Shown here in pieces: positions 1-62,579 of a stretch of DNA of 62,579 nt; the first letter of the stretch is position 1, and each line of letters starts with the position of its first letter. Position numbers and translations under genes: made by a program. The DNA comes from an uncultured Acholeplasmatales bacterium (GTDB lineage Bacteria; Bacillota_I; Bacilli_A; Acholeplasmatales; UBA5453): positions 1 through 62,579 of the forward strand of contig CAKMJY010000001.1 of NCBI GenBank assembly GCA_927433595.1, written 5' to 3'. The notes below the pieces were generated by a model. The model was not told the origin of the DNA. It did not search any database and saw only the letters and a program-made list of their open reading frames with translations.

Positions 1-132
1 GTTGACTTCATTGCCATCGATAATTCTAACTAGTCCTTCTGTTTGAAGTTGGATATAGTCTTTATTCTCAGGATTCGTGTTGCTATTGCTTTCAGCTTTT
101 GATGAAGGAACGAAATACATCACATGTGTGAA
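1..132 (-). pseudogene. terL: Internal fragment of phage terminase large subunit, inverted, running off the window
   Basis: Minus strand reads FTHVMYFVPSSKAESNSNTNPENKDYIQLQTEGLVRIIDGNEVN, resembling the YFxP...DY...GL.i..GN.vd segment of TerL nuclease domains. Not in the ORF track. Confidence 0.7.
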
Positions 133-845
133 AGCACTTCGGAACTTCAGATTACTATTTCGGTAGTAAGAATAGAACAGAGTTACTGGAGACACTAGGA
201 GTAATGAAAGATATTAAATCTCTATTACCGAAAGCAATAAAAGCTTCGATGCAAATTAAAGGTATCTTAACAGCTAAATCACAAGCAGATCTTGAAGGTT
301 TAAAAGCATTTAAAGAAGAATTTGAACAAACACTTAATTCAAGTGATAAAGCACTGGGTGTGCTAGATGTAGCAGGCACATTTACGCCAGTTCAGATAGA
401 TCCAAAGGTTATTGACAAAGATACTTTAAGTTATATGGATCTTCAAATTATAAGTGAATTTGGAGTTGATTTATCGATTATCCAAGGCAACGCGGATGAA
501 AATAAATGGGCTTCATTTTATCAAAAATGTATCGAACCAATACAGGATGCTCTTGAACAAGCTGCATCATCGGTCTTATTCACAGTTAACGAGTTTAATC
601 ACGGGAATCGGATTAAGATCTATGATAGAAAAGTTCAACATCTGAGTATGTCAACAAGATTAAACCTAATAAAAGAATTAGGACCTCGAGGTTATTTATC
701 GAGATCAGAACAAAGAGAACTTGCAGGTTATGAACCAGACGGTGGTAAAGAACAAATATCGCTAAACTATGTTGATAGTGAGAATCAAAACAACTATCAG
801 AAATCAAATAAAGGAGCTGAAGAAGATGTCAATACCAAGAAATGA
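130..845 (+). pseudogene. HK97-type portal protein, 5'-truncated
   Basis: The frame of ORF 204..845 is open back to 132 (KHFGTSDYYFG...) and is blocked by TGA at 129-131. The C-terminal half is portal-like (FGV...FYQKCIEP...E.RELAGYEP..GG) and sits directly before the prohead protease. Confidence 0.8.
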
Positions 846-1482
846 TGAAAAGATCTTAAGAGCTGCAGTCATCACTGAGTTAAGAACCTCAGATGAAAAC
901 AATGAACATGTTGTGGAAGGATATGCAGTCCTATTTGAACAACCAACAAAAATAGGAGATTACTTCCTAGAAACGATTTCAAGAGGCGCAATTAAAGATG
1001 ATGCACTTGATGACGTGTTATTCTTTGTAAACCATGATTCATCAAAGATTTCGTTAGCGAGATCAAGAAGAAACAATGCAAATAGCTCACTTCAACTTAA
1101 AGTAGATGAAAGAGGTCTTTACTTCAGAACTAAGCTGGATATAGAAAATAACACAGAGGCAGCCGCATTGTATTCAGCTATTAAACGTGGGGACGTGGAC
1201 GGCATGTCATTTTGGATGAGAGTCAATAAAGATGAATGGTCTGACTTAAACACTGAAACCCCAAAAAGACGTATTACAGAGATATCTAAGATTTTCGAAA
1301 TCAGTGCCGTTAATTGGCCTGCGTACGAAAATACTGAAATATATGCTAGAAGCAATAAAGACACGTTGGATAACGACAAGAAGGCGTTGGAGAATGCCAG
1401 GTCAACAGAATTGGATAATGCTGCAGATATTGCTGAAGCAAAAAGAAAACAATTGATGTTCAAAGTTCAAAATAGATTATAG
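826..1482 (+). CDS. HK97-family prohead protease
   Basis: VEGYAVLF, FFVNHD, GDVDGMSF, EISAVNWPAY motifs. Start moved to ATG 826 after AGGAG. Confidence 0.92.
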   Translation: MSIPRNDEKILRAAVITELRTSDENNEHVVEGYAVLFEQPTKIGDYFLETISRGAIKDDALDDVLFFVNHDSSKISLARSRRNNANSSLQLKVDERGLYFRTKLDIENNTEAAALYSAIKRGDVDGMSFWMRVNKDEWSDLNTETPKRRITEISKIFEISAVNWPAYENTEIYARSNKDTLDNDKKALENARSTELDNAADIAEAKRKQLMFKVQNRL

Positions 1483-1491
1483 GAGGATAAC

Positions 1492-2688
1492 ATGAACTTA
1501 CTTGAAATGATTAACAAAATTGAATTAAGAATGAATGAAATTCACAAAGAACTAACTGGATTAGACACTTCAAAAGAAGAGAGTAGATCTAAACTAGATG
1601 AACTCGAAAAAGAGTACAACGCGAAGAAGGAAGAAAGAGCAAGCTTACTTAAGATTGCAGAAATCAAACCTATTGAAGTCACTAAATCACCATTCAGAGC
1701 TGCTGATTTAGGTGGAGGGAATACAAATCCTCAAGAGTCAAGTCTTGAATATCGTAAGGCGTTCATGACATATATTCAAACCGGAAAGCGATCAGTTGCT
1801 CTGGATGAAATGAGAGCAGATGCATCAACATTACAATCAGATGTATCAGCGGTAATTCCAACCCAAATTCAAAATAGAGTAATTGATACTCTAACTGTGA
1901 GCGGCAGAATCTATGCTAGAATCTCAAAAACGAATTTACCGTCAGGTACTAGATTCCCGATCAACTCTGTGAACCCAACCGCTACATGGGTAGCTGAAAA
2001 TGCGAAATCAGACAGACAAAAGATGACATTAAATACTTATGTTGAGTTCGGGTCTTATAAGCTTCAAGTTAGAGTTGCAACATCTTTAGAAACTGCAACA
2101 AACTCACTTGAAATCTTCGAAAAACTCGTAGCAGATAAGATTGTCAAGGCAATTATTAAAGCTATTGAAACGGCTGTTATCTCTGGTACAGGTTTAGGCA
2201 CACCAACAGGTTTAGTTGTAGACTCAAGAATTGCTGCAGCACAAAAAGTTGCAACAACAATTGCACAATTAAACTATGCCGGGTGGGTAGAACGTTACGG
2301 GAAAATTCCTGCAGCTTACCTAGATAGAGACTTGGTTTGGTTAATGCACCAAGATACATTCTTCAAGTACGTAATCAGTCTTACGGACACAACAGGACAA
2401 CCAGTTGCTCGTACAATTCAAGGTATCGATGGAAAACCTAAACACATCTTGTTGGGTCACGAAGTACTATTTGAAAACTCATTACCAACTGCAGATACTG
2501 CAGTAGCAAATGATCTTTTCGTAATCTTTGGAGATCTATCAGAATATGATTTCAACAGTAACTTAGTCATGACTTATCGCAAGTATGTGGATGAAGAAAC
2601 TGATGAGATTGTGGACAAAATCACCCTATTGGGCGATGGTAAAGTATTAGATCCAAAACCATTTGTTTTCTTTAAGAAAGCAGTATAA
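1492..2688 (+). CDS. HK97-fold major capsid protein with N-terminal coiled-coil delta domain
   Basis: Position, size (398 aa), WVAE, G.G.G.P.G and FGDLS motifs, strong SD AGGAGG. Confidence 0.92.
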   Translation: MNLLEMINKIELRMNEIHKELTGLDTSKEESRSKLDELEKEYNAKKEERASLLKIAEIKPIEVTKSPFRAADLGGGNTNPQESSLEYRKAFMTYIQTGKRSVALDEMRADASTLQSDVSAVIPTQIQNRVIDTLTVSGRIYARISKTNLPSGTRFPINSVNPTATWVAENAKSDRQKMTLNTYVEFGSYKLQVRVATSLETATNSLEIFEKLVADKIVKAIIKAIETAVISGTGLGTPTGLVVDSRIAAAQKVATTIAQLNYAGWVERYGKIPAAYLDRDLVWLMHQDTFFKYVISLTDTTGQPVARTIQGIDGKPKHILLGHEVLFENSLPTADTAVANDLFVIFGDLSEYDFNSNLVMTYRKYVDEETDEIVDKITLLGDGKVLDPKPFVFFKKAV

Positions 2689-2719
2689 CATTTAAATCCA
2701 TAAGCAAAGGTGATGAAAT

Positions 2720-3040
2720 ATGAGTACAGTACTAGAAACATACATAGATGATAATATCAACAACATCGCACTTACTATCGGATATGACAGTAATGATTTA
2801 GACTCCATGGCAATTCTGCGTGGGTTTATTGAGTCTGGCATTGAAGATATGATTGCTGCAGGTGTCTCAGAACAAGTTTTGACAAGTAATAAGCTCAGTT
2901 TCATCACCATTTGTTTATACGTTAAGGATAACTTACCGTTATCTTCTGGCGTTGCTACAAGCTCACCTATTTACATCGCTAACGTTCAAAAACTTAGACT
3001 AATATCCAGAGTAGTAGAAAGCACGAGTGTTACAACATGA
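2720..3040 (+). CDS. Head-tail connector (gp6-like)
   Basis: 106 aa directly after the capsid gene; helical, with an AGV motif. Confidence 0.65.
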   Translation: MSTVLETYIDDNINNIALTIGYDSNDLDSMAILRGFIESGIEDMIAAGVSEQVLTSNKLSFITICLYVKDNLPLSSGVATSSPIYIANVQKLRLISRVVESTSVTT

Positions 3041-3390
3041 GTGTATGTACAACAAGAATGATTTTGCTTCTACGAGTAGAAGATGTACAAAATCCAACAA
3101 ATGGGTATCGTACAAAGACCATTACTGGACAAAGAAAACTGTTAGCAGATGTTACAAACGTTGGTTCGAATATTCAAATGAATGCTGTATCGTTAGGTAC
3201 TGTATACAGCAATCAAATCGAACTGAGAGAAAAGATGTATAAAGGTGAAGCATACGTTGCATTCAAGGTTGATGGATCAATGAATGTTTATGAGATAAAG
3301 AGTACCGTTAAAGGTAAGACTTCTGAGTATCGTAAGCTGAACGTCCAGATAACAAAAGAAAGCATCGAAGGAGTTGATTCTCTTGTTTGA
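3037..3390 (+). CDS. Putative head-closure/stopper protein
   Basis: Synteny; beta-rich 117 aa; ATGA overlap with the upstream gene. Confidence 0.55.
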   Translation: MSVCTTRMILLLRVEDVQNPTNGYRTKTITGQRKLLADVTNVGSNIQMNAVSLGTVYSNQIELREKMYKGEAYVAFKVDGSMNVYEIKSTVKGKTSEYRKLNVQITKESIEGVDSLV

Positions 3391-3733
3391 TGATCCAGAC
3401 TTCTTATATAAGTTATTTAAAGATTTAGGCACACATGCACCTATCTATATGAATGCTATGACAGATCCAGGTAATCAGGAGACATACGTAGTGATAGAGC
3501 CAGTACAAGATGTGCCAACAATTAACGGTGATGGAAAAGTATTACTTAGAACTATAGAGTTTAATGTAAGAATTCATACATCGAAGTCAAGCGATGGCGT
3601 TGTTCTTGCTAAATTATATGAAGCAATTCTAGATGCGAATGACATGACATACAATCGATATGGACCAACAATTGACCCGTTTTCAAAGAGGTTCTCCATT
3701 TTGATAATGGGAGAATATTATTATGGCAAATAA
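3374..3733 (+). CDS. Putative tail terminator/completion protein
   Basis: Synteny and size; YVVI...DG......FNVRIH pattern. Confidence 0.5.
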   Translation: MILLFDDPDFLYKLFKDLGTHAPIYMNAMTDPGNQETYVVIEPVQDVPTINGDGKVLLRTIEFNVRIHTSKSSDGVVLAKLYEAILDANDMTYNRYGPTIDPFSKRFSILIMGEYYYGK

Positions 3734-4103
3734 ATCACTTGAAGAGCAGTTTATAGAGATTGCTCAGGAGTATTCTAAGGAACTTAGAGAAGACATTGAA
3801 GAAGGGTTAACACTCGCTGCAATCGATCTAAAAAATGCGCTCGAACAAAACAGTCCTATCAGCAGATACGATGCTGAAGGTCAGAGCCATTTTAAGGACT
3901 CGTGGGTTATAAAGAACCAATATAAGAAAGTACGTTATGTTGGTAATACAAAAACTGTATCTGACCAATCTGGTAAGAACATTCCTTTATCAAACATATT
4001 AGAGTATTCAGAAGCTAGTCCGCATAAAGGATTCATTCAAAGAACTTTCAATTCTATAAGTGAAAGTTTATACAAGAGAATGGTTAGTAGAATTAAAAAA
4101 TAG
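3723..4103 (+). CDS. HK97 gp10-like neck protein
   Basis: SP...HFKDSW...NILEY...GFIQRTF pattern. Confidence 0.7.
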   Translation: MANKSLEEQFIEIAQEYSKELREDIEEGLTLAAIDLKNALEQNSPISRYDAEGQSHFKDSWVIKNQYKKVRYVGNTKTVSDQSGKNIPLSNILEYSEASPHKGFIQRTFNSISESLYKRMVSRIKK

Positions 4104-4115
4104 GAGGAATCATTC

Positions 4116-4727
4116 ATGAAAACAAATGAATTACAATTCAGTATCAAAAATGTGAAATACGCAGTTAAAGATTCCGTATTGGGAACATATGGCAATCCAG
4201 AAGACTTGGCGTTTGCTGAGCAATTAGCACTAGAAGCTACGTTCAGTTCACAACAACAATATGGCGATGGCCAAATTATTGCAACACTATCCTCAGATAA
4301 GGGTATGACCGGAACACTTACACTTGTTCAATTAGCGAATCAATATGAAATTGATATGAAACGTAAAATGGAAATTGACGGTGGATTGGCTGATGTCACT
4401 CAACTAGATGATGTTGAACATGCGATCTACTACGAGTTCGAAGTAGTAGCAAACGGTTCAAAGAAAACGATTAAAGCCTGGTTATTAAATGTAACGTCAG
4501 GACGTCCATCTGAAACACTCACTCAAACAAAAGAGAATCCTACGATTAATAACATCGAAATTTCTCTAACTATACTGGGTGAGACTCTTAAGACAAATTT
4601 AGGTACTGCAGACTATGTTGATGCCAATGGAAATACATTGAAAGTCACTAAGATTGTGTCCAAACCAGGAGATGCTGGTTACGCTACATTTGGTGATGCA
4701 GTTCCAATTCCGAAAGCATTAGCGTAG
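4116..4727 (+). CDS. Major tail tube protein (phi13-like)
   Basis: F.IKNVKYA N-terminus, YGDG, GTLTL and RPSE motifs; strong SD. Confidence 0.85.
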   Translation: MKTNELQFSIKNVKYAVKDSVLGTYGNPEDLAFAEQLALEATFSSQQQYGDGQIIATLSSDKGMTGTLTLVQLANQYEIDMKRKMEIDGGLADVTQLDDVEHAIYYEFEVVANGSKKTIKAWLLNVTSGRPSETLTQTKENPTINNIEISLTILGETLKTNLGTADYVDANGNTLKVTKIVSKPGDAGYATFGDAVPIPKALA

Positions 4728-4737
4728 GTGATAATTT

Positions 4738-5115
4738 ATGATTATCACACTTCCAACTGTCAAGAAGACTTACGATGAACAAACTGAGACTACTACAGTA
4801 ACAAGAGAAGATCTTAAGGTTGAGATTGATACCAGCTTCAAAGCTCATTTAAAATGGGAAGAGCAATTTCAATCCCAAAAAGGCATTGATTTAACTGAAA
4901 TGACTGCTAAGGTATCCGGATGGGTAAAAGATGCTAAAAAAGCAGCTTTACACATGTCTGATATGCTTAGAGTGTTGTACTGTTACATCAACACAGATCA
5001 ACTTCCAACATTTTCTGATTTTGTAGGAATACTTGAACCTGAAAATGCGTTAGAGGTAATTGAAAAGATTGGCAAGGTACTTGCTGAAACAGGCAAGACT
5101 ATAGCAAAAAAATAG
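4738..5115 (+). CDS. Tail assembly chaperone (gpG-like)
   Basis: Lies between major tail and TMP genes; ends in slippery A AAA AAA immediately before TAG. Confidence 0.85.
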   Translation: MIITLPTVKKTYDEQTETTTVTREDLKVEIDTSFKAHLKWEEQFQSQKGIDLTEMTAKVSGWVKDAKKAALHMSDMLRVLYCYINTDQLPTFSDFVGILEPENALEVIEKIGKVLAETGKTIAKK

Positions 5116-5417
5116 AGGCACGTGCTTCGCACTTATTAGATTTACATCACTCGCTCTATGGTGATAGTGAAACAAAGAGTGAGGAGCATGTGCCTTCAGT
5201 ATTTAAAACGATCCAAAGAGCAATTGACTACAATATCAGTTACGGACTTATGGAACGATTAAATTATGAAGACTTAAAAGCAATGATAATAGAGTATACA
5301 ATCCGTGATTTTGAGTTAGAGATTCAACGTAGAGAAAAAGATCGATTGGAGTCCAAAGGCATTAATCGAAGAAAAGCTACGGATGAAGAAATAGCTCGAT
5401 TACATGGTTTAAGTTAG
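5112..5417 (+). CDS. -1 frameshift extension of the tail chaperone (gpGT-like)
   Basis: The -1 frame is open from the slippery site (IEARASHLLDL...) through ORF 5190..5417. Confidence 0.82.
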   Translation: MEARASHLLDLHHSLYGDSETKSEEHVPSVFKTIQRAIDYNISYGLMERLNYEDLKAMIIEYTIRDFELEIQRREKDRLESKGINRRKATDEEIARLHGLS

Positions 5418-5427
5418 GAGGGAAATC

Positions 5428-7497
5428 ATGGCAGAAAAAACAAAAGGTTTGACTATAAAGTTGGGGTTTGATAATTCTGAGTTTAAGAAGAAAATCAAAG
5501 ATTCTACTTCAGAAATAAATGCCACTGATAAGCAAGTTAAAGCCCTTCAAAAATCACTAGAGTTGAAATGGGATGCATCGAAATTTACTCAAGCTCAAAA
5601 ACTATCTCAAGAAGCTATATCGAAGACTGAAATGAAAGCGAAGGAACTTCGTGCCGAGATGGCCAAAATGGAAGCAAAAGGTGTAGACACTTCGAGTGCA
5701 TCATATCAAAAACTTCAAACAGAATTAATTAAAACCGGGGATGAGGCTACAAAGCTTAAGAAAAAACTTGATGAAGTTAATCAAATGAAGGTTGATCGCT
5801 TAGCAAACAGTTTCAAGAATGCCGGTGACAAGATTAGCAAAGTTGGCCAATCGTTAATGGGTGTCAGTTTAGCTGCTACTGCAGTTATTGCATCTTTGGG
5901 TAAGTTAACTTCAGACACAGTTAAGACTGCTGCAGAAATTGACGACATGTCTCAAGCAGTAAATCTAAGTGCTGAAGCACTTCAAAAATGGCGATATGTA
6001 GCATTGCAATTAGGTTTGGATAACTCAACACTTCAAACCTCGCTTGCAAAGACTCAAGCTGCGTTTGCCGATCTATCTAAAGGTGAAGTATCACCTGCGA
6101 GCGATGCATTAATAGCTTTAGGCTTTAGTGCTGAAGAAGCAGCTAAAGGAATGAATGTTAATTTTGAACAAATGGTTCTTAAGCTATCAGAAGTGAGAGA
6201 TGCATCTGAACAAGCATTTCTTGTTAATGAGTTGTTTGGAGATAGGCTTGGCTCAAAGATAATTCCACTTTTAAACGGTGGTGCTGAAGGACTAGCAAAG
6301 CTATCGGCAGAGTTTGAAGAACTGGGTTACATGACCAACGAGCAAGTACAAGCATTTGCTGATTATGACGATCAATGGACCAAAATTAAAGCGTCACTCA
6401 AAAGTGTTCGTGATGAATTGACAGTGTCTCTTTTACCTATAATGCAAACACTCACAGATTTCGTAGATTCAAAAGTTGTTCCAGCTATCAGAAGTTTGGC
6501 CAACTGGTTTTCGAACCTGTCTACTGGACAAAAAGAGATGCTACTAGGTATTACAACCTTTGTTGCAGCATTAGCGCCCATGCTTCTAGTTGTCGGGAAA
6601 ATGACAAGTGGAATAGGTATGCTTATTAAAGGTGTACAAGGACTACAAGGCGCATTTACATTACTTGCTGCACATCCTATTGTTGCAGCATTATTGGCAG
6701 TTGCAGCAGTCATGATTTACTTGTATTCAAGTAATGAGAAATTCAGAGAATCAGTTAACGGATTAGTGTCTGAGTTAGGGTCAAAGTTTCAACCGATACT
6801 AGAACTATTAGGCGATGCATTTAAGGATATATCAAGTCAATTGATGCCACTTGTTGATACCTTAGGTAACTATCTAGCACCCATAATCAAAGTATTAACT
6901 ACAGCACTAGGACCTCTTGTAGATATCCTAGTAAATGTATTAATGCGAAATATTCAGTTCATGTTACCAGCAATTAAATTACTAGTGGATGGATGGACAT
7001 GGCTTGCTAGTGTTATCGACAAATATGTAGTACCAGTTATGGATAAACTAGCTGAAGGGTTTGACGCATTTATAAAGAGCCTACCAACAGCATTTAAAAA
7101 CGCTTTAAAAGGTATTGAGTATAATGTCAACTTAATATTCGATTTTATTAATAGAATGATTGATAAGATAAATACTTTAGGAAAAGTAGTTGGGTTCTCG
7201 ATTGACAAGCTTGAGGATATTTCTATTGATACAAGTTTTGTAGATAAGATGGGTATAGGCAAGTCTAGTGAAAAACCCGAATCAACTACTGTGGTATCCG
7301 ATAAGAAAAAATCTGATTCAGCTATTACAAAATCGGAATATACTGCATCAAATATCAACAACACAACTGTCAATACTACAAACGACTACTCAAACAAAGA
7401 TATCGTAATTAACGTGAATGTCCAAAATTATGCGGACGAACTTGATGTTAAGGATATTGCTAGACGTGTCAACATCGAAATGGCAAAACAAATGTAG
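5428..7497 (+). CDS. Tape measure protein
   Basis: KGLTIKLG N-terminus, coiled coils, hydrophobic Ala/Leu repeats; 689 aa. Confidence 0.92.
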   Translation: MAEKTKGLTIKLGFDNSEFKKKIKDSTSEINATDKQVKALQKSLELKWDASKFTQAQKLSQEAISKTEMKAKELRAEMAKMEAKGVDTSSASYQKLQTELIKTGDEATKLKKKLDEVNQMKVDRLANSFKNAGDKISKVGQSLMGVSLAATAVIASLGKLTSDTVKTAAEIDDMSQAVNLSAEALQKWRYVALQLGLDNSTLQTSLAKTQAAFADLSKGEVSPASDALIALGFSAEEAAKGMNVNFEQMVLKLSEVRDASEQAFLVNELFGDRLGSKIIPLLNGGAEGLAKLSAEFEELGYMTNEQVQAFADYDDQWTKIKASLKSVRDELTVSLLPIMQTLTDFVDSKVVPAIRSLANWFSNLSTGQKEMLLGITTFVAALAPMLLVVGKMTSGIGMLIKGVQGLQGAFTLLAAHPIVAALLAVAAVMIYLYSSNEKFRESVNGLVSELGSKFQPILELLGDAFKDISSQLMPLVDTLGNYLAPIIKVLTTALGPLVDILVNVLMRNIQFMLPAIKLLVDGWTWLASVIDKYVVPVMDKLAEGFDAFIKSLPTAFKNALKGIEYNVNLIFDFINRMIDKINTLGKVVGFSIDKLEDISIDTSFVDKMGIGKSSEKPESTTVVSDKKKSDSAITKSEYTASNINNTTVNTTNDYSNKDIVINVNVQNYADELDVKDIARRVNIEMAKQM

Positions 7498-7512
7498 AGG
7501 AGGTGCTTCGGC

Positions 7513-8271
7513 ATGAGACAATTCAAGTTATGGAATGCATCAAAGACCCAGGCATTCGACTTTGCAACAAATGGATGCATCATTACCGATGTCTCCGGAA
7601 TGGGATTAGGATTTAATGTATCTTTAGTCAACAGAGCCGTAGTCGATTATGAAAGTAAATTTGAGAATATAACTCTGTTGGCCAACTTTGGAATCAAATC
7701 CAATGCGTATACATCATTCAATGAATTTGCTAATTTTATTGCTTCGAATGGTAGAAAGAATCTGATCCTTGAATATGCAGTTAATGGAAGAACAGTTTAT
7801 TGTGATGTATGGATTAAGAGCATACCAAAGTCCCAAAAAACAACATTCAATATTTTAGCTGAGAAGCTAGAGTTTGTAAGATTAACTTACTGGTATCAAA
7901 TTGAAAGTGGTGTACTTCCTACATATCCATCTGTGATAAATATTGAAAATGGTGTGATGGAAGATATCCTGGTTAATCTAACAGTCAGTGGTCCAACAAG
8001 CGACACGTTCAAAGTAGCTCTTATATATGGATCTACTGTACTATCAGAGATTAAGTTAAATGTAGTTTTAACTTTAGATCATGTTCTAGAGATTGATGCA
8101 GATAACAAGAATGTTAAGCTCATTAATTCAGGAATCGAAAGCAATGGATATAATCTCATCGATCATTCGAAAGACACTTTTATAGTAGTGCCTTCTGGAG
8201 CCCATGGTTTATCAATATACGCAGGTACAGGTACAGTAACCTATAGTTTTAAGAAATGGGTGATTGATTAA
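7513..8271 (+). CDS. Distal tail protein (Dit-like)
   Basis: Follows TMP; MRQF.L.N...SGMG N-terminus and LEIDA C-terminal pattern. Confidence 0.75.
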   Translation: MRQFKLWNASKTQAFDFATNGCIITDVSGMGLGFNVSLVNRAVVDYESKFENITLLANFGIKSNAYTSFNEFANFIASNGRKNLILEYAVNGRTVYCDVWIKSIPKSQKTTFNILAEKLEFVRLTYWYQIESGVLPTYPSVINIENGVMEDILVNLTVSGPTSDTFKVALIYGSTVLSEIKLNVVLTLDHVLEIDADNKNVKLINSGIESNGYNLIDHSKDTFIVVPSGAHGLSIYAGTGTVTYSFKKWVID

Positions 8272-10001
8272 TGTATGCAGCAATTTATGGATACGATTAT
8301 CAAGATGGTAGAAGAAAACACCTAGGAAATGCTACGAACCTTGAACACACAACCTCAAAGCGCGTATTCGACTTCGGAAGTGCTAAAGTAACAGGTAAGT
8401 GTACATTTAAAATTGAAAGACCACTGCTTTATGTAATCAACGATGAACACGGACGTCAAAAGTTTTCTGGCTTTTTGAAGAACATTAAGCAAGATGACAA
8501 GTCGGAGAAAGTAGAGTTCGATGGCGAGGATTTCAAAAAGGTGCTTGATACAGAAATTATCCTAGACTTCACAAACGATGCAGTGCCTGATTTTACATGG
8601 AGCGGACTTATGGCAAAGGTTACTGAAGAAATTAGACAAACCAAGGATCCATTTATATCTACATTGGATTTAGAGTTTATCATTCCAACCGACTCGACAG
8701 ATACAAAAGTCATTGCTGATTATTCTAAACAGTACATGGTAGTCAACGCTAAAGAGTTTATGAAAGTCTATCTATCATACTTTAACTATTACATTGCAGA
8801 CTACTACGATATCGTGCAAGACAGCCTTATCTTTGAATTTAAGAAGATGAGCAGTGAAATAATCAGTATTAAGCTTAAAGATTTCGTACACGAGAAAACA
8901 ACTGCAGATATCAAAGTGAATAAAACAATTGCAACGATATCGCATAATACAATCGAAGATACAGCTTCATGGGAGAATAGCGATAGTGCTTACTATAACG
9001 CTGAACTTTCTTCAAATAAGGCTTCCATGATAGCTACAGACCTACCAGATCCAAACGGATATCCAACAGGATTCGCGTTAAGAAAAGTAGCTGGTCATCA
9101 GTATCAAAGTATCACAGAAGGTGAATACTGGTCATCAGGTAACAGGACTGCAATCGGTATTCCTCAATACGGCGTGAACGTGTGCTACACAGCACCTAGT
9201 TACAGTTCAGCTGTAGCAGCTGCAGGAGATCCAAACCTAAGAACTGAAAACACAGTGATTAGAGTAGTCTACAGAATTGCAGCAACAGGCGAATCATGTC
9301 CACAGGCTACGTTCATCAAAGTAGTGCCTACATCAGCAACGTATCACAAGAGAAGCGATGTAACGTTTAGACCAAGGCCGAATCTACCTGAGAAGATATA
9401 TACGCTTGGGAATGACAACGAAATCTATAGTGGGTATGCACCGGAAGATAAAAGAATCTATCCAATCGTGACTAAGGTGTTTGAAGCAACCTACCTATCC
9501 GAAGCTCAATTAAATGCTGTCTACGAGCTTGTAAATAACAGGTACGTAGAAAATATCATCATTAAGCAAAACAACCTTGTAAGCCCAATTGACCTAGAAT
9601 CAATAGAACTTTACACACCAGTGCGAGTCTACGATGATAACGGCTTTTATAAAGACATCCCAATCTCGGAAAAAACCTTCGTATGGAAGGCCAACGAAAA
9701 GTATACGGATGTGAAGCTAGGCTTCAAGAAAACCTTGCTGACTGAAATCATTAAAAACGAAATCGGAACCCAAGGCGTAGTGAAATCAGTTACGAGCAGT
9801 GGTGGCGGTGGCACAACCGTTCAACAATTCGAAATTTACCAGGGCGAGGTAGCACCAGACCCTAACCAATACAATACATGGTTCAAACCAATCGAAGGTA
9901 CTGAAGAAGTGCAAATGATGAGTACAACTGAAGTGTATACAGAACCAAGCACCATAGAACCGGATAACGGTCTAGACTCGGAGCCAACCGAGATAACTTA
10001 G
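8271..10001 (+). CDS. Tail hub/Tal-like baseplate protein with internal insert
   Basis: Position after Dit; KLGFKK..LT near the C-terminus, Gly linker and acidic tail. Confidence 0.65.
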   Translation: MYAAIYGYDYQDGRRKHLGNATNLEHTTSKRVFDFGSAKVTGKCTFKIERPLLYVINDEHGRQKFSGFLKNIKQDDKSEKVEFDGEDFKKVLDTEIILDFTNDAVPDFTWSGLMAKVTEEIRQTKDPFISTLDLEFIIPTDSTDTKVIADYSKQYMVVNAKEFMKVYLSYFNYYIADYYDIVQDSLIFEFKKMSSEIISIKLKDFVHEKTTADIKVNKTIATISHNTIEDTASWENSDSAYYNAELSSNKASMIATDLPDPNGYPTGFALRKVAGHQYQSITEGEYWSSGNRTAIGIPQYGVNVCYTAPSYSSAVAAAGDPNLRTENTVIRVVYRIAATGESCPQATFIKVVPTSATYHKRSDVTFRPRPNLPEKIYTLGNDNEIYSGYAPEDKRIYPIVTKVFEATYLSEAQLNAVYELVNNRYVENIIIKQNNLVSPIDLESIELYTPVRVYDDNGFYKDIPISEKTFVWKANEKYTDVKLGFKKTLLTEIIKNEIGTQGVVKSVTSSGGGGTTVQQFEIYQGEVAPDPNQYNTWFKPIEGTEEVQMMSTTEVYTEPSTIEPDNGLDSEPTEIT

Positions 10002-10009
10002 GAGGCAGT

Positions 10010-10396
10010 ATGAAAAAACTAATTAATTATGAACCAAAAAAGGAAACCCTCGAAGAGTTTCCATACGTTGAAATCATGGAGCAAAAACATGTGTTCGCAG
10101 ACCTTCCGTTAGCCGTTGTGGACTTCGGGAAGACTTATTCTAAACCAGTTTTATATGGCAACTACAGAGGCGTTCCTACGATTTATGATGAGTCTGAAGT
10201 AAAGCAGCATTTGGCCAAGCTGAAATTATTCCACTTTGCTGAAGACCAGGGGAAGCTAACTGAAGTAGAAGCTGAGAAAGCAACAATGCATGTAAGACTT
10301 CCAAAAGAAACAATAGTCGATCAACTGATATTTAAAGATGGCCAGATTATATGGGCTAAGCCTGTAGAAGAACCATCCAAAGAGGCGGTGAGCTAA
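10010..10396 (+). CDS. Hypothetical phage tail-region protein
   Basis: 128-aa ORF with AGGAGG SD inside the late operon. Confidence 0.7.
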   Translation: MKKLINYEPKKETLEEFPYVEIMEQKHVFADLPLAVVDFGKTYSKPVLYGNYRGVPTIYDESEVKQHLAKLKLFHFAEDQGKLTEVEAEKATMHVRLPKETIVDQLIFKDGQIIWAKPVEEPSKEAVS

Positions 10397-10397
10397 C

Positions 10398-10466
10398 ATG
10401 GCAACAATTAAGTCCGAGTATTATCGCTTTAATGGGTTAACTTGGGATTTACACTATTTTAAAACT
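10398..10466 (+). repeat. 69-bp direct repeat, copy 1 (copy 2 at 11584..11652)
   Basis: 63/69 identical, with a perfect 24-bp core TCCGAGTATTATCGCTTTAATGGG. Confidence 0.95.
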
Positions 10467-11573
10467 AGTGCAGACCTAATCGTTGAAACACAAACGAAGA
10501 AGGTCATGACTGATTTAGAACGTCAAGCGATTGCAGACTATCTAACAACATTTAACGATGTAGACTTATTAGCAAAGGTACAATCCAATGGTAAGCTACC
10601 AGTAGGCATTATCCCTTCACTGGGGTATCTACCACTCTCTGGCGGATCATTAACAGGACAAGTTAACGGTACCATTTTATCGCTTAGTGGTAATTTAATC
10701 GTGGGTGGCACTATGTTCATCAACGGAACTGTGGGAAGCGACAATGCATCAATCCAATTTAGTAGTGGCTTAGATTCCATTAACTTTAATGGCGTACCAC
10801 TTATTAACGTAGGCGCGCCATACAACGCAAGCGATGCCGCAACAAAAGAATATGTTGATGGGTTGGTTGCTGCAGGTATGCGACCAGTAGCTGCAGTAAA
10901 AGTAGCAACCACCGGAAACGTAACACTATCTGGGTTAACTACTCATGATGGTTACACATTAGTGGCTGGCGACCGTATTCTTGTATGGAAGCAAAATACA
11001 CCAAGCCAAAACGGTATTTATACCGCTTCATCCGGTGCTTGGACAAAAGTAGCAGCAGATAGTAAACAAGGTGCATTCGTATTCGTAGAAAACGGAACAC
11101 TTTATAATGACTGGTTCTTCCATTGTCAAGACAACGCTGGAACATGGATCGACCACAGCAGACCAGACACAATCAAAGCAGGCGTGGGGTTAGTCAAAGC
11201 TGGTACTACACTTAGAATTAAAAATATCACTGATGATGGTGTTGGAGGTATTATCAGTGCTATGTTTGAAGATGGTGCTCTCGAAGTATCAAAGATAAGC
11301 AACTATGGCGCGGAAAGTTATACAGACAATGAATCATGGACAGGTCTGGCAGATGAGTCCTCCGCATCGATAGGACAACATACGTGGAATATCTATGCGG
11401 CGATTAGGCGATTAAGAGGTACGTCATTATACAATACAAACAACACCGAAACAATTGCAGGCGCATATGCACTAGCTAATACAAAGATTAAAACTTATGT
11501 AAATAGCGCTACGCCAGTCGCAGACGCAAATACATACAAAATCGGCGATTTATATTTCAAGACATTAGCATAG
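10398..11573 (+). CDS. Tail fibre protein 1
   Basis: YLPLSGG, DAATKEYVD and VATTGNVTLSGL...GDRILV..Q...QNGIY fibre motifs. Confidence 0.82.
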   Translation: MATIKSEYYRFNGLTWDLHYFKTSADLIVETQTKKVMTDLERQAIADYLTTFNDVDLLAKVQSNGKLPVGIIPSLGYLPLSGGSLTGQVNGTILSLSGNLIVGGTMFINGTVGSDNASIQFSSGLDSINFNGVPLINVGAPYNASDAATKEYVDGLVAAGMRPVAAVKVATTGNVTLSGLTTHDGYTLVAGDRILVWKQNTPSQNGIYTASSGAWTKVAADSKQGAFVFVENGTLYNDWFFHCQDNAGTWIDHSRPDTIKAGVGLVKAGTTLRIKNITDDGVGGIISAMFEDGALEVSKISNYGAESYTDNESWTGLADESSASIGQHTWNIYAAIRRLRGTSLYNTNNTETIAGAYALANTKIKTYVNSATPVADANTYKIGDLYFKTLA

Positions 11574-11583
11574 GAGGTAGTTT

Positions 11584-11652
11584 ATGGCGACAATTAAATC
11601 CGAGTATTATCGCTTTAATGGGATAACTTGGGATGTACACTACTTCAAAACT
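11584..11652 (+). repeat. 69-bp direct repeat, copy 2
   Basis: Matches 10398..10466 at 63/69. Confidence 0.95.
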
Positions 11653-13443
11653 ACCATGGATATGGTTGATGGACTGACAAGTGCGTTGGATGGAAAGATA
11701 GATAAGCGGTCTGGCATTTTAAAAAGTGGAGGTATAGTTGACACAACCGGTTTATTCCCTTACGCAATTACAACTGCATCAACGGCTATTGGCTTTGAAT
11801 ACAATGTCTTATTAAACGCGAGTAAAAAAGGATATACATTTACGCAAAGCGGAACTGGACAGATTGCGAACCCAGCAGAACTGTGTGACGGTAAATTAGA
11901 ACCTCGATATAGTCCTGATGGAATAAATCCAGCGGACCCGTTTATATTACTTATTGAAGGGCTTCCAAATGTACATACTCAAACTGGAGCAGTCTTCGGA
12001 TGGACTTCGAGGTATTGGAATCCAACCAAGTATAAAGTGGAAGCGTATGACCAATACGCGGGTGGAGTATGGAAAACACTTGTTGATGAACAAACCGGAG
12101 TAACTACTAAAGATTTAGTAATACCAATCTTCCCAACATTTAGTGGTGCTCTTACTAAATTTAGAATAACAATCTATGATAGTAATGGTGCAGTAGGCAC
12201 AAATGGCTTTAGAAGATGGGGATTAAGTGAAATATTCTTTATTCATCCAGAAGCGCAATCAACACATTCATATTTAGATGTTGAATGGGCCAAAAAGTTA
12301 TCAACCGCTAGAACTATAAACGGTGTCAGTTTCGACGGATCAGCAAACATAACAGTACCATCCTCTGACGTTCCTTCGTGGGCAAAAGCGCAAAGCCTTT
12401 TCTATAATGAGCAAACAATAGATGGTAATTTAAGTGGCACAGTATATCTTAGCAAGAATTGGATAGGATCTGTCAGCGTTCATACAAGCGCACCTAATAA
12501 CGTAAATGGGTGGTATCTATTACAAAACATCAGGCATAGAGGTGGCGCAAGTGATGGAACTTCGTATGGTGTGCAAATTGCTACTGGCATGACTGTTCAA
12601 GTAGGTAGGACATTTACTAGAACACACAGCGGTGGTGTATGGACAGACTGGATAGAGCTGTATCACACAGGTAACTTTAATCCATCAAACTACTTACCGT
12701 TGACTCAGCCTGTTGGTGGAAGCATAATCAATGGCGCAATTACATTCAACGATATTGTGTCATTTAATCAATCAATAGTTCTAAACACATTGTATGTTGA
12801 TACCATCACAAATGATGGAGGGTCCCTAGTCTTTAGTGCATTAGATAGTCTCAATTTCAACGGTGCAGTTCTAATGAACGTAAGCGATCCATTCAATGCT
12901 GGCGATGCAATCAACAAAGGATACTTGGATGCACGAATTACACTACCAGATTCAAACACTGTGAAGCTTCAAAAGAATTTCGTTGTTCTTCAAAGTTACT
13001 CTGATGTTTTGACATTGGGAGATGAATCCTTACCATCACTTATTTGTGGCCCTTCAGGTCAAGGAGCATTCGAAATATATGGCGGATTATCCGCAACCTT
13101 AGATATTTATTCACGAGGCAAGAAAGTAGCGACTTTAGGATCTGTTGTTCAAAAAACAGGTTCATATACATTTTCACTAGCAGATGCAGATAACTTCACA
13201 TATTTTAATTCATCATCTAGCTTGCTAGCATACATCCCTACAAATACATCAGTGGCTTTCCCAATCGGAACAGAGCTGCACATCATGCGATATGGTACTG
13301 GAGATGTAACAATAACACCAGCTTCAGGCGTAACGCTTGTATCAGATGGTAATAAACGCAAGATAGCAGCGCAATACGCAGCAGTAACAGTCAAGAAGAT
13401 ACTAACTGACACATGGGCAATTATAGGAGCACTAAAAGCATGA
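11584..13443 (+). CDS. Tail fibre protein 2 / receptor-binding protein
   Basis: Same N-terminus as fibre 1; ARTINGVSFDGSANIT repeat; knob-like W..W.ELYHTGNF; C-terminal FPIGT...WAIIG domain. Confidence 0.85.
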   Translation: MATIKSEYYRFNGITWDVHYFKTTMDMVDGLTSALDGKIDKRSGILKSGGIVDTTGLFPYAITTASTAIGFEYNVLLNASKKGYTFTQSGTGQIANPAELCDGKLEPRYSPDGINPADPFILLIEGLPNVHTQTGAVFGWTSRYWNPTKYKVEAYDQYAGGVWKTLVDEQTGVTTKDLVIPIFPTFSGALTKFRITIYDSNGAVGTNGFRRWGLSEIFFIHPEAQSTHSYLDVEWAKKLSTARTINGVSFDGSANITVPSSDVPSWAKAQSLFYNEQTIDGNLSGTVYLSKNWIGSVSVHTSAPNNVNGWYLLQNIRHRGGASDGTSYGVQIATGMTVQVGRTFTRTHSGGVWTDWIELYHTGNFNPSNYLPLTQPVGGSIINGAITFNDIVSFNQSIVLNTLYVDTITNDGGSLVFSALDSLNFNGAVLMNVSDPFNAGDAINKGYLDARITLPDSNTVKLQKNFVVLQSYSDVLTLGDESLPSLICGPSGQGAFEIYGGLSATLDIYSRGKKVATLGSVVQKTGSYTFSLADADNFTYFNSSSSLLAYIPTNTSVAFPIGTELHIMRYGTGDVTITPASGVTLVSDGNKRKIAAQYAAVTVKKILTDTWAIIGALKA

Positions 13444-13712
13444 TCCTAGGAATAGTAGCAAGCCAAGGCGGCGCAGTACCTACATCATGGGTTTACACAG
13501 GAACTGGGTTCCCTTATACAACAACAAATGAATCAATTATCTACCCAGACAAAGTATGGCCAGCTGCGTGTTTAACTCAAGCAGCAACAGTAGCACTCCT
13601 ACCAGATGTTAGTTTGTACGGTATAGGCGACACTTGCAAAGTTTATGGTTATTACGTTGACCGGTTCTCAAACCGTTCAGTGTGTACAGTATATTTATAT
13701 GAAGCGCAATAG
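13440..13712 (+). CDS. Small fibre-associated protein (possible adhesin tip)
   Basis: ATGA-coupled to fibre 2; starts MILGIVAS; 90 aa. Confidence 0.65.
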   Translation: MILGIVASQGGAVPTSWVYTGTGFPYTTTNESIIYPDKVWPAACLTQAATVALLPDVSLYGIGDTCKVYGYYVDRFSNRSVCTVYLYEAQ

Positions 13713-13732
13713 TAGCGCGGGAAGAGGCAGAA

Positions 13733-14062
13733 ATGGAACAGACAGTGCAAAGTTTAGTTTCAAAACGATTAGCCTACAGATTGGCTGACCATTTGCCAAA
13801 ACCGCTAAAGATTGCTTACTACATCATCTTATGGGCAACGGCGATATACGTTCTATATCGCTTCCTTAGATGGCTCTTAGAATCTATCCAAAAGGTAGGC
13901 GAGTTCATGTTCGAGAAACGGAACTACTGGACTACAGTGTGGGTAATATTCGTGATGTTTGTAGGCAGTGTCTTAGTAGCACAGTTTTGGTACGGATTAG
14001 ACCCAGTTGGTCACACGGTCCGATGGTTTGAAAATCTGATAAAAGGCTGGATTACTTTATGA
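13733..14062 (+). CDS. Holin-like membrane protein (2 predicted TM segments)
   Basis: Position after fibres; two hydrophobic, aromatic-rich stretches. Confidence 0.5.
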   Translation: MEQTVQSLVSKRLAYRLADHLPKPLKIAYYIILWATAIYVLYRFLRWLLESIQKVGEFMFEKRNYWTTVWVIFVMFVGSVLVAQFWYGLDPVGHTVRWFENLIKGWITL

Positions 14063-14844
14063 AGATTTTAAAAGGGTATTTATCATTATTCTCGGGTTCT
14101 ATTCTACCAATAGTAGCTTGGCTATTGGAATGGCTAGATAACGTAGAGCTTCTAAGGCTCCAAAAGACTTTCTATTTGCTATCAATAGTCTTAATCTGCA
14201 TAGGTATCATACAGGTGCTGTTTAGGAGAAGAGCAAAGAGCAAAAGAAGAAAGAGAATCATGGAGCAAATGGCTGGTACTCAACAGGCCAAAAAGATTGT
14301 TGATTTAGCAAAAAACCCTTCCAAGAAGGGCGAAGTAATAGTTGAGACATTTCACTTATTCCAAAAAGGAGGAAAAATCGTGAAAGCAAAATTCGCATCA
14401 CTCGGTATCGTGCAGATTCTATCTCTCGTTGCCACATTATTGTTATTGGGATTAAGTGCTGCATCAGCATTTTATCCAGAACTATCTATCGTCGCAGAAA
14501 ACATTGCATTGGTCATGGTCATGGCTGGTATCACTGCGACTCCTGGTATTATGTCGCATGGTAAAGATTTAGGTGAGCAGTTTAGATCTAGTATAGAAAG
14601 AATGAACGCCATCAAAGCAGCAAATGCAAAGATTAAAGTTGCCAAAAAAGAACTGGATAAGATTGATGCCGAATATGCTTGGCTCAAACCTTACATTCAA
14701 AGACATACTTTATATAACACGCCATTGACTGGCGAACAGGCATTAGAGCATGACAATCATCAGAGTCAGCGTCAAGTGTTTGTAGATTTGATTGAAGGAT
14801 ATAAACTGGAAATCAAGCAGCTTCAAGAGGTTCAAAATGATTAA
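14059..14844 (+). CDS. Membrane protein with C-terminal coiled coil, putative lysis protein
   Basis: About 4 hydrophobic segments, basic linker RRRAKSKRRKR, and an internal SD with in-frame GTG at 14380. Confidence 0.7.
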   Translation: MKILKGYLSLFSGSILPIVAWLLEWLDNVELLRLQKTFYLLSIVLICIGIIQVLFRRRAKSKRRKRIMEQMAGTQQAKKIVDLAKNPSKKGEVIVETFHLFQKGGKIVKAKFASLGIVQILSLVATLLLLGLSAASAFYPELSIVAENIALVMVMAGITATPGIMSHGKDLGEQFRSSIERMNAIKAANAKIKVAKKELDKIDAEYAWLKPYIQRHTLYNTPLTGEQALEHDNHQSQRQVFVDLIEGYKLEIKQLQEVQND

Positions 14845-15358
14845 GTCATACGGTAACATCAAATGTGAAGCAGATTTGAAAATGATTCAATCAAGGTTAG
14901 AAGCGAATCAACAAGCTGTAGGCGTATCTGATGGTGGGAATTTATTCACTCTGAATAAGAACTCGAGTATATTTCAAATAACTCGAGAAAAGGCTCAAGA
15001 ATTGCTTCAGGCCACGCATGAGGAGATGGATCTAATTATCTCTTCAAGAGGAAAATATGTATTCCCAGATCCTGTTGTTGAAGAACCTTCGATTGATGCA
15101 TTAAATATTCCATTCGAATCTACAGAAGTAGCACCTGATGTAATCGAACCTGTAGAAGTGAAGGAAGCAGATACATTGAACATCTCTAATGAAGAAGTTA
15201 TCGATGTCATAGAAGGTGAACCTGGCGTTAATCAGGATGATGAACCTGATGATGCTGAAGACTTTGTTCAAATCTCAAAAGAAGAATATGATGAACTTCT
15301 AGATAAATCTACATCATATGATGCAATTAAAGATTTGATTCTTAATGCAAAATATTAA
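14837..15358 (+). CDS. Hypothetical acidic phage protein
   Basis: ATG 14837 after GAGG, overlapping the upstream stop; D/E-rich C-terminal half. Confidence 0.7.
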   Translation: MIKSYGNIKCEADLKMIQSRLEANQQAVGVSDGGNLFTLNKNSSIFQITREKAQELLQATHEEMDLIISSRGKYVFPDPVVEEPSIDALNIPFESTEVAPDVIEPVEVKEADTLNISNEEVIDVIEGEPGVNQDDEPDDAEDFVQISKEEYDELLDKSTSYDAIKDLILNAKY

Positions 15359-15361
15359 TAT

Positions 15362-15393
15362 AAAAGCCATGGGAAAGGTCCATGGCTTTTTTT
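15362..15393. terminator. Bidirectional intrinsic terminator ending the late operon
   Basis: AAAAGCCATGG-gaaaggt-CCATGGCTTTT plus T-run, between convergent genes. Confidence 0.88.
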
Positions 15394-15394
15394 G

Positions 15395-15655
15395 TTAGTC
15401 CCAGTACTCGGGTTTAAATTCATTCACATCAAAATTTAATGCTTCAGCTATCTTCAATCGGGTTTTATCTGATATTCCCCTAACACCAGTTTCCCATTGG
15501 CCAACCGATTGCTTAGTAACTCCAATCATGTTGCTGATATCTTTTAGAGACCCTTTTAAGAACTCTCTATTCACTTTAATAATTAATGCATCAAAGGTTA
15601 GTTCAGGATATAACTCTTTATATGCTAACAATAAATGCTTCTTTACTTGATTCAT
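15395..15655 (-). CDS. XRE-family helix-turn-helix protein
   Basis: SLKDISNMIGVTKQSVGQWETGVRGI...KIAEAL; AGGAG SD lies inside the upstream gene. Confidence 0.88.
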   Translation of the reverse strand: MNQVKKHLLLAYKELYPELTFDALIIKVNREFLKGSLKDISNMIGVTKQSVGQWETGVRGISDKTRLKIAEALNFDVNEFKPEYWD

Positions 15656-16142
15656 CAAAGTTCAACTCCTTTTCAATAATAGATTTTCTCTCTTCGATGA
15701 GAGGGCGAAGATATCCAGGAACGTCAATCTTCAATTTTCTTTTTAACATTTTACTAATGAAGATCTCTGAGTATGCAATTGCATCAACTTCGATGGCTTG
15801 AGTAGCGTAATCAACCATGTTGTCTTCTGAAGGTTTTATATGATTATCAAACTCTTTCTTCCATAGAACTGGATTATCTGAAGGCTTTGGAGCAATGTCA
15901 CCAGTGATTACCTGGTGTTGGTACGCATGACGTGTTTCATGGGCTAAAAAGCCTAATACGGTTGGTGTGAGTTCTGTATAAATCGAATTAACAAGAATCA
16001 CATTGTCTTCTGGCATGAAAGCTGCAGCAATTACTTTACTATCAGAATTCAGAAGAAGAATCTCTGTAGGAAATTTGCCGAGCACCTTTGATGATTCAGT
16101 TTCTATTCTATTGAGCTGTTCTAAAAATGTCATTTTATGCAT
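15618..16142 (-). CDS. HExxH zinc metallopeptidase (ImmA/IrrE-like)
   Basis: LAHETRHAYQ and downstream Y..Q.IEVDA. Confidence 0.8.
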   Translation of the reverse strand: MHKMTFLEQLNRIETESSKVLGKFPTEILLLNSDSKVIAAAFMPEDNVILVNSIYTELTPTVLGFLAHETRHAYQHQVITGDIAPKPSDNPVLWKKEFDNHIKPSEDNMVDYATQAIEVDAIAYSEIFISKMLKRKLKIDVPGYLRPLIEERKSIIEKELNFDESSKEAFIVSI

Positions 16143-16320
16143 TTACGACTTCGACTACATAGTCTTGAACTGCACTCTTTACGTAGCTTTCTTTATCTTC
16201 ATCAGTTTGAACGTCATCATAGAAAATGATATCTGCATCGTTGATTGCTTCTATAAGTGTAGATCCTTCTCCAATTAGGTTTACTTTCTTACCTTGGATT
16301 GCTTTGTATAATTTAGTCAT
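16135..16320 (-). CDS. Small acidic hypothetical protein (61 aa)
   Basis: AAGGAGAG SD; overlaps the peptidase start; 12 D/E versus 6 K. Confidence 0.75.
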   Translation of the reverse strand: MTKLYKAIQGKKVNLIGEGSTLIEAINDADIIFYDDVQTDEDKESYVKSAVQDYVVEVVNA

Positions 16321-16349
16321 GTTATTCTCTCCTTGTGTGTGATGTCTGT

Positions 16350-16378
16350 TTGATTTATTAAATGAACTGCTATATAAT
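16350..16378 (+). promoter_or_regulatory. Sigma-A promoter of the antisense RNA
   Basis: TTGATT-17 bp-TATAAT. Confidence 0.7.
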
Positions 16379-16381
16379 AAA

Positions 16382-16450
16382 GGTAAGGTGGTTAAGACTT
16401 TTTAACTTTGGTCGGTTATGAGGTTTTAGTTACCTTTATTATTTTTGTTT
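16382..16450 (+). ncRNA. Putative cis-antisense hairpin sRNA
   Basis: Follows the promoter; long stem with several G-U pairs valid only on the plus strand, UUGGUC loop, U-rich tail. Confidence 0.55.
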
Positions 16451-16587
16451 GTTTGGTTTAATTCAACCATTGCAACTTCAACTTCTTCATCATCTTCAAG
16501 AACGATGAACACTTGAGTTACCATTATTAGTTGTTTGCCATTAACTTTTTTGCTTTCAACTTCGCCATGTACTGGGACTAGTTTCAT
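16426..16587 (-). CDS. Small hypothetical protein (53 aa)
   Basis: Strong SD AGAAAGGAGGT before ATG 16587; first gene after a consensus promoter. Confidence 0.75.
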   Translation of the reverse strand: MKLVPVHGEVESKKVNGKQLIMVTQVFIVLEDDEEVEVAMVELNQTNKNNKGN

Positions 16588-16636
16588 AATTTTTACCTCC
16601 TTTCTCATTTGTACTCCTTAACCACCCTACATATAT

Positions 16637-16667
16637 ATTATAGCATTATCGCTTTACGTTGTCAAGC
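16637..16667 (-). promoter_or_regulatory. Consensus sigma-A promoter with an overlapping palindromic operator
   Basis: TTGACA-17 bp-TATAAT with extended -10 TG; imperfect palindrome GCTTTAC-gtt-GTCAAGC (16651..16667) covers the -35. Confidence 0.85.
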
Positions 16668-16719
16668 ATTTAATGAAACTTTTTTTATTTTTGTGTATAA
16701 TATTATTAGGGGTGGTTAT

Positions 16720-16887
16720 ATGATGGATAATACCAAATGTAGAAAAGATACGGATTTAGAAGTTAGTAATAAGATAGATGAATCTCAAGAGGAAGATCCT
16801 GAAATGGATCTCATTAGATTCTTTGATGGTATTTTAGAAGTCATAAAGAAAGACGAAGTATTAAGCAAGTTACTTGATTTAGAGTAA
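16720..16887 (+). CDS. Small acidic hypothetical protein (55 aa)
   Basis: TATAAT at 16696 and an AGGGGTG SD-like sequence precede ATG ATG at 16720. Confidence 0.5.
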   Translation: MMDNTKCRKDTDLEVSNKIDESQEEDPEMDLIRFFDGILEVIKKDEVLSKLLDLE

Positions 16888-16970
16888 AAACAACTAGTTT
16901 AACATGAATGTCGATGTGATATATATGTATTTACTAGGATCTACGGTCGCCTGAATGTTCGGATGAACTC

Positions 16971-16984
16971 TACCAATGGCACCA
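16971..16984 (+). other. Putative attR core: tRNA 3' fragment (Leu- or Thr-like, ending TGGCACCA)
   Basis: TACCAATGGCACCA resembles an acceptor-stem 3' strand plus ACCA, has no upstream tRNA body, is followed by a terminator, and marks the phage/host boundary. Confidence 0.6.
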
Positions 16985-16995
16985 CTTGAAATGAT

Positions 16996-17021
16996 AACGG
17001 CTATTTATGAGCCGTTTTTTT
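16996..17021 (+). terminator. Intrinsic terminator after attR
   Basis: AACGGCT-atttatg-AGCCGTT plus T-run. Confidence 0.8.
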
Positions 17022-17192
17022 CTTTTTCAAAGGCATTGTTTTGATAAGTGATGCTTAAAAAAGAAGGCATAATAGATGTGGCATAAATTCACTTAATCAT
17101 AATTAATTACCTAAGACCCATTTTTCGTAACTTAGTTTATTAACTAGTAAATATAATGGTATAATCTATATAACGATAGAAGGTGTCTAAGT

Positions 17193-17954
17193 ATGAATAT
17201 CGATAGGCAAAGAAAACTACTACAATTTAGAAAATCTAAAATCAACCTCGCTCTAAATATCATCCATGTGTTATTGTTTTTTATCACAATGGGTGGTTAT
17301 ATACTTTTTTTCACATTAATCATCTTATTATCTGGTCTAAGCATGTGGCGAGCATCAAATCAAGTGGGTATGCCGCTTGATGTCAGCATCTATAATTCTG
17401 TTGAAGACATCAGTGACGTTCATGTGCATCTCATTGATTTTCAAGATAGTAATTTGAGGTATGAGGTATATGCAAATATTACGACTGCAGCGGATTATAC
17501 GGTTTACATCGACGACCAATATGGCTTAATCGATAAAATGTATTTAGATGATAACGAAATTTTCTATAATGAGGAAAATAGATACGTCATACCTGCAGGC
17601 ACTTATGACATAAAATTGGAAATGATCAATAATGTTGATGTAGAGACATTTAAAGGCGTCACATCAGCGGAAATATATCTGACGGATTATGAGCAAACAA
17701 CACTTTCAAGTTATTTTAGGCCATTTCCACGCGATCAAGAACCAACGATTCAAAGTCTGACATTGATTACAGCCTCATCGACAGGAAAATATGTACCAAA
17801 AATGTATAGAGCACCGATATTTCAAGCAGTCCTCAAAGTTCAACAAGTCTTGATTATATATACAGTCCTCAATATGATAAAAATCATTGTCTTATTCTTT
17901 TTTACCAGTTCTGCAAGGCGAGAACGTAAAATAAATTATCATCGGCCATCATAA
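17193..17954 (+). CDS. Hypothetical membrane protein
   Basis: N- and C-terminal hydrophobic segments flank a soluble domain. Confidence 0.75.
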   Translation: MNIDRQRKLLQFRKSKINLALNIIHVLLFFITMGGYILFFTLIILLSGLSMWRASNQVGMPLDVSIYNSVEDISDVHVHLIDFQDSNLRYEVYANITTAADYTVYIDDQYGLIDKMYLDDNEIFYNEENRYVIPAGTYDIKLEMINNVDVETFKGVTSAEIYLTDYEQTTLSSYFRPFPRDQEPTIQSLTLITASSTGKYVPKMYRAPIFQAVLKVQQVLIIYTVLNMIKIIVLFFFTSSARRERKINYHRPS

Positions 17955-18000
17955 AACAATAAGAAGTGTATTTCAAAATGACACAACCTAATAAGATAGA

Positions 18001-18053
18001 AAAAGGTTTGATATTTCAAGCGCACAATGTAACGCTTCTATATCAAACCTTTT
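18001..18053. repeat. Long inverted repeat between convergent genes
   Basis: AAAAGGTTTGATAT ... ATATCAAACCTTTT with inner AAGCG/CGCTT. Confidence 0.85.
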
Positions 18054-18095
18054 ATATCATTATGAATTAATTTCGTTAAAATTGGGCATCTAGAA

Positions 18096-18566
18096 TTACT
18101 TTGTTCGGATAGCTAGTTTTAATACTTGTTCACCATAGGCAACCATACCGGTATCGATGAAGCCATACTTTAAGTAAAACTGGTAAGGCATGTCGCCGTG
18201 CATTTCACAGGATGTATATAAATAATCTTTGTTGTCTGCTCTACACTTATCGACAATCAAGTCTAAGATTGATTTGCCATAACCCTTGTTTTGATAGTCA
18301 AGTGCAATCATGTATCGCCAAAGGTAATATGATTTGTCCGGTTCTTCGACTTCATCCGGTACTAAACTAAGCATCACAAACCCAATTGGTATATCATCTA
18401 AATAGATGGCTCTTGGCCATGCATTACCTGGGTTAACATAAGCTTCTGCGATAGAGTACATATTTGGCGCAACACAACTTTTTTGATAATCTGTTAATGT
18501 GTCACTTAGTTTAATAACAACCAATAGGTTATCTGTTGTTAATGCTTGTAAAGAAAGTTCACTCAT
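18096..18566 (-). CDS. GNAT acetyltransferase (spermidine N1-acetyltransferase-like)
   Basis: SIAEAY, RAIY, YQNKGYG, FYLKYGF motifs. Confidence 0.9.
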   Translation of the reverse strand: MSELSLQALTTDNLLVVIKLSDTLTDYQKSCVAPNMYSIAEAYVNPGNAWPRAIYLDDIPIGFVMLSLVPDEVEEPDKSYYLWRYMIALDYQNKGYGKSILDLIVDKCRADNKDYLYTSCEMHGDMPYQFYLKYGFIDTGMVAYGEQVLKLAIRTK

Positions 18567-18867
18567 AAAAACACCTCGTACTTGATTATTAATTCTATTT
18601 TATCACGTTTTGGTGATTGTTTAGAAAACTTGGTAGAAGTTATAAATGGGTGAAATCGAGGGTGTTTTAGTGGTTTTATAGCTATATTTACGCTTATAAA
18701 CATATAAATACAATTTAAATCTCTTAAACAAAAAGGGTATAAGCAAGGATAAAAACCTAATTAACTCATAATTAATATAAAAAAGACTATTATTTATAAT
18801 AAATATGCGCATTATTTATAAGACGCTAGGTTGCTTATGATACAATAGTCACATGGAGGATTTATAC

Positions 18868-20703
18868 ATGAAGAATAACTTAAAGATTGAGTTGGTATTT
18901 ACAGTCACCTCTATTGTTTTAATTCTAACAGCAACCATATTTGGTCGAATGCTTGGTGACCAAATTGAAATGATTCTATACGGATTATCATTTTTAATTG
19001 GTGGTTATTATAAAGCAAAAGAAGGTGTTTTAGAAACCATTAAAAACAAGGCACTCAATGTTGAAATATTGATGATTCTAGCTGCACTAGGGGCATTTGT
19101 ATTAAAGAACTATGCCGAAGGTGCGATTTTAATATTCATATTTGCATTATCTGGTTTACTGGAAGACTATGCCAATGATAAAAGTGAAAAAGCATTTACG
19201 AGCTTACTAAATCTAGCACCTGAAAAGGCGATCATCATTAAAGATGGTAAAGAGATTACCATCGATGCCAAGGATTTGAAGATTGGTGATAAAGTGGTTG
19301 TTAAAGTGGGTTCTCAAGTTCCCGCCGATGGCAAGATTATTAATGGCTCAACGTCTATCAATGAATCGATGATCACTGGCGAATTTGTCCCAGTAGATAA
19401 ACAGGTGAATGATCCAGTATTTTCAGGCACATTAAACCAATCATCTGCCTTTACGATGGTAGTGGAAAAAGATATGAAAGAATCAATGGTTCAAAAAATC
19501 ATTGATTTCGTCAATGAAGCACATGACAATAAAACGGAAACTGAAACATTCATTGATAAGTTTGAACGCTATTATGTATATGTCGTTATCTTGCTTGCGA
19601 TACTCACCATGACTGTACCAGCTTGGGTTGGTTGGTGGACTCAAAGTGAAGCGTTATATAGAGGGATTGTCGTATTAGTCGTTGGGTCACCTTGTGCCCT
19701 AGTAGCATCCGTTTCACCAGCTGTCTTGTCCTCGTTATCCAACGCATCACGCGCAGGTATCTTAATTAAAGGTGGGAAACACTTAGAGGCGCTAGCGAAG
19801 ATTAACGCAGTTATGTTAGATAAAACAGGAACTGTGACAGAAGGTAAACCTGAAGTCAAAGAAATCTATTGCAAAGTCGATAACAAAGATGATGTCTGCA
19901 AGATTATTTATACACTAGAAAAACAATCCACACACCCACTTGCTCAAGCAGTGGTGGATTATCTTAAAGACACTGACACCGTTTCAATGCAATCCAAAGA
20001 AACACCAGGCAAAGGCATTGAAGGTGAATTTGAAGGGTCTTTATGGCAAGTCGGTAAATTCGATGTCAAGATAAACAAGACATTAGAAGAAGCGGTCAAT
20101 CAAGCCCATAAAGCAGGATATACAACTGTATTTGTCTCAAAAAATGGTGAATTAATTGGCTTTATATCCTTGATGGATAAGATTAGACCAAATGTGAAAC
20201 AAGCCATTACAAATCTAAAAGCCATGAATATTAGAACCATTTTAATGACCGGTGATAACCGTTATGCTGCAGGCAGCATTGCCAAAGAAGTTGGCATTGA
20301 GTATGTATTAAGTGAACTATTACCAGAAGATAAGCATAGACACGTTGAATCACTGAAAAAGAGTGGTAAAAACGTCATGATGGTAGGCGATGGCATCAAC
20401 GATGCACCTGCTTTAGCAATCGCCGATGTTGGGGTTGCGATGGGGTCAGGTACGGATGTTTCTTTAGAGACTGCAGATGTTGTCTTTATGAACAACCGCA
20501 TTGAAAACATTGAAAAATCGATATTGTTGGCGAAGCGTATGAAACGCATATCTGGTCAAAATATCATATTTTCAATTAGTGTCATTACGATGCTGTTAAT
20601 CAGTAACTTATTTGGGATCATCTTATTACCTATTGGTGTGGTTGCCCATGAGGGTTCAACTATTTTGGTTATCTTAAACAGCTTGAGATTACTAAGGAAA
20701 TAA
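18868..20703 (+). CDS. Heavy-metal P1B-4 ATPase (PfeT/ZosA-like)
   Basis: SPC, DKTGT, GDGINDAP and HEGST motifs; no N-terminal HMA domain. Confidence 0.92.
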   Translation: MKNNLKIELVFTVTSIVLILTATIFGRMLGDQIEMILYGLSFLIGGYYKAKEGVLETIKNKALNVEILMILAALGAFVLKNYAEGAILIFIFALSGLLEDYANDKSEKAFTSLLNLAPEKAIIIKDGKEITIDAKDLKIGDKVVVKVGSQVPADGKIINGSTSINESMITGEFVPVDKQVNDPVFSGTLNQSSAFTMVVEKDMKESMVQKIIDFVNEAHDNKTETETFIDKFERYYVYVVILLAILTMTVPAWVGWWTQSEALYRGIVVLVVGSPCALVASVSPAVLSSLSNASRAGILIKGGKHLEALAKINAVMLDKTGTVTEGKPEVKEIYCKVDNKDDVCKIIYTLEKQSTHPLAQAVVDYLKDTDTVSMQSKETPGKGIEGEFEGSLWQVGKFDVKINKTLEEAVNQAHKAGYTTVFVSKNGELIGFISLMDKIRPNVKQAITNLKAMNIRTILMTGDNRYAAGSIAKEVGIEYVLSELLPEDKHRHVESLKKSGKNVMMVGDGINDAPALAIADVGVAMGSGTDVSLETADVVFMNNRIENIEKSILLAKRMKRISGQNIIFSISVITMLLISNLFGIILLPIGVVAHEGSTILVILNSLRLLRK

Positions 20704-20713
20704 GGAGGATATC

Positions 20714-21172
20714 ATGTTAGAAGTAGGTACGAAAGTAAAAGACTTTACGCTCTTAGATGGGTATGGAAAAAGTCATCGTCTGAGTGATTATAAAGGCAAG
20801 AAAGTGGTGTTATATTTTTACCCACAAGACCATACACCGGGCTGTACAACACAAGCTTGTACATTCAAAGACATTCACCATGATTTAAAGCAGTCGAATG
20901 TTATTTTGATAGGCATCAGCACAGATGATGCCATGAGTCATAAGAAATTCATTGAAGATTTTGATTTACCATTTATCTTATTGTCAGATACAGATAAAAC
21001 GGTATCGACCTATTTCGGGTCATATGGCGAAAAAAATATGTACGGTAAAATCGTGGTTGGGATGATTAGATCAACCTTTATCATCAATGAAAACGGTGTC
21101 ATTGAAAAAGTTTTCAAAAGAGCGTCCGCAAAAACAAACGCTTCATCCGTTTTAGCCTATATCAAGGCCTAA
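20714..21172 (+). CDS. bcp: Peroxiredoxin (BCP/PrxQ)
   Basis: YFYP...TPGCTTQAC motif. Confidence 0.92.
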   Translation: MLEVGTKVKDFTLLDGYGKSHRLSDYKGKKVVLYFYPQDHTPGCTTQACTFKDIHHDLKQSNVILIGISTDDAMSHKKFIEDFDLPFILLSDTDKTVSTYFGSYGEKNMYGKIVVGMIRSTFIINENGVIEKVFKRASAKTNASSVLAYIKA

Positions 21173-21223
21173 ATTAGAATTTTTTCATTATAAAAAATTA
21201 TTCAGTTTTAAGCCTTTATCGGG

Positions 21224-21252
21224 TTGCATTAAATATCGTTTTACGTTATAAT
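21224..21252 (+). promoter_or_regulatory. Sigma-A promoter of PFOR
   Basis: TTGCAT-17 bp-TATAAT. Confidence 0.7.
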
Positions 21253-21297
21253 TACATCGCGGGTTATTCTAAAAGAATAAGCAAAAGGAGGATAAAA

Positions 21298-24200
21298 ATG
21301 GCTGATAAAAAAGTTATTAAGTCAATGGACGGAGCAGAAGCGTCATCTTATGTCGCTTATGCATTTACCGAAGTAGCGGGTATATATCCAATTACACCAT
21401 CTACACCAATCGGACAAAATGTTGACTTATGGGCATCTCAAGGTAAGAAAAACCTTTTTGGTATGCCAGTTAAGGTCGTTGAAATGCAAAGTGAAGCGGG
21501 GGCTGCAGGTACAGTACACGGTTCACTACAAACCGGTTTACTAACCACATCATTTACAGCATCTCAAGGGCTACTATTAAAATTGCCAAATATGTACAAG
21601 ATCGCTGGTCAATTATTGCCAGGGGTTATCCATGTTGCTGCACGTTCAATCGCAGCACAAGCACTATCCATCTTCGGTGACCACCAAGACGTGATGGCTG
21701 CAAGACAAACTGGTTGGGCTATGTTAGCATCCAACTCAGTACAAGAAGTAATGGACTTAGGTGGTATTGCCCATCTAGCTGCCATCAGAGGGTCTCTACC
21801 TTTCTTACACTTCTTTGATGGTTTTAGAACGTCACACGAAGTTAATACCATTGAAGTCATCGATTATGAAGTATTCGATAAGTTATTAGATAGAGAAGCA
21901 CTTGCTAAATTTAGAGCAGGCGCATTAAATCCAGCTCATCCAAAAACACGTGGTACGGCTCAAAATGATGACATTTATTTCCAAACACGTACTTTACAAG
22001 CCTCACAGTATGATGCCATTCCAGATATCGTGAATGACTACATGCAAGAAATCTCTAAAGTCACAGGTCGTCAATACGCACCATTTAACTACTATGGTGA
22101 TCCTGAAGCAACAGATGTTATCGTTGCAATGGGTTCTGTTGTAGAAACAGCGAAAGAAACGATTGACTATCTTGTTAGACAGGGTAGAAAAGTTGGTATG
22201 GTATCAGTTCACTTATTCAGACCATTCTCAGAAAAATACTTCTTTGCAGCAATGCCAAAGACAGTTAAGAGAATTGCGGTTATGGATAGAACCATTGAAC
22301 CAGGCTCAACAGGCGAACCTTTATACCTAGATGTTAGATCTATGTTCTACGGAAGAGAATCACAACCAACCATCATTGGTGGTATTTACGGGTTATCTTC
22401 AAAAGATACAACTCCTAACATGATCAATGCTATCTTCAAAAACTTAGCAGGTGAACAAAAAGACCACTTCACAGTTGGTATTAACGATGACGTCACACAT
22501 ACTTCTATTGATTTCTCAGAAAATGTCGATGTTACTGACAAAGAAACAACTGAATTATTATTCTTCGGTTTAGGTTCTGACGGTACCGTTGGTGCGTCTA
22601 AGAATATCGTTAAAATCATTGGTGATAACACAGCACTTTACTCACAAGCTTATGCAGCTTATGACTCTAAAAAAGCGGGTGGGGTTACACGTATGCACTT
22701 ACGTTTCAGCCCATACACCATCAAATCTACTTACCTAGTTAACAATCCACACATGGTGTCATGTTCTGCAGATACTTACTTGCAAAAATATGACATGATC
22801 AAAGGATTACGTCAAGGTGGTAAATTCTTATTAAATACACAAGTTACTAAGGATGAAATTGAAGCATTCTTACCTAATAAAGTGAAACGTCAACTAGCTC
22901 AAAAAGCAGCTAAGTTCTATATCATCAACGCGGTTGATCTAGCGTATGAAATTGGCTTAGGTAGACGTACTAACACCATCATGCAAAGTGCGCAATTACG
23001 TTTACTTGACCACTTAATGCCATTCGAAAAAGCAGAAGATTACATGAAGAAGTATGCTGAAAAATCTTACGGACGTAAGGGTGAAGCTGTCCTTCAAATG
23101 AACTATGCGGCCATCGAAGCTGGATACAAACATTTAGTTGAAGTTGAAGTTAAACCTGAATGGGCATTCTTAGAAGATGAAGTCAAAGAAGAAACAAACC
23201 GTCCATCATTCGTTAAGAATATCGCTGATATCGTTAACGCAATTGAAGGGGATTCATTACCAGTATCTGCATTCCTAGGCTATGAAGATGGTCATATGGA
23301 TAACGGCGCTGCTGCATATGAAAAACGCGGTATTGCAAACTTCGTACCAGGTTGGAGAGCAGAAAACTGCATCCAATGTAACCAATGCGTATTCGCATGT
23401 CCACATGCGGTTATCCGCGCATTCTTAGCAACTGAAGAAGAAGCTGCAAAAGCACCTGAAGGCACTAAGTTATTACCAGGTAAAGGTAAAGGGCTTGACC
23501 AATACAAATACACCATCCAAGTTTCAACACTTGACTGTACAGAATGTGGTGTGTGCGTTGAAGTATGTCCTGCGCCAGGTAAGGCATTATTCATGACCCC
23601 AATCGGGCCTGAATTATCCGCTGGTTCTCAACAAATCGCTGACTACTTCTTCAATGAAGTTACTTATAAGAACATCGGTAACGACAACGTGAAGAACGTT
23701 AACTTTAACAAACCATTATTCGAATTCTCTGGTGCGTGCGCTGGTTGTGGTGAAACACCATACATCAAAGCCATCACTCAATTATTCGGTGAACGTATGA
23801 TCTTAGCGAATGCAACAGGTTGTACATCTATTTATGGTGCATCATATCCTGCTACACCATATACAACACTACCAAACGGTAGAGGTCCAGCATGGGCTAA
23901 CTCATTATTCGAAGACAATGCTGAATTCGGTTTCGGTATGAGAATCGCTTATGAAACCATGAGAGACAGAATCCATAACTTGTTCGTCAATCATTTAAAT
24001 GAAATGCCTGAAACACTAAAAGGCTTAGCACAAGAATGGTTAGAACACAGAGCAGAAGGCCAATACACTCAAGACTTAGCACCTAAATTAGAAGCTGAAC
24101 TTGAAAAAGTAAATGCACCTTATGCAAAAGAATTACTTGAACTCAAAGATTACTTTGTGCGTGTTAGCCAATGGATCATGGGTGGTGACGGATGGGCATA

Positions 24201-24831
24201 TGACATCGGTTATGGCGGTATCGACCATGTTATCGCAAATAACGAAGACGTTAATATCTTAGTCCTAGACACTGAAGTATATTCAAACACTGGTGGTCAA
24301 TCATCTAAATCTGCACCAAGTGCTGCAATCGCTAAGTTTGCTGCATCCGGTAAGAAGACTAAGAAGAAAGACTTAGCAGCAATCGCAATGAGCTACGGCC
24401 ACGTGTATGTTGCACAAATTTCACATGGTGCTTCACCAGCACAAGTAATCAAGACATTAAAAGAAGCTGAATCTTATAACGGTCCATCTCTAGTCATTGC
24501 TTACTCACCATGTATCGAACACGGTATTAAGGGTGGTCTAACACAATCTGCTGCACAAGCTAAGCTTGCAACTGAATGTGGATACTGGCCAACGTTCAGA
24601 TATGACCCAAGATTAGTAGAACAAGGTAAGAATCCATTCCAAATCGATTCTAAGCCACCAGTCTGGGATAAATATCAAGACTACTTATTATCTGAATCTC
24701 GTTATGCACAATTATCACAAATTAATCCAGACCACGCTGAAGAACTATTGAAACAAAACTTAAACGATGCTAAGAATCGTTGGTCAATGTATCAACGTTA
24801 TAAAGCTATGGATTATTCAAAACAAGATTAA
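21298..24831 (+). CDS. nifJ: Pyruvate:ferredoxin/flavodoxin oxidoreductase
   Basis: YPITPS, MQSEAGAAG, two ferredoxin CxxCxxCxxxCP motifs, GACAGCGE, GGDGWAYDIG; 1177 aa. Confidence 0.97.
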   Translation: MADKKVIKSMDGAEASSYVAYAFTEVAGIYPITPSTPIGQNVDLWASQGKKNLFGMPVKVVEMQSEAGAAGTVHGSLQTGLLTTSFTASQGLLLKLPNMYKIAGQLLPGVIHVAARSIAAQALSIFGDHQDVMAARQTGWAMLASNSVQEVMDLGGIAHLAAIRGSLPFLHFFDGFRTSHEVNTIEVIDYEVFDKLLDREALAKFRAGALNPAHPKTRGTAQNDDIYFQTRTLQASQYDAIPDIVNDYMQEISKVTGRQYAPFNYYGDPEATDVIVAMGSVVETAKETIDYLVRQGRKVGMVSVHLFRPFSEKYFFAAMPKTVKRIAVMDRTIEPGSTGEPLYLDVRSMFYGRESQPTIIGGIYGLSSKDTTPNMINAIFKNLAGEQKDHFTVGINDDVTHTSIDFSENVDVTDKETTELLFFGLGSDGTVGASKNIVKIIGDNTALYSQAYAAYDSKKAGGVTRMHLRFSPYTIKSTYLVNNPHMVSCSADTYLQKYDMIKGLRQGGKFLLNTQVTKDEIEAFLPNKVKRQLAQKAAKFYIINAVDLAYEIGLGRRTNTIMQSAQLRLLDHLMPFEKAEDYMKKYAEKSYGRKGEAVLQMNYAAIEAGYKHLVEVEVKPEWAFLEDEVKEETNRPSFVKNIADIVNAIEGDSLPVSAFLGYEDGHMDNGAAAYEKRGIANFVPGWRAENCIQCNQCVFACPHAVIRAFLATEEEAAKAPEGTKLLPGKGKGLDQYKYTIQVSTLDCTECGVCVEVCPAPGKALFMTPIGPELSAGSQQIADYFFNEVTYKNIGNDNVKNVNFNKPLFEFSGACAGCGETPYIKAITQLFGERMILANATGCTSIYGASYPATPYTTLPNGRGPAWANSLFEDNAEFGFGMRIAYETMRDRIHNLFVNHLNEMPETLKGLAQEWLEHRAEGQYTQDLAPKLEAELEKVNAPYAKELLELKDYFVRVSQWIMGGDGWAYDIGYGGIDHVIANNEDVNILVLDTEVYSNTGGQSSKSAPSAAIAKFAASGKKTKKKDLAAIAMSYGHVYVAQISHGASPAQVIKTLKEAESYNGPSLVIAYSPCIEHGIKGGLTQSAAQAKLATECGYWPTFRYDPRLVEQGKNPFQIDSKPPVWDKYQDYLLSESRYAQLSQINPDHAEELLKQNLNDAKNRWSMYQRYKAMDYSKQD

Positions 24832-24843
24832 TGACGTAAACAT

Positions 24844-24878
24844 GAAGCATGCCCTCAAAAGCATGCTTCTTATTTTTA
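24844..24878 (+). terminator. Intrinsic terminator
   Basis: GAAGCATGC-cctcaaaa-GCATGCTTC plus T-rich tail. Confidence 0.85.
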
Positions 24879-24956
24879 TCCTCACGTGTACGCACGCATC
24901 TTATATTTAAAACAAAGGCTAACGTCTATAAGATAATTTTTATAAAAAAGCACCTT

Positions 24957-24970
24957 GGAAAGCGTTCTCA
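24957..24970. promoter_or_regulatory. cre-like site upstream of oppA1
   Basis: GGAAAGCGTTCTCA, one mismatch to TGWAANCGNTNWCA. Confidence 0.55.
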
Positions 24971-25035
24971 TACGCAAAATATGGGTTTTTTCGACTATAA
25001 CGCGATTTATTGTAAAAAATAATAAGAGTTTGTTG

Positions 25036-25064
25036 TTGACACGTGGGGTAAAATATTGTAAACT
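25036..25064 (+). promoter_or_regulatory. Sigma-A promoter of opp operon 1
   Basis: TTGACA-17 bp-TAAACT. Confidence 0.7.
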
Positions 25065-25096
25065 TATTTCAAACCATATAAAAAGGAGAGAATTAT

Positions 25097-27472
25097 ATGA
25101 AAAAATTGATGACATTAGCACTCCTTGCGGTTGCAGGCGTTGTATTAGCAGCGTGTGGCGGCGGCAGCAGTGTTGATAAAGTTTTAGTCGTTGGTTATGA
25201 TCCGTTCAGTGAAAAGTTTAGTCCATTCTTCGCTGATACTGCATATGACCAAGACGTAGTTGGTATGACAAGCGTAGGCTTACTTACGACTGACCGAGAT
25301 GGTGGTATCGTTTACGGTGCTATCGAAGGAGAAACGGTTACTCGTGGTGGCGTTGATCACTTCTATACAGGCTTAACTGACCTTGAAGTTGTATATAATG
25401 AAACAACAGATGTTACAACATATACAATCACATTAAAACAAGGCGTTAAATTCTCAGACGGTGAAACATTAGACGCTGATGACGTAATATTCACATATTA
25501 CACACTATTAGACCCATACTTCTCAGGTTCATCGACTCTTAACTCAGTTGATATCGTTGGATACAGAGACTATGTAGCAAATGACTCATCTGCAACAGCA
25601 GCTGCTGAAAGTGCTCAAAGTTTATTAGATGGTGTATTAGCAGACTTACCTGGTAATCCAGATGAAGAAGCAGCTGTAGCTGAATTCGTTGCAGGCGTAC
25701 TTGCTGACGAAGTAGGTTGGGTTGAATCTATCATGGATAACGCAGCATATATCGGTGCAGGCTATGTTCGTAAAGAAGATGGTTCAGCATGGACAGAAGC
25801 TGACGGTGCAGCCGCTAAATCAGTTCCTGGAACATTCGCATTCTTCTATGCATTAGAAGCTGAATATTCAGCTGTAGGTAAAACTATTGCAACAGTACTT
25901 GCAGAAGTACAAGCACAATACGGTGCAGACTATGAAACACTTGGTGCAAACTATGGTGGTTCTGCAACATACTTCTTAGAAGATGTTAAAGGCGTAATCG
26001 TTGATTCACTAGTTGCAGCTTATCTAGCTGAAAATCCTGGTCAACCAGTTGCAAACATTTCAGGTATTACAAAGAAATCACAATACGAAGTTGAAGTTAA
26101 AGTTAATGGCTTTGACGCAGCTGCCGTATATCAAGTTGCTGGTATTACAGTAGCACCTATGCACTATTATGGTGTACCTGCTAAGTATGACTATGCAGCA
26201 AATAAATTCGGTTTTGATAGCAGAACTGAAACAGCAATGGAACCAATGCAAGCTAAGACTTCAGCACCAATGGGCGCTGGTCCTTACAAGTTTGTTAAAT
26301 ATGAAAATAACGTTGTTTACTTTGAAGCTAATGAAAATTACTACAAAGGTGAACCAAAGACTAAGTATGTTAACTTCCAAGTAGTTGCTGAAGCCAATAA
26401 AGTTTCTGCAATCGCTACAGGCGAAATTGACGCTTCTAACCCATCTGGTTCTAAAGTAAGATTCGAAGAAATCGCATCTTATGGTGAACAAATGGAAACT
26501 TACTCAATCGATAACTTAGGTTATGGTTATGTAGGTATCAATGCACTTAACATCCAAGTTGGTACAGAAGAAGCAACAATCGGTTCTGATGAATCTAAAG
26601 CATTAAGAACTGCATTCGCAACAGTTGTTGCATCACAAAGATACACAGTAATCAAATCATACTACGGTGAAGCCGCTAACGTAATTGAATATCCAATTTC
26701 AAATACATCATGGGCAGCACCAAAACCTGGTGATACTGGTTACCAATTCGCATTCGCTAAGAAACCTGATGGTTCAGCTGTATACTCAGCTGCAGATCCT
26801 TCAACATTAACCAATGATGTTAGATCAGCAGAAGCTAAAGCAGCCGCTAAATTATGGTTAGAAGAAGCGGGTTATACATTTGCATCTAAAGCCGGTACTG
26901 CATCATTCGGTGGACAATTATGGACAGCTACAGCACCTGAAGGCGCTAAGACTACATATGAATTCATTATTCCTGCAGGCGGTCAAGGTAATCACCCATC
27001 ATTCGGTATCGTGACAGTGTTCGCACAAATCATGGCTGAACTTGGTATCACTATTGAAGTCAATGACCCAGCTAACTCAAACGTACTTTGGGATACATTA
27101 GACGCATTAGAACAAGAAATGTGGGCAGCTGCATGGGGTTCTACAATTGACCCTGATATGTATCAAGTTTACCACTCTGGTAACGTAATCGGCGAACCTA
27201 ACACATCTGGTTCAAACCACTACTACATCAGATCAGCTCAACTTGACAATCTAATCGTAGCAGCTAGAACATCAGCTGACCAAGATTTCAGAAAGACTAC
27301 TTACAAGCAAGCGCTTGATATCGTTCTTGACTGGGCAGTTGAAGTTCCAACTTATCAAAGACAAAACATTATTCTACTTTCTGCTGAACGTGTTGACATT
27401 TCATCAGTAACACCAGATATTACTACATACTGGGGTTGGATGGCTGAAATCGAAACTCTTGAAATGAATTAA
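25097..27472 (+). CDS. oppA: Oligopeptide ABC substrate-binding lipoprotein
   Basis: Lipobox VLAAC; GVKFSDG...ADDV.FT and GAGPYKF family-5 SBP motifs. Confidence 0.92.
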   Translation: MKKLMTLALLAVAGVVLAACGGGSSVDKVLVVGYDPFSEKFSPFFADTAYDQDVVGMTSVGLLTTDRDGGIVYGAIEGETVTRGGVDHFYTGLTDLEVVYNETTDVTTYTITLKQGVKFSDGETLDADDVIFTYYTLLDPYFSGSSTLNSVDIVGYRDYVANDSSATAAAESAQSLLDGVLADLPGNPDEEAAVAEFVAGVLADEVGWVESIMDNAAYIGAGYVRKEDGSAWTEADGAAAKSVPGTFAFFYALEAEYSAVGKTIATVLAEVQAQYGADYETLGANYGGSATYFLEDVKGVIVDSLVAAYLAENPGQPVANISGITKKSQYEVEVKVNGFDAAAVYQVAGITVAPMHYYGVPAKYDYAANKFGFDSRTETAMEPMQAKTSAPMGAGPYKFVKYENNVVYFEANENYYKGEPKTKYVNFQVVAEANKVSAIATGEIDASNPSGSKVRFEEIASYGEQMETYSIDNLGYGYVGINALNIQVGTEEATIGSDESKALRTAFATVVASQRYTVIKSYYGEAANVIEYPISNTSWAAPKPGDTGYQFAFAKKPDGSAVYSAADPSTLTNDVRSAEAKAAAKLWLEEAGYTFASKAGTASFGGQLWTATAPEGAKTTYEFIIPAGGQGNHPSFGIVTVFAQIMAELGITIEVNDPANSNVLWDTLDALEQEMWAAAWGSTIDPDMYQVYHSGNVIGEPNTSGSNHYYIRSAQLDNLIVAARTSADQDFRKTTYKQALDIVLDWAVEVPTYQRQNIILLSAERVDISSVTPDITTYWGWMAEIETLEMN

Positions 27473-27581
27473 TAGGGTAATAGATTTTAACTAAAATAAA
27501 CAAATAATACTCAAAGAATATAACCCGGCGCAGCCTTCAAAAACTGAGTCGGGTTGTTATTCATGAGTGGAGGTGGATTTA

Positions 27582-28556
27582 ATGAAACAATATATTATTC
27601 GAAGACTGTTAATTAGTGCAATTATTCTTGCTGGTGTTTCAGTCGCACTCTATGCTTTAATTCGTTTAATGCCTGCAAACTATATTGACTCGATCATGCG
27701 TGGTAATCCAATGATTACACCAGACAGAATTAACGACATGAAAGAACTTTATGGATTAAATGACGGTATTTTCGAAGGCTATTTCAAATGGGTAGCAAAA
27801 GCCATTACTGGTGATTTTGGTAATTCATTTATCTCAGGTAAGCCAGTCATTGATGATATCGCATCGAAGATGTGGATTTCATTCTGGATTGCTTTTATTG
27901 CCATGGTTTTACAAGTTTTAATCGCAGTGCCATTAGGTGTTATTGCGGCAACAAAACAATATTCCGCTACTGACTATTCTGTCACAGTTGTATCCTTAAT
28001 GGGTATCTCTTTACCAGGATTCTTTTTCGCGATTACGTTACAGTTGATTTTCGCGATTTATTTACAGTGGCTACCGCTTCAAGGTATGGTTACAGCTAGA
28101 AACCATCAATTTATGAACCAATTTCAACAAATGATGGATATCTTGCTACATATGATTTTACCAATGACCGTATTAGTTATGACCTCAATTGGGGGATTAA
28201 TGCGTTATAGTAGAACCAATATGCTTGAGGTATTAAATGCAGACTATATCCGTACGGCGAGAGCTAAAGGATTGAGTGAAAATACTGTTATTTATAAGCA
28301 TGCATTTAGAAATACAATGATTCCACTGGTAACAATTCTTGGTGGTTCATTACCTGGATTGTTTGCTGGCGCAATGATTACGGAAACCATTTTTGCGATT
28401 CCTGGCTTAGGACGTGCTGGTCTTAATGCAATTACATTAGGGGATATTCCTTATATAATGGCATACAATATGTTCCTAGCTGTGTTAACGCTACTTGGTA
28501 CCCTAATTGCTGACGTAACTTATGCGGTGGTTGACCCACGCGTAAGATTATCTTAA
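27582..28556 (+). CDS. oppB: Oligopeptide ABC permease
   Basis: DYIRTARAKGL, KHAFRN, DPRVR. Confidence 0.93.
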   Translation: MKQYIIRRLLISAIILAGVSVALYALIRLMPANYIDSIMRGNPMITPDRINDMKELYGLNDGIFEGYFKWVAKAITGDFGNSFISGKPVIDDIASKMWISFWIAFIAMVLQVLIAVPLGVIAATKQYSATDYSVTVVSLMGISLPGFFFAITLQLIFAIYLQWLPLQGMVTARNHQFMNQFQQMMDILLHMILPMTVLVMTSIGGLMRYSRTNMLEVLNADYIRTARAKGLSENTVIYKHAFRNTMIPLVTILGGSLPGLFAGAMITETIFAIPGLGRAGLNAITLGDIPYIMAYNMFLAVLTLLGTLIADVTYAVVDPRVRLS

Positions 28557-28570
28557 AGGAGGGTAACAAG

Positions 28571-29533
28571 ATGAACGAAAAAGAAAAAAAAGTTCAAGAA
28601 CAAGAAGATCTTGGTGCTCAAGCTTTAGAACTTAACTTAGAAAAAGTGATTACACCGGGACAACTTGTCTTAAAGAGATTTTTAAGAAATAGATTATCGA
28701 TTATTGGGATCGTTATTTTAGTATCCATGTTCTTATTCGCATTTATTGGACCATTCTTCACAGGTTATACACCAGAAGAAGTGTTCTATGATATTGCGGC
28801 AGATGAAATTGCTATGTATTTAAGACCAAGTGCTATTCACTGGATGGGTACAGACGGCAATGGTATGGATATCATGACACGCCTAATGCATGGTGGTAGA
28901 ATCTCACTAACCATTGGTTTTGTCGTTGTCACAGTTGAATTATTAATCGGTATCATTCTAGGTGGACTTGCAGGCTACTATGGTGGCTTTGTGGATGCAC
29001 TTATCATGCGTTTCGTTGATATCATCAACTCGATTCCATTCTTACCAGTTGTATTAATCATTGGTGCGATTGTCGATGAATTAAACATTGATAAAACAAA
29101 GAACATTTATATATTAATGCTTGTTCTGGGGTTACTCGGTTGGACAGGTATCGCACGTATGGTCAGAGGTCAAATTTTATCCTTACGTGAACAAGAATTT
29201 ATGGTTGCAACTGAAGCGACTGGTTTAAGTATCTCAAGACGTATTTTTAGACACTTAATTCCAAACGTTATTCCACAATTGATTGTTATTGCGACACTTG
29301 GTTTAGGTGGTATCATCTTAACTGAAGCAGCACTATCCTTCTTAGGGTTTGGTGTTAGATATCCAGTACCAAGCTGGGGTAATATGATCAATGCAGTTAA
29401 TGAACCATTTATCTTAAAAACATATCTATTTACATGGGTCCCAGCCGGTTTATTAATTTTTATTACCGTATTGGCGTTTAACTTTGTCGGCGACGGCTTA
29501 AGAGATGCGTTCGATCCGAAGATGAAGAGGTAG
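28571..29533 (+). CDS. oppC: Oligopeptide ABC permease
   Basis: HWMGTD, GDGLRDAFDP. Confidence 0.93.
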   Translation: MNEKEKKVQEQEDLGAQALELNLEKVITPGQLVLKRFLRNRLSIIGIVILVSMFLFAFIGPFFTGYTPEEVFYDIAADEIAMYLRPSAIHWMGTDGNGMDIMTRLMHGGRISLTIGFVVVTVELLIGIILGGLAGYYGGFVDALIMRFVDIINSIPFLPVVLIIGAIVDELNIDKTKNIYILMLVLGLLGWTGIARMVRGQILSLREQEFMVATEATGLSISRRIFRHLIPNVIPQLIVIATLGLGGIILTEAALSFLGFGVRYPVPSWGNMINAVNEPFILKTYLFTWVPAGLLIFITVLAFNFVGDGLRDAFDPKMKR

Positions 29534-29538
29534 TTAAT

Positions 29539-30684
29539 ATGGATAAAAAAGAAATTCGCCGTTTAGGCAATCAAAAATTAAAAGAAGCTGCACGTGAAAG
29601 TGCGCAACAAATCAGAAAATATGAAAATCTGAAGAATCGTAGAAATATACCTGAAGAAGAGTATATGACAACGATGAAAGATCCTAATAATATCTTAGAA
29701 GTAGAAGGCTTAAAAACACACTTCTTTACTGACATGGGCGCTGTTAAAGCCGTAGATGGTATTACCTTCTCAGTTGGTAAAGGCCAAACCATGGGTTTAG
29801 TTGGTGAATCTGGTTGTGGTAAATCCGTAACTTCTTTATCCATCATGCGCTTAGTTCAAGGACCAAGCGGACAAATCGTTGAAGGGTCAATCCGTTTCAA
29901 CATGGGTGATGGTAAAGCACTGGATATCGCTAAAGCACCAATCGAAGTGATGAGAAAAGTCCGCGGTAATGATATCGCAATGATTTTCCAAGAACCAATG
30001 ACATCGATGAATCCAGTATTTACAATTGGATTCCAAATTGATGAAGTTATTAAATTACATAACCCTGAATGGACAAAAGAACAAGTGAGAAATCGCTCAA
30101 TTGAAATGTTAACCATCGTTGGTATTTCACGTCCTGAAGGTATTTATCACGCTTATCCACATGAATTATCAGGTGGGATGAGACAACGTGCAATGATCGC
30201 TATGGCACTAGCATGTGATCCTAAATTAATCATCGCCGATGAACCAACTACTGCACTTGACGTGACCATTCAAGCCCAAATTTTAGACTTATTAAGAAAC
30301 TTAAAAGACAAAATTTCCGCATCCATCATCTTAATCACACATGATTTAGGTGTTATTGCAGAAATGGCTGAATTTGTGAACGTGATGTATGCAGGACGTA
30401 TCATCGAAAATGGTACAGTTCGTGATATCTTTAAGAATCCAAAACACCCTTATACAGTTGGTCTAATCAAATCTAGACCAAATGCACTAGTTGAAGGCGA
30501 AAAATTATATTCCATTCCTGGACAAGTACCAAACCCAATCAATATGCCAAGACATTGTTACTTCAAAGACAGATGTAACAAAGCAACCGCTGTTTGTGAA
30601 GGTGCGTACCCTGATTTCTACGAAGTGGATAAAGGACACATCACTGCCTGCTACAATCATAAGAATGTGGGGGTAGACAAATAA
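29539..30684 (+). CDS. oppD: Oligopeptide ABC ATPase
   Basis: GESGCGKS, LSGGMRQR, DEPTTALD. Confidence 0.93.
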   Translation: MDKKEIRRLGNQKLKEAARESAQQIRKYENLKNRRNIPEEEYMTTMKDPNNILEVEGLKTHFFTDMGAVKAVDGITFSVGKGQTMGLVGESGCGKSVTSLSIMRLVQGPSGQIVEGSIRFNMGDGKALDIAKAPIEVMRKVRGNDIAMIFQEPMTSMNPVFTIGFQIDEVIKLHNPEWTKEQVRNRSIEMLTIVGISRPEGIYHAYPHELSGGMRQRAMIAMALACDPKLIIADEPTTALDVTIQAQILDLLRNLKDKISASIILITHDLGVIAEMAEFVNVMYAGRIIENGTVRDIFKNPKHPYTVGLIKSRPNALVEGEKLYSIPGQVPNPINMPRHCYFKDRCNKATAVCEGAYPDFYEVDKGHITACYNHKNVGVDK

Positions 30685-31736
30685 TGGAAAATATTAAACC
30701 AATCTTAGTGGTCAAAGACCTTAAGAAGTACTTCCCAATCCGTTCTGGTGTATTCCAATCCGTTGTTGGGCATGTCAAAGCAGTAGATGGTATCTCATTT
30801 ACCATCAATGAAGGCGAAACCATGGGTCTAGTTGGTGAATCTGGTTGCGGTAAAACAACCGTAGGTAGAACCATACTAAGACTGAATGAAGCAACCGAAG
30901 GTAGTGTCGTATTTGACGGCATGGATATCTTGAAAATGAAGAAGAGAGACCTAAGAAAGATTAGACCTCAAATCCAATTAATTTTCCAAGATCCATATTC
31001 ATCATTGCCACCAAGACTACCAGTTGGTGAAATCATTGGTGAAGCAGTTAGACAACATAAAATTGTACCTCAAGAAGAATACAATGACTATATTGCAAAA
31101 ATCATGACAGACTGTGGCTTACAAGCCCATCACGTCAACCGTTACCCACATGAGTTCTCAGGTGGACAACGTCAAAGAATTTGTATTGCGAGAGCGTTAG
31201 CACTTAAACCTAGATTCATCGTTTGTGATGAACCAGTATCTGCGCTAGACGTTTCCATCCAAGCACAAATCATTAACTTATTAAAAGACTTACAATCTAA
31301 GTACAACTTTACATACCTATTCATTTCACATGACTTATCAGTTGTCGAATATATCTCTGATAAAGTCGGTGTCATGTATCTAGGTGATATGGTTGAAACT
31401 GGGTCTAAAGAAATTTTATTCAAAAACCCATTACATCCATATACTGAGGCATTATTCTCAGCGGTACCAGTACCGGATCCAGATAGAAAGATCAATAGAA
31501 TCATTCTAAAAGGGTCAATTCCTAGCCCAGCTAACCCACCTAAAGGCTGTAAATTCCATACACGCTGTCCTAAAGCTATGCCATCCTGTTCATTTATTGT
31601 GCCAGAAATGCTTGAAAAAGAAAAGAATCATTTCGTATCATGTCACTTGTATGATCCAAACATTGATGCAAAAGTGGCAGCATATGAAGCTGAACATGGC
31701 AAAGTAGAAGTTAAAGTAGAGGAACCAAAACAATAA
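30684..31736 (+). CDS. oppF: Oligopeptide ABC ATPase
   Basis: GESGCGKT, FSGGQRQR, C-terminal GCKFHTRC. Confidence 0.93.
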   Translation: MENIKPILVVKDLKKYFPIRSGVFQSVVGHVKAVDGISFTINEGETMGLVGESGCGKTTVGRTILRLNEATEGSVVFDGMDILKMKKRDLRKIRPQIQLIFQDPYSSLPPRLPVGEIIGEAVRQHKIVPQEEYNDYIAKIMTDCGLQAHHVNRYPHEFSGGQRQRICIARALALKPRFIVCDEPVSALDVSIQAQIINLLKDLQSKYNFTYLFISHDLSVVEYISDKVGVMYLGDMVETGSKEILFKNPLHPYTEALFSAVPVPDPDRKINRIILKGSIPSPANPPKGCKFHTRCPKAMPSCSFIVPEMLEKEKNHFVSCHLYDPNIDAKVAAYEAEHGKVEVKVEEPKQ

Positions 31737-31999
31737 TGCCTAAAAACCAATTCGAGGATGACGGCAGAACTGTAGCTAGTATGGACTTTGATGAAATTGG
31801 TAGTAGATATCGTGGTAGAGCAGTAAGACCGAAGATTGATTACAAAAAAAGGCATCAAGAGATTGCGGAATTAAAAATGACACCAAAAGAACGTCGCGCA
31901 TTGATCTTTGCTGTCTATTCGCAATTGATTCCCTTTGTATTAATCATGTTTGGTGCCATGGCTTTATTCATGTTACTATTGATGTTTCTTTGGCAATAA
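31736..31999 (+). CDS. Small membrane protein
   Basis: DDGRTVASM N-terminus and a C-terminal TM; coupled to oppF. Confidence 0.75.
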   Translation: MPKNQFEDDGRTVASMDFDEIGSRYRGRAVRPKIDYKKRHQEIAELKMTPKERRALIFAVYSQLIPFVLIMFGAMALFMLLLMFLWQ

Positions 32000-32005
32000 C
32001 AATTC

Positions 32006-32039
32006 AAAAAGAAGACTGAAAATTCAGCCTTCTTTTTTT
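32006..32039 (+). terminator. Intrinsic terminator of opp operon 1
   Basis: AAAAAGAAGACTGAA/TTCAGCCTTCTTTTT. Confidence 0.8.
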
Positions 32040-32179
32040 GTTTTTTTCAGTCTTTTTGCATTATTTTCACAACTTTGGGTTCAAATATAAAGGGCAAACG
32101 GTTATATAAACTTAAGTAATCTAGTCTATATTTATTATAAATTGGTACTAAAAATACTCAAAACTGCTTGATGTCGTAA

Positions 32180-32193
32180 TGAAAACGATTTCA
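32180..32193. promoter_or_regulatory. cre site upstream of oppA2
   Basis: TGAAAACGATTTCA fits the consensus fully. Confidence 0.65.
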
Positions 32194-32265
32194 ACATAAA
32201 TAATAGATATTTTATTAATTCATAGTGTGATATAATGTTAAAAAATGGAGAGAGAGGAACAAAAT

Positions 32266-35214
32266 ATGTTTAAAAAACTATTAGGTTTAGTTATTCTAGC
32301 CTCAGCTGTCGTGCTTTTAGCAGCATGTCAAAAGGCAAAAGTAACTGTAACATTTGATTCTCAAGGCGGAACAGCTGTCACGGCTGTCACTGTTGAAGAA
32401 GGTTCGTTAATTGAAGAACCGGACGATCCAAGTAAGCCATCAAGCGATGAAGAATCTGCTTGGAACTTTACTGGATGGTATACATCTGCAGCCGCAACTG
32501 AAGATACTAGATTTGAATTCTCAACCAAAATTACAGAGGATATTACTTTGTATGCAGGTTGGACTCAACAATTAGTCGTTAGATTTAACACTAAGACAAC
32601 ATCATCAGTTGAATCACAATACTTACCTGTTGCAGGTGGTAGTGTGTCTGCACCAACAGCACCAACTAGAGAAGGCTTTGTGTTTGGTGGTTGGTACTAC
32701 GGTAAACCAGGTCAAACATGGTTAGAACCACAAGCAGTACAATTCCCAGTCACAGTAACTGAGGCAACTCAATTCTATGCATTCTGGGTACCAGTTAGTT
32801 CGAAAGAAGTGACTTGGTCAGCAGGAGAGACTTACAAGAATTCATTCACTGAATTAGACAGTGATCCAATTCTAAACCCATTAACATACCACTGGAGCCA
32901 TGAAAGCAGTCTAATGACCTACTTATCAACACCTTTATTTGGTACTGACGTTAACTGGGATCAAGCAATTGAAGATGGACTTGCAGACTTTAAAGGCGAT
33001 TTCTCAAAGATTAGCGACCAAAATATTGGTGGTTTATTAAGAGAAAATGTTAAATATGGCGCAGCTGATTTCCCAATTGCAGTTGGTGGAGATTTTGATG
33101 GTGAAAATGGGGTTGACCAATATGGTAAATACTCAGAAGCTATCTCGAGAGAGATTTCTGCAACAACATATCGTTATACATTAAGACAAGACATTTATTG
33201 GGAAGATGGTACAAATGTAACCGCAGACGATTACTACTATACTTATTTCCAATACATTGATCCAGTTCAAAATAACTTTAGAGCATCATCTTACTATCCA
33301 AATGCATCAAGAAGCTCAGGCTTACGTGTTGTAGGCGCTAGAAACTACTTCCTACAAGGTTCTGAAATTGGCTTAGGTGAGTCATCATCTAACCCACTTG
33401 GCGGAGACTATTCTTATGCACAAATTTCAAGATCCATTGGACCAGATAATACATACTTTGGACCAGTTGGTGCGAATGCAGGATTATGGTTTGGTGCGTA
33501 TCCGAAGACAGTTTATCTAACTGAAGCACAAGTGACTCAATTTGGTTTCGCAGATGGACAATCATATGATTTCCCAACTGAACTAAATGATGACTTAAGA
33601 GCATTAGGTTGGACCGATGAAGAATTAGCAGAACTTGACATTCAAGGTGCATTCAAACTTAACCCATACTATGCTGGTGAAAAAGGCACAGATTGGCCTG
33701 CATTCACAGAAGAACAAGTCGGTTTCAAAGTCATCGATGACTATACATTTGAAATGACTTTTGAAGTACCAATTTCTCACGTATCCGCTATGTCAGCTGC
33801 AGACTTCACATTAGTACACCCTGCAACTTACGAAGCGTCACTTGATTCAAATGGTACCAACTCAACTTACGGTACAAGTGCTACTAAGCCATTAAGCTAT
33901 GGACCATTCGTACTTAAGAGCTGGGATACTGGCGCGAAGATGGTATTTAACAAGAATTATGGTACCTTCATGCACCAATACTTCAACTATAAAGCAATTT
34001 CATTTGAGTTCTATTCAAACGTCGCATTACGTATGGAAGCATTCGAACAAGGTTTCCTAAGTAATACTGGTTTGAACCAAACTTATTATAATGACTATGC
34101 AGAAAATCCAAATAAGAAGGATTACTATAATGGTTATCCACAATATTTAATGTTCAATACAGTTGCTTATGAAGGACAAAATACGGCTAATGTCAGTGCC
34201 TTACAAGACAAAGACTTTAGACAAGCATTCTTCTTCGGATTCAACAGAATTGAGTATGCAACAACAATTTATGCACCAAACGTACCATCACTATTGGTAT
34301 ATGGTAATAACTCAACACAATATGATAATGACCCATCATGGTACATTAATACACCTGAATATCTAGCAATGCTTGATGATTTAGGTATCGATAATGACAC
34401 ATACGGTTATGATCCAGTTAAGGCTAAAGCATTATTTGATGAAGCTTATGCAGCATGGATTGCACTTGGTAACACAGGTAAGATCACACTTAACTATCTA
34501 ACTTCAGATGGTGCAGAAACAGAAAGATTAGACAACTACATCATTAGCCACTTCACAGAATTATTTGGGTCAGATAAGATTGCGTTTGTTAAGAATTCTT
34601 ATACTTCAGAAGTATCAAGCGATAAGCAAGATGCACACGAATTTGATATTACATTAACAGGTGTTGGTACTGGTTCAGTTACTAACTTAAGCGTCATGTT
34701 ACCAATCATCGGATTATTCTTCCAAGAAACTTATGGTGATCAATTCGGGTTCAATACAATTGAAGATTTAGCAATTCCTGCTTCTGAATTTGATATCACT
34801 GAAGAAAACAAGATTGACTTAAGAGCAACATGGAACTACTTAAAGACAGTAACAGATCGTTTCGACGAAACAACTGATGCAGGTACTCTATGGGCACTAT
34901 GGTTAATCCTAGAAGCGAACGAAGGTTACTTTGTTGGTAACTTAAGCGTTCTATTCGACTTCGGTCTTGAATGTACATTCATTTGGGCTGGTCTAGCACC
35001 ACAATATGATGGTGACGTTGAAGATAGAAACACAGTAACACGTGCATTCGACAGAATCATTTTAGAATACGCACCACTAGTTCCAACTGCTGGTAGAGCA
35101 AGTGCAATCGTTTATGCAGACAATGTTGTAAACGTATGGCCAGCTTACCATAACATCATGGAATGGGGCGCATCAAGATACTGGTATTTAAACACTGATG
35201 CTGATTTTCAATAA
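32266..35214 (+). CDS. oppA: OppA-like lipoprotein with two N-terminal InlB B-type repeats
   Basis: Lipobox LLAAC; VTFDSQGG...F.GWY...LYAGW repeats; WEDG..VTADD and SYGPF SBP motifs. Confidence 0.88.
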   Translation: MFKKLLGLVILASAVVLLAACQKAKVTVTFDSQGGTAVTAVTVEEGSLIEEPDDPSKPSSDEESAWNFTGWYTSAAATEDTRFEFSTKITEDITLYAGWTQQLVVRFNTKTTSSVESQYLPVAGGSVSAPTAPTREGFVFGGWYYGKPGQTWLEPQAVQFPVTVTEATQFYAFWVPVSSKEVTWSAGETYKNSFTELDSDPILNPLTYHWSHESSLMTYLSTPLFGTDVNWDQAIEDGLADFKGDFSKISDQNIGGLLRENVKYGAADFPIAVGGDFDGENGVDQYGKYSEAISREISATTYRYTLRQDIYWEDGTNVTADDYYYTYFQYIDPVQNNFRASSYYPNASRSSGLRVVGARNYFLQGSEIGLGESSSNPLGGDYSYAQISRSIGPDNTYFGPVGANAGLWFGAYPKTVYLTEAQVTQFGFADGQSYDFPTELNDDLRALGWTDEELAELDIQGAFKLNPYYAGEKGTDWPAFTEEQVGFKVIDDYTFEMTFEVPISHVSAMSAADFTLVHPATYEASLDSNGTNSTYGTSATKPLSYGPFVLKSWDTGAKMVFNKNYGTFMHQYFNYKAISFEFYSNVALRMEAFEQGFLSNTGLNQTYYNDYAENPNKKDYYNGYPQYLMFNTVAYEGQNTANVSALQDKDFRQAFFFGFNRIEYATTIYAPNVPSLLVYGNNSTQYDNDPSWYINTPEYLAMLDDLGIDNDTYGYDPVKAKALFDEAYAAWIALGNTGKITLNYLTSDGAETERLDNYIISHFTELFGSDKIAFVKNSYTSEVSSDKQDAHEFDITLTGVGTGSVTNLSVMLPIIGLFFQETYGDQFGFNTIEDLAIPASEFDITEENKIDLRATWNYLKTVTDRFDETTDAGTLWALWLILEANEGYFVGNLSVLFDFGLECTFIWAGLAPQYDGDVEDRNTVTRAFDRIILEYAPLVPTAGRASAIVYADNVVNVWPAYHNIMEWGASRYWYLNTDADFQ

Positions 35215-35255
35215 TTAAACATCATTCATGCTTTAATACTAAATAGATTTATGTT

Positions 35256-35286
35256 AGAGGCAGCCAAACACTGCCTCTTCATTTTT
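35256..35286 (+). terminator. Hairpin/terminator after oppA2
   Basis: AGAGGCAG-ccaaaca-CTGCCTCT plus T-rich tail. Confidence 0.75.
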
Positions 35287-35482
35287 CTATCTATTCGTAT
35301 ATGCCTAAAGTTAATGAATGCTTTTACTACGTCAACTTAATCATAAATTACATAGTAAAAGCATCCAATATAATGAGGATATTATGAAATGTCGTGCTTT
35401 TTAAGATTTAAAAATAGTATGAAATATGGTATATTTTTTATATCTATATAAAAACGATTTATAATTGAAAGGAAACGAGTAT

Positions 35483-36448
35483 ATGCTAAGATACTTTTTA
35501 AAAAGATTAGGATTAATGCTGGTCACGTTCGTACTGGTTGTTTTTTTATTTTTCCTATTCGTTCACTTACTACCAGACTTTCATAAGCCACCAATTAATG
35601 GCGACGATGCAAACTACTGGATCCAATATTACAGAGAAGGTCGCGATAAACCAATTCCAATCCAATTTTTTATTTGGGTTAGAAACATCATTCAAACAGG
35701 TAGCTTTGGTTATTCACAAACACAACGCATGGACGTTAGCCACATCATGTTCAGCAAAATCCCAACCACCATCATGTTCCAATTGGTACCATATTTAATC
35801 ACTGTACCACTAGGTATCTTTTTAGGTGTAGTTGCCGCATTACACAAGAACAAACTTGCAGATAACGTGATCTCTATTGGCGTCATGGTATTGATTTCTG
35901 TGCCAACGTTTGTAGTTGCAGTACTTGCACAGCTTTATTTTGCATGGCGATTACATTGGGTGCCTACGCCCCCATTTGTTGCAACACCTAGTGAGTTTGC
36001 AAACGACTTTTGGGGTAGTTTAGCTACCTATATCCTACCAAGTATCGTTATGATTCTAGGCGGTATTGCAGGTTGGGCAAGAAGCATTAGAGCTGAGTTA
36101 ACCGAACAGTTAACACAAGATTATATGTTACTAGCGAGATCTAAAGGGTTAAGCCAAAGACAAGCGACCTTTAGACATGGCTTAAAGAATGCGCTTGTGC
36201 CATTCGCACCAGCCATTTTCCTTGGGTTCTTGAGCTTATTATCGGGTTCAATTATTCTGGAACGTATCTTTAGAGTCGACGGTGTCGGTAAGGTGTATCT
36301 TTATGCCTTTAACAACAAGGATTATCCATTGTTATTATTAAATATGATTTTCTATGAATTCATTGGCCTTCTAGCAAGCATCTTTGCAGACTTAAGTTAT
36401 ACGTTAATGGATCCTAGAATGAGAATAGGAAGCGGGAAGTCATCATGA
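35483..36448 (+). CDS. oppB: Oligopeptide ABC permease
   Basis: DYMLLARSKGL, RHGLKN, DPRMR. Confidence 0.92.
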   Translation: MLRYFLKRLGLMLVTFVLVVFLFFLFVHLLPDFHKPPINGDDANYWIQYYREGRDKPIPIQFFIWVRNIIQTGSFGYSQTQRMDVSHIMFSKIPTTIMFQLVPYLITVPLGIFLGVVAALHKNKLADNVISIGVMVLISVPTFVVAVLAQLYFAWRLHWVPTPPFVATPSEFANDFWGSLATYILPSIVMILGGIAGWARSIRAELTEQLTQDYMLLARSKGLSQRQATFRHGLKNALVPFAPAIFLGFLSLLSGSIILERIFRVDGVGKVYLYAFNNKDYPLLLLNMIFYEFIGLLASIFADLSYTLMDPRMRIGSGKSS

Positions 36449-37794
36449 GCCTAAACAACATAGACAAAAGTAAATTAGTTCTAGTTAACGAAGACGATGT
36501 TGTCATTAGTGATGTCGCCTTAGAGACGAAAGAAATTGGATATTACCAAGATGCATGGAATCGCTTTAAAAAGAATCCAGTATCATTGGTCGCATTCGTG
36601 ATTATATGTATTCTGTTTTTCTTTGTATTAGTTGGACCACATATGAAGATATATACGAAGCCAGCTAATCCTGCAGATAGTTCAAAAATTGGTTATTTGC
36701 CACCAAAAGTACCTTTCCTAGAAAAGTTAGGTTTTATGGATGGATCAAAGACCATTAAAAAGGGTAAGAACTTCTTATTAACGTTATATAATTCACCATT
36801 TGGTGAAGGCATCATCCTGAGCGGTATGCCAGAAGAATTGATTGATAATGATCCTTCAAATGACTATCTTTATGATGAAGTTTACGAACTTGAAGTTAAA
36901 GTAGACATGTATAAGTATGTTAACTACATCACCAGCTATCTGGACGAAAGTAATACAGATACAAGTGTTAAGAAAATTTTTTCTAAAGAACAATTTGAAG
37001 CTGCTTTGGCAGATAACTTAATCATCGATATCATTAGTGTGTCTCCGGATGGAAATACATACACAGTCCGTGTAGACTTCTTTAAATATGCTTTAAATCA
37101 AACACCAGAAGATACTTATTTTTGGTTTGGTACAGATAGAGACGGCAGAGACCTATTTACATTGTTATGGGACGGCGCAAGAATCTCTTTAATCATGGCG
37201 ATTAGCGTTGTCATCATTAATGCGATTGTTGGTTTAACCATTGGTGCGATTGCCGGGTATTATGGTGGGACATTTGACTTATTGTTTGACCGGTTCGTCG
37301 AAATACTAGGTGGGATTCCATTTATGGCTGTATTAACGCTATTAATCATTCGTTTTGGTTCTGCCATGGGTGTCATCATCTTTGCATTTACGATTACCGG
37401 TTGGATGGGTTCCTATAGTATGGCCAGAATGCAATTTTATCGTTTTAAGAATAGAGAATACATTCTTGCAGCAAGAACCCTTGCAGCATCGGACTCTAGA
37501 ATCATGTTTAAACATATCTTCCCAAATGCACTTGGGTATATGGTAACCAGTTTTGCCCTTGCGATTCCTAGCTTTGTATTTACAGAGGCAAGTTATGCTT
37601 ATTTAGGTATCATTAACTACTCAAATGCAATTAGCGTGGGTATGTTATTGGAACAAGGACAACAAGTCATGGGCACAGACCCACACATGTTAATTTTCCC
37701 ATCGTTTTATATTGCAATCTTAATGATTACATTTAACTTATTTGGTAACGGTTTACGCGATGCCTTTAACCCAAGTTTGAGAGGTACTGAATAA
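36445..37794 (+). CDS. oppC: Oligopeptide ABC permease with large extracellular insert
   Basis: FWFGTD..GRD, GNGLRDAFNP. Confidence 0.92.
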   Translation: MSLNNIDKSKLVLVNEDDVVISDVALETKEIGYYQDAWNRFKKNPVSLVAFVIICILFFFVLVGPHMKIYTKPANPADSSKIGYLPPKVPFLEKLGFMDGSKTIKKGKNFLLTLYNSPFGEGIILSGMPEELIDNDPSNDYLYDEVYELEVKVDMYKYVNYITSYLDESNTDTSVKKIFSKEQFEAALADNLIIDIISVSPDGNTYTVRVDFFKYALNQTPEDTYFWFGTDRDGRDLFTLLWDGARISLIMAISVVIINAIVGLTIGAIAGYYGGTFDLLFDRFVEILGGIPFMAVLTLLIIRFGSAMGVIIFAFTITGWMGSYSMARMQFYRFKNREYILAARTLAASDSRIMFKHIFPNALGYMVTSFALAIPSFVFTEASYAYLGIINYSNAISVGMLLEQGQQVMGTDPHMLIFPSFYIAILMITFNLFGNGLRDAFNPSLRGTE

Positions 37795-38828
37795 TGGACA
37801 AACAAACATTATTATCCGTTAGTGATTTAAAAATTTCATTTAAAACACAGTATGGTATCTTACAAGCAATTAGAGGCGTATCATTCGAACTCAAAAAGGG
37901 TGAAACGTTAGCAATCGTTGGTGAATCAGGTAGTGGTAAGAGCGTCACATCAAAAGCAATTATGGGCTTATTAGCAGGTAATTCAATTGTTGAAGATGGT
38001 CAAATCATGTATCAAAATAGAGACTTACTTCAAATTCCAGAAGAATTGTTCCATGAAATCAGAGGGTCCAAAATCTCTATGATTTTCCAAGATCCAATGA
38101 GCAGCTTAAACCCAATTGTCAAAATTGGTAAGCAAATCACTGAAACACTTATCTTTAAAATGAATATGCCTAGAAAGATTGCACAAGAACGTGCAATTGA
38201 ACTCATGCGCGAAGTTGGTATTCCAGAACCTGAGAAAAGATATCACCAATATCCTTTCCAATTTTCAGGTGGGATGAGACAAAGAATCGTCATTGCGATT
38301 GCATTAGCGAACAATGCAGAAATCTTAATTTGTGATGAGCCAACGACTGCACTGGATGTGACCATTCAGGCACAAATTCTAGACTTAATCAATAAATTGA
38401 AAAAAGAAAAGAATCTATCGATTATTTTCATTACGCATGACTTAGGTGTTGTGGCAAATGTTGCCGATAGAATTGGTGTGATGTATGCAGGAAAGATTGT
38501 TGAAATCGGTACTGCAGACGATATTTTCTATGACCCAAGACATCCATATACATGGGCTTTATTATCTAGTATGCCTAGCTTAGCAACCAGTGAAAAACTA
38601 GATGCCATCGGTGGTACCCCACCTAATATGATTTATCCACCTAAAGGAGATGCGTTTGCACCTCGTAATAAATATGCGTTAAAACTCGATTTAGAACTTG
38701 AACCACCGATGTTTGAAGTATCAGAAACTCACTCTGCTGCCACCTGGTTATTACATCCAGATGCGCCGAAAGTGACACTGCCAGATGCTGTCCTTCAAGT
38801 GCAAAAGAACAGAGGTAAAAACAAATGA
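37794..38828 (+). CDS. oppD: Oligopeptide ABC ATPase
   Basis: GESGSGKS, FSGGMRQR. Confidence 0.93.
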   Translation: MDKQTLLSVSDLKISFKTQYGILQAIRGVSFELKKGETLAIVGESGSGKSVTSKAIMGLLAGNSIVEDGQIMYQNRDLLQIPEELFHEIRGSKISMIFQDPMSSLNPIVKIGKQITETLIFKMNMPRKIAQERAIELMREVGIPEPEKRYHQYPFQFSGGMRQRIVIAIALANNAEILICDEPTTALDVTIQAQILDLINKLKKEKNLSIIFITHDLGVVANVADRIGVMYAGKIVEIGTADDIFYDPRHPYTWALLSSMPSLATSEKLDAIGGTPPNMIYPPKGDAFAPRNKYALKLDLELEPPMFEVSETHSAATWLLHPDAPKVTLPDAVLQVQKNRGKNK

Positions 38829-40642
38829 GTAATGTCGTAGATTACACAAAGAAAATTCTAGAAGTCAAAAACCTAAAACAACACTTTAAAGTGGGTTTCG
38901 GTAAAAACAAACTAACAGTCAGAGCAGTGGATGACATTAGTTTTAACGTATACAAAAAGGAAGTATTTGGACTAGTTGGCGAATCTGGTTGTGGTAAAAC
39001 AACAACCGGTAGAACCATTATGAGATTATATAAGCCGACAAATGGTGAAGTCATTTTGGAAGGCGATACGATTGGCTCAGGTAGTGGTGATTTGGTTCAC
39101 GCTTTAAAGACAAACAAAAAAGCACACCAGTTAGCGTTATTAAAGTTGAACCAATATAAGTATGAAAAGTACTTAATTCATGAATCATATAATCAAAAGA
39201 TCAGTGAAATCAAACAAGAAATTGATGCTTTACATCAAGCTTATAAGGCAGAAAAAGATGTCATTGAAGTTACACTCATAGACTACAAAAAAGCAGTTTA
39301 TGATGAAAACAAAGCACATGAAGTCAAATTAGATCGCTTGTTATTTCAATATCAAATTGAAAAAGACTCGCTACTAAAAAGAACTGAGAATCAAGCCACA
39401 ATAGAGTATGAGATGCTTCTAAAAGGCTTAGATAAAACCCTTAAGAAGAAATTACAAGGGATTAAAGAGAGTGCAGCGTTATCAAAAGAAGCGAAGGCGA
39501 AACATAAACATGATATCATTGAAGGTTTCAATGCTAAAAAGATTGCAATCGAGACTGAAATGAAACCAAAGATGGAAGATGCAAGTCATCATATTTTGTC
39601 AAAAGCAGATTACAAGAAGTTGCACAAAGACATTAAGGCAACTTACTTGAGTGAAAAAGCAGTATTGCAAAAAGCTCACCAAAGTGTCATAAGTCAAATC
39701 TCAAAACCTGACTATGTTACACTTAAGAAACGCGTTTCTGAACTGAAAGCAAAAAACACTGAGCAGATTAACAACCTTAAGCTTCAAATATCGAAGCTAA
39801 ATCAAGAAAAAAAAGCAGCATTAAAACAAGTTAATGCCCCACACATGGTTGACCAACAGTTGAAAGCAGAGTTGGTTAGAGCTTATCAAGAAGAACGCAA
39901 GGAACTAATCAACCAAATTAATATTTCTAAACAAACTCAAAAGTCACGTGCAGCAGAAACAAATGCAAAGAAAATGCAAATGATCTTCCAAGATCCAATC
40001 TCTAGCTTAAATCCACGTATGACGGTGTTAGAAGTGGTATCAGAAGGTTTAGTGATTGCCGGTGAGAGAGATAAAAAAGTCATTCATGAAAAGGTAGTTG
40101 AAACGCTTAAACTAGTTGGACTTGCGCCAGAGTACATTTCAAGATATCCACATGAATTCTCAGGTGGACAAAGACAAAGAATTGGTATTGCTAGAGCGTT
40201 GATTATGAATCCAAGTATCATCATCGCGGATGAACCAATCAGTGCACTTGACGTATCCATTAAAGCCCAAGTCATCAACTTACTATCTGATTTAAAAGAT
40301 CAATTAGACTTAACCATCATGTTTATCGCGCATGACTTATCGGTGGTTAAATTCTTCTGCGATAGAATTGCTGTCATGTATTTTGGTAAAATCGTTGAAC
40401 TCGCAACATCTGAAGAGTTATTTAAAAATCCATTACATGAGTATACTAGATCACTTTTATCTGCTATTCCACAACCTGACCCAGACTATGAGAAAAAAAG
40501 AGAACGTATTTCATATTCTCCAAAAATCCATGATTATCGCACAGATAAACCATCATTTGTCGAAATCACTGAAGGGCACTTTGTGTATGCCAATGAAAAA
40601 GAAGTCATAGAAATGAAAAAGAAATTAGGTATCATATCATGA
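38825..40642 (+). CDS. oppF: Oligopeptide ABC ATPase with long coiled-coil insertion
   Basis: Walker A and QMIFQDP are separated by roughly 300 aa of K/E-rich helix. Confidence 0.92.
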   Translation: MSNVVDYTKKILEVKNLKQHFKVGFGKNKLTVRAVDDISFNVYKKEVFGLVGESGCGKTTTGRTIMRLYKPTNGEVILEGDTIGSGSGDLVHALKTNKKAHQLALLKLNQYKYEKYLIHESYNQKISEIKQEIDALHQAYKAEKDVIEVTLIDYKKAVYDENKAHEVKLDRLLFQYQIEKDSLLKRTENQATIEYEMLLKGLDKTLKKKLQGIKESAALSKEAKAKHKHDIIEGFNAKKIAIETEMKPKMEDASHHILSKADYKKLHKDIKATYLSEKAVLQKAHQSVISQISKPDYVTLKKRVSELKAKNTEQINNLKLQISKLNQEKKAALKQVNAPHMVDQQLKAELVRAYQEERKELINQINISKQTQKSRAAETNAKKMQMIFQDPISSLNPRMTVLEVVSEGLVIAGERDKKVIHEKVVETLKLVGLAPEYISRYPHEFSGGQRQRIGIARALIMNPSIIIADEPISALDVSIKAQVINLLSDLKDQLDLTIMFIAHDLSVVKFFCDRIAVMYFGKIVELATSEELFKNPLHEYTRSLLSAIPQPDPDYEKKRERISYSPKIHDYRTDKPSFVEITEGHFVYANEKEVIEMKKKLGIIS

Positions 40643-41484
40643 TGACAACTAAAAAAACAATCACATTAGTCATGATGTTTCTATTTTCAATTGCACTGTT
40701 CGGGTGTCAAGATAAAAGAACATCTAACGACGCCTTGACCGTGATATTTTATACAGCTGCAGGCACAACTGCAGTAACACCAACGACCATTCCATCGATT
40801 ACAGATTTTCCAAAAGGCAATTTGATTGATAGACCAGAAGACCCAACTGCAGCAGGCCTACAGTTTGAAGGTTGGTACAAAGATAAATTGACAACTACAC
40901 CTTGGGTATTTGAGACCGATGTGGTGAATTCATCCACTGTGATTTATGCAAAATGGTCTTACCTAGATTTAAATATTGCCTATGTTTTTGATGAAGCAGG
41001 TGGTAACTTTATCGATGACCCAGTCACTGTATTTACCATAGAAGATGCGTTTATCTTGCCTAAAGCAGATCGATTGGGCAGCTTGTTCATCGGTTGGATT
41101 CTAAAACCGGTTGACGAGTACCAGGTTGGTGATCCAATCATCAAGTCTACTCAAAACTTTAGTACAGATGTAACGTTATACGCTCTATTCGAGAATAAGG
41201 AATATACAGTTAGATTTAGATCACTATTAAATGGGGTTGCAAACCCAACGATTTACACCGTTGAGTTCGCTTCTGATATCTTATTCCCTGTTTTACAAGA
41301 TACAGCAACAAAACGTTTTGTCGGCTGGTTCTCATTAGATGGGACACTAACCAATGATTGGGGATTCCAATACATAAATGGTGAGGTATTCCTAGGTAAA
41401 GCAGACAGTTTCAACGAAGAAACACAAGAATGGAACTTTATACCACAGGGCATCACAGTCTATGCAAAATGGGAAGATAAATAA
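40639..41484 (+). CDS. Lipoprotein made of InlB B-type repeats
   Basis: Lipobox LFGC; repeated F.GW...YAKW units. Confidence 0.85.
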   Translation: MMTTKKTITLVMMFLFSIALFGCQDKRTSNDALTVIFYTAAGTTAVTPTTIPSITDFPKGNLIDRPEDPTAAGLQFEGWYKDKLTTTPWVFETDVVNSSTVIYAKWSYLDLNIAYVFDEAGGNFIDDPVTVFTIEDAFILPKADRLGSLFIGWILKPVDEYQVGDPIIKSTQNFSTDVTLYALFENKEYTVRFRSLLNGVANPTIYTVEFASDILFPVLQDTATKRFVGWFSLDGTLTNDWGFQYINGEVFLGKADSFNEETQEWNFIPQGITVYAKWEDK

Positions 41485-42208
41485 TCAAACGCTTTACAGT
41501 CGAAAGAAACTCATCCATTTAGGTATTTTGTGGGCTACTTTAATTGGCGTTGTGGCATTAAATATGCTTTTATACCTATTTGATATCACGGCATGGTTAC
41601 GATACACGGTCATGTTTATATCTTTAATCGGTATGGTCATTGTCTTAATAGTAGAAAAAACACGGATCGCGTATTTTGATATGGAACATCGATATCATTT
41701 GTTGTTAAGTAAGCAAGTAGGCGTCACTAAGACCAACTGTCAGTTTGATTCAAATTGGCTAAGAAAACTAACCGAGCTTGGGTTCACTTTAGCCTCAAGT
41801 AATCCTCAGTTTTCAGTTTACTACAGACTAACCAAACGCTTATCTAAACGCACACTGATGAAATCCGGCTTACTAGAATTTGTCACAATTATTCATCAAA
41901 ATGAATTTGATTTCTACCATGAAAAATTGGACAAGGTTTATCAAAAAGTGTGGGAACAAAACCAAAAGACTAGCAAATTGAATAAGCAAATTAGCATTCA
42001 ATTTAAGAAATACGATCAATTATCGACTGAAGTCATAAAAGATTTGACAAAAATCATTGCCTATAAAGAAGGCGACAACTATTTGATTAATATCAACTGC
42101 GGATTTGAACCTAATGGCAGAAAGCTTTATTACTTACATGCAGAACATTATGCGCCAAATCAATACTATCAATACACAGTTGATCTCATTCAACAAATAA
42201 CGACATAA
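41462..42208 (+). CDS. Hypothetical membrane protein
   Basis: Two N-terminal TM segments. Confidence 0.75.
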   Translation: MQNGKINNQTLYSRKKLIHLGILWATLIGVVALNMLLYLFDITAWLRYTVMFISLIGMVIVLIVEKTRIAYFDMEHRYHLLLSKQVGVTKTNCQFDSNWLRKLTELGFTLASSNPQFSVYYRLTKRLSKRTLMKSGLLEFVTIIHQNEFDFYHEKLDKVYQKVWEQNQKTSKLNKQISIQFKKYDQLSTEVIKDLTKIIAYKEGDNYLININCGFEPNGRKLYYLHAEHYAPNQYYQYTVDLIQQITT

Positions 42209-42209
42209 T

Positions 42210-42241
42210 AAAACGCCTGATGTTTATAGCATCAGGCGTTT
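42210..42241. terminator. Bidirectional terminator
   Basis: AAACGCCTGATG-tttatag-CATCAGGCGTTT. Confidence 0.85.
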
Positions 42242-42252
42242 CTTATTTTTGA

Positions 42253-42666
42253 TTATAACATCATGTGTAAAAGGATGGCAACTACTGTATTTAGTAATGC
42301 GCTATAAAATGTCACACGCATGTATATTTTTGGAATCGGATTATCCAATCTATCTTGAGTATAGGCATAATAGTCTTGTTCAGGTCTCTTGCCTGCAAAC
42401 ATCAAGAAAAATGTCTTAATGCCATAAACAAACGGAGCTAAGATGTTCATATTCGTCATCAAAATCATCCAACCTACCATGAAAAACATGAAAGCTGAAA
42501 AATAAAAGGCATTTGTATAGGCCATCAGTGTGGTTAAATCTTGCCAGAATATGGCGAACCAGACAAAGAATATGGAAGACAAGATGGGGATAACAATCGA
42601 TAATGCCAGAACACGTGTTTGTTCCTTTTTAGCAGCTTTTTTTAATTCAGTCTCTTTTTGATTCAT
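42253..42666 (-). CDS. DUF3899-like membrane protein
   Basis: Three TM segments; own promoter TTGACA-17-TAAAAT at 42693..42721. Confidence 0.7.
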   Translation of the reverse strand: MNQKETELKKAAKKEQTRVLALSIVIPILSSIFFVWFAIFWQDLTTLMAYTNAFYFSAFMFFMVGWMILMTNMNILAPFVYGIKTFFLMFAGKRPEQDYYAYTQDRLDNPIPKIYMRVTFYSALLNTVVAILLHMML

Positions 42667-42725
42667 ATAATCAGTCCTTTACCGTACATATTATTTTAAC
42701 CAAACTATGACGTTATGTCAAATAG

Positions 42726-42920
42726 AAAAAAAACCACAATGATTTGTGGTTTTTTGAATAAAAATAGGGAGTCACCGTTTTTCAGATGTTTTGTCTTTGA
42801 GGATGGCATTTCAAAAACAAAACATCATGATGCGTGGTGCTACGCTTAGGTATTTTTTTGGGAGAAAAAATACGTAAATGGTCAGAAAGATTATCATAAA
42901 AGGATATATACCTCACTGAC
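42726..42920 (-). ncRNA. Putative ~195-nt multi-hairpin sRNA with C-rich loops
   Basis: TATAAT at 42927..42932, four hairpins, intrinsic terminator at 42726..42755. Confidence 0.65.
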
Positions 42921-42956
42921 ACTTTCATTATATACAAAGTAATATGCCCTTTAAAA

Positions 42957-42992
42957 TGAAAATGCTTTTATTTTCATCTGAAAACGATTACC
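42957..42992. promoter_or_regulatory. Two cre-like sites between the sRNA and suf promoters
   Basis: TGAAAATGCTTTTA and TGAAAACGATTACC. Confidence 0.45.
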
Positions 42993-43113
42993 ACATTTTT
43001 ACACATAATTTGGCAAGTCATCTAAATTATAAATATTATTATAAATAGGTCATATTATTAGATATAATAGAGATAATACGTTATAATACATATGGAAATA
43101 AGGAGGACTAATT

Positions 43114-43887
43114 ATGTCAACATTATCAATTAGCAATTTAAAAGTATCTATCGAAGATAAAGAAATCCTAAAAGGTGTTAACTTAGTCGTTAAGAGTGGC
43201 GAAGTTCACGCAATTATGGGTCCAAATGGTACAGGTAAATCCACCCTAGCGAGTGCGCTTATGGGTCATCCTAAATATGAAGTAACAGAAGGTGAAGTAT
43301 CACTAGATGGTGAAGACTTACTAGCCTTAGAAGTAGACGAACGTGCAAGAGCAGGTATATTCTTAGCGATGCAATACCCTGCTGAAGTACCTGGCGTTAC
43401 AAATAGCGATTTTATGCGTTCTGCATTAAAAGCTAAAAATGAAGGCACACAAATACCTTTATTTGAATTCATTGGCAAGTATGAAAAAGCAGCCAAAGAA
43501 TTAAAAATGAGAGAAGATTTACCACACAGATACCTAAATGAAGGTTTCTCAGGTGGTGAAAAGAAACGCAATGAAATATTACAACTTAAGATGTTAAAGC
43601 CTAAGTTTGCCGTATTAGATGAAATTGACTCAGGTCTTGACATTGATGCTTTAAAAGTCGTTGGTGAAAACGTCAACGATATGGTTAATAAGGATTTTGG
43701 TTGTATCTTAATTACGCACTACCAAAGAATTTTAGACTACATTAAGCCAACCTTTGTTCACATCATGATTGATGGCAAAATTGTATTAACTGGTGGTCAA
43801 GAATTAATCGAGAAAATCGATCAAAATGGTTATGAATGGGTTAGGGAAGAATTGGGTATTGATTTCGTAGAAACGGAACAAGCATAA
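43114..43887 (+). CDS. sufC: Fe-S assembly ATPase
   Basis: GPNGTGKS, NEGFSGGEKKRNE, DEIDSGLD. Confidence 0.97.
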   Translation: MSTLSISNLKVSIEDKEILKGVNLVVKSGEVHAIMGPNGTGKSTLASALMGHPKYEVTEGEVSLDGEDLLALEVDERARAGIFLAMQYPAEVPGVTNSDFMRSALKAKNEGTQIPLFEFIGKYEKAAKELKMREDLPHRYLNEGFSGGEKKRNEILQLKMLKPKFAVLDEIDSGLDIDALKVVGENVNDMVNKDFGCILITHYQRILDYIKPTFVHIMIDGKIVLTGGQELIEKIDQNGYEWVREELGIDFVETEQA

Positions 43888-44762
43888 TGAATTCACTTGT
43901 AATTAAAGACCATAGCATCTCAGGTAACTTGCCTGAGGGCATTACCTTTAGCGATCAAACGTTAAAGATTGCAAAAAACAAGTATTTCGAAGACCCAATC
44001 AAAATTACCCTAAAAGACGACAACAATGAATCACTTGAAATCATCGTTGGTGAATCAAGTGAAGTAAAAATCATCCTTGAAATTGCAAGTGCTGATTTTG
44101 AAAAAAACGTATACGATTTAAAGTTAACTGCAAAACAAAATTCTAAAGTGAAATACTTACTGGTTTGTGACTTAGCAAGTAAAGATGCCATATTAAATCA
44201 TTATTTTACTGCAGAACGCGATGCCAATATGGACTTAATCGGTGGCTTTGTAAGTAATGTCATTACCGCAAAAATGAATGCGAAACTAATCGGTGAAGGT
44301 GCTAACGTTAACTTAAGAGCTGTTGGTATCAGTTCAAAAGACAACAAGCAAACCATCGACATTGAAATTGTTCATGCCGCACCAAATTCAACTGGTATGA
44401 TGCATAATATCGCGATTGCAAATGCGAATGGTAAAGTTGTATTAAACGGCGTTGAAAAGATCTTAAAAGGCATGAAGAATGCCAATGCATATCAAAGTTT
44501 AAAAGGTATTATCGCATCTGATGAAGCCATCATCGAAGTTAATCCTATTTTATTGATTGATGAATATGATGTCAAAGCTGGCCATGGTGCAACCATCGGT
44601 AAATTAGATGAAAATAGCCTTTATTACTTAATGTCTAGAGGCCTAGATAAGAAAGTAGCAGAACGCCTTATGATCAATGGATTCTTAAATCCAATCATCA
44701 GTGAAATTGATGATGAACCATTAAGAGAACGTTTCGTTGAACTCGTAAATCAACGCTTATAA
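43887..44762 (+). CDS. sufD: Fe-S assembly protein (short SufD)
   Basis: PILLIDEYDVKAGHGAT...YLMSRG. Confidence 0.9.
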   Translation: MNSLVIKDHSISGNLPEGITFSDQTLKIAKNKYFEDPIKITLKDDNNESLEIIVGESSEVKIILEIASADFEKNVYDLKLTAKQNSKVKYLLVCDLASKDAILNHYFTAERDANMDLIGGFVSNVITAKMNAKLIGEGANVNLRAVGISSKDNKQTIDIEIVHAAPNSTGMMHNIAIANANGKVVLNGVEKILKGMKNANAYQSLKGIIASDEAIIEVNPILLIDEYDVKAGHGATIGKLDENSLYYLMSRGLDKKVAERLMINGFLNPIISEIDDEPLRERFVELVNQRL

Positions 44763-45970
44763 TGATGATAGATGTCAAAAAGATTCGTCAACAATTCCCA
44801 ATATACGATGCTAACCCTGATTTAGTTTATCTAGATACAGCTGCATCCAGCCTGAAACCTAAAGCCGTGATTGATGTGGTAGACCATTACTACTCAAAAC
44901 TTGGTGTAAACGTTCATAGAGGTGTTTACGGCTTATCTTATGATGCAACTGACCTATATGAAGCAGCCAGAACGACGGTAGCTAAATTTTTAAACGCTAA
45001 GTTTGAAGAAATCGTATTTACAAGAGGCACAACCTCAGCCCTTAACTTGGTTGCATCTAGTTACCTTGAGAAACTCAAACCTGGCGATGAAATCATCACC
45101 AGTGAATTGGAACATCACTCTAGTATGTTGCCTTGGCTACAAGTCGCTAAAAAGACAGGTGCAGTATTAAAATATGTTGAACTCGATCAACAGGGTAGAA
45201 TTACCGTTGAAGCCTTTAAGGCAGTGTTAAGTGATCAAACCAAAGTGGTTGCACTTACCTATGTATCCAACGTCATGGGCTATATTACACCCGTAAAAAC
45301 AATCATTGATTTAGCACATGAAAAAGGTGCAGTGGTCATCTTGGATGCAGCGCAAGCAGCCCCACATTTAGCCATTGATGTAACGGCACTTAATGTCGAT
45401 TTCCTAGCATTCTCTGGCCATAAAATATGTGGTCCTACCGGTATCGGTGTGTTATACGGGAAAAGACACTTATTAAATCAAATGTCACCAATTGAATTTG
45501 GTGGCGATATGAATGTCACTGTAGATAAATTTGATGCGACTTGGAAAGAAGCACCATATCGATTTGAAGCAGGTACACCAATCATTGCTGGGGCAATCGG
45601 TCTAGCAAGAGCGATTGAATACATCAGTGAAATTGGATTTGACAGCATTCATGAACATGTATCAAAACTACATGCCTACGCACTTGCTAAATTAAAAGCA
45701 GTTGAAGGCATCGAAATCTATAATGAAACTGCAGAGACTGGCATCATTGCATTTAATGTCTTAGGTGTCCATCCTCATGATGCAGCAAGCATATTTGATC
45801 AAAACAAAGTATGTATCCGCGCAGGACATCATTGTGCACAATTGATCACAAAATGGTTAAAACAAATCGCAACACTTCGTGCAACTTTCTATATCTACAA
45901 TGATGAAAAAGATGCCGACTTGTTTGTCGAAAGCGTCAAAGAAGCTGTTCGTTTCTTTGGGGCATTTTAA
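44762..45970 (+). CDS. sufS: Cysteine desulfurase
   Basis: NVHRG, EHHS, SGHK, RAGHHCA. Confidence 0.96.
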   Translation: MMIDVKKIRQQFPIYDANPDLVYLDTAASSLKPKAVIDVVDHYYSKLGVNVHRGVYGLSYDATDLYEAARTTVAKFLNAKFEEIVFTRGTTSALNLVASSYLEKLKPGDEIITSELEHHSSMLPWLQVAKKTGAVLKYVELDQQGRITVEAFKAVLSDQTKVVALTYVSNVMGYITPVKTIIDLAHEKGAVVILDAAQAAPHLAIDVTALNVDFLAFSGHKICGPTGIGVLYGKRHLLNQMSPIEFGGDMNVTVDKFDATWKEAPYRFEAGTPIIAGAIGLARAIEYISEIGFDSIHEHVSKLHAYALAKLKAVEGIEIYNETAETGIIAFNVLGVHPHDAASIFDQNKVCIRAGHHCAQLITKWLKQIATLRATFYIYNDEKDADLFVESVKEAVRFFGAF

Positions 45971-45981
45971 GGAGATTTTTT

Positions 45982-46419
45982 ATGGGTAATTTAGAACATT
46001 TATATCGTCAAGTTATTATGGATCACTATAAGAGTCCATTTAACAAAGGTCTTGTAGCAGACCCAACTTATTTTACAGTAAATCTACACAATCCAAGTTG
46101 CGGAGATGATATGACTGTTCAAATAAAAGAGTCAAATGGTATTGTAACAGATATTAGACATGAAGGTACTGGTTGTAGTATTTGTTGTTCAAGTGCAAGT
46201 GTGATGAGTATTACACTTAAAAACAAAACTAAACAACAGGCACTAGATATCATACATGACTATTATCACATGTTAACCAACGAACCATACGACCAGACCA
46301 TTCTAAATGGCGATGCCCTAGCTTACCATGGGGTAGCACAATTTCCAGCTAGAATTAAGTGTGCTACACTTGCTTGGAAAGCAACTGAACAAGCATTACT
46401 AGCGAACAAGGAGGAGTAA
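45982..46419 (+). CDS. sufU: SUF sulfurtransferase
   Basis: NPSCGD, GCSI, RIKCATL. Confidence 0.95.
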
Positions 46420-46423
46420 AAAA

Positions 46424-47833
46424 ATGGATGAAAATAAGAAGAAAATAGATGCCATCATTGGTGACTACAAATTCGGATTTACAACAGAAAATACACCAGT
46501 CATTAGAACTGGTAAAGGTCTTACTGAAGATGTAGTTCGTGCCATTAGTGAATATAAGAAAGAACCAACATGGATGTTAGATTTCAGACTAAAGAGCTAT
46601 CAAAAGTTCTTAGATCTCAAAAACCCTAAATGGGGTCCTGATCTATCTGGGATTGACTTCAATGAATTTACATACTTCATTAGAGCATCTGAAAAATCAG
46701 AAAATAACTGGGATGATGTCCCACAAGGCATTAAAGACACATTTGAAAAACTAGGGATTCCTGAAGCGGAAAGAAAGTTCTTAGCAGGGGTTTCAACACA
46801 GTTTGAAAGTGAAGTGGTTTACCACTCCACCATGGCTGAATTAGACGAACTTGGTGTCATATTCACAGATACAGATACAGCATTAAGAGAACACCCTGAA
46901 TTAGTTAAAAAGTTCTTCGGGACAGTGATTCCTTATGCAGATAATAAATATGCCGCATTAAACAGTGCTGTTTGGAGTGGTGGATCGTTCATCTACATTC
47001 CTAAAGGTGTCAAAGTAACCAAGCCACTTCAATCCTATTTCAGAATTAACTCTGAACAAATGGGTCAGTTTGAAAGAACCTTAATCCTAGTCGATGAAGG
47101 CGCAAGCGTTAACTATGTAGAAGGCTGTACAGCGCCTGTTTACACCAAAGACTCACTACATGCAGCGATTGTTGAAATCGTGGTTATGAAGGGTGCGACT
47201 TGCCGTTACACAACCGTCCAAAACTGGGCTAATAACGTCATTAACCTAGTCACTAAACGTGCATTTGTATATGAAGATGCACACATGGAATGGATCGATG
47301 GTAACATTGGTTCAAACGTCAATATGAAATACCCATCTTGTGTTTTACTTGGTGAAAGAGCGAAAGGCACAACCATCTCAATCGCATTCGCTGGTAAAGG
47401 ACAAAATCAAGATACCGGTGCGAAGATGATTCACGTTGCACCTAATACAACCTCATCCATCATCTCGAAATCTATTTCAAGAGGTGGCGGTACGGTTAAC
47501 TACCGTGGTAAGGTAGACTTTGGTAGAAAAGCCAAAGGTGCGAAAGCACATGTTGAATGTGATACCATCATTTTAGATGACTACTCATTCTCAGATACGA
47601 TTCCAACTAACATCGTTAGAAACAGTGATGTATCCTTAGAACATGAAGCAACCGTTTCTAAGATTTCTGAAGATCAACTATTCTATCTAATGTCTAGAGG
47701 ATTAACGGAAGAAGAAGCGACTGAAATGATCGTTATGGGCTTCATCGAACCGTTTGCTAAAGAATTACCAATGGAATATGCAGTCGAACTTAACCAATTG
47801 ATTAAACTCGAAATGGAAGGTTCAATCGGATAA
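46424..47833 (+). CDS. sufB: Fe-S scaffold
   Basis: [25 protein letters not shown]. Confidence 0.97.
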
Positions 47834-47840
47834 AAAAAAT

Positions 47841-47869
47841 GAGCTCAGGCAATTTGCCCGAGCTCTTTT
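47841..47869. terminator. Terminator after suf operon
   Basis: GAGCTCAGGCAA/TTGCCCGAGCTC plus T-run. Confidence 0.75.
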
Positions 47870-48515
47870 ATTTAATCCAATAGATGAATTTGAATAGAAA
47901 TACAAATGAACTGAATGATAATACATATAAGCTGATTTTAAACCACTTATGGAATCGTCTTGAATACATTGTTTGATCTTCAATCGCATTTGCTTTTTTG
48001 CCTTTGATGCGTTGGATAATCTTATATTGTTCAAACCCATTTAAAGTAGCTACTTTATAAAAAACAACCGAAATCGCATAGAAGAACACGACCAATACCA
48101 CTCTAAATAAAGGTGAGATTAAGTTCTGTTCAGACACTGGAATCTCATGTCTTTCAAAGACACTTAGCTGGTCTAAGAACATATTATCTAGTACAAACTG
48201 GCCTCTACCACAGGTGCCATATATGTCACATTTATAAGTGACACTAGGGGCAACCGTGACATATACTTCTAACATACTCACATAGTAGATGTTGAAGTCA
48301 GGATTATTAGGGTCCACTAACAGTTTAGCCGAACCATAATCTTCAAATATAATTTCATCGCCGTCTTTACTTCTAAACGTATCTTTACGGAATGTTTCAT
48401 AGTAATTAACGCCTTCATAGGTACGGTATTCAATCGGACCTGAAGGTTCGACGACAATGAGCATTAAGATGAGCACAAATCCAATGATGGATGCTATAAA
48501 CGTGGATATTTTCAT
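47868..48515 (-). CDS. Hypothetical membrane protein
   Basis: Three hydrophobic segments. Confidence 0.72.
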   Translation of the reverse strand: MKISTFIASIIGFVLILMLIVVEPSGPIEYRTYEGVNYYETFRKDTFRSKDGDEIIFEDYGSAKLLVDPNNPDFNIYYVSMLEVYVTVAPSVTYKCDIYGTCGRGQFVLDNMFLDQLSVFERHEIPVSEQNLISPLFRVVLVVFFYAISVVFYKVATLNGFEQYKIIQRIKGKKANAIEDQTMYSRRFHKWFKISLYVLSFSSFVFLFKFIYWIK

Positions 48516-48518
48516 AAG

Positions 48519-49535
48519 TTACCTTTCTATATAGGTGATGCTACCCTTACCATCTTGGTAAGTAATTTTTGCGTAGGCACCACTTAATATCGTGAATGTT
48601 GGTGGCACATGGCCGAAGTCTGCATCCATGATGATGGGGATATTTAAGTCTTCAAATATATCTTTTGTCAGGTTATATTGGTCGATGTCGATGATCATTT
48701 CACCATTTAATGGTCTACCAAATATGATGCCTTTTAGATGTTTAAACCAACCTTTTTCTTTCAGTTGCCATAAACCTCTTTTGATCCCAAAGACATTTAA
48801 GTCACATGCTTCTAAAAACCAGATGATGCCATCTGCTTTATAGCGGTCGTTAAACGCGTCAACTTGATCATACTTTAACCCTGGATATAACATCAAAACA
48901 TCTAAACAACCACCAATTAACCTACCTTCAAATGATAAGACTGGTTCATGGTTTAATGATCTCCAAACGACTTTTTCAGTGAGTTGATAAGCTGCTAGCG
49001 GATCATCAGATGATGCAGTTTTAGCTTCATAAAGTGGGTAACTATGTTGTTGTTTTCTAATACCAGTTATGACCTCTAAAGCTTCAAATAGCGAGGTATC
49101 CCAATTGCTCATACCCATCTCAGTTAGGTTTTGGCCATAGATTGAAACGGAATCCAGTAAGGTATTCATTAAGAAGGTTAAGTTCGTATTATCTGAATAA
49201 CCCATGACAAATTTAGGTGGATAGGTTTTAAGTGTTTCAAAATCGATGAGTGGGATCATATCCATCATCCATTCACCACCACCGACACTCCAAATAAAAT
49301 CAACACATGGGTCTTTATAAAGTGATTCAAAGTCACTAGCACGACGTGCTTTAGTTGAGCTTGCGCCAAAATGATATTCAAATATTGCTTCGGTTTCCTT
49401 TATTTGAAAGCCCAATGATTTAAGCTTAGAAATAGCACTTTTAAGCCGTGTTAGATAGGGTTCTGTATTCGCACCAAAGCTTGGCGCAAATAATCCAATT
49501 GTGTCCCCTTTTTGTAAGAATTTAGGGTATTTCAT
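48519..49535 (-). CDS. S66 family peptidase (LD-carboxypeptidase/MccF-like)
   Basis: GDTIG..APS, GYSD, GGCL, FLE, DFGH motifs. Confidence 0.92.
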   Translation of the reverse strand: MKYPKFLQKGDTIGLFAPSFGANTEPYLTRLKSAISKLKSLGFQIKETEAIFEYHFGASSTKARRASDFESLYKDPCVDFIWSVGGGEWMMDMIPLIDFETLKTYPPKFVMGYSDNTNLTFLMNTLLDSVSIYGQNLTEMGMSNWDTSLFEALEVITGIRKQQHSYPLYEAKTASSDDPLAAYQLTEKVVWRSLNHEPVLSFEGRLIGGCLDVLMLYPGLKYDQVDAFNDRYKADGIIWFLEACDLNVFGIKRGLWQLKEKGWFKHLKGIIFGRPLNGEMIIDIDQYNLTKDIFEDLNIPIIMDADFGHVPPTFTILSGAYAKITYQDGKGSITYIER

Positions 49536-49633
49536 GTTATCACCACACTTATTATAACATAGTTATGAACTCGCGATTATAAATAATGTGAATAATGGGA
49601 GAGATGAGTTATAATAAATATGGTGATGCAGAT

Positions 49634-50215
49634 ATGGGGTTATCTTACCTATTAATTAAAGGTATCAAACAACTGAATATCGATGATGAAGCAACCTTAT
49701 CTAACTTATTATTAGATATGATGCCAACCGCGAAAATAGAAATCGAGCAGGATTTTTTAAGTGTTATCTTAAGAGAATCATACAGCTATAATTTTAGCGA
49801 TATTATCTTCAATACCAATGCGGAACTTTATACCAACTTGTCTTTATATGAATCCAGTATTTTCAGTGATTATGATGAACTCATCAAAGATAAATCATTT
49901 AAGATGATGCAACTGAGGTTTGATCGTATATATCTAAACGACAAGATTTTATTCTATGAACGCATATTAGATGTGATCGATGAGACATTCAAAAGGCAAG
50001 TATTAAAAGAGTTTTATGACGATCCGGAGTTTCTAAACACCATCAAGGTATTTATTGAAAAGAATCAAAATACCAGTGAAGCTTCTAAATTTCTTTATCT
50101 ACACCGCAATACACTCATCAACCGAATTGAAAAGTTTTACCGAGTCACAGGTTATGATTTAAAGAAATTTGAAGATGCTGCCATCGTATATCTTTTAGTA
50201 AAGGACGCTAAGTAA
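49634..50215 (+). CDS. PucR/CdaR-type HTH regulator
   Basis: N.SEASK.LYLHRNTL..RIEK...TGYD. Confidence 0.88.
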   Translation: MGLSYLLIKGIKQLNIDDEATLSNLLLDMMPTAKIEIEQDFLSVILRESYSYNFSDIIFNTNAELYTNLSLYESSIFSDYDELIKDKSFKMMQLRFDRIYLNDKILFYERILDVIDETFKRQVLKEFYDDPEFLNTIKVFIEKNQNTSEASKFLYLHRNTLINRIEKFYRVTGYDLKKFEDAAIVYLLVKDAK

Positions 50216-50216
50216 T

Positions 50217-50711
50217 ATGCTCAAAAACACAACTGGCTTTAACCGTAAATTATTGGTTACCTACTTTTTATCTCATTTCATCAGAAGACAACTTTATATG
50301 GTATTCATTGGGTTTATATTAATCCTATCTATTGGTCTATTCATATTGGGCAATCTAAACAATATTGGCTATTTATTGTTGATTGAACTGATATATCTTT
50401 TAGTCGTTTCTTGTGTATTTATTTTATTAATACATGTCAAGATTAAACAGGGCTTAAGAAAAGGCATTGTTAGAATACACTATGAGTTTTTAGATACTGA
50501 GGTATTGGTGTCAAGTGTCATTGGCGGCGAAGAACTTAAAATGACATTCGCTTATCCTCAAGTGAAAAAGATTGTTAGGTACAGGCACGTTGTGATTATC
50601 TATTTTAAATATAACGAAGCGTTACTAATGGATGCCAATGGATTCACAGTGGGTAACTATGAAGCATTTAGACCATTCATATTAGACAAACTTAACTTAA
50701 CGAAAAAATAA
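50217..50711 (+). CDS. YcxB-like membrane protein
   Basis: Two TM segments followed by a YEF...Y....K C-terminal domain. Confidence 0.6.
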   Translation: MLKNTTGFNRKLLVTYFLSHFIRRQLYMVFIGFILILSIGLFILGNLNNIGYLLLIELIYLLVVSCVFILLIHVKIKQGLRKGIVRIHYEFLDTEVLVSSVIGGEELKMTFAYPQVKKIVRYRHVVIIYFKYNEALLMDANGFTVGNYEAFRPFILDKLNLTKK

Positions 50712-50769
50712 CATAATGGTTGGAAGTGTGCAAGTTGCACATTTCTTTTTTTATCTATTCACCTTATAA

Positions 50770-50783
50770 TGTAAGCGTTGACA
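50770..50783. promoter_or_regulatory. cre site at the msmX transcription start
   Basis: TGTAAGCGTTGACA directly after TATAAT (50765..50770). Confidence 0.75.
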
Positions 50784-50805
50784 ACTACTACAAAGGAGTG
50801 ATTTT

Positions 50806-51921
50806 ATGGCAACGCTAGACTTAAAACACATTGATAAGATTTATCCTAACGGCGTACAAGCGGTTTTTGATTTTAACTTAAGCATCAAAGACAAAGAATT
50901 TATCGTATTCGTTGGACCTTCAGGTTGTGGGAAATCTACAACATTACGTATGATCGCAGGGTTAGAAGAAATTTCTGCTGGTGAATTATACATCGACAAC
51001 TTATTAGTAAATGATGTCGCACCAAAAGACAGAAATATTGCGATGGTATTCCAATCCTATGCGTTATACCCACATATGTCAGTTTATGACAACATGGCTT
51101 TCGGATTAAAGATTCGTAAAATGCCTAAAAATGAAATTGATACAAAAGTTAAAGAAGCAGCAGCAATCCTTGGCTTATTACCTTACCTAGATAGAAAACC
51201 AAAAGCTTTATCAGGTGGTCAAAGACAACGTGTTGCCTTAGGTAGAGCCATCGTTCGTAATGCGAAAGTATTCTTAATGGACGAACCACTATCTAACCTA
51301 GATGCTAAACTACGTGTTCAAATGCGTGGGGAATTAATCAAACTACACAACAGAATTAACACAACTACCATCTATGTAACCCATGACCAAATTGAAGCGA
51401 TGACAATGGCTAGCCGTATCGTTGTTATGAAAGATGGTTATATCCAACAAGTTGGTGCACCAAAAGAAATTTATGACTATCCAAACAATATGTTCGTTGC
51501 AGGCTTCATCGGTACACCACCAATGAACTTCATCGAAGGTGTCGTTAATAAAGACGGTAGCTTCGTGGCTGGACAACATAAAGTTCAAGTACCAGAAGGT
51601 AAACTTGAAATCGTTAAACAAAATAACTTCTATGGCAAACCAATCGTTTTAGGTATTCGTCCAGAAGATATTCATGATGACAAACTAGTATTGGAAACTT
51701 ACCCAGACGCCATCCTTAAGGTTGAAGTTGACGTAGCAGAATTACTAGGTGCTGAAACTAACATTTACACTGCAGTTAATGGTAATAACATTTGTGCAAG
51801 CGTAGATGCACGTGCTGATATTAAGATTGGTGACAAACTTGAACTTGCTTTAGACATGAACAAGTGCCATTTCTTTAGCCCAGAAACTGAACAACGTTTA
51901 GTATTAGATCTTAACAAATAA
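50806..51921 (+). CDS. msmX: Multiple-sugar ABC ATPase (MsmX/MsmK-like), orphan
   Basis: GPSGCGKS, VFQSYALYPH, LSGGQRQR, TOBE-like C-terminus. Confidence 0.92.
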   Translation: MATLDLKHIDKIYPNGVQAVFDFNLSIKDKEFIVFVGPSGCGKSTTLRMIAGLEEISAGELYIDNLLVNDVAPKDRNIAMVFQSYALYPHMSVYDNMAFGLKIRKMPKNEIDTKVKEAAAILGLLPYLDRKPKALSGGQRQRVALGRAIVRNAKVFLMDEPLSNLDAKLRVQMRGELIKLHNRINTTTIYVTHDQIEAMTMASRIVVMKDGYIQQVGAPKEIYDYPNNMFVAGFIGTPPMNFIEGVVNKDGSFVAGQHKVQVPEGKLEIVKQNNFYGKPIVLGIRPEDIHDDKLVLETYPDAILKVEVDVAELLGAETNIYTAVNGNNICASVDARADIKIGDKLELALDMNKCHFFSPETEQRLVLDLNK

Positions 51922-51946
51922 AGAGACTTCGGTCTCTTTTCTTTTT
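51920..51946 (+). terminator. Intrinsic terminator
   Basis: AAAGAGAC-ttcg-GTCTCTTT plus T-run. Confidence 0.88.
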
Positions 51947-51951
51947 ATCCA

Positions 51952-52371
51952 ATGTTACTATATATCAATCAAGACTCAAGTGGGTCGAAACTATTTTTCG
52001 AAAACTATGTTCAACAAGCAGAAAAGGCATCCATCAGCATTGTCAAACTGTTGTGTGAACAAGCACTATTCAGTTATGAAAGCAGAATTAGATTAACCAA
52101 AACCAAGTTTAGGGTGAATACCAAAATACCAGTCTATGTTAACCAAAGTATATTTCTTATGCCATCTAAATCCCCGAAACAGTATGATAATATATGGCTA
52201 AATTACTTCGCAATTGTGGGATATCATCCATATCAGTCTAGTGTGGTGGTATTACTGAAGAATCGGAGTGAAATCGTCATAAAACAATCGTTTCGGGTTT
52301 TTCAGAATAAAATGAGGCTATGTGAAGCGATTCTTAGTTATATTAAACAAGTAGATGAAGATATACTATAG
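51952..52371 (+). CDS. comK: ComK-family protein
   Basis: SYESR...K.P......F.P.KSP...DNIWLN pattern. Confidence 0.7.
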   Translation: MLLYINQDSSGSKLFFENYVQQAEKASISIVKLLCEQALFSYESRIRLTKTKFRVNTKIPVYVNQSIFLMPSKSPKQYDNIWLNYFAIVGYHPYQSSVVVLLKNRSEIVIKQSFRVFQNKMRLCEAILSYIKQVDEDIL

Positions 52372-52473
52372 CGAATTGATAACATTTTCATGTGATATTT
52401 TCTAGTAAATATGAAGTCATAGTGATATAATATTGTCGGTTGAATATCATTAAAATAATTAATGGAGGACATT

Positions 52474-53667
52474 ATGACAAAAAAGACAGTCAGAGACATC
52501 GAAGTTTCTGGAAAAAAAGTATTAATCAGAGTCGATTTTAACGTGCCTATGCAAGACGGTAAAATCACAGACGAAAATCGTATTTTTGAAGCATTACCAA
52601 CCAAAAAGTATGTACTTGAAAATGGTGGTAAAGCCATCTTATTTTCTCACTTAGGCAGAGTTGCTAGCGCAGAAGATAAGAAAGATGCGACATTAGCACC
52701 AGTTGCTAATCGTTTAAGCGAATTATTGAATCAAAAGGTTGTCTTCGTACCTGAAACACGTGGTGCCGCTTTAGAAAGTGCCATCAACGAACTTAGAAAC
52801 GGCGACATTTTAATGTTTGAAAACACACGTTTTGAAGACATTGAAGGTAAGAAAGAATCAAAAAACAATCCTGAGTTAGGTGCTTATTGGGCATCACTTG
52901 GTGACGTATTCGTCAATGATGCATTCGGTACAGCACACAGAGCACATGCTTCAAATGCAGGTATCGCTGCAAACATCAAAGAGACCGTTGCAGGCTTCTT
53001 ATTAGAAAAAGAAATCAAATTCATCGGTGGTGCAGTCTCAAATCCAAAACGTCCTTTCGTTGCGATTTTAGGTGGTGCTAAAGTATCCGATAAGATTGAA
53101 GTCATTTCTAACTTATTAAAAGTTGCTGACAAAGTCATCATTGGTGGCGGTATGGCATACACATTCTTAAAAGCACAAGGGTTTGAAATCGGAACAAGCT
53201 TATGCGAACTTGAAAAAGTTGAATTGGCTAAATCCTTATTAGAACAAGCACAAGGTAAGATTGTTTTACCAATCGACTTTGCGTTTACTAGCAAGTTTGC
53301 CAATGAACCTGCATCACACGTAGGACCAATCACAGAAATTAAAGCAGACGAAATGTCATTAGATATCGGACCTAAATCCATTGAAATGTTTGCAGACATT
53401 TTAAAAACTGCAAAAACAGTCGTTTGGAACGGACCTATGGGCGTATTTGAAATGTCAAATTATGCTAAAGGTACCATCGGTGTTTGCGATGCAATCTCTA
53501 AACTAACTGAAGCAACAACCATCGTTGGTGGTGGGGATTCAGCTGCAGCAGCCATTCAATTTGGTTATGCATCTAAATTTACACACATTTCAACTGGTGG
53601 CGGCGCATCCTTAGAGTATTTAGAAGGCAAAGCTTTACCAGGCGTTGAAATTGTTGCAAACAAATAA
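52474..53667 (+). CDS. pgk: Phosphoglycerate kinase
   Basis: [31 protein letters not shown]. Confidence 0.98.
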
Positions 53668-53669
53668 TA

Positions 53670-54206
53670 ATGGACATCGGTAGTAAAATCAGAGCAATTA
53701 GGCTCGAAAGTGGTTTGACGCAAGAAGAACTGGCGAAAAGGTTAGCTTTATCCAAAGGCTATATATCCCAGTTAGAACATAATTTGGCGTCCCCATCCAT
53801 GACAACTCTATTTGCAGTTTTAGAAGTATTAGGTGTAGAACCAAGTGATTTCTTCCAAGAAACCCTTGATCAAGTTGTGTTTAAACCATCAGACTTTTCA
53901 AAAGAAGTAAACGGTGACTTAAAGCATAACATTAGAAGGATTCTACCTAATACGATAAAATATGACATGGAGCCCATCATGATTGAAATCCAACCCGGCG
54001 GGGCTTCTATCAAAAAAGACAGACACGCTGGAGAAGCGTTTGGTTATGTACTTGAAAGCGAAATTACGCTTTACTTAAATTTAAAGAAACATGTAGTGAA
54101 AACTGGTGAGACTTTCTATTATAAAGCGAAGAAGTCGCATCAAATCGTAAACCATACCAATAAAAAGGCAATAGTACTTTGGATTAGTACGCCGCCAATG
54201 TTTTAG
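53670..54206 (+). CDS. XRE-HTH plus cupin regulator (PuuR-like)
   Basis: LTQEELA...SKGYISQLE N-terminus; H.GE.FGYV cupin. Confidence 0.9.
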   Translation: MDIGSKIRAIRLESGLTQEELAKRLALSKGYISQLEHNLASPSMTTLFAVLEVLGVEPSDFFQETLDQVVFKPSDFSKEVNGDLKHNIRRILPNTIKYDMEPIMIEIQPGGASIKKDRHAGEAFGYVLESEITLYLNLKKHVVKTGETFYYKAKKSHQIVNHTNKKAIVLWISTPPMF

Positions 54207-54222
54207 AAAGGTGATATATATT

Positions 54223-54468
54223 ATGGAAAAAGAAATCATTGTAAAAAGCACAACTGGATTACACGCAAGCCTTGCAGTTAAAATCGTTCAAACCGCATCT
54301 AAGTATGCCGTTAATATTGAATTGCACTACAAGGACAAAGTTGTTGACCTTAAATCTATTTTAGGGTTAATGTCATTAGCAATTCCTAAAGGTGAAAACG
54401 TTAGAATTGTTGCATCCGGTCAAAATGCTGAAGACGCCATTAATGAAATCTCAGCGATTTTAGAATAA
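54223..54468 (+). CDS. HPr-family phosphocarrier (atypical)
   Basis: GLHA and KSILGLMSL motifs. Confidence 0.9.
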   Translation: MEKEIIVKSTTGLHASLAVKIVQTASKYAVNIELHYKDKVVDLKSILGLMSLAIPKGENVRIVASGQNAEDAINEISAILE

Positions 54469-54477
54469 GGAGTATTT

Positions 54478-55245
54478 ATGAATAATTTGAGAAAGCCTGT
54501 CATTGCAGGCAACTGGAAGATGTATAAAACACGTGACGAAGCACTTCAATTCATTTACACAGTGAATCAAGAAGTCCCAACAAGAGATTTAGTTGAGACC
54601 GTCATTTGTGCGAACGATGTTTTATTAAGAGATTTAGTCAAAAGACAAGGTGAAAACCTAAAAATAGGGGCTCAAAATATGCATTATGCAGAAAATGGGG
54701 CTTTTACAGGTGAAACCTCACCATTGGTATTAGAAACAACTGGTGTTGATTATGTCATCATTGGTCACTCTGAAAGAAGAGCGATGTTCAGTGAAACAGA
54801 TGAAACCGTTAATCTAAAATTACATGCCGCAATCAAACACGAATTGACACCAATTTTATGTGTTGGAGAATCTTTAGAAATTAGAGAAGCAGGCACAACC
54901 AATGAATGGGTTAAAAACCAAGTGGTTAAAGCATATAACAACTTAGATGCTAAACAAGCATTAGAAACCATTGTTGCTTACGAACCAATTTGGGCAATCG
55001 GTACAGGTAAAACTGCTACCCCTGAACAAGCTGAAGAAACCATTAAGGCTATTAGAGATGTACTAGTTACACTTTATGGTGACGTGGTCGCATCCAAGAT
55101 TAGAATTCTTTATGGTGGGTCAGTCAACACTAAAAATGTTGAATCACTACTAGCGAAAGAAAACATCGATGGGGCTTTAGTTGGTGGGGCATCACTAGAT
55201 GCAGCATCCTACTTAACCCTTGTTAAAGCAGCAACCCAAAAATAA
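54478..55245 (+). CDS. tpiA: Triosephosphate isomerase
   Basis: GNWKM, GHSERR, AYEPIWAIGTG, LVGGASL. Confidence 0.98.
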   Translation: MNNLRKPVIAGNWKMYKTRDEALQFIYTVNQEVPTRDLVETVICANDVLLRDLVKRQGENLKIGAQNMHYAENGAFTGETSPLVLETTGVDYVIIGHSERRAMFSETDETVNLKLHAAIKHELTPILCVGESLEIREAGTTNEWVKNQVVKAYNNLDAKQALETIVAYEPIWAIGTGKTATPEQAEETIKAIRDVLVTLYGDVVASKIRILYGGSVNTKNVESLLAKENIDGALVGGASLDAASYLTLVKAATQK

Positions 55246-55251
55246 CCAATT

Positions 55252-55291
55252 GACGCATCTATCTAAAAAGATAGGTGCGTTTTATTTTTTT
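55252..55291 (+). terminator. Intrinsic terminator
   Basis: GACGCATCTATCT-aaa-AGATAGGTGCGTT plus T-run. Confidence 0.85.
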
Positions 55292-55385
55292 CGCTTGCTT
55301 AACGATTAAAAAGCGCTATAATATCTTTGGATTATTTGATTTTGATGATTCTAAATCCACCAAACATCAGCCCATAGAGGTATTT

Positions 55386-56501
55386 ATGCAACATATAAAG
55401 CATTTTTTTCTGAAAGACAAAGTATTTTTAATTGCGTTTGTTTTTGCAGCATTTTCCATCATTATCCATCCGGTTTTTAGTGACTATAAAACCTACATCA
55501 ACTATAAAGTCTTGATCGTAATGTTTTCCTTGATGCTGTCGGTTGCAGGTATGACTGATCAACATCTATTCACGTTTATTGCAGTCAAAATGGTGAAACA
55601 TTTAAGGGACATGCGGTTGATTGCACTTGTGATCATCATCACCACGTTTTTCCTTGGAATGTTGATCACAAACGATGCCGTATTATTAACGTTGGTGCCA
55701 TTTACATTGTTTGTCACATCCAAAATTAACCGTCATAAAGAAGCTTTGATCATTGTCATATTGCAGACATTGGCAGCGAACTTAGGGTCTGCATTAACGC
55801 CAATGGGTGATCCTCAAAATATCTTTTTATACACCAATTTTAATATCCCATTCTGGGTATTTATGTCAAAAACAGCCGTGATTACCATCACTGGATTTAT
55901 TCTATTGATGCTAACAGTATTTGTTGTATTCAAAGATGATGTTGTTAAGCCCATCGTTGAAGATGTCTTTATAAAAGACTACCGAATCTGGATTTACTTA
56001 GTGATGTTTATATTAGCAATTTTAACGGTACTACATGTCATAAATCCATATATCGCATTAGGTATTGTTGTGTTATTGGGCTTAATCTTCTCAAGACATG
56101 AGTTTAGAAAAGTCGATTATCATTTACTACTAACCTTTGTGATGTTTTTCATCTTTACTGGTAACATATCCAATCTAGAAGCCGTTCAAAACTTATTTGA
56201 ACGTATATTAAATAGTCCAACCAATGTCTTTTTTACAGGTCTATTGGTATCACAAGTCATCTCAAATGTACCAGCAACTGTATTGTTATCCGCATTTACC
56301 GAAGAAGCATATTTACTGGATTTACTTCAAGGCGTCAATGTCGGTGCGATGGGGACCATCATTGGGTCCTTGGCGAGTTTGATTACATTTAAATTCGTCA
56401 TTAAGCTCTATCCTGAACGATTCAAAGAGTATTTAATCAAATACACGGTCATCTGTTTGATCTATATGGCAGTCATTATTTCAGTCATTTTTATACTATA
56501 A
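55386..56501 (+). CDS. Ion transporter superfamily permease (CitM/ArsB/SLC13-like)
   Basis: ITND, ANLGSALTPMGDPQN, SQVISNVPA; start at ATG 55386 after GAGGT. Confidence 0.88.
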   Translation: MQHIKHFFLKDKVFLIAFVFAAFSIIIHPVFSDYKTYINYKVLIVMFSLMLSVAGMTDQHLFTFIAVKMVKHLRDMRLIALVIIITTFFLGMLITNDAVLLTLVPFTLFVTSKINRHKEALIIVILQTLAANLGSALTPMGDPQNIFLYTNFNIPFWVFMSKTAVITITGFILLMLTVFVVFKDDVVKPIVEDVFIKDYRIWIYLVMFILAILTVLHVINPYIALGIVVLLGLIFSRHEFRKVDYHLLLTFVMFFIFTGNISNLEAVQNLFERILNSPTNVFFTGLLVSQVISNVPATVLLSAFTEEAYLLDLLQGVNVGAMGTIIGSLASLITFKFVIKLYPERFKEYLIKYTVICLIYMAVIISVIFIL

Positions 56502-56573
56502 CCTAGCTTAATCGCTAGGTTTTTTTCTTTATTTATCACCTTATGATAAAATGATGATAACGAGGTATGACAT

Positions 56574-56732
56574 ATGACAAAAAAAATCAATAGCTTTGAT
56601 TTCTTGAGAGGATTAGGTGTATTCTTTGTATTAATGTTACACACAGCATTTTCGTACACTAAGACTAGGAGTTATTCTATTAGTCTTAGTGTACGAAAAA
56701 AGCACACCATGATAGTGTGCTTCGTTTGTTAA
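56574..56732 (+). pseudogene. Truncated membrane acyltransferase (DUF1624/acyltransferase-3-like N-terminus)
   Basis: GAGGT SD; MTKKINSFDFLRGLGVFFVLMLH, then the frame runs into a palindrome and stops at 52 aa. Confidence 0.7.
56649..56699. repeat. Perfect 19-bp inverted repeat with 13-nt spacer
   Basis: TTTTCGTACACTAAGACTA ... TAGTCTTAGTGTACGAAAA. Confidence 0.95.
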
Positions 56733-56735
56733 TGA

Positions 56736-57335
56736 TTAACGGTTGTAGAATTCAACGATTAATTGTTCTTTTATTTCTGGTAAGATTTCATTTCTTTCTG
56801 GATATCTAACGAATGTGCCAACTGTAGTTGCTTCATCGAAAGAGACGAATTCCTTACGTGCTACCATCTTTTCTAAAGCAACTTTAACAATTGCTAAGTC
56901 TTTTGATGTTTCACGTAATGAAACTTTTTGTCCAGGTACTAAACGATAGGAAGCGATGTCCACTTTCTTACCGTCTACTAGGAAATGTCCATGGTTTACA
57001 AGCTGTCTAGCTTGTGCACGAGTCGCAGCGAAACCTAGGCGATATACCACGTTGTCTAATCTTGATTCTAATAGTCTCAAGAAATTTTCACCGTGTACAC
57101 CTTGAAGTTTTTTAGCTTCAACGAATGTTTTATGGAATTGCTTTTCAGAAACACCATACGTGAAACGTACTTTTTGTTTTTCTTGAAGCTGAGTACCATA
57201 ATCGCTTAATTTGCTTCTTCTTTGACCGTGTTGACCTGGTGCATAAGGACGACGTTGTAGTTCTTTACCTGTTTCTGATAAAGAATAATTTAAACGACGT
57301 GAAACCTTCCAAGATGGTCCTGTGTATCTACTCAT
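56736..57335 (-). CDS. rpsD: 30S ribosomal protein S4
   Basis: [32 protein letters not shown]. Confidence 0.98.
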
Positions 57336-57524
57336 AATTTTTACCTCCTTATAGATTTTGGTGGTAAAAAATGCATTCACAAGGTTTAAGGAGATCGTCT
57401 TGTCGCTTTCGCCTAAAGCAGAAGGTTACTTACTACCCCTATTAGGAAGCGATCTATTCTTAATTTGTTTTTGCCTGCTTTTACCGACAAACTACATTAT
57501 ACACAATTAATATTTATAAGTCAA
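57336..57524 (-). promoter_or_regulatory. rpsD promoter and ~150-nt leader (probable S4 autoregulatory RNA)
   Basis: TTGACT-17-TATAAT at 57496..57524 followed by a long untranslated leader. Confidence 0.6.
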
Positions 57525-57968
57525 TTATATTTCATATAAGTCAATAACGACCTTAGCGAATGCAACAAAAAAGGCTTCTAAGTCCGAATCGAATCGATTA
57601 AATAGCGGACTATCGATGTCTAAAACGCCAATTGGCTTGCCATTTTTATAAAGTGGTACGACCAGTTCAGAGTTAGAATTGGAATCACAAGCAATATGGC
57701 CGTCAAATTGATGGACATCTATGACGTTTAACACACGTTTTTGTTCAAACGATGTACCGCATACCCCTTTACCGACTTCAATTTCTACACAAGCAGGTAG
57801 GCCTTGGAATGGTCCAAGGATTAATTTATCTTGTTCATATAAATAAAATCCTGCCCAGTTTAAATCGGGTATATAAGCTTTTAAGAATGCACTGGCATTC
57901 GATAAAAGCGATAAGTTGTTTTTTGAACCTTCTAGCAATGATTTGCCGCTTTCTAATAGTAAATTCAT
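57525..57968 (-). CDS. msrC: GAF-domain free methionine-R-sulfoxide reductase
   Basis: NWAGFY, LGPFQG.PAC, GVCG, HIACD..S.SE. Confidence 0.92.
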   Translation of the reverse strand: MNLLLESGKSLLEGSKNNLSLLSNASAFLKAYIPDLNWAGFYLYEQDKLILGPFQGLPACVEIEVGKGVCGTSFEQKRVLNVIDVHQFDGHIACDSNSNSELVVPLYKNGKPIGVLDIDSPLFNRFDSDLEAFFVAFAKVVIDLYEI

Positions 57969-58045
57969 GGTATATCCTCACTTTTCTTCTAATACATTAT
58001 ACCAAAAAAATGGCCATTCTATGTTAAAATAGTAACGGTGATATA

Positions 58046-59308
58046 ATGTCGAATTACGATAAAGTTTTAATCCGTTTTGGCGATCTCATGCTAAAGGGAA
58101 AAAATCAAAGAATATTTAGGGAAAAAGCAATTGCCCTTTTAAAGAAAAACGTCATTGACTTGAATGTTAAATTAGAAAAAAGACACGACAGGTTGTTTTT
58201 AGTGATCAATGATGTCGAAGAATCTATCATAAAAGAACGTTTAATGCGAGTATCGGGTGTTGGGTCTTTTAGTTTTGTTGTAACAACAGAACCAAACTAC
58301 GAAACAATGGCTTTAAAAGCAATTGAACTCATAAAAAAAGAAGTTAAGAAACCAACCACATTTAAAGTGGAAACGAAGCGTACAGATAAATCGTTAAATG
58401 AAACCTCTCAAGAAATCACACAAATACTGGCGAGAAGTGTTTTAAAAGAGACATCAGACTTACTGACAGTAGACGTTAGAAACCCTGAACTGACTTTATA
58501 TTTTGAAATCAGAGCAGATGAAGCATTCATCTACCTAGATTCAATTAAAGGCTTAGGCGGGTTCCCAGTTGGTGCAGCTGGCCGTGGGTTATTATTACTT
58601 TCTGGTGGGATTGATTCCCCAGTCGCAGGCTTTTTAGCGATGAAACAAGGCATCGAAATCGAAGCGATTCATTTTGAGTCAACACCAATGACTTCCATTG
58701 AATCTGCTCAAAAAGTACTTGATTTGGCCAAAAAGATGAGCCTATATGCACAACGACATGAAATCAAAGTTCATATGGTACCATTTTCTAAAATTCATGA
58801 GGAAATCATTAACCGTATTTCACCATCCTATGTGGTGACTGTGATGAGACGGATGATGTTTAGATTGGCAGAAATGAAAGCCCATAAGACAAAATCTTTA
58901 GCGATCATTACGGGTGAATCTGTGGGGCAAGTTGCCTCACAAACCTTAGAGTCGATGGTAACGATAGAAGCCGTGACGACTTTACCAATTTTAAGACCAT
59001 TGATTACAATGGATAAACTAGATATCATCGATATATCTAAGAGAATTGATACCTATGACTTATCGATATTACCGTTTGAGGATTGTTGTACAGTCTACAC
59101 ACCGAAAAATGCTTCAACTACCCCATCGGTTAAAAAAGCATTGATCAATGAGAAGTTTATGGCAAACGTCGAAGGTTTACTAGAAGAAGCCATCAACGAT
59201 ATCAAAACATTTGTTATCTCGCCAAATCACCCAGTCAATTTAATTGAACATGGGTTTACAGTCAAGGAAGCCTGGGAGGCAATGCATGATCACATCGAAG
59301 GACAATGA
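58046..59308 (+). CDS. thiI: tRNA 4-thiouridine synthase
   Basis: THUMP region, LSGGIDSPVA, GQVASQT, EDCC. Confidence 0.96.
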   Translation: MSNYDKVLIRFGDLMLKGKNQRIFREKAIALLKKNVIDLNVKLEKRHDRLFLVINDVEESIIKERLMRVSGVGSFSFVVTTEPNYETMALKAIELIKKEVKKPTTFKVETKRTDKSLNETSQEITQILARSVLKETSDLLTVDVRNPELTLYFEIRADEAFIYLDSIKGLGGFPVGAAGRGLLLLSGGIDSPVAGFLAMKQGIEIEAIHFESTPMTSIESAQKVLDLAKKMSLYAQRHEIKVHMVPFSKIHEEIINRISPSYVVTVMRRMMFRLAEMKAHKTKSLAIITGESVGQVASQTLESMVTIEAVTTLPILRPLITMDKLDIIDISKRIDTYDLSILPFEDCCTVYTPKNASTTPSVKKALINEKFMANVEGLLEEAINDIKTFVISPNHPVNLIEHGFTVKEAWEAMHDHIEGQ

Positions 59309-59990
59309 CAAAATTAAATATATCATCAAACTCCAATCGAAGAAATACCGTGACCAATTTAACAAGTTTGTCATCTACGGTGACCACGCGATTGAAGAAG
59401 CACTTAAACAAGGATTTGAGATGGAGTTATATACCTCAAACCCACTTAAAAAGGGTGAATTAATCAGCGACGAGTTGATTAAAAAAGTATCTCTAACTGA
59501 AACACCGACAGATTGCCTAGCAGTGGTTAAGAAACGCCCTGAACAAAGCTATTCAAATCGGATTTTAATGTTGGATAACATCCAAGACCCAGGCAACATG
59601 GGTACCCTCATTAGAAGTGCAGTGGGGTTTGGATTTACTACAGTGATCTCCAGTTTAAACTCAGTCGATTATTATCATGAAAGAACCATTAGAGCAACCC
59701 AAGGCAACTTGTTATACGCTAACTTAATTAAAGCACCACTAGCAGACCGTATCAAAGCCTTAAAGTTTATGGGTTATGAGATTTATGTGACTGCGCTACA
59801 AGGGTCAGTCGATCTTAAAACCATCACACCAAAAGACAAATGTGTTTTGGTCTTAGGCAATGAAGGTGCAGGCGTTTCAGACGACATCATGCGTTTAGCG
59901 ACCAAAACCATCCGCGTTAAAACCAGAGACATCGAATCATTAAATGTTGCGATGGCTGGGTCTATCATCATGTATGAATGGCAGGTGTAA
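59286..59990 (+). CDS. TrmH/SpoU RNA methyltransferase
   Basis: QDPGNMGTLIRSA, GNEG.GV, ESLNVA. Confidence 0.93.
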   Translation: MITSKDNDKIKYIIKLQSKKYRDQFNKFVIYGDHAIEEALKQGFEMELYTSNPLKKGELISDELIKKVSLTETPTDCLAVVKKRPEQSYSNRILMLDNIQDPGNMGTLIRSAVGFGFTTVISSLNSVDYYHERTIRATQGNLLYANLIKAPLADRIKALKFMGYEIYVTALQGSVDLKTITPKDKCVLVLGNEGAGVSDDIMRLATKTIRVKTRDIESLNVAMAGSIIMYEWQV

Positions 59991-59993
59991 AAA

Positions 59994-60869
59994 ATGGCAA
60001 TCATCACAGGATTTTTTGACCATATTGAAGGCGAAATTGAAAAACAAATCGATGAGGCAAAGCGTTTAGATATCAAACATATCAGTTTGAGAAATTTCTC
60101 AAATCAAACGCTGCTTGATTTAGACTTGAATCAAATCAAGGATATCCAAGCGCTATTCAAAAAAGATAAATTAACCCTCCAAATCGTTGATGCAAACTAT
60201 TACTACAACTTCATTGGTGTTAATCAAAAAGAACTTCAAACGCTTTTTGAAAACGCACGATTACTACAAACCAAAATCCTCATCTTAGAATTACCGGATG
60301 TTGATGATTTTGACTTGCAACATGAAAACTTCCTAGCCCATGTTAAGTGGTTATTGGACGATACTAAGAAAAAATCATTTGAACTCGTATTTAAAGTGAA
60401 TCCTACTTATAAACCAGGCGTTATTGCGTATTTAATCAATCAAATTAAAGGCGTTAAGTTTATATTTGATGCTGGACTGGTTAAAAGATTAAAAGCCTCT
60501 GTAACCACGACTTATCGCATCATGAAGAAAAACACCGAAGGCGTGATGATTTATGATATCGATAAGAACAATGAACCATACTTATTAGGCTATGGCTATA
60601 CGGGTATCATGGAAGTTGTTAGAAAGATGAATCGCGATAAATATAAAGGCGCATACATCCTAGACTTCAACTTAATGGATTATATTGAAAACAGAGAGAA
60701 CGCGCATAAAAAAAGAAAGTTCTTTGGCTTATTCACAAAAGATAAAAAAGAAAAAGCCAAGTATGTTAGAATGGATCAACTCTTAGGCCTAAAACCAGAA
60801 GAAACACTCGATTATACCAACATGCTAAAAATCTATATTAATGTTCTTAATAAGGTTATTACAAAATAA
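59994..60869 (+). CDS. Hypothetical protein, degenerate sugar-phosphate isomerase TIM-barrel-like
   Basis: I.GF.D.I....EKQI....L.I.HI.LR N-terminus; metal-binding residues not evident. Confidence 0.6.
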   Translation: MAIITGFFDHIEGEIEKQIDEAKRLDIKHISLRNFSNQTLLDLDLNQIKDIQALFKKDKLTLQIVDANYYYNFIGVNQKELQTLFENARLLQTKILILELPDVDDFDLQHENFLAHVKWLLDDTKKKSFELVFKVNPTYKPGVIAYLINQIKGVKFIFDAGLVKRLKASVTTTYRIMKKNTEGVMIYDIDKNNEPYLLGYGYTGIMEVVRKMNRDKYKGAYILDFNLMDYIENRENAHKKRKFFGLFTKDKKEKAKYVRMDQLLGLKPEETLDYTNMLKIYINVLNKVITK

Positions 60870-60889
60870 AAAGGCGAGTAATCGCCTTT
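60868..60889. terminator. Bidirectional terminator
   Basis: AAAAGGCGA-gtaa-TCGCCTTTT. Confidence 0.85.
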
Positions 60890-61458
60890 TACATTAGTTC
60901 CTCTTCTTCAAACAGTGGTTTCGCATTTGGAATGTCCACATAGAGTTTGGTTGTATACATGATGCCATCTAGGTGGTCATATTCATGTTGGAACACGGTT
61001 GCAGGATATCCGCTTAAAGTCCCATGTGATAAAACAAATGAATTGGATTTGATGTCAAAAATATAAGCTTCAAAGCTGATACTTTTATGTCTTGGTGTGA
61101 TGCCGTCTGTTTTTCTATCTACAGACAAACAGCCTTCACCACCATTTAAGAACACCATATCACTTGAACGGCTGTTAATCTTTGGATTAACGACAATCAT
61201 GGAATAAAGTTCACCGTCTACATCATATACGTGCATCGCAAACATGCGTTTAGATACATTAATTTGTGGGGCGGCTAATCCCACACCTGGCCTTAAGCCA
61301 TATTTTTCAGCAATCTCATCATCTTGAGAATTCATCACATATTGTAAGAGTGAGAACGCAATGTTTCTGTCTTCTAAAGTAACTGGCATTTTTACAGGTT
61401 GAGCGACCTTGGTTAAAGTCGGATGCCCTTCACGGATGATATCTTTCATTAAAATCAT
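60889..61458 (-). CDS. def: Peptide deformylase
   Basis: GVGLAAPQ, EGCLS, QHEYDHL. Confidence 0.97.
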   Translation of the reverse strand: MILMKDIIREGHPTLTKVAQPVKMPVTLEDRNIAFSLLQYVMNSQDDEIAEKYGLRPGVGLAAPQINVSKRMFAMHVYDVDGELYSMIVVNPKINSRSSDMVFLNGGEGCLSVDRKTDGITPRHKSISFEAYIFDIKSNSFVLSHGTLSGYPATVFQHEYDHLDGIMYTTKLYVDIPNAKPLFEEEELM

Positions 61459-61554
61459 AGTAAACACCTCGTCTAAATTATAACATAATTTCCATTATTC
61501 ACACTTATTTTGACAAAAACTAGAAAAAAAAGTATAGTTATATTAGGTGAATTT

Positions 61555-61950
61555 ATGGACAGAATGGAAATTATTTTAAAGGCATACGATGTTGCCGATG
61601 AAATCAAAGCATCAGAAGCATTTAAGTCATTAATTGCTTTAAAAACATATATGGATGATCATTTAAAAAAAGAAGTCGATGCTTATCAAAAAGCACATAG
61701 TCGTTTTAGTGACATTCAAGCAACGGGTGGGCAATATCACCCAGATTTTAAAGAAGCTGTTTTAGCGTTATCTATCGCAAAACGTGCACTATATGAAAAA
61801 AAAGAAGTAAAACAGTATATCGAACAAGAAAAAGCCATTCAAAAAATCTTAGATGACTTAGCAAGAGACCTTGCGAATAAAATATCAAGTCATGTCAAAG
61901 CACCAAATGAGTTAGGCTTCCTAAAGGAGAGCAGTTGTCATGCAGGTTAA
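61555..61950 (+). CDS. ylbF: YlbF/RicF-family protein
   Basis: YHPDF motif, helical; promoter TTGACA-17-TATAGT at 61510..61538. Confidence 0.8.
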   Translation: MDRMEIILKAYDVADEIKASEAFKSLIALKTYMDDHLKKEVDAYQKAHSRFSDIQATGGQYHPDFKEAVLALSIAKRALYEKKEVKQYIEQEKAIQKILDDLARDLANKISSHVKAPNELGFLKESSCHAG

Positions 61951-62173
61951 CCGTATGTCATATATCGTTTATATCAAAAATAACGACGTCATTAAGCGAA
62001 TTGAAGAACTAGATGTCAATGTGGTCTATAAGTCACAAAAACAAAAATACGCCACCATTTATTTCGACCGTTCAAAAGAAAAAGAAATCAAACTAGCACT
62101 CGAAAAAATGAAAGGTGTTTCTCGTTACGAAAAGAGTTTACTAGAAGCACAAACCATTGTTTTTGAAGTGTAA
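61940..62173 (+). CDS. ylbG: YlbG/DUF2129-family protein
   Basis: R.SYIVY...Y.S.K.KY..IY pattern; synteny with ylbF. Confidence 0.75.
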   Translation: MQVNRMSYIVYIKNNDVIKRIEELDVNVVYKSQKQKYATIYFDRSKEKEIKLALEKMKGVSRYEKSLLEAQTIVFEV

Positions 62174-62239
62174 AGGAAAAATACTTGACAATAGTTTTCA
62201 AACCAGTATAATAGTAGTAGACACAAAGGAGTGAAAATT

Positions 62240-62485
62240 ATGGTAAAAATTAGATTACAACGTTTCGGTTCTAACAAGAATCCATTCTACCGCGTAGTTG
62301 CAACAGAAGCGACTTCTCCAAGAGACGGCCGTTTCTTAGAAATCATCGGTACTTACGACCCAGTTAAAAACCCTGCAGTCGTTAACATCGATAAAGAAAA
62401 AGCAGCTAAATGGATCAACAATGGTGCTAAACCAACTGAAACCGTAAAAAGCTTATTCAAAAAATATTCAGTTTTAGACAAATAA
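62240..62485 (+). CDS. rpsP: 30S ribosomal protein S16
   Basis: MVKIRL.RFG...PFYRVV...PRDGRF; promoter TTGACA-16-TATAAT at 62185..62212. Confidence 0.98.
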
Positions 62486-62506
62486 TACCAAAGGGGGATT
62501 ACTGAA

Positions 62507-62579
62507 ATGGCTATTAATTATGATTTACTCGTTAAAAATATCGTTACGCCATTAGTGCTTCACCCTGAGGATGTACTTG
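62507..62579 (+). CDS. khpA: KH-domain RNA-binding protein, partial
   Basis: MAINYDLLVKNIVTPLVLHPEDVL directly after rpsP; runs off the window. Confidence 0.8.
   Translation, partial: MAINYDLLVKNIVTPLVLHPEDVL

Follow-up and report, generated by a model that had tools for sequence, protein, structure and literature searches.

The window, that is, the whole stretch of 62,579 nucleotides that was analyzed, is one contig of a 1.59-Mb, 86%-complete assembly of an Acholeplasmatales bacterium (G000), and a second genome of the same genus (G007) carries the same cassette. Acholeplasmatales have no cell wall. Head-like, tail and membrane-protein genes occupy approximately 1 to 15.4 kb of the window, and the cassette is positioned at the right end of this prophage, where the following features were delineated:

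15362..15390, no strand assigned: intrinsic terminator, U-rich on both sides, directly 3' of the HTH stop
15395..15658, minus strand: XRE HTH gene (HTH_3, E 5.6e-8); N-terminal extension invariant, recognition helix in two alleles
15618..16142, minus strand: zincin metallopeptidase gene (HExxH plus a downstream E) of an unnamed SprT/DUF3920-like family
16135..16320, minus strand: variable slot, here holding an acidic 61-aa ORF (acid61)
16350..16378, plus strand: P2, antisense promoter TTGATT-17-TATAAT
16383..16397, minus strand: 3' partner of a predicted 15-bp 5'-3' mRNA helix, inside the antisense target
16385..16450, plus strand: predicted antisense sRNA of ~65 nt, one hairpin with loop UUUGGUCG and a U-rich tail antisense to the last ORF53 codons
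16426..16587, minus strand: ORF53, a candidate antisense-silenced effector of 53 aa, SD AAAGGAGGT
16616..16630, minus strand: predicted mRNA 5' leader, pairing with 16383-16397
16637..16665, minus strand: P1, sigma-70 promoter TTGACA-17-TATAAT with extended -10 (TG)
16650..16668, no strand assigned: imperfect palindrome over the P1 -35, candidate HTH operator
16720..16887, plus strand: divergent 55-aa ORF adjoining attR, outside the conserved unit
16979..16984, plus strand: attR core GCACCA, where a tRNA gene has its 3' end; a terminator follows at 16996-17016

The gene layout proposed by an earlier sequence-only reading is upheld: a perfect promoter (12 of 12 positions, plus the TG) stands ahead of four genes, namely the 53-aa ORF behind P1, the acidic 61-aa ORF (12 D/E versus 6 K/R), a peptidase with the HExxH signature (H68, E69 and H72, with E118), and an XRE HTH gene whose ORF overlaps that of the peptidase by ~40 nt. 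The genes also co-occur elsewhere. Four further cassette loci were found (L022, L042, L045 and the short L043), all of which keep the overlapping peptidase and HTH genes, so that the overlap and the same terminator after it are present in 5/5 loci, and the three with upstream DNA (L022, L042 and L045) conserve P1, the leader, ORF53, the intergenic hairpin and P2. Compared across these loci, the layout is modular in its sequence, with an invariant P1/ORF53/P2/hairpin unit, a swappable small-gene slot, and then the zincin and XRE HTH genes. Orthologs of acid61 are 95% and, in L022, 67% identical, and L045 has an unrelated 113-aa gene in its place; such a swappable slot is typical of accessory cassettes. 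Synonymous changes equal or exceed non-synonymous ones in ORF53, the peptidase and the HTH against all three relatives compared, and the corresponding counts for acid61 are 3/3 and 18/21.

To assess the distribution of the cassette, genomes of the order and viral collections were searched. Among 301 genomes searched by DNA and pattern and 121 searched by RNA model and profile, G000 and G007 alone yielded the ORF53/sRNA unit; 37 other DNA matches, together with matches at E>0.01, were counted as chance from their short length and score and were mostly uninspected. IMG/VR returned no match for ORF53, the HTH, two DNA patterns, or the peptidase as a single protein, and one distant peptidase locus with an alignment query, and GenBank phages gave no match. 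No paper on the cassette or the peptidase family was found in the literature searched, a body of work that takes in few subscription journals. The cassette is real, conserved and lineage-restricted.

Promoter sites of the P1 grade number 20 in the whole 1.59-Mb genome, and TTGACA-17-TATAAT is retained in L022, L042 and L045. The palindrome that the sequence-only reading placed over the -35 is present, but in the window it has 6/9 pairs, which is chance level (at least 6/9 pairs occur at 321 of the 1013 TTGACA sites of the genome), whereas L022 and L045 have 8/9, a score reached by 7/1013 background TTGACA sites. The window HTH shares its recognition helix with the loci that have the 8/9 palindrome, yet the window palindrome stays at chance level. 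In L045 the palindrome occurs as a single copy, with none at the CI/Cro region, and it is not enriched in the genomes examined; a single-copy conserved palindrome fits a dedicated operator, as far as the sequence can indicate. The HTH protein is 86-87 aa long, its HTH_3 domain comprises residues 35-81 of 87, and only seven close homologs were found. In a second allele (L043:583-846; proteins P0176 and P0180-P0182) the recognition helix is swapped and the termini are the same, a pattern that suggests specificity switching; promoter DNA for this allele was not recovered from contigs. Contigs of one public run (X3) have the -10/leader stretch (window 16589-16648) in common but diverge in the -35 region and downstream, which hints that related leader units are joined to other genes.

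ORF53 is likely translated as 53 aa because the upstream ATG that would give a 60-aa form reads ACG in L045. Its homologs comprise 10 matches, all at least 79% identical, and it has a relative in Paracholeplasma manati (WP_277617865.1, 91% identical). Codons 48-53 have zero changes in three relatives with 5-15 codon differences elsewhere, and the motif KNNKGN is invariant across 12 proteins; such frozen positions are as expected if the codons also encode the putative sRNA tail. The predicted structure (pTM 0.38) has a long beta-hairpin over residues 2-31 (pLDDT ~90-97) and an acidic tail that is disordered, and the protein is non-hydrophobic, with a maximum 19-residue Kyte-Doolittle value of 0.9. 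No usable family, fold or Atlas match was obtained for ORF53 from Pfam, PHROG and fold searches, and ORF53, acid61 and the 113-aa gene had no PADLOC, PHROG, NCBIfam or PDB match, none of these resources being an Acr list. A resemblance of ORF53 to half an OB-fold or SSB fragment was rejected, as 244/999 scored shuffles were as high and the hhalign probability was 0.2%.

The internal antisense RNA named in the sequence-only reading is borne out as a prediction by a conserved P2, a hairpin and a U-rich tail. Both P2 hexamers are invariant in 4/4 loci, and DNA conservation of the unit ends exactly at the P2 -35. The sRNA hairpin has a predicted energy of -18.8 kcal/mol (z -5.3, 0/200 shuffles) and remains stable in relatives (z -4.6 in L022 and -4.4 in L045); the same stretches on the sense strand give z -1.0 and -1.5. 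The fold is confined to the antisense strand, since the stem relies on G-U pairs, and in L022, where several arm positions differ, the full stem still forms. YUNR U-turn loops are a mark of kissing antisense RNAs. The mRNA in turn is predicted to form a 15-bp helix between its 5' leader and the antisense target (-23 to -26 kcal/mol, mean pairing probability at least 0.98, 4/4 loci), and a perfect match of at least 10 nt arose in 3/300 shuffles. This helix does not directly cover the ORF53 SD, whose predicted unpairedness is 0.62-0.78 without the 3' site and 0.44-0.47 with it. The leader is almost identical to the 5' end of the sRNA, the two forming a 29-nt inverted repeat, and the first 15 nt of the mRNA can therefore pair with the sRNA target; in these folding models the sRNA would compete with the 5'-3' helix. 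Alternatively, a single promoter unit could have been duplicated, an event that would explain the identity of leader and sRNA and yield the helix without selection. The RNA predictions rest on four related loci that make up two pairs of close kin, a sample so small that double-sided covariation is absent.

RNA-library contigs from two libraries of two studies cover the L045-type ORF53 and sRNA unit, one of them extending 65 nt into the slot gene; this cover, seen in 2/2 RNA runs and 1/2 DNA runs picked by words of the region, is weak and unstranded and gives neither strand nor level. Both host genomes have RNase III family genes, and Rfam matched nothing in the vicinity of the sRNA. The antisense strand could in principle encode a 17-aa hydrophobic peptide, but this candidate was rejected, since an early stop lies in its frame in L022. 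The RNA layer is the most conserved and most mechanistically specific part of the cassette, and it was under-weighted by the sequence-only reading.

Most orthologs of the zincin use an ATG equal to 16133, and in a set of 28 homologs the conservation of H68, E69, H72 and E118 is at least 90%. The model is confident (pLDDT 90) and zincin-like, but no solved structure stands out: the best Foldseek E is 0.056, with IrrE/PprI ranked 2-4 at E 0.06-0.08, and the best VIA Z is 8.0, to aminopeptidases described as unrelated (rmsd 3.8, 128 aligned), against 6.2 for PprI (rmsd 3.9, 93 aligned). The family is large (4878 representatives, as clusters at 50% identity), occurs in 93/301 genomes of the order, and gives weak DUF3920, DUF6782 and SprT-like matches. 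Neither the query at E<=1 nor, among the matches listed, any of 53 homologs at E<=0.05 matched PF06114/M78; the nearest Atlas clusters are DUF3920/SprT-like, with M78 at 0.89. A predicted complex of the peptidase and HTH scored 0.00, which gives no answer either way.

Among 118 distinct genes of this family from 147 loci, an HTH gene lies downstream of 5 of the 114 with downstream DNA (four of these five being the cassette lineage), upstream of 5 of the 109 with upstream DNA, and within 600 bp on any side of only 10/118, as counted with a custom profile that may miss divergent HTHs and with an HTH-like upstream gene in L136/L140 left out. Family-wide peptidase-HTH linkage is absent by this count. 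Most Acholeplasmatales homologs are lone genes without a conserved neighbor, many of them (by eye, uncounted) beside restriction, cyclase or recombinase genes or prophage ends, and a close homolog (58%) sits among housekeeping genes in L023. Lone zincins lie near a cyclase-like gene in L026, where a membrane-protein gene is beside the latter, and in L027, where the zincin is interrupted by an insertion-sequence-like stretch. A host paralog (G000:C50:54-560, L021) has lost HExxH. Three loci (L034, L038 and L040) have a divergent XRE gene, the zincin, one or more small genes and a large serine recombinase; this ICE-like arrangement is distinct and may represent a genuine protease-repressor switch. 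In other bacteria (L046, L047, L049, L057, L194, L197, L202 and L204) the zincin lies amid nuclease-/immunity-like genes, followed by a conserved ~97-aa gene, and in P0142, P0159 and P0164, long helical proteins of secreted type, a family member forms the C-terminal domain.

The attR position given in the sequence-only reading has independent backing, and it is fixed because public-run contigs break at GCACCA (16979-16984), with the empty site behind the tRNA T-arm in 2/4 runs and an attP-type join in 1/4. An 11-bp arm left of the core (16957-16967) has an inverted partner in the attP-side sequence of run X4, as expected for a serine-integrase attP. In L045, a 535-aa serine recombinase and a CI/Cro region precede the cassette, the order expected for the attP form; attL, the left prophage arm and the prophage's own CI are absent from the window's assembly. 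The 55-aa ORF beside attR is present in L042 and not in L022 or L045, and is weakly similar to a 46-aa ORF right after Cro in L045 (1403-1543, minus strand; 26% over 31 aa, pairwise E 1e-4); both are candidate excision factors. The genes previously called lysis genes (13733-15358) had no Pfam or PHROG match above the cut-off; they are three conserved late genes, two membrane-type and one acidic, with no recognizable endolysin, and they possibly form the release module of a phage of a wall-less host. On the other strand, between the last late gene and the terminator (window 15360-15374), is a second variable slot or cargo hotspot, which is empty in the window and L043, holds a 78-aa gene and an aspartyl protease in L022 (7513-8273) and L042 (1409-2168), and holds three genes, one of them HicA-like, in L045 (6772-7846). 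Run X3 has an 877-nt insert at this position.

Taken together, these data make it quite probable that ORF53, as first gene, is under antisense control. The fuller reading that we favor, in which the operon is a growth-inhibitory ORF53 silenced by antisense RNA in the lysogen, much as in a type I toxin-antitoxin (TA) pair, and heading an HTH-autoregulated accessory operon, is tentative and falls a little short of an even chance, because ORF53 toxicity, repression of P1 by the HTH, and a zincin that is not the trigger are each things that we infer. The 5'-3' helix would stabilize the ORF53 message and partly damp its ribosome-binding site; the sRNA would pair with the 3' region and open the helix, and RNase III would cut the duplex, destroying the ORF53 message while the processed downstream RNA could still be translated. 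The XRE HTH would repress P1 at the -35 palindrome. Where the sRNA and HTH are absent or have decayed, on phage entry or after loss of an excised prophage, ORF53 would be made and could inhibit growth via a soluble target, stabilizing the prophage or aiding takeover, and the zincin may act on its own as an accessory effector, its substrate belonging to the host or to a foreign phage. The non-hydrophobic character of ORF53 counts against a type I toxin.

The layout also fits an early anti-defense operon of the acr-aca kind, in which P1 would fire at phage entry, ORF53, the slot gene and the zincin would inhibit defenses, and the HTH and sRNA would shut the operon off. The strong promoter, the terminal HTH, the 8/9 palindrome of L022 and L045, the exchangeable slot with its small acidic gene and the position directly after the integrase in the attP form (L045) all agree with this, as does the description of Aca proteins as autorepressors at promoter-overlapping inverted repeats (PMC13551039). 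The anti-CRISPR proposal of the sequence-only reading has the layout behind it; against it count the lack of any match for the small genes in the databases above (which hold no Acr list) and Cas1, found in 1/5 genomes and in neither lysogen (G000, 86% complete; G007, 99% complete). ORF53 is, moreover, invariant and not rapidly swapped, and we regard an acr-aca function as rather unlikely. The proposal that ORF53 is a recombination directionality factor held off by the sRNA draws on its place beside att, a small protein near attP and the 535-aa recombinase in L045, and the tight control that would suit an excision factor; with ORF53 91% identical between phages that have different att-side sequences, and the 55-aa ORF the better candidate in that it varies with the att region, this proposal is very improbable.

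Two further explanations center on the peptidase. It could cleave the cassette HTH or the phage CI as a secondary immunity switch, with the sRNA limiting protease levels in the lysogen as sar limits Ant in P22 immI, a locus that likewise has an antirepressor together with a small gene and an antisense RNA (PMC11016777). The constant overlap with the HTH gene (5/5 lineage loci), the Foldseek ranks of IrrE/PprI, the three distant homologs (L034, L038 and L040) that have an XRE gene in divergent orientation and a serine recombinase gene downstream and, indirectly, more distant candidate peptidase/HTH pairs (P0008/P0175 and P0011/P0174) would agree with such a switch. Yet PF06114/M78 matches are missing from the query and, among the matches listed, from its 53 homologs, PprI scores below unrelated aminopeptidases, and the HTH domain runs to residue 81/87, leaving no room for a C-terminal dimerization domain like that described for DdrO (PMC12828697). 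The L045 CI carries its own C-terminal domain, the sRNA overlaps the ribosome-binding site of neither the slot gene nor the peptidase, and the family is mostly unpaired with HTH genes; the protease-released switch of the ImmA/IrrE/CapP type that had been proposed is accordingly not sustained, and we judge it improbable. Alternatively, the peptidase and HTH may be a toxin-first type II TA pair apart from the RNA module. Gene overlap and order, an HTH N-terminal extension that is invariant even where the recognition helix is swapped, and the family's occurrence in secreted-type proteins and in nuclease-immunity-like clusters ahead of the ~97-aa gene are in keeping with this, but most Acholeplasmatales homologs are lone and the protein is therefore tolerated without a partner, and the 58% homolog lies among housekeeping genes, making a type II pair still less probable than a protease switch.

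Temperate tailed phages of wall-less Acholeplasmatales are barely studied, and the 91%-identical relative of ORF53 in Paracholeplasma manati makes the cassette testable. Were a non-membrane type I toxin confirmed, it would offer a new intracellular target and a possible counter-selection tool for these bacteria, and the zincin offers a way into a large unnamed family of proteases often encoded beside restriction and other defense genes. In the boldest version of our preferred reading, which we hold to be doubtful, ORF53 would represent a novel type I toxin or host-takeover factor of soluble beta-hairpin form, the first such factor in Mollicutes phages, doubly controlled by an antisense RNA and an Aca-like HTH, and co-transcribed with a zincin from a large unnamed family of mobile effector proteases acting in phage defense or counter-defense.

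Among known systems, the cassette resembles type I TA loci in pairing ORF53 with a predicted convergent cis-antisense RNA over its 3' end and in the predicted 5'-3' mRNA helix of 4/4 loci; an "upstream helix" at the 5' end is described as stabilizing the Fst mRNA (PMC7472228). A typical type I toxin is a small, hydrophobic protein of the membrane (PMC8167048, PMC7699646), a usual though not universal criterion from which ORF53 departs (maximum 19-residue value 0.9). Relative to par (Fst/RNA II, Enterococcus pAD1) as described (PMC7472228), the cassette has no shared bidirectional terminator and no DRa/DRb pair over the start codon, ORF53 has no hydrophobic Fst-like character, and the U-turn-like loop is in the antisense RNA. 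The cassette is only a candidate type I TA system, and it should not be filed as ImmA/ImmR or acr-aca. With acr-aca loci it shares a strong promoter, small genes, a terminal HTH and a candidate inverted-repeat operator at the promoter, 6/9 pairs in the window and 8/9 in L022 and L045 (PMC13551039), but Acr or Aca homology was not found in Pfam, PHROG, NCBIfam, PADLOC or PDB, and the words peptidase, protease and antisense are absent from the main text of the Aca survey (PMC13551039). ImmA/ImmR, IrrE/DdrO and CapP/CapH likewise place an HExxH zincin with a downstream Glu beside an XRE gene on a mobile element (PMC12828697). The cassette peptidase is by contrast not M78/COG2856, its HTH is without a C-terminal dimerization domain, and the pairing is limited to one phage lineage.

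In phage P22, the Arc fold is a ribbon-helix-helix and sar pairs with the ant translation start. The immI region (mnt-arc-sar-ant) is, like the cassette, a late-region module that begins with a small gene and has an antisense RNA inside it (PMC11016777), but ORF53 is modeled without helices, no Ant homolog is present, and the cassette sRNA, starting at ~16385 with the slot gene at 16320, does not overlap the downstream gene. In yonT/SR6 of Bacillus subtilis SPbeta, the small first gene of a polycistronic mRNA has a ~65-nt 3' overlap with its antisense RNA, no terminator follows it, and decay is by RNase III (PMC5848175). No sequence relationship was seen, the cassette has zincin and XRE HTH genes downstream, and SR6 is described as also covering the ribosome-binding site of the next gene, which the cassette sRNA does not (PMC5848175). 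The two nevertheless have in common a small first gene of a four-gene prophage transcript (58 aa there versus 53 aa for ORF53), an internal convergent promoter, an antisense 3' overlap of ~65 nt and the lack of a terminator after the first gene (PMC5848175). By analogy, the cassette would appear to work most like an antisense-gated operon of the SPbeta yonT/SR6 type with an aca-like terminal HTH.
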